Source: Pseudomonadota bacterium (lineage in GTDB: Bacteria; Desulfobacterota; DSM-4660; Desulfatiglandales; Desulfatiglandaceae). Taken from it: a DNA stretch of 37,731 nucleotides. The position numbers and the translations under genes are program-made. Position 1 is the first letter of the stretch; each line of letters begins with the position of its first letter. The notes below the pieces were generated by a model that worked only from the letters and a program-made list of their open reading frames with translations, did not search any database and was not told the origin of the DNA. Shown in pieces: positions 1 through 37,731 of this stretch. The DNA lies in contig JBDRPB010000014.1 in NCBI GenBank assembly GCA_043809485.1, positions 1-37,731 of the forward strand, read 5' to 3'.

Positions 1-201
<201 letters not shown>

Positions 202-278
202 TCATGGAATCTTTTTAGTGTCCATATCATGTGCTATTATAAACGATTGAACAAGCAGTTTTTCAGATAAAGTCCTGC

Positions 279-971
279 TTATTGCACAAGTGCCTCTCTG
301 ACAGCAGCTCTGGCAAGCAAGCGTGTAGAGTCCAGGGTTGGCAATGGACAATCATCGGGAACAACTATCAAAGGAATTTCCGTGCACCCAAGAACCACAG
401 CATCACACCCCCGTTGTTTGAGTTTTTCAATAACATCATTAAAGTACATTCGCGATTTTTCTGAAAATATTGCATTTACCAGTTCTTTAAATATTATTTC
501 ATCAATCTTCTCCCGCTCTTTTTCATCCGGTATCTCACATGTTATGCCGAATTTTTCCAGCACTTCCGGGTACACGGGCCCTGTCATAAGATACTTCGTT
601 CCCAGTATCGCTAACCTCTCAAAACCGTTCTGTTTGGCTGTCTCTGCAACCGCTTCTGCAATATGCAGCCAGGGTATCGGCGACTCCTGTTTTACCAATT
701 GAAAAGACTGATGAATGGTATTGTCCGGGCAAATGGCAAAATCTGCTCCAACCCTCGCGAGTTTATGCGTCGAAGAGAGCATAAGTTCTGCGACCTTTTC
801 CCAATCACCCGCACGGATATAAACCATGTAATCCGAAAGAGGGTGGGTATGCATTGTTATCTCCGGATGCCGATGTTCACCCATCTCCCGAGGGGCCTCT
901 GCACAAATTGTACGATAACACAGGGCAGCCCCTTCTGCACTGCAACCTACGATCCCGATATGTTTTGCCAA
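279..971 (-). CDS. Aspartate/glutamate racemase family protein (aspartate racemase-like)
   Basis: Lies within ORF 279-1058. Motifs HIGIVGCSAEGAALCYRTI, AICPDNTIH and LGCTEIPLIV match the two catalytic-Cys regions of the Asp/Glu racemase superfamily. I moved the start to the in-frame TTG at 971 because it is preceded by AAGGAGG plus 5 nt, whereas the ATG at 1058 has no SD. The resulting 230 aa is the usual family length. Confidence 0.8.
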   Translation of the reverse strand: MAKHIGIVGCSAEGAALCYRTICAEAPREMGEHRHPEITMHTHPLSDYMVYIRAGDWEKVAELMLSSTHKLARVGADFAICPDNTIHQSFQLVKQESPIPWLHIAEAVAETAKQNGFERLAILGTKYLMTGPVYPEVLEKFGITCEIPDEKEREKIDEIIFKELVNAIFSEKSRMYFNDVIEKLKQRGCDAVVLGCTEIPLIVVPDDCPLPTLDSTRLLARAAVREALVQ

Positions 972-1141
972 TTGTTCCTCCTTTTTGCAGAAAGCAACGG
1001 TTATGTGTTGTTCTATTCTGTTATGATTTTGAAACGCTGCTATTGCCCTGTGCGACATTTTTATGTTATGGTTATTCCCGGATTTATCCGAGTTGTCAAA
1101 TTATTTCTACCCAACCCCTTCCCCCTGAAAGCGAGATAATC

Positions 1142-1825
1142 ATGGAAATCATATATCATATTGGATCCATTCCCCTCTTTAAGGGTCTCCCAAGGCCACT
1201 GCTTGAAGATCTGGCCATGATCGTAGTGGTTCAGATGTTCGAAAAAAAACAAAACATATTTGTGGATGGGGATGATGGAAACGGCTTTTATGTGGTCATA
1301 TCGGGCAGGGTGAAAATATTCAAAGCCTCATTGGAAGGCAAGGAACAGATCCTTCACATTTTCGGGCCGGGGGAACCCTTTGGAGAGGTTCCGGTTTTTG
1401 CGGGTCTTAAATTCCCGGCCAGCGCAGAGTCTATGGAGGAGAGCCGGATCTTTTTTTTCCCAAGGGATGCCTTTATTGGCCTGATCAAAAAAAGCCCTGA
1501 CATTGCCATGAACATGCTGGCTGTCCTATCGAGGCGACTCATAAGGTTTACCCAGCTAATTGAAAATCTTTCTCTAAAAGAAGTGCCGGGACGTTTAGCC
1601 GCATACCTTCTATACTTGAATGAATTAAATAAGGGGTCTCAAGATCTGGAGCTTGATATTTCCAAGGGTCAATTGGCCAGCCTTTTGGGGACTATTCCTG
1701 AGACTCTCTCGCGTATTCTGGGTAGAATGCATAAAGCAGGGCTGATTGAGTCCGATGGTCCTCGAATCAAAATTGTGAATGTCCAGGGGCTGGAGGACCT
1801 GGCAGTAGCCGGAGGGCGTCTTTAG
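1142..1825 (+). CDS. Crp/Fnr family transcriptional regulator (cNMP-binding domain plus C-terminal HTH)
   Basis: Product MEIIYHIGSIPLFKGLPRPLLEDLA...FGEVPVF...SRRLIRF...GQLASLLGTIPETLSRILGRM has the typical Crp/Fnr architecture. The part of the track ORF upstream of 1142 overlaps the racemase gene and has no Crp-like sequence. Confidence 0.85.
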   Translation: MEIIYHIGSIPLFKGLPRPLLEDLAMIVVVQMFEKKQNIFVDGDDGNGFYVVISGRVKIFKASLEGKEQILHIFGPGEPFGEVPVFAGLKFPASAESMEESRIFFFPRDAFIGLIKKSPDIAMNMLAVLSRRLIRFTQLIENLSLKEVPGRLAAYLLYLNELNKGSQDLELDISKGQLASLLGTIPETLSRILGRMHKAGLIESDGPRIKIVNVQGLEDLAVAGGRL

Positions 1826-3015
1826 TTATTCTGCATCAGATAGGACACTGTCCTTTCAAGCCCGTCGATGGTGAGTTCAAACATGGGAAATATTTCACGG
1901 ATCATACTGATGCTGCGGGTGTAAGGCCATTCCGCAGGTAACTTGGGATTTAGCCACACAGAGTGAGGAAAGGTTTCGGCAATAAACCGGAGCCGCTCAT
2001 AACTGGGCTTCATAGTCCTTTCCTCGATGTGGATGGATCCGTCCGTGGCCATCAGTTCATAGGGGGCCATGCTGGCATCGCCCACGATGATAAACCGGGT
2101 TTCCGGGTCAAGTCGGATCAAATCATCCACCTTGAAAGGCTTTCTAAACCTGGGGGGGTCCTTCCAAATATTATCATAGATGGTATTGTGAAAGAAAAAG
2201 GTTTTTACTTCTTTGAACTGAGAACGGCTATAGTTAAAAAGTGTTTGCACTATCTCCACGTAAGGATCCATAGACCATCCGCCATTGTCTATGGCCAAAA
2301 TAACCTTGAGGCGATCTTTAAGGCTGCGATCAAAGACAATCTCGATCTCCCCGGCATTCTTCATGGTCTGATAAATGGTTTTATCGATATTAATCTGGTC
2401 TTTGGCGCCCACAGGCACCAGGTTTCTCAACCTTTTCAGGGCCTCTCCAATTTGGGCCTGGGTAAGCGGTCCTTCTTGAGAATAATCACGATATCGTCTG
2501 TCCATGGCCACTTTCACGGCAGATTTGTTCCTTGAGACACCCCCTACCCTCATTCCGCCTGGATGGTAGCCTGAATGCCCCACAGGGGATGTCCCTCCCG
2601 TGCCGATCCATTTGCCTCCGCCGTGGTGTTCGCCTTTTTGTTCCTTTAACCGATCCAGGAAGTACTGCAGCAACTCCTCCGGACTCAATTTATTCAGAGA
2701 GTCTTCATCAATGCCCAGGGCATCTGCGAGGCCCCTGGGATCCTTCAGCCACTCCTCAAGCATGGCCTGAGCCACTTCGGACAGCTCGAATTCATCGGGT
2801 TCTTTGAGTTCAGCCCCTTCAAAATGGTGTGCGAACACCTGGTCATAGAGATCGAAGTATCTTTCGCTCTTAACCAGAATAGAGCGGGAGGCCGTGTAAA
2901 AATCATCAATGGACGTGATAAGGCCCATGCCAAGGGCCTTTTGAAGCCGCAAGAATGAAGTAGGCGAAACCGGAACGCCTACCTGTTTTAAGAGGTAGAA
3001 AAAATTGGTAAACAT
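1822..3015 (-). CDS. VWA domain-containing CoxE-like protein (partner of the MoxR ATPase)
   Basis: N-terminus MFTNFFYLLKQVGVPVSPTSFLRLQKAL is the characteristic CoxE/VWA-partner N-terminus. The C-terminal half has a VWA-like core (LAIDNGGWSM). It lies directly downstream of a MoxR-type AAA gene. Start placed at ATG 3015 (GGAG 10 nt upstream). ATG 3033 is also possible. Confidence 0.8.
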   Translation of the reverse strand: MFTNFFYLLKQVGVPVSPTSFLRLQKALGMGLITSIDDFYTASRSILVKSERYFDLYDQVFAHHFEGAELKEPDEFELSEVAQAMLEEWLKDPRGLADALGIDEDSLNKLSPEELLQYFLDRLKEQKGEHHGGGKWIGTGGTSPVGHSGYHPGGMRVGGVSRNKSAVKVAMDRRYRDYSQEGPLTQAQIGEALKRLRNLVPVGAKDQINIDKTIYQTMKNAGEIEIVFDRSLKDRLKVILAIDNGGWSMDPYVEIVQTLFNYSRSQFKEVKTFFFHNTIYDNIWKDPPRFRKPFKVDDLIRLDPETRFIIVGDASMAPYELMATDGSIHIEERTMKPSYERLRFIAETFPHSVWLNPKLPAEWPYTRSISMIREIFPMFELTIDGLERTVSYLMQNN

Positions 3016-3054
3016 GGTCTTATCGCTCCGCATAGCGCATGGCGACCATTCTTT

Positions 3055-3089
3055 ACGCCCTACGCCCTATGCCCTATGCCCTATGCCCT
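3055..3089 (-). repeat. Tandem heptamer x5 (coding-strand AGGGCAT x3, AGGGCGT x2) in the MoxR-VWA intercistronic spacer; G3N4 G-quadruplex motif
   Basis: The plus strand reads acgccct acgccct atgccct atgccct atgccct. The array starts immediately after the MoxR stop codon (3090-3092). Confidence 0.95.
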
Positions 3090-3944
3090 TCACAGTCTCA
3101 TGCGTGAAATGGAATTGCGAGCAATAGTATAATCCGGGCTCTTCTTAAACAGGACGCCCAGGTAAGGGATATCTCCTTTAACTAAGTGCTTTACTTTGAA
3201 ATCAGGATCTGCCTTCAATGCCCTGATCCAGTTAATCAGCTCCCTGGTTGCTGGTTTTTTCTCAATACCCCTGAAGTCTCTCATCTGATAGAATGCCCTG
3301 ACTCCATGGTCCATCAAATCCTTGCCAATGTCAGGAAAATGCACCTGGACAATCTTCCTCATCATATCAGGTTCAGGAAAGGCAATATGATGGAAATTAC
3401 AGCGTCCCAGAAAAGGATCCGAGAGGTCTTTTTTTGCATTGGATGTGATAATAATGACGGGCCTGCAATTGGCACCGATGGTTTTGTCGATCTCAATGAT
3501 ATCGAATTCCATCTGATCCAGAACATCCAGCATATCGTCCTGAAAATCCGTGTCTGCCTTGTCGATTTCGTCAATCAGCAGAATAACCCGTTCGTCAGAC
3601 ACAAAGGACTGGCCTATTTTGCCCATTTTGATATACTCTTCGATATTACTCACATCCCTTTTTGAATCACCAAACCGGCTGTCATTGAGCCTGGTTAAGG
3701 TATCATATTGGTACAGGGCATCCACAAGCTTCATGCTCGATTTCACGTTCAGCACGATCAACTTCATATTGAGGGCTTCTGATATTGCATGTGCGAGCAT
3801 GGTTTTGCCGGTTCCTGGCTCTCCTTTTAGAAGCAGGGGCATTTCAAGGGCCATGGTGATATTCACTATTTGGGCGAGTTCCTCATCCAGGATATATTTG
3901 GAGGCTCCGGTGAATTGTTCTGTTGGGCTATATTCTGCAAGCAT
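3090..3944 (-). CDS. MoxR-like AAA+ ATPase (AAA_5/CbbQ-NorQ-CoxD-like)
   Basis: Walker A LLLKGEPGTGKTMLAHAI and Walker B ILLIDEIDKAD. Size is about 285 aa. It is paired with a VWA protein. Start set at ATG 3944 (MLAEYSPTEQF), which has AAGGAG 7 nt upstream. The track start at 4001 lacks an SD. Confidence 0.85.
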   Translation of the reverse strand: MLAEYSPTEQFTGASKYILDEELAQIVNITMALEMPLLLKGEPGTGKTMLAHAISEALNMKLIVLNVKSSMKLVDALYQYDTLTRLNDSRFGDSKRDVSNIEEYIKMGKIGQSFVSDERVILLIDEIDKADTDFQDDMLDVLDQMEFDIIEIDKTIGANCRPVIIITSNAKKDLSDPFLGRCNFHHIAFPEPDMMRKIVQVHFPDIGKDLMDHGVRAFYQMRDFRGIEKKPATRELINWIRALKADPDFKVKHLVKGDIPYLGVLFKKSPDYTIARNSISRMRL

Positions 3945-4128
3945 GTATCTACTCCTTAACTTAAACGGGATTTTGTCAAACAGGCTATGGAGCATTCGCA
4001 TCGATACTCTATAAAACCTTAAAAATTAAGGTAATCATTATTTTAGCCTGGTCAACATAAAACATCAGAATTAGCCTGTAAAACGGGCCCGGAAGAATCG
4101 AACCTCATTAAAGCGAAGGAGAAATATT

Positions 4129-4737
4129 ATGCCGTTAGCCTTTGATTCCCTCAGCCACGGATCTATAGCTTTTGGTTTTTTCAACATAGATTCGGACATG
4201 CTGCTTCTTGATCGCTATTTCTTTTTCTCCACTGACTTCTGCGAACATATTTCCAGTATCGTGGAAAGTGATGAGGAGGGATCTTTTAAGACCTCCTGGC
4301 AGGTCTACTATATTGAGGAGCCGGAAGATATCGGAGACCTCATGGGTGCCATTCATGGGATCCATTATCAAGGCTTCATGGGCGAGCTATATCGCCGATT
4401 CCCGTTCCCTGAAAGACCCGAAGATTTTAAGCAAAAGCCCCAAGGCGTCAAAACCCGTGCCATTGTGGAGGACATGATTGCAAAATATGCGGAATATATT
4501 GAGATTCCCTTTTTTACGGATAAAGAGGCACAAGAGGTTGAAATTGGTGCCTACAGGTTCAGCAGGCCTTCATTTCATGAATTGATCAAATATGTCTGGC
4601 GAGGCGGTTATCCCCGCTGGAAAGACGAGGTCAAACCCGATTATGTGCTGGCAATGAAAAGGGAAATCGAGCAGAAAAAAATTGGATTATTCGAAGGCAT
4701 ATTTTTTATCGATCCTCCCTCAGATTGTCACGCGTAA
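4129..4737 (+). CDS. Hypothetical protein, 202 aa, no family recognised
   Basis: Strong SD (AAGGAG plus 8 nt) before the ATG. Non-repetitive acidic soluble protein (MPLAFDSLSHGSIAFGFFNIDSDMLLLDRYFFF...). Transcribed divergently from the MoxR-VWA operon. The 3' end overlaps the convergent MFS gene by 32 bp. Confidence 0.6.
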   Translation: MPLAFDSLSHGSIAFGFFNIDSDMLLLDRYFFFSTDFCEHISSIVESDEEGSFKTSWQVYYIEEPEDIGDLMGAIHGIHYQGFMGELYRRFPFPERPEDFKQKPQGVKTRAIVEDMIAKYAEYIEIPFFTDKEAQEVEIGAYRFSRPSFHELIKYVWRGGYPRWKDEVKPDYVLAMKREIEQKKIGLFEGIFFIDPPSDCHA

Positions 4738-5950
4738 ACAGGTAGAGGAGAGACGTCCCGCCCAGACAGGCCGCGCACAGAATCAGGGCCGCGGTAAAGG
4801 CATCAGATCCACGTGAAGCATGCGGATAGAAATGCTGCATGAAACTCCCTATTCCCTGTAGAAATACGGCCGGACCAATCATGGTGAAGAAATTTATCCC
4901 CGTCATAGCTGTCCCTGCCATTTCTATGGGCATGAGGTCCTTGATATGGGCATACATCAATGACCCTGCCGATCCGAACAGGCCGAAGCCAAAGAAAAGG
5001 ACGCCTAGAGCCAGAAGACCTGTTCCCGGTGAAAGCATTGCTATGATAAGCGTGACAAAGGAAAGGACCCCCAGACCACAAAAAACGATCCATTTGCGTG
5101 TCATGAAAATCCTGTCCGAAAGTGCGCCCCAGGCAGGGCCTCCCAGAATAAGGCCAAGATTCATTAGAAAGAGGAGATTCCCTGTATTCACGGCAGAAAG
5201 GCCCATGACCTCCATAAGATAAGGCCCGGCCCAGAGAGTCTGAAACGCGGCAAATATACCGTAACGAACAAATGTTCCCAGCGAGATTATCCAGTAATCT
5301 CTCTTTCTTAAGAGAAGACCCAGGCCAGAGAATTTCCGGTACAAAGAGTGGGCAGCCTCAGAGGTGGAGGGAACCGGAAACTCTTGCTTTTGTTCAGGCC
5401 TGTCGCGCACAACCATGTAAAGAATAAGAGTAATAATAAGATTGATACCCCCGATAAAGACAAAAGTCAGCCGCCAGCCCATCTGCTGAACTAACAAAAC
5501 CAGGGGGATCGTGGCTGCCATGTTCCCCACAGTCCCGATGGAAAAGACAATCCCGGAAAGGGTGGCGAAACTGAGCGGTCCAAACCACACGGTTACAAGT
5601 TTCAAGGTCCCCATAAGGTGGCAGGCCATCCCCACCCCAAGGCAGACACGCCCCACCAACCCAATAGCAAGGGAATCCGCCCAGGCAAATATCAGGGCGC
5701 CAATGGTGCCCATAAGGGAAAGGGCAGTCATCATGCGTCTCGGACCCACTCTATCCAGAAGCATGCTAATAGGTATCTGAGTCAGTGCAAAGGCATAGAA
5801 AAAGGACGCGGAGATCAAACCTAACCCTTGAGTATTTAGAGACAGATCTTCGGTGAGTTGTGGGGCAATAACCGCATTGGAGGCACGATAAAACTGGGAC
5901 AGAAAAAAGCCCAATGAAGTGATAGCGAAAATGGCCCAACGACGGGACAT
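4706..5950 (-). CDS. MFS transporter
   Basis: 414 aa, about 12 hydrophobic segments, MFS signature LDRVGPRR between TM2 and TM3. Confidence 0.85.
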   Translation of the reverse strand: MSRRWAIFAITSLGFFLSQFYRASNAVIAPQLTEDLSLNTQGLGLISASFFYAFALTQIPISMLLDRVGPRRMMTALSLMGTIGALIFAWADSLAIGLVGRVCLGVGMACHLMGTLKLVTVWFGPLSFATLSGIVFSIGTVGNMAATIPLVLLVQQMGWRLTFVFIGGINLIITLILYMVVRDRPEQKQEFPVPSTSEAAHSLYRKFSGLGLLLRKRDYWIISLGTFVRYGIFAAFQTLWAGPYLMEVMGLSAVNTGNLLFLMNLGLILGGPAWGALSDRIFMTRKWIVFCGLGVLSFVTLIIAMLSPGTGLLALGVLFFGFGLFGSAGSLMYAHIKDLMPIEMAGTAMTGINFFTMIGPAVFLQGIGSFMQHFYPHASRGSDAFTAALILCAACLGGTSLLYLFTRDNLREDR

Positions 5951-6212
5951 GGCACCTCTCAGCAGGCAGGACCGTTGGCCCTCTAAAGAAATTTTAAATT
6001 CACGGAAATGTTGTACGCCGCCAATCGGGAAAAGAGCTGAGCCAGAGTGAGCATTGATCCTGTTCGATAAAATAAATCTGTGGTGAGTTGAAATATATTG
6101 GACGGGTGAGGTAAGGTCAAGGGGAAACGGGGCTGACTAATTGAGTTTATATTTGAACCGTGTTATTTCTTATGCCTAAGGCTATTATGCAACAACATTT
6201 TTGGAGTTGGAC

Positions 6213-7610
6213 GTGGGTTCGATAAATGAGACCATCAAGAAGGTCAGGCATACCATCATTAAGTACAAAATGATCAGGGACGGTGACCGGGTTATTGTGG
6301 CCGTTTCAGGCGGGCCAGACTCTGTCTGTCTACTGGACATCCTCCAGGAACTTGAAGATGAGTTAATGATCGAATTGGTGGTAGCCCATTTTGATCACGG
6401 GCTTAGGCCAGGTGAAGATGGAGTTGAGAACAGGTTTGTCGCGTCCCTGGCCGTGGCCCTCAATCTCCCGTTTGAAATAAAAAAAGCAGATCCCGACATG
6501 GGCCAGGGAGGCGCCTCTCTTGAGGAAAGGGCAAGGCACGCCAGGTACCAGTTTCTTGAAGAGGTGAAGGAGAAGTTTTCTGCCCAAAAAATTGCGATCG
6601 GCCATAATCTAAACGATCAAGCCGAGACAGTCCTTATGAGGCTTTTGCGAGGTAGCGGACCCTCAGGACTTGCAGGGATACCGCCGTGCAGGGAGGAAAA
6701 GATCATCAGGCCTCTTATCGAAATAACCCGTGGGGAGATCGAATCCTACCTTGAGCTCAAGGGCCTCACCCATATGACTGACTCCTCAAATCTTCAAGCC
6801 TGCTATTTGAGGAACAAAATTCGCCTGGAGCTCCTCCCCCGCCTCAGGGAATACCAGCCTCGTATCGTGGAACTTCTGGGGAGGACGGCAGATATCATGA
6901 GAAACGATGAGGCCTGGCTGGCGGCCAGGGCCGAAGAGTGGGTAGAGGGGTCGACTGAGACCAGGGGCGATGGGGAAATCCGGATACCTTTATCTTCGTT
7001 CATAATACTTCCAGAGGCGTTGAAGAACCGTGTCATCCGGTATGCCTTAAAAATGTCAGGGGGGAGCCTTCGGCGTGTGAGTCTGCGGCACATAGAGGCC
7101 ATTAATCAAATGGCAATGGGGAAAAAACCTCAGGCCCTGGTTAATCTTCCGAACGGCATAATTGCAAAGAAAGTGTATGACAGACTGGTCTTCACTGGAA
7201 CGAAGGACACTCGATCCGAGGGCTTTTGCTATCTCTTGGACGGGCCGGGCAAGTTTGATCTGACAGCCTTAGGGCGCACAATTTTGCTTACAGAGATGGA
7301 AAAGGCGGCACTGTCTGACATGGGGGCCTCCCGGTGGTGCGCGTTCCTGAACGCAGACCACCTGATATATCCTTTGGTGATCAGAAATGTCCGACCCGGA
7401 GATAAGTTTGTTCCCTTCGGTATGAGCGGGCACAAGAAGCTCAAGGACTTCTTTATGGACCTCAAAGTGCCCTCCGAGGCCAGGGCTCAAACACCGATTT
7501 TGTTCTGCCGGGATATTCCGATTTGGGTATGCGGCTTTAGGATTGACGACCGTTTCAAAATCTTACCCGATACTAAAAAGATCTTGAAGGTTACATTTGA
7601 TGCAGATTGA
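6213..7610 (+). CDS. tilS: tRNA(Ile)-lysidine synthetase
   Basis: PP-loop VAVSGGPDSVCLL, then HFDHGLRP and IAIGHNLNDQAETVLMRLLRG, with a C-terminal TilS domain. There is no in-frame ATG. GTG at 6213 lies 7 nt after GGAG. TTG at 6201 (the track start) is an alternative. Confidence 0.9.
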   Translation: MGSINETIKKVRHTIIKYKMIRDGDRVIVAVSGGPDSVCLLDILQELEDELMIELVVAHFDHGLRPGEDGVENRFVASLAVALNLPFEIKKADPDMGQGGASLEERARHARYQFLEEVKEKFSAQKIAIGHNLNDQAETVLMRLLRGSGPSGLAGIPPCREEKIIRPLIEITRGEIESYLELKGLTHMTDSSNLQACYLRNKIRLELLPRLREYQPRIVELLGRTADIMRNDEAWLAARAEEWVEGSTETRGDGEIRIPLSSFIILPEALKNRVIRYALKMSGGSLRRVSLRHIEAINQMAMGKKPQALVNLPNGIIAKKVYDRLVFTGTKDTRSEGFCYLLDGPGKFDLTALGRTILLTEMEKAALSDMGASRWCAFLNADHLIYPLVIRNVRPGDKFVPFGMSGHKKLKDFFMDLKVPSEARAQTPILFCRDIPIWVCGFRIDDRFKILPDTKKILKVTFDAD

Positions 7611-7629
7611 TTTCAGGGACGGTTGGAAA

Positions 7630-8703
7630 CTAATCTATTCGCTCCACCCATCCGTAAGTATCGGCCTTTCCTCCGTATTGTAGGGCCACGATTTCATCGT
7701 AGAGCTTTTGAGAGAGGTCTCCCATTTTACCTCCAGCCACGATATGGTCTTCTCCTTTGTAGGTCATCTGCCCCACTGGCGATATCACGGCCGCTGTACC
7801 TGTGCCAAAGGCCTCCTTCAGGGTCCCGTTCCTGGCGGCCTCCACAATTTCGTCTATGGCAAGACTCCTCTCTGACACTTTCATACCCCAGCCCTTCACC
7901 AGCTCTATGACCGAATCCCTTGTAATTCCTGGCAGGATGCTGCCGTCAAGCGGGGCAGTAATCACCTCCTCATTAATAAGAAAAAACATGTTCATAGTTC
8001 CAACTTCTTCCACATATTTATGCTCCTTGGAATCCAGCCACAATACCTGGGTAAAGCCTTTTTCCTTTGCTTTTTCAGTTGCCAGCAGGCTGCTCGCATA
8101 ATTGCCCGCGGTTTTAGCATCACCGGTTCCACCATGGGCAGCCCGGACATAGAAATCCTCCACATAAATCGTGACCGGGTTCAGGCCTTCCTTGAAATAG
8201 GGCCCTACGGGTCCAATAATAATGAAGAACAAATAAGTGGCGGAGGGGCGAACTCCTAAGTGTGGTTCAGTGGCAAGCATGGTGGGTCTGATGTACAGAG
8301 ACGTCCCTTCACTCCTTGGGATCCATTCTTTATCAAGGAGAATGAGTTTTTTCATGCCTTCCATGGCCAGTTCTATATCCATTTCGGGCATACAGAGTCT
8401 TACAGCGGAGCGATTGAGTCTTTTAAAATTATCCCTTGCTCTAAAGAGATAAATTCTCCCATCTCTTCCTCCGTAAGCCTTTAGCCCTTCAAATATCTCC
8501 TGCCCATAATGAATGCCCATGGCAGCAGGGTCAATTGAGATATTGCGGTATGGTTCTATGCGGGGATTGTGCCAACCGGTTCCGGATTCATAGTCCATGA
8601 GGAACATGTGGTCTGTGAAAATATCGCCAAATCCAATTTGAGACTCATCTGCGGGTCTTGGTTTCAGATCGCTATTATTGGCTTGTGTGACTTTGATTTC
8701 CAT
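7630..8703 (-). CDS. ilvE: Branched-chain amino acid aminotransferase (class IV PLP enzyme)
   Basis: Sequence GFGDIFTDHMF...GIHYGQEIFEGLKAY...EEVGTMNMFF...GITRDSV is typical of long-form IlvE. Start moved to ATG 8703 (MEIKVTQ), preceded by AAGGAGAG. Confidence 0.9.
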   Translation of the reverse strand: MEIKVTQANNSDLKPRPADESQIGFGDIFTDHMFLMDYESGTGWHNPRIEPYRNISIDPAAMGIHYGQEIFEGLKAYGGRDGRIYLFRARDNFKRLNRSAVRLCMPEMDIELAMEGMKKLILLDKEWIPRSEGTSLYIRPTMLATEPHLGVRPSATYLFFIIIGPVGPYFKEGLNPVTIYVEDFYVRAAHGGTGDAKTAGNYASSLLATEKAKEKGFTQVLWLDSKEHKYVEEVGTMNMFFLINEEVITAPLDGSILPGITRDSVIELVKGWGMKVSERSLAIDEIVEAARNGTLKEAFGTGTAAVISPVGQMTYKGEDHIVAGGKMGDLSQKLYDEIVALQYGGKADTYGWVERID

Positions 8704-8879
8704 AACTCTCTCCTTCTGGCCTTTGTCTTGATGTTTTAATGACACTTTCTAATTTGTTGCAAGTCTTGTCAAGTTGATTTTCCCAACATCCCATTCCCTC
8801 AATTTCCAAGAACCCAGTATTCCAGCACTACATCCTTCTTCCTGTCTCTTTAGCGCTGCTACAGGATCAACAATTTTGA

Positions 8880-8909
8880 TTGACAAGACAGGCCATGTTA
8901 GATTATTAA
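8880..8909 (+). promoter_or_regulatory. Putative sigma70-type promoter (TTGACA-N18-TATTAA) upstream of the rhodanese-like gene
   Basis: Perfect -35 hexamer at 8880-8885 and a 4/6 -10 at 8904-8909. This would leave a leader of about 200 nt before the ATG at 9113. Confidence 0.3.
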
Positions 8910-9112
8910 TTTATATCAGAATTCAAGGCAGTTGCAAATATTAGCTAAAAAATCTTGATAATAAAAGAGCGCAAGGGCTCAAATTGTGAAGACACGCTTC
9001 TGCCTTTGCCGGGGTGAATTGAACTCTCTGCCTGGCTAAGCTCTGGCTCAAACCTACGGGACGGATAGAGTTCCGGACCACTGGAACCAGATAGATGGAA
9101 ATAAATAACACC

Positions 9113-9736
9113 ATGAACAGAAAAACCTTGTTCTTCGGTTTTGGCGCTATTGTTGTCGGACTCCTTTTTGTAACATGGGGAAATTGTCTTGCCCAGGAGC
9201 CAAAAAATATCCTGAGCATTGAAGCATATGATATGCTCAACACTGTACCAGACACTTACCTCATTGATGTGAGAACAAGGGCTGAATACCAATTTGTGGG
9301 CCATCCTATCAGTGCATATCTGTTTCCTTACGTTTTTATGACCCAAGAGTTTGGTAAAAAGGATGAGCAGTACGGGTATCGATTCAACGTGAAAAACAAA
9401 GACTTTATTTCAGAGATAGGCAAAATCTTTAAGAAGACTGATAATCTGCTCATCATCTCCCGTGACGGCACGCGAAGTGCTGCCGCTGCCAAGGATCTTC
9501 TGGATGCTGGCTTTAGAAATACAATGAACGTGGAAGATGGCTTTGAAGGATCGGAATTCCCCAGCTTCACAGACAGCAATAAGCACAAATTTTATCGGCA
9601 GCTTGCAAAAAGGAATAAAATTTATGGCTTTGACCACAGACGGCACTATGGTTGGCAGTGGTGGGGGCTTCCCTGGACCTACAAGATTGACACAAAATAT
9701 ATTTATCCCCCGGATCTGAAGTTGTCCAAGCAATAG
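9113..9736 (+). CDS. Exported rhodanese-homology domain protein lacking the catalytic Cys
   Basis: Signal peptide MNRKTLFFGFGAIVVGLLFVTWGNCLAQE. Rhodanese core YLIDVRTRAEYQFVGH. The active-site loop reads IISRDGTRSAAAAKDL, where rhodaneses have C-R-x-G-x-R-S. ATG 9095 is an alternative start. Confidence 0.7.
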   Translation: MNRKTLFFGFGAIVVGLLFVTWGNCLAQEPKNILSIEAYDMLNTVPDTYLIDVRTRAEYQFVGHPISAYLFPYVFMTQEFGKKDEQYGYRFNVKNKDFISEIGKIFKKTDNLLIISRDGTRSAAAAKDLLDAGFRNTMNVEDGFEGSEFPSFTDSNKHKFYRQLAKRNKIYGFDHRRHYGWQWWGLPWTYKIDTKYIYPPDLKLSKQ

Positions 9737-9931
9737 ATGGCTTGGCTGCGGCACTTTTCTTCCCTTATATCGTTCTCCCGCATTTCCCTTGATACCGCCA
9801 ACCCAGAGTAAAACCTGGCGAAAGCACCTGAAACCAATGTAGTAATTGTTATTCTGCTGTCCTTCCTGTTGACAAAGTGACTTGGCGGTAGTAGGTTTAT
9901 TGGAAATTATTTTGCGGAAAGGAGATTTAGG

Positions 9932-10255
9932 ATGTCTGATGTATTGCAGGTGACAGATGATACCTTTGAAGAAGAAATCATGAAATCCGATATCCCGGCC
10001 ATGGTTGATTTTTGGGCGGAATGGTGCGGGCCATGCAAAATGGTATCGCCCGTGGTAGAGGAATTAGCAAAAGAGTATGAAGGCAAGATAAAAATTGCAA
10101 GCATGGATGTGGACGGGAATCGTCAAACTCCAGGGAAATTCGGGATCAGGAACATCCCGACACTCATTCTCTTCAAAGGAGGAGAAGTAGCTCAGACGAT
10201 CGTTGGTGCCCATCCCAAGAGTCACCTTGATGAAGAACTGAAAAAACTTCTCTAA
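9932..10255 (+). CDS. trxA: Thioredoxin
   Basis: 107 aa, WAEWCGPCK active site, AAGGAG SD. Confidence 0.95.
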   Translation: MSDVLQVTDDTFEEEIMKSDIPAMVDFWAEWCGPCKMVSPVVEELAKEYEGKIKIASMDVDGNRQTPGKFGIRNIPTLILFKGGEVAQTIVGAHPKSHLDEELKKLL

Positions 10256-10337
10256 GAGTGCTTGAGACCTTAAACCATTTTTTAAGTGTGCGCCCGGGCC
10301 CTGGCATACGGGAAAAGGCGGGGCTCTTTTTCTAGGA

Positions 10338-11267
10338 ATGCAGCGTGTTAATATGGAAGATCTGATTATAATAGGGGCAGGGCCTGCCGGGCTTACCGCA
10401 GGTCTTTATGCTGCAAGGGCACGCCTTAAAACCCTCCTGTTAGAGAAACTTTCTCCAGGGGGCCAAGTCCTGATGACCGATTGGGTGGAAAATTACCCAG
10501 GCTTTCCTGATGGAATCTCAGGGTTTGACCTCGTGGACAAAATGAGGCGCCAGGCCGAAAAGTTCGACCTGGTGATCGAGAATCAAGAGGTTTCCCGGCT
10601 TGAACTCTCCCCGGAAAAAAAGGTTGTGGTGACCGATAAGGGGAACCTGGAGACCAGGGCATTAATCCTGACAAGCGGTGCGACCCCCCGGAAATTGGGG
10701 ATTGAAGGTGAAGAACTTTTGACAGGCAAAGGTGTTTCCTACTGTGCCACCTGTGACGGTCCCTTTTACAGGGATCAAGAAGTGGCACTTATTGGAGGCG
10801 GAGACACGGCCGTAGAGGAAGCGATCTTTTTGACACGTTTTGCGGCAAAGGTTCATCTGATACACCGCAGAGATGAGCTGAGGGCCACCAAGTTGCTTCG
10901 AGAACGGGTTATGGCGCTGGATCAAGTAAACATTGTGTGGGATACCGTACCGACGCGTATTGTGGGTGATACCGAGGTGAAAGGGGTGGATCTAAAAAAC
11001 GTCAAAACCGGAAAAACATCCCACCTGCCTGTCCAGGGCGTGTTTGTCTTTGTCGGCTACATACCCAACACCGAACTGGTGAAAGGCCAATTGGAGCTGG
11101 ATAAGTTGGGCTTCGTGGTGACCAACAACGATATGCAAACCTCTGTACCCGGCGTTTTTGCCGCAGGGGATATCCGATCCAAGATACTGCGACAGATAGC
11201 TACGGCTGTAGGTGAAGGGGCCACAGCCGTTTTTGCCGTTGAAAGATACCTTGAGAGCCTTAAGTAA
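10338..11267 (+). CDS. trxB: Thioredoxin-disulfide reductase
   Basis: IIGAGPAGLTAG FAD motif, redox CATCDG, GGGDTAVEEA NADPH motif, GVFAAGD. The start could instead be ATG 10353. Confidence 0.9.
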   Translation: MQRVNMEDLIIIGAGPAGLTAGLYAARARLKTLLLEKLSPGGQVLMTDWVENYPGFPDGISGFDLVDKMRRQAEKFDLVIENQEVSRLELSPEKKVVVTDKGNLETRALILTSGATPRKLGIEGEELLTGKGVSYCATCDGPFYRDQEVALIGGGDTAVEEAIFLTRFAAKVHLIHRRDELRATKLLRERVMALDQVNIVWDTVPTRIVGDTEVKGVDLKNVKTGKTSHLPVQGVFVFVGYIPNTELVKGQLELDKLGFVVTNNDMQTSVPGVFAAGDIRSKILRQIATAVGEGATAVFAVERYLESLK

Positions 11268-11426
11268 TTATTTGTCACGAAAACTTTACAACCATATGGA
11301 ACTTGATAGACTATATTAAAGCGTGTGTCTTACCTCGCATATTTATTGTTACAAGTCCCGGGTTTCGAGTTGCGGGTTGGGATTTGTTTTAGCGGGGATG
11401 AAAGAAGCCAACTAAATTCACTTGTA

Positions 11427-12116
11427 ATGAATAAACCTCATGTTATAGCAGGGTGGCTCTTTGCCGGGATTTTCCTGGTTTTTTCTCTTGGCGGTTGTGC
11501 CTGGTACGACCGGTTTTTTGGGGAAGACGTAGAGAAATCCCCGGCCGAACTCATGAACGATGGCATGGAAAACATTGAGCGGGGGCGCTATTCAGCAGCA
11601 ACCGAGGCCTTTCAGAATTTAAAGGACAGGTATCCTTACAGCAAGTTCGCAATCACGGCTGAGCTCAAGATGGCCGATACCCTTTACAAAAGGGATCTTT
11701 ATGATGAGGCCTTTGCCGCTTATGATGAGTTCGAAAGACTACACCCAAAAAATTTAAATATTGCTTATGTGATCTACCAGAAGGGGATGTGCCACTTTTC
11801 ACAGGTGAGTACCATTGATAGAGACCAATCCAACACGCACGCGGCCAAAGGGCAGTTCGAGCGCCTTGTCAGGAAATTTCCCAGAACTGAGTACGCCAAC
11901 AGAGCGCGCAGGAAAATACGGCAATGTTATATTAGCCTTGCTAACTATGAATTATATGTCGGCCATTACTATTACAAAATGAAAGAATATCGGGCCGCCA
12001 TGGGTAGGTATCGATACCTTCTCGAAAACTATCCGGACCTGGGCCAATATCACGAAGCGCTTGAATATCTAAGCAAATGCAAGGATAAACTGGCAGAGAA
12101 ACAGGAGAATTCGTGA
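11427..12116 (+). CDS. bamD: Outer membrane protein assembly factor BamD (TPR lipoprotein)
   Basis: Lipobox LVFSLGGC after MNKPHVIAGWLFAGIF, followed by TPR-like repeats typical of BamD/YfiO (AFQNLKDRYPYSKFA...YVIYQKGMCHF). Start moved from the track start at 11325 to ATG 11427. Confidence 0.8.
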   Translation: MNKPHVIAGWLFAGIFLVFSLGGCAWYDRFFGEDVEKSPAELMNDGMENIERGRYSAATEAFQNLKDRYPYSKFAITAELKMADTLYKRDLYDEAFAAYDEFERLHPKNLNIAYVIYQKGMCHFSQVSTIDRDQSNTHAAKGQFERLVRKFPRTEYANRARRKIRQCYISLANYELYVGHYYYKMKEYRAAMGRYRYLLENYPDLGQYHEALEYLSKCKDKLAEKQENS

Positions 12117-12125
12117 TAGTCTAAA

Positions 12126-14783
12126 TCAAACTACACCATTTCCAATAAGGTCATACAGGCCTTCAAAGGCGTTTTCCAATTCCTCCGGCTTGCTTCCTCC
12201 ACCCTGGGCCATATCCGGCCGACCTCCTCCCTTTCCACCAACGATATTTGACAATTGCCTGATAATGTCTCCGGCCTTGAATCGATCCATCAGGTCTTTT
12301 GTGACCACACAGGTCAGCATAACTTTTCCTTCTTTTTCGGCTCCTAACAGGACAATGCCTGAGACTAACCTGTCCTTTATTCTGTCTGCTGATTCACGAA
12401 GCTCTTTCGGAGAATCGGCCTCCATTTTCCGTGCAATGACCTTGATGCCCCCGATTTCCCTGGCCTCGGAGAGAACGTCCCGGGACTTTTTGGAAAGGAG
12501 TTTCGATTTCAGGGATTGGATCTCTCTATCTTTTTCCTTATGCTCCTTTAAAAGCCGCTCAGCTCGCCCTTCCAATTGATCCGGGGCTACCTTGAGTAGC
12601 GAAGCCACAGTTCTCAGATCTCTTTCCAGCTTCTGGTCATATCCAAGGGCCGCCTCCCCGGTCAGGGCTTCGATCCGGCGCACATTGGCTGCGACCGCGC
12701 TTTCACTTATGATCCGAAAAAGCCCAATATCACCGGTACGTTTGGTGTGTATGCCGCCACACAACTCCATGCTGACACCATCCCCAATGGACACAAGCCT
12801 TACTGTTTTACCATATCGCTCTTCAAAAATGGCCATGGCCCCGGTTTTCATTGCCTCTTCTTTGGACATTTCAGTGGTATGAAGTGGCAGGTTTTCGCGG
12901 ATATGCTCGTTAACAACACGTTCGACCTCAGCTAACTTTTCCGTAGACACTTGAGTGAAATGGCTAAAATCAAAGCGAAGCCTGTCGTGTGCGACCAGAG
13001 ACCCGGCTTGTTTTACATGGTCACCCAGGATCTCCCTGAGGGCAGCATGGAGTAAGTGGGTGGCAGAGTGGTTCCGGATCGTGGCATTTCTTGTTATCTC
13101 ATCAACCTGTGCTTTCACCTCGTCACCAACGGAAAGCCTCCCAGCTTCCAGATGCCCTTTGTGAACAACGAGATCCTGGTTGAACTTGAGGGTGTCTGTG
13201 ACATGAAATCTCACTTTCCCATCTGATAGCCAGCCAATATCCCCGGCCTGCCCGCCGGCTTTGCCATAGAAAGGCGTTTGGTCCAATACTACCTCAGCCC
13301 GGCTCCCCTCATGGGCTGAGGTAGTTTCTTTTCCGTCTACCAGCAATGCAGCCACCTTGGCTTTTGAAATAAGGGTTTGATACCCTAAAAAACGACTGGT
13401 GAGGCCACGCGCCAGGAGGCCTCCATAGGCCTTTGGGATTTCTTCCTCCCCACTGCCTTTCCATGACTCCTGAGAAAGGGTCCTTTGTCTGGCCATGGCC
13501 TTTTCATAACTGGGCAGATCTACAGAGAGATTTTCATCCCGGGCCACATCCTCCACAATATCCACAGAAAGGCCATATGTATCGTAGAGTTTAAAGGCCA
13601 CGTCACCGGGAATGGTGTCTCTTCCTTTGGCCTTCAGTTTATTAATCTCTTCATTTAGGACATTCATACTGTATTGGAAGGTGTCCGCAAATCGCCTTTC
13701 TTCATTACTCACTATCCCTTCAATAAGGCCCTTTGACTGGACAATTTCCCCGTAATCCCTGCCCATCATTTCGATCACTTTGCTGCAAATGATGTGGAGA
13801 AAAGCATCTTTCAGGCCAAGGACCTGCCCGAATCGAATAGCCCTTCGGATAATGCGTCTTAAGACATAGCCCCGGCCTTCATTGGAGGGCATGATCCCGT
13901 CCCCTATCAGGAACGTGGCTGCTCGGGCATGGTCAGAAATAACGCGGAAGGATACATCCTGTTTATTGTCCTCACCATACCGTTTTTCGCAGAGGTCTTC
14001 TGTCCGGGAAATAAGGCCTCTGAACAGATCGGTATCGTAATTGGAGGTCACCCCTTGAACCACTGCTGTCAAACGCTCCAGTCCCATACCCGTGTCGATG
14101 TTCGGTTTCGGGAGTGGGGAGAGCTTGCCATCGGCACTTCTATCAAATTGTGTGAATACCAGGTTCCAGATTTCCAGGTAACGATCACAGTCGCACCCTG
14201 GCGCGCAATCCGGGCGGCCGCAGCTCAAAGACTCGCCCTGGTCAATCAATATCTCAGAGCATGGACCGCATGGACCGGTATCGCCCATGGTCCAGAAGTT
14301 GTCTTTCTCGCCCAGACGGACGATTCTCTCCGGGGGAATGCCTATCTTGCCCTCCCATATTCTGTAAGCCTCGTCATCGTCCCGGTACACGGAGACATAC
14401 AAGAGGTCTGCGGGCAATTTATAGCCTTCCGTCAAAAGTTCCCATGCCCATTCTATGGCCTCTTCCTTGAAGTAATCCCCGAAGGAAAAATTCCCAAGCA
14501 TTTCAAAGAAGGTATGGTGCCGGGGCGTGTAGCCCACATTTTCAAGATCATTGTGTTTTCCCCCTGCACGTACGCACTTCTGGGAATCAGCCGCTCTGGT
14601 GTAGCCTCTTTTCTCCTCTCCAAGAAAGAGCCTCTTAAAAGGCGCCATCCCTGAATTAATAAAAAGCAGGGAGGGATCTTCCAGCGGGACCAGTGAAGAA
14701 CTTTCTACAATCTCGTGTCCATGTGACTTGAAGTAGTCAAGAAACTTTTGTCGTATTTCTCTAAAATTCATTGTCGTATCCAT
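12126..14783 (-). CDS. alaS: Alanine--tRNA ligase
   Basis: 885 aa with an FREIRQKFLDYFKSHGHE N-terminus, class II core, HSATHLLH editing motif and C-terminal DHHA1 GGGKGGGRPDMAQGGG. ATG 14771 is an alternative start. Confidence 0.95.
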   Translation of the reverse strand: MDTTMNFREIRQKFLDYFKSHGHEIVESSSLVPLEDPSLLFINSGMAPFKRLFLGEEKRGYTRAADSQKCVRAGGKHNDLENVGYTPRHHTFFEMLGNFSFGDYFKEEAIEWAWELLTEGYKLPADLLYVSVYRDDDEAYRIWEGKIGIPPERIVRLGEKDNFWTMGDTGPCGPCSEILIDQGESLSCGRPDCAPGCDCDRYLEIWNLVFTQFDRSADGKLSPLPKPNIDTGMGLERLTAVVQGVTSNYDTDLFRGLISRTEDLCEKRYGEDNKQDVSFRVISDHARAATFLIGDGIMPSNEGRGYVLRRIIRRAIRFGQVLGLKDAFLHIICSKVIEMMGRDYGEIVQSKGLIEGIVSNEERRFADTFQYSMNVLNEEINKLKAKGRDTIPGDVAFKLYDTYGLSVDIVEDVARDENLSVDLPSYEKAMARQRTLSQESWKGSGEEEIPKAYGGLLARGLTSRFLGYQTLISKAKVAALLVDGKETTSAHEGSRAEVVLDQTPFYGKAGGQAGDIGWLSDGKVRFHVTDTLKFNQDLVVHKGHLEAGRLSVGDEVKAQVDEITRNATIRNHSATHLLHAALREILGDHVKQAGSLVAHDRLRFDFSHFTQVSTEKLAEVERVVNEHIRENLPLHTTEMSKEEAMKTGAMAIFEERYGKTVRLVSIGDGVSMELCGGIHTKRTGDIGLFRIISESAVAANVRRIEALTGEAALGYDQKLERDLRTVASLLKVAPDQLEGRAERLLKEHKEKDREIQSLKSKLLSKKSRDVLSEAREIGGIKVIARKMEADSPKELRESADRIKDRLVSGIVLLGAEKEGKVMLTCVVTKDLMDRFKAGDIIRQLSNIVGGKGGGRPDMAQGGGSKPEELENAFEGLYDLIGNGVV

Positions 14784-14788
14784 ATAAT

Positions 14789-15829
14789 TTACTTGTCGAC
14801 CTTTTTCTCCTTCTTGGTGTCAATCTCTTCCTTTATCTTTACAAGTCCCGACTTTTCTATGACAAGCTGTCTGATTTTGTCCCTGATATCTGTGTTTTCC
14901 GCCAAAAAGCGTTTAACATTTTGCCGGCCCTGACCAATCCTTTCTTCGCCAAAGGAGAACCAGGCCCCGTTTTTCTCCACAATCCCCAGGGAAACACCCA
15001 GGTCAAGGATATCACCCTCCTTGGAGATCCCGTGCCCATAAAGGAGATCAAACTCCGCTTCCTTGAACGGGGGCGCAATTTTATTTTTGACTACTTTTAC
15101 CCTGGTCCGGTTTCCCACCACCTCGTCTCCTTCTTTGATGGCTCCGATCCGCCTGATATCCAGCCGTAGCGTAGCATAGAACTTCAAGGCATTGCCGCCA
15201 GTCGTGGTTTCCGGGTTACCGAACATGACACCAATTTTCATACGTATCTGGTTAATGAATATGACACATGTTTTTGATTTGCTGATGGCTGCCGTAAGCT
15301 TCCTTAGTGCCTGGGACATGAGCCTGGCCTGCAACCCCATATGGTGGTCACCCATATCCCCCTCAATCTCAGCCCTGGGCACAAGGGCGGCTACAGAATC
15401 AACGATCAGGACATCGATGCCGCCGCTTCTCACAAGGATCTCCACAATATCAAGTGCCTGTTCGCCGGTATCAGGCTGGGATACCAACAGGCTATCCACT
15501 TCCACCCCGAGCTTCCTGGCGTAACCCACGTCAAGGGCATGCTCGGCATCCACAAAGGCCACCATCCCGCCCTTTGCCTGGGCCTCGGCAGCAATATGAA
15601 GGGCTAAAGTGGTCTTTCCTGAGGATTCGGGCCCGAAAACCTCCAAAACCCTTCCCCTTGGGACACCACCAATACCAAGCGCTATATCCAACGCGAGGGA
15701 CCCTGTAGAAATAGCAGGTATGTCGATGACCCTCTCCTCCCCCATCTTCATGATGGAACCCCTACCAAATTGTTTCTCTATCTGAGAAATGGCCTGTTCC
15801 ACGGCTCTTTCTCTATCCATACTATCCAT
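14789..15829 (-). CDS. recA: Recombinase RecA
   Basis: [32 protein letters not shown] (Walker A), and [15 protein letters not shown] and [15 protein letters not shown]. Start set at ATG 15829 (MDSMDRERA), preceded by AGGGAGG. The track start is a TTG 21 nt upstream. Confidence 0.97.
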
Positions 15830-15873
15830 AGGTTTTGCCTCCCTAAACAAGTGCGCTAAAGCGCCTAAAATGA

Positions 15874-15893
15874 CTAAAGTTAACTAAAGTTAA
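15874..15893. repeat. Direct 10-bp tandem repeat CTAAAGTTAA x2 in the recA upstream region
   Basis: Read directly: ctaaagttaa ctaaagttaa. Related CTAAAG/CTAAAA boxes lie at 15855 and 15866. Confidence 0.9.
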
Positions 15894-15940
15894 TGAGTCG
15901 CTTCGCTCCATCCGTTTAAAATCCACAAATTCTTCAATCC

Positions 15941-16516
15941 CTAAATTTTTCCAATCAGCGGCCATGCCTTCAACTCAGAGTATACAGCGCCGCCTGGCTT
16001 CAAGTCACTTTTAAATAAAGCCAGTTCTTTAAGGGTACACACCGGACTGGTCAGATCCTGATACTTTAACAGAAGGTCATCAAGATGGGTCCCGGGCTTC
16101 GCACCCTTCCGAAATCTTCCGATGGTCAGGTGGGGTCTAAATGGCCGCTTCTCCTGTTTGATCCCAAAGGGCTTCAGGTGCTTTTGCAATGTATCTCTGA
16201 AACAGGACATCCGGTCAAGATCCCCCTCCATGCCGGTCCACAAAACCCTCGGATTCCGTCTGCTGGAAAATACTCCGGCACCCTTGAGTGAAATAGCAAA
16301 AGGGCCATATAGCTGGCAAACCTTTTCTGCTGCCTCACCAATCGGCTCAACATGCCCCACAGGCACATTACCCATAAAAACCATAGTAAGGTGAATGTTA
16401 CCCGCCTTGACCCATCGCACATCCAGGGAAGTTTTTCTCATCTCCTGTGAAATATGAGAAAGGGTTTTTTTGATCTCAGGAGGCAGCTCAAATGCCAGGA
16501 AGGAACGGATTTCCAT
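15941..16516 (-). CDS. thpR: RNA 2',3'-cyclic phosphodiesterase (2H phosphoesterase, LigT/ThpR)
   Basis: Two H-x-T-x motifs (HLTMVF and HLTIGR) at the spacing typical of 2H-family ThpR. 191 aa. Overlaps the cinA 3' end by 29 nt. Confidence 0.85.
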   Translation of the reverse strand: MEIRSFLAFELPPEIKKTLSHISQEMRKTSLDVRWVKAGNIHLTMVFMGNVPVGHVEPIGEAAEKVCQLYGPFAISLKGAGVFSSRRNPRVLWTGMEGDLDRMSCFRDTLQKHLKPFGIKQEKRPFRPHLTIGRFRKGAKPGTHLDDLLLKYQDLTSPVCTLKELALFKSDLKPGGAVYSELKAWPLIGKI

Positions 16517-17744
16517 TTAGATACCTTCTCACCCAGTCCAGGGCCATCATTGAGGAATTCAATTTGACCTGCCCCCTGTTGCCCCAGAAGCGGTATTCCC
16601 TTGAAAAAGTTTTCCCCCTCGCTGCCAGCCCAACTTGGACTGTTCCCACTGGTTTTTGTCTGGTGCCCCCATCAGGCCCGGCAATGCCCGTAACCGCAAG
16701 GCCCAAATCCGTTTTGATCCGGTCCTTCACACCCCGGGCCATCTCCTCCACCGTCCTTTCACTGACCGCCCCGTGTGTCTCAAGTGTCCTGGGGTCTACG
16801 CGGAGAAGATCGACCTTGGATTGATTGCTGTATACAACTACCCCACCATGGAAGTAGCTGGAACTGCCCGGCACACTCGTCAGCCTGTGCCCGATCAGTC
16901 CTCCGGTACACGATTCAGCAACCGAGATGGACAGGTTTTTCTCCAGGAGTAAGTGCCCAACCACCTCTTCCATATTTTGATCGCCAGCGGCAAAGATATA
17001 GGATCCCACAAGGCGCCTTACTTCCATTTCAACTCTGTCCAGTTCTTTTGTAACTGTTGGCTCGTCCTGCCCCCGCAGGCTGATAGTAATGTGGTTCTCG
17101 GGAAAACGGGGGTAAAATCCAAAAACGATATTTCCTGTTTTCCCCTGTATCTTCTTGAAAATCTCGGCGATGCCGGGCTCATTAAGCCCGTACAACTTTA
17201 AAATCCGTTGCCTCATTATGGGAAGAGTCTTGTAGCGACTCAATATCTCAGGGAGTACAATCTTGTCCATGAGATAGCGCATTTGATCCGGCACCCCGGG
17301 CAGAAAATAAAGGTGCACCTCCTTTTCTATGAGGGAAAAGCCGCAGGCAGTGCCTTCAGGATTCAGCATCCTCGAACCTTCGGGCATCCACGCCATCTTC
17401 TCGAGAGATGACGTAATCTTGATTTTCCTTGCCCTGGCGTGATCCTTTATTTGTTTTAACATCTGTTGATCAAGGCAAAGTGGCCTGTTCAAAGCCTGGG
17501 CCACGATCTCGTTGGTTATGTCATCATCGGTGGAGCCGAGACCACCGGTTACAATTACAAAACGGGATGCCTCCACAGCCCTTTTGAGGGCATCGGAGAC
17601 CATCTTGTGGTCATCCCCTACAGATGTAATCCGGGTCACCCTCAGTCCCGAAGCCGTTAGTCTCCCTGCAGCATACCATGAATTCAGGTCAAGTGTCCTG
17701 CCGGAAGAAAGTTCATTGCCTATGGTGATAATCTCGCCGTACAT
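16488..17744 (-). CDS. cinA: CinA family protein (MoCF-binding domain plus nicotinamide-nucleotide amidohydrolase PncC domain)
   Basis: N-terminus MYGEIITIGNELSSGRTLDLNS. C-terminal half LSISVAESCTGGLIGHRLTSVPGSS...VTGIAGPDGG is typical of CinA/PncC. Confidence 0.9.
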   Translation of the reverse strand: MYGEIITIGNELSSGRTLDLNSWYAAGRLTASGLRVTRITSVGDDHKMVSDALKRAVEASRFVIVTGGLGSTDDDITNEIVAQALNRPLCLDQQMLKQIKDHARARKIKITSSLEKMAWMPEGSRMLNPEGTACGFSLIEKEVHLYFLPGVPDQMRYLMDKIVLPEILSRYKTLPIMRQRILKLYGLNEPGIAEIFKKIQGKTGNIVFGFYPRFPENHITISLRGQDEPTVTKELDRVEMEVRRLVGSYIFAAGDQNMEEVVGHLLLEKNLSISVAESCTGGLIGHRLTSVPGSSSYFHGGVVVYSNQSKVDLLRVDPRTLETHGAVSERTVEEMARGVKDRIKTDLGLAVTGIAGPDGGTRQKPVGTVQVGLAARGKTFSREYRFWGNRGQVKLNSSMMALDWVRRYLNGNPFLPGI

Positions 17745-17792
17745 CGTCTCTATCAGTATATATGGATCAAGACCTTAATGAATGCCTTCCAA

Positions 17793-18305
17793 TTATTTAA
17801 CAAAAAACAGGATCAGCCTGACACATAAATGGGCATAAATACCTGCCACCAGGTCATCCATGACGATGCCCAGGCCACCCCTGAGCTTTTCCGCCTGTTT
17901 TATGGGACAGGGCTTAAAAATATCGAAAACCCGGAACAAAACAAAGCCTAACCCTAAGGTCAACCAGGAGAGGGGCAAAAGAAACATGGTCAGTAAAAAG
18001 CCCGCTACCTCGTCAATCACCACCTCTGAAGGGTCGCCATTGCCAAGCAACTCCTGGCTCCGGTCCGAGGTCCAGATGGCGACTGCTACCACCATGGCGA
18101 TGATAAAAACGCCGGGGACGGTTCCAAGACAGGCCAGGCCAAATACGAGGGGAACAGCGCCTAATGTCCCAAAGGTTCCCGGGGCCATCGGCAGAAGGCC
18201 TGTGCCAAACCAAGTGGATAATGTTAAGGAGATCTTTCCGGAAAAATCAGCTTTCCTGAAAATGCTCCATATTGTAAATTTATCAGATTGAGATTTTGAC
18301 ATCAA
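17793..18305 (-). CDS. pgpA: Phosphatidylglycerophosphatase A
   Basis: 170-aa membrane protein with GTGLLPMAPGTFGTL, DPSEVVIDEVAG and FRVFDIFKPCP motifs. Confidence 0.85.
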   Translation of the reverse strand: MMSKSQSDKFTIWSIFRKADFSGKISLTLSTWFGTGLLPMAPGTFGTLGAVPLVFGLACLGTVPGVFIIAMVVAVAIWTSDRSQELLGNGDPSEVVIDEVAGFLLTMFLLPLSWLTLGLGFVLFRVFDIFKPCPIKQAEKLRGGLGIVMDDLVAGIYAHLCVRLILFFVK

Positions 18306-18332
18306 GCAGGTATTGGTGCGTCGGATCTATTC

Positions 18333-19502
18333 TCATTTTCCTTTGTTTAACCCTATCACCCAGTAAAAGATCTCCCTCAGGGGGCGATTGGTTTTCAATG
18401 CGACCTCACGACAGGCCTCATATTCCGGTAGAAAAAAGGGGGATCCGTCTCTTTCGAGGACCTTCTTGACCTTGATCTTACCCCAGGGGCTCTCAACTTC
18501 TGCCACAGAGCGTTGCAGTACCATACGCTGGGTGTATCGGAATCGAATGCCCAGGGTGCTGCTCTCCCTGAAAAAGATCTCCATCAACATATCCTTTTGA
18601 TCAGGACGGCCCATTACCTGGATCTGGATCCCAGGTCGATTTTTTTTCATCTGAACAGGACAGAAAACCACATCCAAAGCCCCGGCATCAAACAGCCGGT
18701 CCATAAGAAATCCCAGCCACTCAGGGCTTGTGTCGTCTATATTTGCCTCAAGTATAACAACGGTATCTACCTGGCCCTCAGTCTGCATATTCCCGATGAG
18801 AATCCGAACCAGGTTGGGCCTATCTGACAGATCTCTTTTTCCCACCCCATATCCGATCTTCTCTACCACCATGGGAGGCATGGGTCCAAAAGAAGTGGCA
18901 AGCTCTTTCACCAGGGCAGCTCCGGTTGGGGTCACCATTTCATGATGCGTCCCCGAATCATAGACCGGAACGCCCTCAAGGAGGGCAGTGGTGGCAGGTG
19001 CTGGAATCGGTATTCTGCCATGGGCAGTCTCTACAAAGCCAGAACCAAGAGGGAGGGGAGACACAAAAAGCGAAGTGACTCCTAACCGTTCAAGACCGTA
19101 CACAGTTCCGACTATATCAATGATCGAATCCACGGCACCAACCTCGTGGAAATGAACATCCTCTGGCGGCTTGTTATGGATTTTTCCTTCCACACTGGCA
19201 AGCTCTTCAAATATTCCGATACTTTTGTCCTTAACCCCACTGCTCAAGCTTCCCTTCCGGATGATATTCCTGATGACTTCCAGGTTCCTCGGAACCTGTT
19301 CCTGCCCTTCCGTTTTGACCACAAACCGCGTCCCGAAGATCTGGCTTCGCGCCTCCCGCTTCATTTCCAGACGAAAACTATCGAACGGGAGGGCCTGAAT
19401 TTTTTGATCCAAGTCTTCAAAGGAAAGGCCCGCATCCAGCAGGGCACCTATAAACATATCCCCGCTAATACCAGAGAAACAGTCGAGGTAGGCTATTTTC
19501 AT
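18333..19502 (-). CDS. larC: Nickel insertion protein LarC (DUF111; nickel-pincer cofactor biosynthesis)
   Basis: N-terminus MKIAYLDCFSGISGDMFIGALLDAG and HFHEVGAVDSIIDIVG are signature LarC motifs. Start moved to ATG 19502. Confidence 0.85.
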   Translation of the reverse strand: MKIAYLDCFSGISGDMFIGALLDAGLSFEDLDQKIQALPFDSFRLEMKREARSQIFGTRFVVKTEGQEQVPRNLEVIRNIIRKGSLSSGVKDKSIGIFEELASVEGKIHNKPPEDVHFHEVGAVDSIIDIVGTVYGLERLGVTSLFVSPLPLGSGFVETAHGRIPIPAPATTALLEGVPVYDSGTHHEMVTPTGAALVKELATSFGPMPPMVVEKIGYGVGKRDLSDRPNLVRILIGNMQTEGQVDTVVILEANIDDTSPEWLGFLMDRLFDAGALDVVFCPVQMKKNRPGIQIQVMGRPDQKDMLMEIFFRESSTLGIRFRYTQRMVLQRSVAEVESPWGKIKVKKVLERDGSPFFLPEYEACREVALKTNRPLREIFYWVIGLNKGK

Positions 19503-19639
19503 GTAACGGCTCCCTGTAAAAAACAGAAACCACAAAAAACCTTGCCGAACACGCAAGGCATTCTATCAGAACATTTTGATTTTTTTAACAAAACATCCTT
19601 TTAATGTCAATAAAGGAAAAGCCTGGCATGTCCTTATCA

Positions 19640-19667
19640 TTGACTTTGTTGCAGAAACGATTATAGA
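19640..19667 (+). promoter_or_regulatory. Putative promoter TTGACT-N16-TATAGA for the cytochrome/selenoprotein gene
   Basis: The -35 (5/6) is at 19640-19645 and the -10 (4/6) at 19662-19667. It sits about 30 nt upstream of ATG 19697, leaving room for the GAGG SD at 19687-19690. Confidence 0.35.
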
Positions 19668-19696
19668 CATAATAACCAGTTTTTTCGAGGTTTTCA

Positions 19697-21064
19697 ATGA
19701 GCCTGTTGTGTGGACTTAAGCGAACATTTTTTCTTGTGTCCCTGACAAACTTTGCGCTCTTTGCCCCATCAAGCATTGTTAGCAGTGAAGATGTGGATAG
19801 GAAACCATCTATCCGTGTAATCTATGGAGGAAGTCTGTTCGGTAGACTCAAACCGTGCGGCTGACATGAGTTACAGGCGGGGGGGCTTTCTCGCCAGAAA
19901 ACAGTGACAGATCGATTAATTGCCGAAGCGGGTCGGGAAAATACCATCGTTATCAATACGGGAGATAACCTTTTCCAAACCGGCGAACTGGAACTGGAAC
20001 ATAAGAAAGCCGAAGTGATATTTAAAGCCTTGGACAGGATAGGGATCGATTTTGTCGGCCTGGGTGAGCAGGAGTTCATTTTCGGAGTTCCGTTGATAGG
20101 CAATCTGACAAAGAACTCGCAGGTGCATTTGGGGTGTGCTAACGTAAAAGATATCCGCCGCGTGTCACCATATTTTGTTCCCTACTTACGGTTGGATAAG
20201 GGGATGAAACAGGTGTTGATTTCTTCTGTGATAGACCCACAGGTATTGAAATCGACCCATGAGAAAATAGCCTTCACCGATCCGGTTACGGCCCTAAAAA
20301 GGATAAAGAAAACCATCAGCCATGACATTTTCATCGTTATCTGCCATGCGGATGCTGTCAGCGCGGAAAAATGGCTACCCCAGGTAAGCGGCATTGACCT
20401 GGTGATTCTGGGGCGCCAACCTGGCGTTAGTGCGAAAAAACTGGAAATAAACGGGGCAATGTTAGCGTTTAACAATGACCGGGGCCAGTTCGTCTCCCAT
20501 GTCGATCTTGTGCCAAAGGATGGACGCTATGCTGTTTCTGGACCGCATAACACAGGGCTACAGGCAAAAACAATAGCAGAAGACAGGTCTGTTGCTAAGC
20601 TGATCGAGGAATATGAGGTCTGGAGCAGGGAATATCATTACGCAAAGAGCAAAAATCAGCATTTGGCCAAGGCACCGTCTGATATTGAAAACATCTATGT
20701 TGGTAAAGACCGTTGTATGGAATGTCATGAAGAAACAGTCGTTTCCTGGGCAAAAACCGCGCATGCAAGGGCCCTGGATTCGTTGATAAGAAAGGGGAAA
20801 GAATATGATCCCCAATGCCTTCCATGCCATGTAACCGGCATGAATGACAAGTCCCATGGCGGTGGGTTCATATCCCTTAATCTAACACCTCACATGGTGA
20901 ATGTTCAGTGTGAGCAGTGCCATGGTCCTGGCGGACTGCATGCCCAAGACCCGGAAAATGTGTCTGCCCGGTTGTCTGGAAAGCAAACTTGCCTGAGTTG
21001 TCATACCAAGGACACAGACCCCGGCTTTTCCTACCAGAAAAAACAAAATACAGGCATACACTGA
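19697..21064 (+). CDS. Exported tetrahaem c-type cytochrome fused to a degenerate metallophosphatase/5'-nucleotidase-like domain; in-frame TGA at 19862-19864 read as candidate selenocysteine (Cys-Gly-Sec)
   Basis: The track ORF (19904-21064) has four CxxCH motifs (20714, 20816, 20909, 20990) and no signal peptide. The same frame is open upstream except for one TGA. ATG 19697 with GAGG 6 nt upstream gives MSLLCGLKRTFFLVSLTNFALFAPSSIVSSEDVDRKPSIRVIYGGSLFGRLKPCG-U-HELQAGGLSRQKTVTDRLIAEAG... A hairpin lies downstream of the TGA. Confidence 0.6.
19876..19895 (+). promoter_or_regulatory. SECIS-like stem-loop starting 11 nt after the in-frame TGA
   Basis: Sequence ggcgggggggctttctcgcc folds into an 8-bp stem (5 G-C/C-G plus 3 G-U pairs) with a GGCU loop. 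The loop G residues lie about 22 nt after the U of UGA, inside the window usually described for bacterial SECIS elements. Confidence 0.45.
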
Positions 21065-21097
21065 AATTACATGACAGAGCCCAAAAGACGTGGTTCC

Positions 21098-22048
21098 TCA
21101 CAGTGAATTGAATGGCTCGGCCTGTTGAAAATCGGGCAAAAAGGGAGAGCGTGCGGTCTGGAGCCTTGGCCCTTTTTCTGGGAACTGAACAAAAAGATTT
21201 TCAAAGCCAAGTTCCATGGCATGGGAGTAACCTTTATCAAACTCTTCGTGGGAAAGAAGCCGGTTTAAAGCCTCATCTTTTTGCTGTGCTATTGGTTGGT
21301 ACTGTGACATAAGGCTTAGGGGCAGGCCCTTGCCAAACTCTACAAAAAGGCTGGTCAAGGCGTCCATGGAATTCCCCACATTCCCGGGCAGAATCAGATG
21401 CCTGACAAGAACACCTTTTTTTGCAATCTCTGACCCTTTCAAGAATGTGTCTAAAAACCCTTTCTGTTTGACCATCTCCCCGATCGCCTCAAGCGCCACT
21501 TCAGGGTAATCCCGGCATTTTGAGAGTTTCACGGCCAAAGATGACTCCGAATATTTGAAGTCGGGAAGGTAGATGTCAGCGTAATCTTCAGCGGCTTTTA
21601 ACATTTCTACGGACTGATATCCGGAGAGATTATAAAGCACTGGAAGATCAAAATTTTCTTTACGCAACAGAGCAACAAGGCGGAAAACATGCGGGAAGAA
21701 ATGGTCCGGAGTCACAAAATTGATATTGTGGACACGATGATTCCGGATCATATCTTCTATCTTTTCGAGCAATTCACCTGTACTTATTTCTACGCCCAGG
21801 CCTTTGTGCGAAATCTGATAATTCTGGCAGAAAGAACATCTAAGAGAGCAGCCCGTAAAAAAAATTGTTCCTGAACCATTCGCGCCCGTGATAGGAGGTT
21901 CCTCCCCGAAATGGGGCCCCACGTAGGCCACCCTTAGCTGATCCGTTTCTCCGCAAAACCCTGAATGACCCGCTCCATCGTCCATGACCCTGTTCACGCC
22001 GCAGTAACGGGGACAAAGACGGCAGTTTTCATAAGATTCCCTATACAC
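21098..22048 (-). CDS. Radical SAM protein, PflX-like (COG1313-type homologue of pyruvate formate-lyase activases)
   Basis: N-terminal Cys cluster CRLCPRYCGVNR...GFCGE plus the radical-SAM motif CSLRCSFCQNYQIS. The GTG start overlaps the stop of the upstream gene by 1 nt (TAGTG). Confidence 0.8.
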   Translation of the reverse strand: MYRESYENCRLCPRYCGVNRVMDDGAGHSGFCGETDQLRVAYVGPHFGEEPPITGANGSGTIFFTGCSLRCSFCQNYQISHKGLGVEISTGELLEKIEDMIRNHRVHNINFVTPDHFFPHVFRLVALLRKENFDLPVLYNLSGYQSVEMLKAAEDYADIYLPDFKYSESSLAVKLSKCRDYPEVALEAIGEMVKQKGFLDTFLKGSEIAKKGVLVRHLILPGNVGNSMDALTSLFVEFGKGLPLSLMSQYQPIAQQKDEALNRLLSHEEFDKGYSHAMELGFENLFVQFPEKGPRLQTARSPFLPDFQQAEPFNSL

Positions 22049-24141
22049 TAAACCAGGCCCCTGTCCACACCACAGGCAACCAACCTCTCAAACTCCTTAG
22101 AAGGTTTGTAAAACGGGAGACCGTATTTGTCATAGAGCCCTTGAAGCCTCTCCTGAGTGGCCTTTACCCCCTTCTGGCTTACATAGCGAGCAGGCCCGTG
22201 CCAGCAATCTGGGAAGCCGATCCCCAGTATGGCCCCGATATCCATACTGAAGTAGTCTCTCAAAACACCCTCATCAAGGCAGAGAAACGCCTGGTTTACC
22301 ATAGCGAGCAAAAGCAGCTCCTTGGCCTCATCCCTCTCTGGAGTGGGAAGAGATGTATTGCGAACGATAAATTCCAGGGCCGATTCATCAGGCTCAAGGC
22401 CGTTCTTGTAAAAGCAGGGTTTCCCGGCTCCAACATATCCCGCGTTATACATCTTGATCAGGGTTTCTGGAACGGGTATCAGGTCAGGCATTCGGGATTG
22501 CAAAAAAAGCCCTGCATGATACACCACGTTTCCCCCGGCAGTACCATACACATGCAAAGGCCCTTGAGGAAAGCCTGCCTCTAAAGCCAGCCGGTCCACT
22601 TCCCACGGGTCGAGCCCCATCTCTGCAAGATAAAAACCAGTCATCACCAAAACGCCAAATGTGCGGCTGGTGTAAAACCCTGGCCCATCACCCACAACGA
22701 TACAGGTCTTTTTCTGTCGACGACCTAAGACCACTGCTGTGGCAAGGGCAGTCTCTGAGGTCTTAGGTCCTTGAATCACCTCCAAGAGAGGCATAAGTGG
22801 TACAGGTGAAAAGTAATGCATCCCAACCACCTGCTGGGGGCGTTCTGACTTTGCTGAGATGTCCTCCATTGGTATGGTTGATGTGTTTGAGGCAAAAACG
22901 ATATCAGGATTGATATCCTGTACCTGCTTGAGAATCTTCTGCTTCAGATCCAGGTCTTCAAAGACGGCCTCTATCACCAGGGGAACGCCTTTAAGTTCTG
23001 CGTAATCCGCGGTAGCCCGGATGTTATTCATGACTCGATCTTTCCGCTCTGGCAGCCAGCGGCCCTTATTGACCAACGACTCCAGCCCTTTGGCGATTTT
23101 CTCTCTACCTTCCAGTGCGGTCTCTTCATTTAAATCAATAAGGAGCACTTTCATGCCATTATCGGCACATACCTGGGCCACACCCTGACCCATCAACCCG
23201 GCGCCGATGATTGCTATGTCCTGCATTGGAATGGCTTTTTTTTGATCAACCCTGGCCAGCTTGGGGCCAAGGCTGGTTATAGAAAAGAACAGATCAATCT
23301 TGTTTTTGACATTGGGTTCTGCGATCAGCGGTGCAAAATGCCTCACTTCGTTTTTAACGGCCTCCTCAAATGGCAAGGCAAGGCCCTCTTCAATGGCATC
23401 TATTGCTGCCTTGAAATATGGCTTCTCCGGGCATATGGTATAGCGATCCCTGGCCGTTTTAATAAGCTTTTCCCGCTCATCACTGCTCAACTGATAAGGT
23501 TCCTTCCACCCGGGATCGTAGTTTCTGTTTGTAATGTCTTTATTACTTTCTATCCATTTACTTGCCTCCAGGAAAACCTTGTCCTCAGAGACCATAGTCA
23601 ATATACCTGAGTTTTCATAAAATTCCGCAGGCAGAATCTTTCCACCCATAATCACATCCATGGCGGTTTTAAGACCCACAACCCGCCTGAGGGTCTCAGG
23701 CCCACCACCAGCAGGAAAGAGGCCTACGTTTACTTCAGGGAGTCCCAATCTGGATCCGGTTGTGGCAAAAATATAATCACAGGCCCATAGAAGAGACTCA
23801 AAACCGCCCCCAAGTGCTGTCTGGCCCTGAAGGACGGCTACCACAGGAAATGGGCTTTTTGCCAGTGACTCCAGGGTTTCCTGAAGTTTTAGAACCAGAT
23901 GTTTTAGGGCAAGGGGAGATGGGTCCTGCATGATCTCCAAGAGGTTCGCCCCATCCAGGAAACTTTTTGCCTTTGCCGAGGTCATAATAACACCGTTAAC
24001 CCCGTCGCTGCATGCCCTCCGTGTGGCATTTCCCAGGTCTACAATAAATTGCTCACCAATGGTGTTGACAGGTCCGGCCGTGTCAATCTCAAAAACAGCA
24101 ATGCCCTTTTCTCGATCGATTTTATATGTAATCTCCTGCAT
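22048..24141 (-). CDS. Bifunctional enoyl-CoA hydratase / 3-hydroxyacyl-CoA dehydrogenase (FadB/FadJ-like)
   Basis: 697 aa. N-terminal crotonase fold (ALGGGFESLLWACD, GLPEVNVGLFPAGGG), then an NAD Rossmann motif IAIIGAGLMGQGVAQV and HADH C-terminal domains. AAGGAG SD. Confidence 0.9.
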   Translation of the reverse strand: MQEITYKIDREKGIAVFEIDTAGPVNTIGEQFIVDLGNATRRACSDGVNGVIMTSAKAKSFLDGANLLEIMQDPSPLALKHLVLKLQETLESLAKSPFPVVAVLQGQTALGGGFESLLWACDYIFATTGSRLGLPEVNVGLFPAGGGPETLRRVVGLKTAMDVIMGGKILPAEFYENSGILTMVSEDKVFLEASKWIESNKDITNRNYDPGWKEPYQLSSDEREKLIKTARDRYTICPEKPYFKAAIDAIEEGLALPFEEAVKNEVRHFAPLIAEPNVKNKIDLFFSITSLGPKLARVDQKKAIPMQDIAIIGAGLMGQGVAQVCADNGMKVLLIDLNEETALEGREKIAKGLESLVNKGRWLPERKDRVMNNIRATADYAELKGVPLVIEAVFEDLDLKQKILKQVQDINPDIVFASNTSTIPMEDISAKSERPQQVVGMHYFSPVPLMPLLEVIQGPKTSETALATAVVLGRRQKKTCIVVGDGPGFYTSRTFGVLVMTGFYLAEMGLDPWEVDRLALEAGFPQGPLHVYGTAGGNVVYHAGLFLQSRMPDLIPVPETLIKMYNAGYVGAGKPCFYKNGLEPDESALEFIVRNTSLPTPERDEAKELLLLAMVNQAFLCLDEGVLRDYFSMDIGAILGIGFPDCWHGPARYVSQKGVKATQERLQGLYDKYGLPFYKPSKEFERLVACGVDRGLV

Positions 24142-24177
24142 CTAATTATCTCCTTGTGACTTGCATTTCGCGCCTGT

Positions 24178-25374
24178 TCATTTAACCTGAATGATAACCG
24201 CCTCACCCTGGGTCAATCCACCGCAAATGGCAGCCACGCCTTGACCCCCACCACGTCGTCTTAGTTCATACATTAGAGTCATCGCTATCCTGAGGCCCGA
24301 GGCACCCACGGGATGACCGATTGCTACGGCCCCGCCATTAACATTGGTCTTTCTGAGTAGCCCGTACCATTTCCGCTCATCTTCCCCGGCTAAAATCTTG
24401 GTGCTCACAAGGGGCATGGCGGCAAATGCCTCGTTTATCTCGATAAGATCCATGTCATCGATGGCCATACCGTTCTTCTTAAGTACCTTTTTTATTGTCA
24501 TAGCCGGTATCCAGGAAATGCCATAGGGCATATCGGTTTCGCCGGCCAGATCAACTATTGTACCAAGGGTCGAAAGGCCTAAGGATCTTGCCTTTTTCTC
24601 AGTCATAACCACCATGGCTGACGCGCCATCATTTAGTCCCGGGGCATTTCCGGCAGTAGTGGTTTTTGACCCAAATACAGCAGGGAGTTTCTCAATCATG
24701 GCGATGCTTCCATTGGGCCTGGGCATTTCATCAACAGAAAACAAATATTCCTTTCGTCCTTTCCTGACCTTTATTGGAACGATTTCATCTTCAAATTTTC
24801 CCGCCTTCATGGCATCTGCCCATTTCAGGTGTGAGCCCATTGCAAAGGTATCCAGCATCCTTTTTGAAATGCCGTATTTCTCTGCTCCGTCAGAGGCGTC
24901 TACTGCCACTGAATTATACCCGGGATAGAAAATAGGAAATATTGGGTCAGACAGCTTCACCTCACCGATCCTCACTCCAGTTCTTAATTGCCGACTCAAG
25001 TGCGGGACCCTGCTCATGGCCTCCACTCCGATTACCAGGGCCGAATCAAGTTCACCGAGCCGCATTCCCCAAATGGCCATGCGGAGTGCAGTAAGGGGGG
25101 AACAACAGGCAGTATCCAGGGTTGTTGTAAAGACATTGAGTCCCAGTTTGAGACCTATCTGCCTCCCAACCACAGAACCTGCTTCAAAGGCGCTGGGGAT
25201 ACAATTCCCAACGAAAACCTGATCAATATCTCTGCTTATATCCTTTCCGGGAGCTTTAAGCACTGCCTTTGCCACATGGACGGCCGCATCAAGTGGTTCC
25301 GTTTCCGACAGAGAACCCAAATATTTACCAAATGGGCTCCTTTTGGCACTCACAATCACAAAATTTTCTGTCAT
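24178..25374 (-). CDS. Acetyl-CoA C-acyltransferase (thiolase)
   Basis: 398 aa. Active-site region LDTACCSPLTAL. C-terminal NVNGGAVAIGHPVGASGLRI and AAICGGLTQGEA. AAGGAGG SD. Confidence 0.9.
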   Translation of the reverse strand: MTENFVIVSAKRSPFGKYLGSLSETEPLDAAVHVAKAVLKAPGKDISRDIDQVFVGNCIPSAFEAGSVVGRQIGLKLGLNVFTTTLDTACCSPLTALRMAIWGMRLGELDSALVIGVEAMSRVPHLSRQLRTGVRIGEVKLSDPIFPIFYPGYNSVAVDASDGAEKYGISKRMLDTFAMGSHLKWADAMKAGKFEDEIVPIKVRKGRKEYLFSVDEMPRPNGSIAMIEKLPAVFGSKTTTAGNAPGLNDGASAMVVMTEKKARSLGLSTLGTIVDLAGETDMPYGISWIPAMTIKKVLKKNGMAIDDMDLIEINEAFAAMPLVSTKILAGEDERKWYGLLRKTNVNGGAVAIGHPVGASGLRIAMTLMYELRRRGGGQGVAAICGGLTQGEAVIIQVK

Positions 25375-25415
25375 AGCCTTTCCTCCTTTAAAAGGACGTC
25401 CATAAAATTATAAAA

Positions 25416-25574
25416 TTAATTTTCCAGAAGACTAACTCCCTTCTCCTTTATGATCTTCTCACCTCTTTTTACCGAAATACTCACCGCCGGCTGGGTAAGG
25501 TTGAGCTCTTTGGCCAGTGAAAGGGTATTTATCAAGGTCCGCGAATTCCTGGACAGTCTTAGCGCGCAAGGGAT
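25416..25574 (-). pseudogene. Start-less remnant of a helix-turn-helix protein C-terminus
   Basis: The frame directly after the MBL gene stop reads IPCALRLSRNSRTLINTLSLAKELNLTQPAVSISVKRGEKIIKEKGVSLLEN*. The LAKELNLTQPAVS...RGEK pattern is HTH-like. It has no ATG and no SD. Confidence 0.35.
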
Positions 25575-26300
25575 TTAAGTGAGATAGGGCGCCCACTGAT
25601 TTGCTGTCTCCAGAATATACCCGGACTGGACATGCTCCACAATACGGTTATGACCCGGTAACAGGACATCCACTTCCAGTTCGGCAAGGGTAAGAAGTGA
25701 GGCCCTGAGTGTAGGGCCATTTGCCCCGTGGAGATCAAAACGGCCAATGGCATAATCCGCATAAACCACATCTCCCGGGATGAGAGTTTTTTCAGATCGA
25801 TTATATAGCGCAATGCTGCCTTGAGAATGCCCTGGAATATGGATCACCTCCCAGGTCATATCCCCCATCTTTAGTGTTTCGCCTCCCTCAAGCTTACGAT
25901 CAATTTCAAATTTAAACGCATCCTTTTTAATATTATACTGGGCCTGGCACATGCTCTTGAACATATCCATCCCATAGACGATTCTTTCATCGCCTTGTTC
26001 CAGGGGTTCTGCCTCCTTAGTATGCACCCAGAGTTTAGCGTGCGGAATTTCATTCAGGATCTCCTTTAGACAGCCAATGTGATCCAGGTGCGTGTGGGTC
26101 ATGATCACCCTTTTTATGTCTGAAAGCGAAAGACCCAGCTTTTGAATTGACTCGATTTTGTAGGCACCTTTCCCCATCAGCCCTGCATCAACAAGGGTAA
26201 GATCTCCGGAAGTGGGTTTCCCTATCACGTATACGTGGGAGTCGGGGATAAATTCGTCCTGGCCCGGGATATAAAAGACTCCTTCTGAAATCTGTTTCAT
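25575..26300 (-). CDS. MBL-fold metallo-hydrolase
   Basis: HTHLDH (HxHxDH) motif, downstream HIPGHSQGS and a conserved Asp/His. Start moved to ATG 26300, preceded by AAGGAGAAAG. Confidence 0.85.
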   Translation of the reverse strand: MKQISEGVFYIPGQDEFIPDSHVYVIGKPTSGDLTLVDAGLMGKGAYKIESIQKLGLSLSDIKRVIMTHTHLDHIGCLKEILNEIPHAKLWVHTKEAEPLEQGDERIVYGMDMFKSMCQAQYNIKKDAFKFEIDRKLEGGETLKMGDMTWEVIHIPGHSQGSIALYNRSEKTLIPGDVVYADYAIGRFDLHGANGPTLRASLLTLAELEVDVLLPGHNRIVEHVQSGYILETANQWAPYLT

Positions 26301-26374
26301 GTCTTTCTCCTTAGAGTAATTTCGCCACACCATAACCTATCAAGTTAGAAAATTGCTACCGCAATTTTTTAGAA

Positions 26375-27136
26375 TCAATACTCTTTCCATTCACAGTCCA
26401 TATGGGCGCATTTTGATTTTACCCTATCGAGTATTTCATCTCTCCGGTTTTGAGCCCACTCAGGTAGTTCCGCATTCCATCTTTCAGGAGAAAGAATATG
26501 GATGATTGAAGGTCTTTTGAGCCCCGGAGCAACCTGGAATTCAATGGAGTCTTTTCCCTCCATATACTTGATATATCTAAAAGTGATTAATAGGTCATAT
26601 TTGTCATTGCGTGCCTTTTTCGATTCCTCCTCCGGGGCACTTTGCTTTTTTTTATCAACGAGTTTCTCATCTTTCTTTGGCCGGCTCGGACGACCAGCTA
26701 AAGTTTGTTTCTGATCGATTTGTTTAATCCTCCGCAAATGCCGTCCGCCGTCAAAAGGAGTCTCAAGCCATACCTTTACAATTTCAAGGGCTTCCTTTAG
26801 TGAAATCATCCTCGCGCCAAGTGACAGCATATTTGCATCATTGTGTTTTCGGGCAAACCTGGCTGTTTCAGGGCTCCAACAGAGGGCACATCGAATTCCA
26901 ACGATTCTGTTCGCCACCATGGCTTCGCCGTTTCCTGACCCACCAAGCACGATGCCCCGATCATATTCTCCCTTTGCCACGGCCCTGGCCACTGGGCGGA
27001 CAAAAAGAGGATAATCAACGGAATCGTCAGAATCAGTGCCGAAATCGTGAAACTCATGGCCATTTTTTTTAAGAAATTGCTTGATTTCTTCCTTGTAATG
27101 GTATCCAGCGTGGTCAGAACCAATTGTAATTTTCAT
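26375..27136 (-). CDS. rpiB: Ribose-5-phosphate isomerase B (Glu-type active site) fused to a Lys/Glu-rich linker and an unrecognised C-terminal domain of about 75 aa
   Basis: MKITIGSDHAGYHYK...RGIVLGGSGNGEAMVANRIVGIRCALCW...HNDANMLSLGARM matches the RpiB/LacAB family variant with GGSGNGE in place of the Cys-containing loop. After about 150 aa comes PSRPKKDEKLVDKKKQSAPEEESKKARN and then KYDLLITFRYIKYMEGKDSIEFQVAPGL...CEWKEY. GGAGGGAG SD before ATG 27136. Confidence 0.8.
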   Translation of the reverse strand: MKITIGSDHAGYHYKEEIKQFLKKNGHEFHDFGTDSDDSVDYPLFVRPVARAVAKGEYDRGIVLGGSGNGEAMVANRIVGIRCALCWSPETARFARKHNDANMLSLGARMISLKEALEIVKVWLETPFDGGRHLRRIKQIDQKQTLAGRPSRPKKDEKLVDKKKQSAPEEESKKARNDKYDLLITFRYIKYMEGKDSIEFQVAPGLKRPSIIHILSPERWNAELPEWAQNRRDEILDRVKSKCAHMDCEWKEY

Positions 27137-27254
27137 AGATCTCCCTCCAGGTAAATATTCTCCTTGCATACAAATCCATACAAGAGTACATTTAATGCTC
27201 CATAGGTATCACCCTTCTTTTTATTTCGCTAACAAAAACATAAGGAAAAGCAAA

Positions 27255-28733
27255 ATGAAAATTCTATTTATCTATCCTGAATTCCCGGACACATTTTGGA
27301 GTTTCAAGCACGCACTTAGGTTTATACACAAAAAGGCCTCGTCTCCACCCCTGGGCCTGCTGACAGTTGCGGCAATGTTGCCGTTAGAGTGGGAAAAACG
27401 CTTAGTGGACCTAAATGTGACAAAACTCACTGACAAAGACATCGCGTGGGCGGATTATGTCTTTTTAAGCGCCATGGCTGTGCAAAGAGAGTCAGTACAT
27501 CAAGTCATTTCAAGGTGCAAAGGGGTAGGCGTCAAAATCGTGGCCGGCGGGCCGCTCTTTACCCAGGAATACGAGGAATTTGGTGATGTCGATCATTTTG
27601 TGCTCAATGAAGCCGAGGTGACCCTGCCACACTTTTTGAAAGACCTGGAGCAGGGGCACGCCGGCCGGATATACTCCACATCCGAGTTTCCTGACATAAA
27701 GAAGACCCCGATACCCCAGTGGGAGCTGATTGCTCTAAAAAAATACGCTTCAATGAGCATTCAATTCTCCCGGGGCTGTCCTTTCAATTGCGAGTTCTGT
27801 AACGTCACCGCACTGCTTGGTCACAGGCCGCGAATAAAAAGCGCCGAGCAGATCATTTCCGAGCTGGATGCTCTTTATGACCGTGGGTGGCGTGGGGGTG
27901 TTTTCTTCGTGGACGACAACTTCATTGGGAACAAGAAGGGCCTCAAGAACGAGTTGTTACCGGCACTCATCGAGTGGCAGAAAACCAAAAAAGGTATAAC
28001 ATTTAATACTGAGGCCTCCATCAATCTGGTCGATGATAAGCCATTAATGAACTTGATGGTCGCAGCAGGATTTGATCAGGTCTTTATCGGCATTGAGACG
28101 CCGGATGAGAGAAGCCTTACCGAATGCAACAAAAGTCAAAATAAGAACCGCAACCTGGTTGAAGACGTGAAAAACATACAGCGAGCCGGTTTGCAGGTCC
28201 AGGGAGGCTTTATCGTGGGATTTGACAACGATACGCCTTCTATTTTCCAGCGGCAGATTGATTTTATCCAGAAAAGCGGGATCGTAACGGCTATGGTCGG
28301 GCTGCTTCAAGCTCCCCTTGGCACACGGCTGTATGAACGCCTGAAACAAGAGGGCCGCCTGCGCGGTCCATTAACGGGAGACAACGTAGACGGCACAACC
28401 AACATTATTCCGATAATGAACCTCGATACACTGCGCGAAGGATACAAAGATATTCTGGCAAATATTTATTCACCCGAGCACTACTATAAGCGCCTTAAGA
28501 CCTTTTTACGCGAATATAAGGCGCCGACGATCAAGACATCACTGGATTTTCAGCGCTTTCTGGCGTTCTTTCGTTCCGCTTACCATCTTGGCATCATTGG
28601 CAAGGAGCGATTCCATTATTGGAAGCTCTTGATATGGACGCGTTTTCGCCGCCCTAAGTTAATGCCGCTGGCTATCACACTTGCGATTTATGGACATCAT
28701 TTCCGTAAGGTCTATGAGCAGCACCTCCTTTAA
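27255..28733 (+). CDS. B12-binding domain-containing radical SAM protein (DUF4070-type C-terminus)
   Basis: N-terminus MKILFIYPEFPDTFWSF...PPLGLLTVAAMLP (B12-binding-like Rossmann), radical-SAM cluster FSRGCPFNCEFCNV, long C-terminal extension. Start moved to ATG 27255. Confidence 0.85.
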   Translation: MKILFIYPEFPDTFWSFKHALRFIHKKASSPPLGLLTVAAMLPLEWEKRLVDLNVTKLTDKDIAWADYVFLSAMAVQRESVHQVISRCKGVGVKIVAGGPLFTQEYEEFGDVDHFVLNEAEVTLPHFLKDLEQGHAGRIYSTSEFPDIKKTPIPQWELIALKKYASMSIQFSRGCPFNCEFCNVTALLGHRPRIKSAEQIISELDALYDRGWRGGVFFVDDNFIGNKKGLKNELLPALIEWQKTKKGITFNTEASINLVDDKPLMNLMVAAGFDQVFIGIETPDERSLTECNKSQNKNRNLVEDVKNIQRAGLQVQGGFIVGFDNDTPSIFQRQIDFIQKSGIVTAMVGLLQAPLGTRLYERLKQEGRLRGPLTGDNVDGTTNIIPIMNLDTLREGYKDILANIYSPEHYYKRLKTFLREYKAPTIKTSLDFQRFLAFFRSAYHLGIIGKERFHYWKLLIWTRFRRPKLMPLAITLAIYGHHFRKVYEQHLL

Positions 28734-28749
28734 TCAGATTCAGAAATCC

Positions 28750-29907
28750 ATGGCCAAACGATACAAGAATCTCGAGACCAAACTCATCCACGCCGGTGAA
28801 CCGGAACCACTTATTTGCGGGGCTGTCAGTATGCCCGTTTTTCAGTCTTCCACATTTGAATACACGGGTGCTTCCAGCTACAATGACCTCAAATACATTC
28901 GTTTGAACAATACCCCCAACCACGTAGCCCTCCATCAAAAGTTGGCAGCACTCGAAAATGCTGAGGCTGCGCTTGTAACGGCCAGCGGAATGGCGGCAAT
29001 TTCAGCGACCATCTTAACTTTGTTCTCCTCCGGGGACCATTTGCTTGCACAAGAATGCCTGTATGGCGGGACGCATGATTTCTTTACCAAAGATCTTCCG
29101 AAATTGGGAATTTCGTTTGATTTTATCAACGGTGATGATCCGGATTCCTGGAAGGGCAAAATACGACCCGGCACCAAAGCCATCTATGTGGAAACCATGA
29201 CCAATCCGCTGCTCCAGGTTGCCAATCTAAAGGAAGCGGCTGAATTCGCAAAGGCCCATGGCATCGTCTCCATTATAGACAACACCTTTGCAACCCCTAT
29301 CAATTTCCGGCCCCCTGAATGGGGCTTTGACCTTTCGCTCCATAGTTGCACGAAATATCTAAATGGCCATTCCGATATTGTGGCAGGGGCTGTAATTGGC
29401 CGTACTGATTTGATCGAGCAGATCACGCACAAGCTCAATCACCTGGGAGGCTCGCTCGATCCCCACGCATGTTTCCTGCTGCACCGGGGCATGAAAACCC
29501 TGGCGGTCAGGATGAAATATCATAATGAGAGTGCGCTCAAGATTGCACAATTTTTAGAAGCCTATCCTGCAGTTACTAAAGTGAATTATCCTGGTCTTGA
29601 AAGCCATCCTGCACATCAGCGGGCTAAGGAATTATTTGATGGTTTCAGCGGCATGTTGAGTTTTGAACTAAAAGGTGGTGTTGATGCGGCCGAGCATTTT
29701 ATGGAAAAAATCACCCTGCCAATTGTTGCGCCCAGTCTCGGCGGCGTCGAAACGCTCATTACCCGGCCGGTCACTACGTCTCACTCCAGTGTCTCCCCTG
29801 AAGACCTAAAAAAGCTGGGAATTTCAGACAGCCTCATCCGCTTATCGGTTGGCATAGAAGCCACCGAGGATCTCATTGAGGATTTTGAACAGGCATTGAA
29901 GGAATAG
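28750..29907 (+). CDS. PLP-dependent trans-sulfuration enzyme (cystathionine gamma-synthase / beta-lyase / methionine gamma-lyase family)
   Basis: LETKLIHAGEPEP..., SGMAAI, IDNTFATP, PLP-lysine motif HSCTKYLNGHSD, C-terminal IRLSVGIE. Start set at ATG 28750 (MAKRYKNLE). Confidence 0.9.
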   Translation: MAKRYKNLETKLIHAGEPEPLICGAVSMPVFQSSTFEYTGASSYNDLKYIRLNNTPNHVALHQKLAALENAEAALVTASGMAAISATILTLFSSGDHLLAQECLYGGTHDFFTKDLPKLGISFDFINGDDPDSWKGKIRPGTKAIYVETMTNPLLQVANLKEAAEFAKAHGIVSIIDNTFATPINFRPPEWGFDLSLHSCTKYLNGHSDIVAGAVIGRTDLIEQITHKLNHLGGSLDPHACFLLHRGMKTLAVRMKYHNESALKIAQFLEAYPAVTKVNYPGLESHPAHQRAKELFDGFSGMLSFELKGGVDAAEHFMEKITLPIVAPSLGGVETLITRPVTTSHSSVSPEDLKKLGISDSLIRLSVGIEATEDLIEDFEQALKE

Positions 29908-29927
29908 CTGAAGGGGACCTCATCCTG

Positions 29928-32084
29928 TCAGATCTTCTCCAGAGTAGTGTACTCCAGGTGCAGGAGTTTACGGCCCGCGTTCCTGAAAAACACTTCCACT
30001 TTATCATTGGAGACAAACTTTGACACAACGCCGGGGCCAAAGGCCGGATGTCTGACCCTGTCACCCTGGGAAAATCCTGTCGATTCCCGTTGATCCAGGT
30101 GATTGTCAAATGAATCCTTTTCGTATAACTGGCGACCGAAAGATATTTTCCGGATTCCCGCTGATTCGCGGGATGCCACGTCTTCGGGGAGATCTTTAAT
30201 AAAGGAGGAAAGCCCGTTTCGATAGCCGATGTCTGAAAGCTGCCACACAGGCACCGACTCTTGTCCAGGATAACACATAATCAACTGGTCCTTAGCCCGT
30301 GTGGCTGCAACGTACATCAGGCGCCGTTCTTCTTCTAAACTTAGGGGATCGCTATATGCCCTTGCAGGGGGAAAACGTCCCTCCATGACCCAGATAATAA
30401 AAACAACCGGCCATTCAAGTCCTTTAGCCGAATGGACCGTAGACAGAGTGAGCGTCTCAGCCTTTTCCCCGGAGTCGAGGTCCACAGAACTTGTTGGGGG
30501 CTCCAAAACCAGGTCGTCCAGAAAGCCCCTGAGCTTTTTGTAGCGGCTGGCCATTGGGATCAGCTGTTCCAGTTCTTTCTGGCGCCTTGGATAGTCATCG
30601 AATCTCTCCTTTAAGATAGGCACATAATACTCCATAACCTGTTCGACTGCCTTTTCTGGCTTCCCGTTTTTGCGCACCAGGTGTGCGATAAGCTTGGTGA
30701 GCACTTTCAAACCGCGGTCCACTTTACGTGCCCCAGGCCATTCCCCGACCCGCTCAGGAGGAATTTCATGTGCTTTCATCCACTGAATAATTGCGTTGCT
30801 TTTCCCCGGCCCCACGTTCTTTATAAGCCTCAGTATACGAACCCAGCTTACAGCCTCATCCCTGTTTACCACCACCCTGAGATGCGCCAGAAAATCCTTG
30901 ATATGGGCAGACTCTAAAAACTTGAAGCCCCCGTATTTCACGTAACGTACTCCCTGGCGGGTAAGCTCTGCTTCCAGCTCAAAGGAATGATAACCGGCCC
31001 GGAAGAGAACAGCAAAATCAGTGATGGACTGGCCCTTTTTCACCTGCTCTTTGATATACCGACAAACGAACATGGCCTGTTCCGGCTCACTTCTCGTATC
31101 AACAACCCTGGGTTTTTCACCCCCTTTTCGTTCAGTAAAGAGGCACTTTGTATATTTTTCATTGGCATGATCCATTAAGGCATTGGTCAATGTAAGAATA
31201 GGCTGTACAGACCGGTAGTTTTCCTCCAGCTTGATAAGTTTGGTGTCGGGGAACTGTACCGGGAAATCGAACATATTGCGATAACTGGCCCCTCTAAAGG
31301 AATAGATGGCCTGGGAATCGTCGCCCACCACCATAATATTTCTGTGTTCATGAGCCAGCCATTTAACTATATCCGCCTGGATGCCATTGGTATCCTGATA
31401 CTCATCCACCATGACATAGCGGTATTGCTGGCTAAGGCTTTTTCGGACTTCTTCCCTTTCCGTCAAAAGCCTTCGGAAATACAGGATTAGATCATCATAA
31501 TCCATCATTTGATGGGTTTTTTTGTAGTCACCATAAAGCCTTTCCAATATTTCAACCTGCGGTAGAAATTCCAGGAATTGCCCGTATTCTTCCGGCATAA
31601 ACTCATCAATAGGTTTTCGGAGGTTGGCAGCTTTGCTCAAAATGTTGGCAAGCGTCCCCCTTTTCGGAAATCTGGGTATACCTTTGGGTATTCCGAGCTC
31701 AGGGATGAGGGACCGGATGACTTCCTCCATATCGGGCCGGTCCAGGATAGTGAATGAGTTTGAAAATCCCAGGAGATCTGCATGGGTCCTCAACACCCTG
31801 TTGGCAAGGGCGTGAAAAGTGCCACCGGAAACAAACCTGCACCTTGAATCTGAAAGACCGGCCGCCCTTTCCAGCATTTCCTGGGAGGCCTTTCTGGTAA
31901 ATGTAAGAAGCAATATAGCCTCAGGAGGTACGCCTGTCTCCACAAGCCGGGCCACCCGATAGACCAGGGTTCGGGTCTTGCCACTCCCGGCACCGGCAAT
32001 GACCAGAATTGGGCCATCAAGGGTCATGACTGCCTCCAACTGGGCCGGATTCAAGACTGTTTTATAATCGATTTTATTTGCCAT
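29928..32084 (-). CDS. UvrD/PcrA/Rep family ATP-dependent DNA helicase
   Basis: LNPAQLEAV...VIAGAGSGKTRTLVYR (motifs Q and I), MVDEYQDTN (II), VVGDDSQAIYSFRGA (III), TVHSAKGLEW (V), VAATRAK (VI), and a C-terminal GDRVRHPAFGPGVV tail domain. Start moved to ATG 32084, which avoids overlapping the upstream gene. Confidence 0.9.
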   Translation of the reverse strand: MANKIDYKTVLNPAQLEAVMTLDGPILVIAGAGSGKTRTLVYRVARLVETGVPPEAILLLTFTRKASQEMLERAAGLSDSRCRFVSGGTFHALANRVLRTHADLLGFSNSFTILDRPDMEEVIRSLIPELGIPKGIPRFPKRGTLANILSKAANLRKPIDEFMPEEYGQFLEFLPQVEILERLYGDYKKTHQMMDYDDLILYFRRLLTEREEVRKSLSQQYRYVMVDEYQDTNGIQADIVKWLAHEHRNIMVVGDDSQAIYSFRGASYRNMFDFPVQFPDTKLIKLEENYRSVQPILTLTNALMDHANEKYTKCLFTERKGGEKPRVVDTRSEPEQAMFVCRYIKEQVKKGQSITDFAVLFRAGYHSFELEAELTRQGVRYVKYGGFKFLESAHIKDFLAHLRVVVNRDEAVSWVRILRLIKNVGPGKSNAIIQWMKAHEIPPERVGEWPGARKVDRGLKVLTKLIAHLVRKNGKPEKAVEQVMEYYVPILKERFDDYPRRQKELEQLIPMASRYKKLRGFLDDLVLEPPTSSVDLDSGEKAETLTLSTVHSAKGLEWPVVFIIWVMEGRFPPARAYSDPLSLEEERRLMYVAATRAKDQLIMCYPGQESVPVWQLSDIGYRNGLSSFIKDLPEDVASRESAGIRKISFGRQLYEKDSFDNHLDQRESTGFSQGDRVRHPAFGPGVVSKFVSNDKVEVFFRNAGRKLLHLEYTTLEKI

Positions 32085-32103
32085 AACAGATCTAACCAAC
32101 CCT

Positions 32104-32925
32104 TCAACGGAAAAACAGGACCAGGCCAATCACGACCACAATCCCCAGGAGAAAAATAATGGCCACTGGGATCAAAAACGCCACAATGACCCTTAAATAA
32201 GACATTCGGTGAATGTGTCGCAGCCCTATGATCTGAACAACAAGCTGCCAGATCCAGCCTATTGTACCGCCAACAAAGGGGATTAAACTCCATACCTGGG
32301 TGGCCTGGGAGTAGGACACCACCCTCAAAGTAGCTTCATACCCGTTTTCGCCGCCTCTGACAATGAGCAATAACAGATGCGTAATACCGCTCGAAACGAA
32401 TATCCAGGCTACCCATAAAATAGGGATAATAACCATAATAATGAGCAGAATCACCCCTATTGTAAACTGTCCAAAGATGGATTCACCGTAAGTGAGCACT
32501 AACCCTGACCACATCAACAACTGCCAGAAAAGACCAACCATGGATCCAATGGAACCTACCAGTGTTCCAAAGGCAAGGGGCTCTACGATCCCAGCCTTGA
32601 AAGTTAAGGACCTGAAGAAGATTTCGGGAGAAAAGAGAACCGCTTTAAAGGTCTTATAAATACCTTGCCAGAGGCCAAGTTCTGAACGGTTCTCCCAGGG
32701 CGCCCCATTGCGCGTATATCCCTCTTCAGGCTCCTCTTCCAGCCTCTCAAACTCTGTCTTTCGATCAGTTTCTCTGGTGACCAGGCCAACATCTTTTTCT
32801 ACCAAAGAAAATTCAAATCGCTGATGACAACGAGGGCAGGTCACCCATTTGGCCCCAACAGGGATCTTTTCATTAGGAACTTTTTTTGAGAACTGGCAAT
32901 AAGGGCATATCAATTCTACGCTCAT
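32104..32925 (-). CDS. Membrane protein with an N-terminal CxxC...CxxC zinc ribbon (MJ0042-type) and a Yip1-like multi-TM domain
   Basis: ICPYCQFSKKVPNEKIPVGAKWVTCPRCHQRFEF, then GAPWENRSELGLWQGIYKTFKAVLFSP and about 5 TM segments. The ATG overlaps the stop of the upstream small ORF (ATGA). Confidence 0.75.
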   Translation of the reverse strand: MSVELICPYCQFSKKVPNEKIPVGAKWVTCPRCHQRFEFSLVEKDVGLVTRETDRKTEFERLEEEPEEGYTRNGAPWENRSELGLWQGIYKTFKAVLFSPEIFFRSLTFKAGIVEPLAFGTLVGSIGSMVGLFWQLLMWSGLVLTYGESIFGQFTIGVILLIIMVIIPILWVAWIFVSSGITHLLLLIVRGGENGYEATLRVVSYSQATQVWSLIPFVGGTIGWIWQLVVQIIGLRHIHRMSYLRVIVAFLIPVAIIFLLGIVVVIGLVLFFR

Positions 32926-33194
32926 TTTCTCTCCCCTTCCTTCTGTTTTTTGAGCTGAGTGAGCGCTTTTTTTTCAGACCACCGCCTAAGCCACCCAACC
33001 ATTCCATTAGCGGGGGCTCTATCAAGTATCTCACTCCTTAAGCCGATACCTTTTTTCGTCGTCAAGGCCGTTTGCAGGCAGGCCTTTTTATCAGGGCAGG
33101 CAAAACAATTCGGGGGAACTTCTCTCAGCCCCTCCTTTCCCATAGGGAAAACCCTATCAAGATCACCAAAACAATCCTTTTGAGAGCCTGGCAT
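32922..33194 (-). CDS. Small Cys-containing hypothetical protein (90 aa), basic C-terminus
   Basis: MPGSQKDCFGDLDRVFPMGKEGLREVPPNCFACPDKKACLQTAL... Translationally coupled (4-nt ATGA overlap) to the zinc-ribbon/Yip1 gene. No family recognised. Confidence 0.55.
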   Translation of the reverse strand: MPGSQKDCFGDLDRVFPMGKEGLREVPPNCFACPDKKACLQTALTTKKGIGLRSEILDRAPANGMVGWLRRWSEKKALTQLKKQKEGERK

Positions 33195-33281
33195 ACAATA
33201 TTTCCTGATTTACTGGATAACTACAATTACGAATTGATCCGCTTATACAATATTCGGGCACTTCAATAAAGCCCAAATTCA

Positions 33282-33310
33282 TTGACATTGCAACCATGAC
33301 TATCTATGAT
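33282..33310 (+). promoter_or_regulatory. Near-consensus sigma70 promoter TTGACA-N17-TATGAT
   Basis: Perfect -35 at 33282-33287, a 17-nt spacer, and a 5/6 -10 at 33305-33310. The downstream ATG is at 33319, only 8 nt after the -10, with no SD. Confidence 0.5.
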
Positions 33311-33318
33311 CTGCCGTC

Positions 33319-33921
33319 ATGAAACGGATGAACAGGATTTATCTTATCAGGCACGGCCAGATAAACGGGTATGAAAATTTTCCAATCTTTGGACATACAG
33401 ATGTGGACTTGACCGAGACAGGGATACTGCAGATGGAGCAAATGGCCGAGCGCCTTCGCCTGGTGGAGGTTAAGGCCATTTACTCGAGCGATCTTAAGAG
33501 ATCGGCAACCGGGGCACGCCTGATAGCCCGGTCTCACGACGTCCCTGTCTATTTTCTCCCTGAACTACGGGAGATGTATTTCGGCGACTGGGAAGGCCTG
33601 ACCCTGTCACAAATCCGGAAGCGCTTCCCTGAAGAACTGCAAAAACGCCAGGCAGACCTGGTGCAATACGAGATTCCCGGAGACGGGGAATCCATTGGAC
33701 GTTTCTCCGAGAGGATCCTGCACTGTTTTGAGCGCATCCTCGCGGAGCAAAAGGATAACGATTTTGTCATAGTCGCTCACGGTGGCGTAAACCGTGTCAT
33801 TCTTTGTAAGGCACTCGGCTTGGATCTCTCACGGTTATTCAACATACACCAGGATTATGGGTGCCTTAACATTATTGACTACTTTCCGGATTCCACATTG
33901 GTTCGGTTGGTAAACGGGTGA
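33319..33921 (+). CDS. Histidine phosphatase family protein (phosphoglycerate mutase / alpha-ribazole phosphatase-like)
   Basis: RIYLIRHGQ (catalytic RHG), SSDLKRS, FVIVAHGGV. 200 aa. The second ATG at 33328 is an alternative start. Confidence 0.8.
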   Translation: MKRMNRIYLIRHGQINGYENFPIFGHTDVDLTETGILQMEQMAERLRLVEVKAIYSSDLKRSATGARLIARSHDVPVYFLPELREMYFGDWEGLTLSQIRKRFPEELQKRQADLVQYEIPGDGESIGRFSERILHCFERILAEQKDNDFVIVAHGGVNRVILCKALGLDLSRLFNIHQDYGCLNIIDYFPDSTLVRLVNG

Positions 33922-33960
33922 GTGAAATATTTGTGAATACAATAAATTAGGAGGGTTAAA

Positions 33961-34521
33961 ATGAAAACGATCTATGTAAAAGACTTGATGGTACCTCTTG
34001 ATGAATATGCAACCGTCTCGGAAGAGGCTACCCTGTTCGAGGCAGTCGTAGCCCTTGAGAAGGCTCAAGAAAAACTTGATCGAAGCCGGTTTAAATACCT
34101 GCATAGGGCGATATTAGTATACGATAAAAACAATAATATTGTGGGTAAGATAAGCCAGTTGGATGTGCTGAGGGCCCTGGAGCCGAAATACGGAGAAATG
34201 GGGGATCAGAAATCAATAGCCCGTTTCGGTTTCAGTCAAAAATTTTTACAGTCCTTGCACGAACAATTCAGTCTTCTTGACAGACCCTTTGATGAAGCCT
34301 GCAGAAAAGCAGCCCAGGTAAAGGTGAAAAAATTCATGTATTCACCCTCTGAAGGCGAATACGTCGAAGAAGATGCCACTCTCGATGTTGCCATACACCG
34401 CCTCGTCATGGGTCACCATCAATCTTTGCTTGTCACCAGAGGTAAAAAAATTGTGGGAATATTAAAGCTCACTGATGTATTTGCCGAAATCTTTCAGACC
34501 ATGAAGGGCTGCGAACTTTAA
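33961..34521 (+). CDS. CBS domain-containing protein
   Basis: Two CBS-like modules (VKDLMVPLDEYATVSEEATLFEAV... and VKKFMYSPSEGEYVEEDATLDVAIHRLVMGHHQSLLVTRGKKIVGILKLTDV). AGGAGGG SD. Confidence 0.8.
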   Translation: MKTIYVKDLMVPLDEYATVSEEATLFEAVVALEKAQEKLDRSRFKYLHRAILVYDKNNNIVGKISQLDVLRALEPKYGEMGDQKSIARFGFSQKFLQSLHEQFSLLDRPFDEACRKAAQVKVKKFMYSPSEGEYVEEDATLDVAIHRLVMGHHQSLLVTRGKKIVGILKLTDVFAEIFQTMKGCEL

Positions 34522-34580
34522 GGGGGGAGGGGCAGGATGGCTTAGGGCAGAAACACCAAGCCTCAATATTGGCTCATAAT

Positions 34581-34608
34581 TTTACCGCCATCGGCGGTAA
34601 AGAATTTT
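34581..34608 (+). terminator. Putative intrinsic terminator after the CBS gene
   Basis: Perfect 9-bp stem tttaccgcc / ggcggtaaa with a 3-nt loop, followed by gaatttt. Confidence 0.45.
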
Positions 34609-34642
34609 CGACACATTAGTTAAAGCAACAGGAGAAGGTTTT

Positions 34643-36121
34643 ATGGTAGATGACTTTGGAGGCGGAACAATAAATAGGACAATCGAGTGGAAACGCATCT
34701 TTTTTCTTTCCTTGGGCATCCTGCTTTTTGCGCTGGTCTACTATGCCCCCCAATGGTCCGATGCTGTCGACCCCATGGGACAGCATTTTACGTTAACCAG
34801 GGAAGGAAAAGGGGCACTGGCAATATTCCTGTTGGCAGGGACCTGGTGGGTCTTTGAAGTGGTCCCCATCGGAGTAACCAGCCTGGCCATCGGTGTACTT
34901 CAGGCCCTGTATCTGATTCGTCCGGCCAAGGTGGCCTTTAAGGATTTTATGGACCCTTCGGTCATGTTCATTTTTGCATCCATTGTAATCGGACTGGTCT
35001 TTACCAAGACAGGTCTCACAAAGCGCCTGGCCTACAAGATGCTGGTGATCGTAGGGGAAAAAACAAGCATGATATACCTGGGCTGCTTTCTTGTGACCTC
35101 AGCTCTCACTCATATCATGGCCCATACTGCCGTGGCAGCAACCATTTACCCTCTACTTCTCTCCATTTACGCGCTCTATGGAGAAGGTGATAAACAAACC
35201 AAATTCGGAAAAGGACTCTTCATGGGCATGGCCTATGTAGCAGGGGCCGGCAGCATCGTGACCCTTCTGGGAGCCGCGCGTGGTGCCGTAGCGATTGGCT
35301 TCTACAATGACATTGTGGGCCAAAACATATCATTTTTTCAGCTAACCTATTACATGTTCCCCATAGGGTGGATCATGACCTTACTCCTGTGGGGATTCTT
35401 CATGGTTTTTCTCAAGCCTGAGAAGAAAGTTATCCCCGGCCTGAGAGAAAAGGCCAGGCAACTCAGTGCCGAACTGGGCCCGCTCACGCGAAAAGAGATA
35501 ACTGCCGCAGTCATTGTCTTCGGGTGTATTATTACCATGTCTCTACGCTCTTTCATCCCGGCGCTTCAACCTATTGACAAAACAGCCATTATCTTGATCT
35601 CCACAATCCTTTTTTTCATCACCGGCATCCTGGATCTTAATGATCTCGAGGAAATCCCCTGGAATATCATTCTCCTGTTTGCAGGGGCTATGAGTATTGG
35701 CTTCTGCCTGTGGGAAACCGGGGCAGCCAAGTGGATGGCCGTAAACTGGCTTGTTATGTTCAAGGAATCCACCTGGTTTGTATTTGTCATGGGAATTGCC
35801 TTCTTCGTCATGATGATGACCAATTTCATTATGAACGTGGCTGCCATTGCCATTTCTCTGCCTGTGGCCCTGGTTATAGCCCCATATCTGGGGGTAGCGC
35901 CTGAGGTTATTCTCTTCGCCTCCCTGGTAACAGCAGGAATGCCTTTTCTCTTGATCGTGGGTGCAGCACCCAATGCCATCGCCTATGATTCGAGGCAGTT
36001 TTCCACCGGCGAATTTTTCCTCTATGGAATACCGGCGAGTATTCTTCTAATGATTGTGACAGGGTTTGCTGTTTATGTCCTCTGGCCCTTGATGGGCATG
36101 CCCGTGATAACGGGAGGCTAA
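34643..36121 (+). CDS. SLC13/DASS-type (ArsB/NhaD superfamily) anion permease
   Basis: 492 aa, more than 12 hydrophobic segments, with a two-fold repeat architecture typical of DASS/citrate-transporter-like permeases. AGGAGAAGG SD. Confidence 0.8.
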   Translation: MVDDFGGGTINRTIEWKRIFFLSLGILLFALVYYAPQWSDAVDPMGQHFTLTREGKGALAIFLLAGTWWVFEVVPIGVTSLAIGVLQALYLIRPAKVAFKDFMDPSVMFIFASIVIGLVFTKTGLTKRLAYKMLVIVGEKTSMIYLGCFLVTSALTHIMAHTAVAATIYPLLLSIYALYGEGDKQTKFGKGLFMGMAYVAGAGSIVTLLGAARGAVAIGFYNDIVGQNISFFQLTYYMFPIGWIMTLLLWGFFMVFLKPEKKVIPGLREKARQLSAELGPLTRKEITAAVIVFGCIITMSLRSFIPALQPIDKTAIILISTILFFITGILDLNDLEEIPWNIILLFAGAMSIGFCLWETGAAKWMAVNWLVMFKESTWFVFVMGIAFFVMMMTNFIMNVAAIAISLPVALVIAPYLGVAPEVILFASLVTAGMPFLLIVGAAPNAIAYDSRQFSTGEFFLYGIPASILLMIVTGFAVYVLWPLMGMPVITGG

Positions 36122-36124
36122 GGA

Positions 36125-36149
36125 CATAAGCGCTAAGTTGTTTTTGCCC
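36125..36149. repeat. 25-bp intergenic repeat, copy 1 (cataagcgctaagttgtttttgccc)
   Basis: 24/25 identical to 37219-37243. Both copies begin 3-5 nt after a stop codon and run into a GC hairpin. The first 15 nt are a perfect inverted repeat of 36420-36434. Confidence 0.9.
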
Positions 36150-36233
36150 ATGGGGGGCTGAAAAAGATGAACATCGAACATCGAACGCCCAACATCGAAT
36201 GTTGAATGAAAGATAAAAACAAGGGCAAGAATC

Positions 36234-36386
36234 TCATTAAAGGAACTTAGGGAGACTCAAAGATGGCTAAAACTTATTCAGAGTGTACCACTAATTAAAA
36301 AACCTGAACTATTAGATGATATTTTAGAGGAAACAGAAGAATTAATTAAGATTTTCGTTACGAGTATCAAAACGGCTGAAAAGAAG
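36234..36386 (+). pseudogene. C-terminal fragment of a four-helix-bundle protein gene (23S rRNA intervening-sequence protein family), no start codon
   Basis: Translation SLKELRETQRWLKLIQSVPLIKKPELLDDILEETEELIKIFVTSIKTAEKK matches the conserved C-terminal helix pattern (LKELRET..WL.LI...L) of that family. The frame opens only after a TGA at 36207 and has no ATG before this stretch. Confidence 0.55.
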
Positions 36387-36419
36387 CCACGCCTTGGCGT
36401 GGTTGAATGTTTACAAAAT

Positions 36420-36434
36420 AACTTAGCGCTTATG
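36420..36434. repeat. 15-bp perfect inverted copy (aacttagcgcttatg) of 36125-36139
   Basis: Exact reverse complement, read directly. Together the two copies bracket the four-helix-bundle gene fragment. Confidence 0.9.
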
Positions 36435-36571
36435 GGGGGGTGGGCCTCTCTCCCTTTTATGACTTTTCATTCCCCTAACAACATTTTCGGATTTTCGTGC
36501 TTGAACCGCTTTCGCCTTCCTTTGTAGTATAGTTCCACAAAAAATTATAACGAGTTCCCGTTTGGATTAAG

Positions 36572-37213
36572 ATGACTGACCGGAAGCTGAGAGAATTATT
36601 TTGGCTTGTAATAATGCTTGCATCCCTGTTTATTTTTTCGTGTAGCGTTGTTTCAATCCCGTATAAAGCGGCCAAGGGCGTTGTAAAGGGAGTTGTGGGA
36701 GCTGGGAAACTCGTGTATGTGTTAGGGGGCTTCACCTTTAAAGTGGTAATGGCCCCGATGAGTTGGCCTTTGACGCATGAGGAAATCGAAACGGTTGATG
36801 GTTTGCCTCCGAAAGAGGCAATCCGGCAGGGACGTGTAAAAAGATCTCCGTACGTGGTTAAAGGCAAAAGGTATGTGCCCATGTCTATTAAAGAAGCTCG
36901 CACATACCGCGAGAAGGGTATTGCTTCCTGGTATGGGGCTGAAACGCGTCGCCAGAAAGGCGGTCATATGACTGCGAACGGAGAGGCGTTTGATCCCAAT
37001 GGACTTAGCGCAGCGCACAAGCACTTGCCTCTGCCAGTTCATGTGCGTGTTACGAATCTTGAAAATCAGCGATCCATTATCGTTCGGGTAAACGACCGGG
37101 GCCCTTTTATTGAAGGCCGTATCATAGACCTTAGCGCTGGTGCAGCCCGAAGATTGGGTTTTTACAACAGAGGAACAGTTAGGGTGCTGGTCGAGGTCGT
37201 CGAGGAAGGGTGA
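36572..37213 (+). CDS. rlpA: Septal ring lytic transglycosylase RlpA family lipoprotein (DPBB domain)
   Basis: Lipobox LFIFSC, then GIASWYGAETRRQKGGHMTANGEAFDPNGLSAAHKHLPLPVHVRVTNLENQRSIIVRVNDRGPF, the RlpA double-psi beta-barrel signature. Confidence 0.85.
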   Translation: MTDRKLRELFWLVIMLASLFIFSCSVVSIPYKAAKGVVKGVVGAGKLVYVLGGFTFKVVMAPMSWPLTHEEIETVDGLPPKEAIRQGRVKRSPYVVKGKRYVPMSIKEARTYREKGIASWYGAETRRQKGGHMTANGEAFDPNGLSAAHKHLPLPVHVRVTNLENQRSIIVRVNDRGPFIEGRIIDLSAGAARRLGFYNRGTVRVLVEVVEEG

Positions 37214-37218
37214 TTGGG

Positions 37219-37243
37219 CATAAGCGCTAAGGTGTTTTTGCCC
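37219..37243. repeat. 25-bp intergenic repeat, copy 2 (cataagcgctaaggtgtttttgccc)
   Basis: One mismatch to 36125-36149. Followed by the hairpin tttgccc-N7-gggcaaa (37237-37257). Confidence 0.9.
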
Positions 37244-37265
37244 GGGACGGGGGCAAAGGACTGAG

Positions 37266-37405
37266 GAGACAGGAAAGGGGAAATAGAAGAGAGGAAACAG
37301 GAGAGAGGAAATAGGAATCAGGAAATAGGAAAGGGGAAATAGAAGAGAGGAAACAGGAGAGAGGAAATAGAAGAGAGGAAACAGAAGAGAGGAAACAGAT
37401 ATATG
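37266..37405 (+). repeat. Polypurine tandem array, about 10 copies of a 14-bp unit GAAAYAGRAGAGAG
   Basis: Units read at 37280, 37294, 37308, 37322, 37336, 37350, 37364, 37378 and 37392, plus a degenerate unit at 37266. The plus strand is almost pure purine for about 140 bp. Confidence 0.9.
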
Positions 37406-37530
37406 ATCTGGAAGAAATACTGTTCGAGGAAAGGATGAACATCGAACTCGCGAGAGGCGAGCAAGCTTGTCCGCCTTCGGAGGATCGAACGTCCAATCAC
37501 GCCAAGGCGTGAAACGTAGAATGGGAAAAG

Positions 37531-37731
37531 ATGAAGAAACAGACATATGACCTGGAAGAAAGACTGCTCGAGTATTCGGTACGAAAAATGCGGAGCGTAT
37601 TTTCGCATATGGAAGCAGAACAAAGCAAGTTGCTTAAAAAACTGGGCATGTCGCCATTTGATATAAGACTCAGGAGTGCTCGGGAGGAAGCAAAGGACGT
37701 GTTCGAACGGACGTGGTCCCTTGCGAACTCG
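37531..37731 (+). CDS. Partial ORF open to the window end; its first 15 codons resemble a four-helix-bundle protein N-terminus and the rest is unrecognised
   Basis: MKKQTYDLEERLLEYSVRKMRSVFSHMEAEQSKLLKKLGMSPFDIRLRSAREEAKDVFERTWSLANS. The YDLEERLLE box is duplicated (29/33 nt) at 37396-37428. It could be a chimeric or decayed gene. Confidence 0.3.
   Translation, partial: MKKQTYDLEERLLEYSVRKMRSVFSHMEAEQSKLLKKLGMSPFDIRLRSAREEAKDVFERTWSLANS

Follow-up and report, generated by a model that had tools for sequence, protein, structure and literature searches.

We wanted to know whether the TGA at 19862-19864 ends a short open reading frame or is translated as selenocysteine (Sec) within one longer gene. 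The locus lies in a stretch of 37,731 nucleotides, hereafter the window, which was analysed over its whole length. Gene calling yields a product of 386 aa from GTG 19904, identical to the public protein cluster P0001 (beginning MTDRLIAEAG), and, 5' of it, an ORF at 19697..19864 that opens with an ATG and has 55 sense codons before the TGA. When translated together, the two parts form a single frame from ATG 19697 to TGA 21062-21064, with TGA 19862-19864 as the sole interruption. The read-through product is MSLLCGLKRTFFLVSLTNFALFAPSSIVSSED...GRLKPCG-(UGA)-HELQAGGLSRQKTVTDRL..., in which HELQAGGLSR directly follows the UGA and KPCG-TGA occupies 19853-19864; a P-C-G-[U/C] motif, as in the NCBIfam family NF041198, is thus found near the mature N-terminus. 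An earlier note on this DNA had described a single in-frame stop 55 codons from ATG 19697 with the same frame on both sides, the sequence GRLKPCG-TGA-HELQAGGLSR around it and four CxxCH motifs, and all of these are present in the sequence and its translation. The features of the locus are collected in Table 1.

Table 1. Features of the locus (window coordinates).
Feature	Position	Strand	Description and basis
Full gene, UshA-like Cys-x-Sec tetrahaem (seleno)protein	19697..21064	+	455 codons + stop; codon 56 (TGA) read as Sec
GAGG, Shine-Dalgarno-like	19687..19690	+	6 nt 5' of ATG 19697; sequence
Signal-peptide-like N-terminus (MSLLCGLKRTFFLVSLTNFALFAPSSIVSS)	19697..19786	+	sequence, by eye; equivalents in homologues upstream of TGA
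UshA/5'-nucleotidase/SoxB-like (calcineurin-fold) domain, degenerate dimetal site	19805..20626	+	NCBIfam NF041198, SoxB, UshA; PDB 7d0v, 1oi8
CxU motif, Cys54 (TGC)-Gly55 (GGC)-Sec56 (TGA 19862-19864)	19856..19864	+	sequence, translation
SECIS-like hairpin	19876..19895	+	stem 19876-19883 / 19888-19895, loop GGCU 19884-19887; RNAfold, RNAalifold
Gene-caller start GTG	19904..19906	+	ORF list; starts of P0001-P0014 all 3' of TGA
Cytochrome c554-like tetrahaem domain	20696..21037	+	Pfam PF13435 E 2.4e-13; PDB 1bvb E 9.5e-9
CxxCH motif CMECH, residues 340-344	20714-20728	+	translation
CxxCH motif CLPCH, residues 374-378	20816-20830	+	translation
CxxCH motif CEQCH, residues 405-409	20909-20923	+	translation
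CxxCH motif CLSCH, residues 432-436	20990-21004	+	translation
True stop, TGA as well	21062..21064	+	sequence, translation

The GAGG that the earlier note placed 6 nt upstream of ATG 19697 can be read straight from the sequence. A promoter had been proposed as well: TTGACT (19640-45) and TATAGA (19662-67), separated by a 16-nt spacer, do exist upstream of the ATG, but a sigma-70 scan of the + strand did not report this element, because its -10 hexamer lacks the final T, and its designation as a promoter is weak. Judged by eye, the N-terminus follows the order of a signal peptide, with Lys8/Arg9, a hydrophobic run (FFLVSLTNFALFA) and a region of small residues, SSIVSS. The N-termini encoded upstream of the TGA in homologues are likewise basic and then hydrophobic.

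To look at the conservation of this arrangement, the read-through product was searched against 5.8 billion proteins. Close matches fell into 14 clusters with 34-98% identity, each spanning just 77-85% of the query, since the start chosen in all 14 lies 3' of the TGA. DNA was retrieved for these clusters together with further metagenome and genome loci, giving 22 loci in the window clade; the metagenome scan added close relatives alone. At the DNA level, all 22 loci run in one frame from a signal peptide through (P/L)CG-TGA to ..Q[AS]GGL[SA]RQ, and all share the stretch [IL]R[VIL][IV]..G....G.[LV]..CG before the TGA. The TGA, the coding region in frame upstream of it and a hairpin downstream were thus kept in 22/22 loci over the same range of 34-98% identity. 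The joining of a signal peptide and a tetrahaem protein by a TGA in one frame, as first proposed from this single sequence, is therefore a repeated arrangement. Because every one of these loci, which come from independent assemblies, repeats the signal peptide, the CG-TGA motif and the open frame beyond it, the full-length arrangement at 19697-21064 is more than chance.

Could the locus instead make two products, a secreted peptide of 55 aa ending at the TGA and the 386-aa protein from GTG 19904? Every public annotation divides it in this way, and small upstream ORFs are called in eight of the loci (L001-L004, L101-L103 and L105). Attachment of c-type haem requires export to the periplasm (cytochrome c maturation), and the 386-aa protein would carry four CxxCH motifs without an export signal. 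Moreover, the stretch of 13 codons from the TGA to the GTG (HELQAGGLSRQKT) can be aligned to the 5'-nucleotidase motif GG-x-x-R-x-x-T and to Cys-form homologues that are read straight through, and the match to NF041198 covers both parts of the locus. We give the division into two products a very small chance. The GTG 19904 start is an artefact of taking the UGA as a stop.

We then compared the Sec column across the wider family. In a scan of one genome per species, 285 relatives were detected and the best 80 kept; these, the clade loci then collected and the window sequence were restricted to those with the motif and at least two CxxCH, giving a set of 70 sequences. In this set, drawn from the best 80 of 285 relatives and including the window, the column is TGA in 30 sequences and TGC/TGT in 40. 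The sources include Scalindua, Eisenbacteria, Fibrobacteraceae, Acidobacteriota, Planctomycetota, Nitrospirota and others. Two distant full-length homologues have PCGC (P0016) and PCDC (P0017) at this position. The earlier note had mentioned PCGC homologues and had asked for alignments through the motif; such alignments were made, they pass through it with either Cys or an in-frame TGA at the Sec column, and the PCGC homologues are confirmed. A CxU motif with Cys-containing homologues, which defines the UshA-like CxU family of the literature, is thus found here as C54-G55-U56. A neighbour-joining tree interleaves Sec with Cys clades; in it, the window clade is monophyletic, contains Sec forms only and is the sister of the main (core) Sec clade. 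Within the N-terminal domain, the residues invariant in the family alignment are C54, C56(U), G62, G63, R66, N149 and D210, and Cys54-Gly-Sec56 is the most conserved feature.

Bacterial SECIS elements reportedly (the criteria are those ascribed to Zhang and Gladyshev, 2005) consist of a stem-loop just 3' of the UGA, whose apical loop contains a G and lies about 16-37 nt from that codon. In the window, RNAfold predicts a hairpin whose 8-bp stem starts 11 nt after the UGA, 14 nt from the first base of that codon, and whose apical loop starts 19 nt after it. The 22 loci represent 13 distinct sequences over the 48 nt from the TGA onward, and in these 94.2% of cells of the hairpin are paired. When the partners were slid by 1-3 columns, pairing fell to 39-65%, and 0/500 shuffles reached 94.2%. 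As a control, the same helix columns were examined in 31 Cys forms with identical spacing: 52% were paired, against 96% in the clade. Two of these Cys forms (L044 and L071) have the QAGGL peptide too. Most stem pairs of the clade hairpin are invariant, and the few that covary overlap the conserved peptide QAGGLSRQ. Among them, the pair 19882/19889 is G-U in five of the 13 sequences, C-G in four, A-U in three and U-G in one, without a break; it couples the wobble position of a Gly codon, where changes are synonymous, to position 1 of the Ser/Ala codon that follows, and the peptide alone does not account for this coupling. Core-family Sec forms have another hairpin about 8-10 nt further 3', paired at 95% compared to 52% in Cys forms. 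Folding energies were uninformative: as a 70-nt piece, the hairpin region folded no better than shuffles (z = -0.54), and the minimum free energies of 54-nt segments did not differ between Sec forms (-17.9 kcal/mol) and Cys forms (-17.3 kcal/mol; p = 0.36). As these energies fail to separate the forms, the case for a SECIS is carried by the register-specific pairing and the few covarying pairs. Set beside the criteria above, what we found is an 8-bp stem, a GGCU loop 19 nt after the UGA and a pairing that Cys forms lack in this register.

These results also bear on a more trivial origin of the TGA, namely a nonsense change from TGC/TGT in an ordinary Cys gene, left by decay into a pseudogene or by an error of sequencing or assembly. 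A single transition or transversion gives TGA from these codons, and TGC/TGT forms are frequent in the wider family. Such an accident is nevertheless scarcely credible in view of a TGA found in 22/22 independent clade assemblies down to 34% protein identity, with coding conserved on both sides and a covarying hairpin 3' of it.

The UGA might still be read as something other than Sec, either by near-cognate insertion of Trp or Cys or under a reassigned code. No selA, selB or selD was present among the 31 Pfam-annotated ORFs of the 37.7-kb window, ARAGORN found no tRNA and no tRNA-Sec over the same 37.7 kb, and a Rfam scan of the whole window at the gathering threshold gave no RNA family; a non-Sec reading would agree with the lack of Sec machinery and of a SECIS-type Rfam match in the window. 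Against it, TGA is the commonest ordinary stop of the window, ending 13/31 genes including the UshA-like gene itself, and there is therefore no code reassignment. Cys at the same column in homologues and a register-specific hairpin confined to TGA forms are both signatures of Sec; in addition, the UshA-like family is curated as a selenoprotein family and the host lineage is rich in Sec. Indeed, the RecA of the window is 97-100% identical to those of Desulfobacterales/Desulfobacteraceae MAGs, the type of MAG to which the window and its clade are assigned, and the Desulfobacterales lineage is counted among the most selenoprotein-rich bacteria (PMC13326102 and PMC9312934). Such a host lends support to Sec insertion, which is not the same as proof. 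A non-Sec reading appears improbable to us.

Altogether, conservation of the TGA in every clade member, Cys at the same column in homologues and a covarying hairpin after it sustain the original proposal of a Sec codon, and the in-frame UGA at 19862-64 is almost certainly a real one, as judged by comparison of sequences. That the locus is one Sec-containing gene is very probable. The wider explanation, an exported UshA-like Cys-x-Sec selenoprotein gene at 19697-21064, is likewise very probable.

The rest of the window was searched for in-frame TGAs joining long open frames. Other candidates were ordinary stops or overlaps with genes on the opposite strand; among them, a minus-strand candidate at 9412 gave a low-quality translation opposite a rhodanese gene. 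A thioredoxin adjoining trxB has the ordinary WCGPC form. By Pfam, the 31 ORFs of the window are housekeeping genes. When the gene neighbourhoods of homologues were compared, no conserved partner was found, so that genomic context gives no clue to function.

The two domains of the protein were then considered. A Pfam search detected the cytochrome c554-type domain alone, and the four CxxCH motifs fall within the last 120 residues. With U replaced by C, the best NCBIfam match is NF041198 (UshA_like_PCGU, "UshA-like (seleno)protein"; E 4e-69, 233.6 bits), obtained in two stretches, one of which pairs residues 291-447 with profile positions 359-519 of 519. In the homologue P0017, the N-terminal half of the profile is matched as well (residues 12-256 vs profile 4-268). 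The two-domain architecture of NF041198, a UshA-like N-terminal part followed by a CxxCH-rich C-terminal part, is thus found in the window protein. Weaker NCBIfam matches were to UshA (4.1e-7), SoxB (1.8e-11), PRK09419 (3.8e-14) and cyclic-nucleotide phosphodiesterases, and 5'-nucleotidases in the PDB matched at E 8e-5 to 6e-3, in line with COG0737/UshA-type homology.

The metal site of this fold is largely lost. In alignments with the PDB sequences 7d0v and 1oi8, GD is kept, GNHE has become GEQE and GGH/GH has become GR. The His of CHAD is retained, and GD plus this one His are the sole remaining ligands. Judged by eye against the UshA motif, the DxH position presumably corresponds to YGG/GG in the window protein; the 7d0v and 1oi8 alignments start after it. 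The window protein thus departs from the motif set of dimetal phosphoesterases (DxH, GD, GNH[ED], H, GH). Even the remaining ligands vary within the family: L002 and L004 have GN in place of GD, and neither CHAD nor GH is constant. As most metal ligands are lost, canonical phosphoester hydrolysis by the window protein is unlikely, on the evidence of these alignments.

We therefore propose, from the loss of these ligands and the invariance of C54 and U56, that the former dimetal site may now be a Cys/Sec redox site supplied by the haem chain. In this model, SelB and tRNA-Sec would recode UGA 19862-64 as Sec, directed by the hairpin within the coding sequence at 19876-19895. The signal peptide would deliver the protein to the periplasm, where four c-type haems would join the cytochrome c554-like C-terminal domain; export is deduced from the demand of haem c attachment for it. 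The haems might then exchange electrons with a Cys-Sec centre, either a selenenylsulfide or a selenol, and this centre could act on a substrate in the periplasm, which may be a compound of sulfur or selenium, a peroxide or a disulfide. Export, the four c-type haems in the c554-like module and Sec at residue 56 are the parts that can be safely accepted, and a periplasmic haem-wired Cys/Sec redox enzyme is the likeliest model for the whole. In P0015 and P0022, this tetrahaem module is joined to thiol domains of the Redoxin/AhpC type, and these fusions are consistent with a theme of haem-to-thiol/selenol wiring. Homology to SoxB hints at sulfur chemistry.

The main mechanistic rival to the redox couple is that Cys54 and Sec56 serve as metal ligands in a remnant phosphoesterase site. 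Sec is known as a ligand of Ni or Mo/W from hydrogenases and formate dehydrogenases. The scaffold here has a metalloenzyme fold, in which the window protein keeps the Asp of GD and the His of CHAD, and the divergent gene upstream (18333-19556) is of the LarC nickel-insertion type. This neighbour is not conserved at other loci, however, and across the family the other ligands are not conserved either, the invariant residues being only the seven listed above. We regard a metal-binding role as unlikely, if still worth keeping in mind, and retain the haem-wired Cys/Sec redox enzyme as our model.

The clade is poorly served by current annotation. Public gene calls shorten every one of its members (14 clusters, one of which represents 139 member sequences), and the clade is annotated as a signal-less "hypothetical" cytochrome. 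The reason is that the curated cut-off of NF041198, 275 bits, narrowly misses it. The window protein scores 233.6 bits and the clade as a whole 218-234 (L001 218.3, L002 226.0), whereas core members score 275-296 (L008, L009 and L010 283-296, L013 274.9), and a Scalindua Cys form reaches 282. Judged by these scores, the window protein is strictly outside the NF041198 equivalog and is a member, in a sister clade, of the broader UshA-like CxU family as defined in the literature. With a lower cut-off or an added sub-model, some 70 residues at the N-terminus would be regained, and with them the export signal and what is probably the active site. The practical value of the present analysis lies there, in closing a gap in gene calling for a family that is widespread, being found in anammox Scalindua, Acidobacteriota, Planctomycetota, Fibrobacteraceae and Desulfobacterota.

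The locus had been presented to us as a candidate new selenoprotein with an architecture outside the classical families. This novelty does not hold: the curated NF041198 has the same architecture and motif, and a UshA-like CxU family has been in the literature since 2008 (PMC2398784, PMC9312934 and PMC13188914). In that 2008 GOS study by Zhang and Gladyshev (PMC2398784), UshA-like COG0737 CxU is placed among previously characterised selenoprotein families, and it has been among the listed families since; the family lists of two reviews, PMC9312934 (2022) and PMC13188914 (2026), include it too, the later one citing NF041198. Family and architecture are thus known already, and what is new is a systematically mis-annotated, all-Sec clade below the cut-off of the model. 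Searches of the literature for a function of this architecture returned nothing relevant and no characterised family member. If true, a Cys/Sec site wired to haems on a phosphatase fold that has lost its metals would make an interesting enzyme, although the known family already poses the question. A further reading, which we offer only tentatively and think doubtful, is that the window clade is a functionally separate subfamily, still lacking annotation, in which a metal-less phosphoesterase scaffold has been rebuilt as a periplasmic selenol/thiol site wired to a tetrahaem chain. In that case, sulfate-reducing Desulfobacterales would hold a haem-to-selenocysteine electron-transfer enzyme for which no characterised precedent exists; its substrate would be a sulfur or selenium compound or a peroxide, and the SECIS would have shifted its place in the coding sequence compared to the core family.

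Like NF041198, the window protein has PCG[U/C] after a signal peptide, a UshA/SoxB-like N-terminal domain and a tetrahaem C-terminal domain, in a family where Sec and Cys forms coexist. Contrary to the NF041198 core, the SECIS-like hairpin of its clade lies about 8-10 nt nearer the UGA and has another sequence, and Sec is followed by Q[AS]GGL[SA]RQ instead of x-GG-[LV]-A-R-R. With the UshA-like family of Zhang and Gladyshev, as presented in the passages concerned, it shares the CxU motif, the homology to COG0737 5'-nucleotidase-type esterases and the logic by which a Cys/Sec pair predicts a selenoprotein; the passages on this family in PMC2398784, PMC9312934 and PMC13188914 state no function and do not mention a haem domain. 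"UshA-like (seleno)protein family 2" (NF049981) gives a weak match (E 1.3e-6, 28 bits, far below its cut-off of 140) to the first 90 residues, and its members, of about 262 aa with a CxxU motif (PMC13188914), differ from the window protein in having no haem domain. The multihaem c-type cytochrome (seleno)protein ExtKL (NF040886) also combines haems and Sec, but its haem-domain match is marginal (E 0.0015, 17 bits) and it is a different family. Compared to E. coli UshA, 5'-nucleotidases and SoxB, the GG-x-x-R and GD motifs and the overall domain order are alike, while the window protein has GEQE, GR, the CxU motif and the tetrahaem domain. Finally, its four-CxxCH domain is homologous to cytochrome c554 of Nitrosomonas europaea (PDB 1bvb/1ft5; PF13435), which is a free electron carrier, whereas in the window protein this domain forms the C-terminal part of a fusion with an enzyme-like domain.

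Every public protein cluster in the clade to which the window gene belongs (P0001-P0014 and P0018-P0020) was found to be an N-terminally truncated gene call, and one of them carries the NCBI name 'hypothetical protein JRJ56_01270'. Two NCBI-sourced clusters, P0018 and P0020, begin with MGGLPRR, the residues that directly follow the CG[C/U] motif, and these starts suggest that unrecognised Sec forms exist beyond those found.

A 98%-identical copy of the window gene was present in L085, a JGI metagenome contig of 38,334 bp (Ga0180009_10000879), and the DNA around the UGA and the hairpin was identical in both. A RecA 100% identical to that of the window likewise comes from a contig recorded as 38,334 bp long. 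L085 and the window probably come from the same population.

We looked at the SECIS-like hairpin in the core family, defined by the NCBIfam model NF041198 ('UshA-like (seleno)protein'). In its Sec forms (e.g. L009:3055-3108 and L015:3055-3108), the hairpin differs from that of the window clade: it occupies columns 26-40 downstream of the UGA, often reads CUGGCCC-GGA-GGGCCAG and is made up of Leu-Ala-Arg-Arg-Ala codons. This difference between the two sister clades indicates that the SECIS moved within one and the same stretch of conserved peptide. Two Cys forms (TGC), L027:3061-3114 and L069:2241-2294, kept a strong hairpin in register with the core-family SECIS-like helix; this hairpin may be a fossil SECIS that outlasted a recent switch from Sec to Cys.

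In the window, the selenoprotein gene stands alone on the + strand; of the two - strand genes that flank it, one is a LarC-type nickel-insertion gene and the other a radical-SAM gene. The radical-SAM neighbour was found again at the 70%-identical locus L105 and was absent from more distant loci. Elsewhere in the window, a thioredoxin and a thioredoxin-reductase-like gene, both ordinary Cys forms, follow a rhodanese-domain gene.

Genes beside core-family members and in the window
Feature	Locus	Position	Strand	Remark
Haem-less paralogue	L013	1741-2724		TGC at 1900
Haem-less paralogue	L058	1535-2722		TGA at 1859
Rhodanese-domain gene	window	9095-9736		just 5' of thioredoxin
Thioredoxin	window	9930-10250		WCGPC
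Thioredoxin-reductase-like Pyr_redox_2 gene	window	10338-11267		after thioredoxin
LarC-type nickel-insertion gene	window	18333-19556	-	
Radical-SAM gene	window	21098-22048	-	

Directly 5' of the haem-bearing gene, two core-family loci (L013 and L058) contain a haem-less paralogue with the same CG[C/U] motif, matching NF041198 solely over its N-terminal half (141.5 and 125.5 bits, respectively). The window gene lacks a haem-less CG[C/U] partner of this kind. In two further protein clusters of 560-633 aa (P0015 and P0022), Redoxin/AhpC-TSA/Thioredoxin_8 domains are fused to a homologous c554-like tetrahaem module, which shares 34-38% identity with the C-terminus of the window protein.
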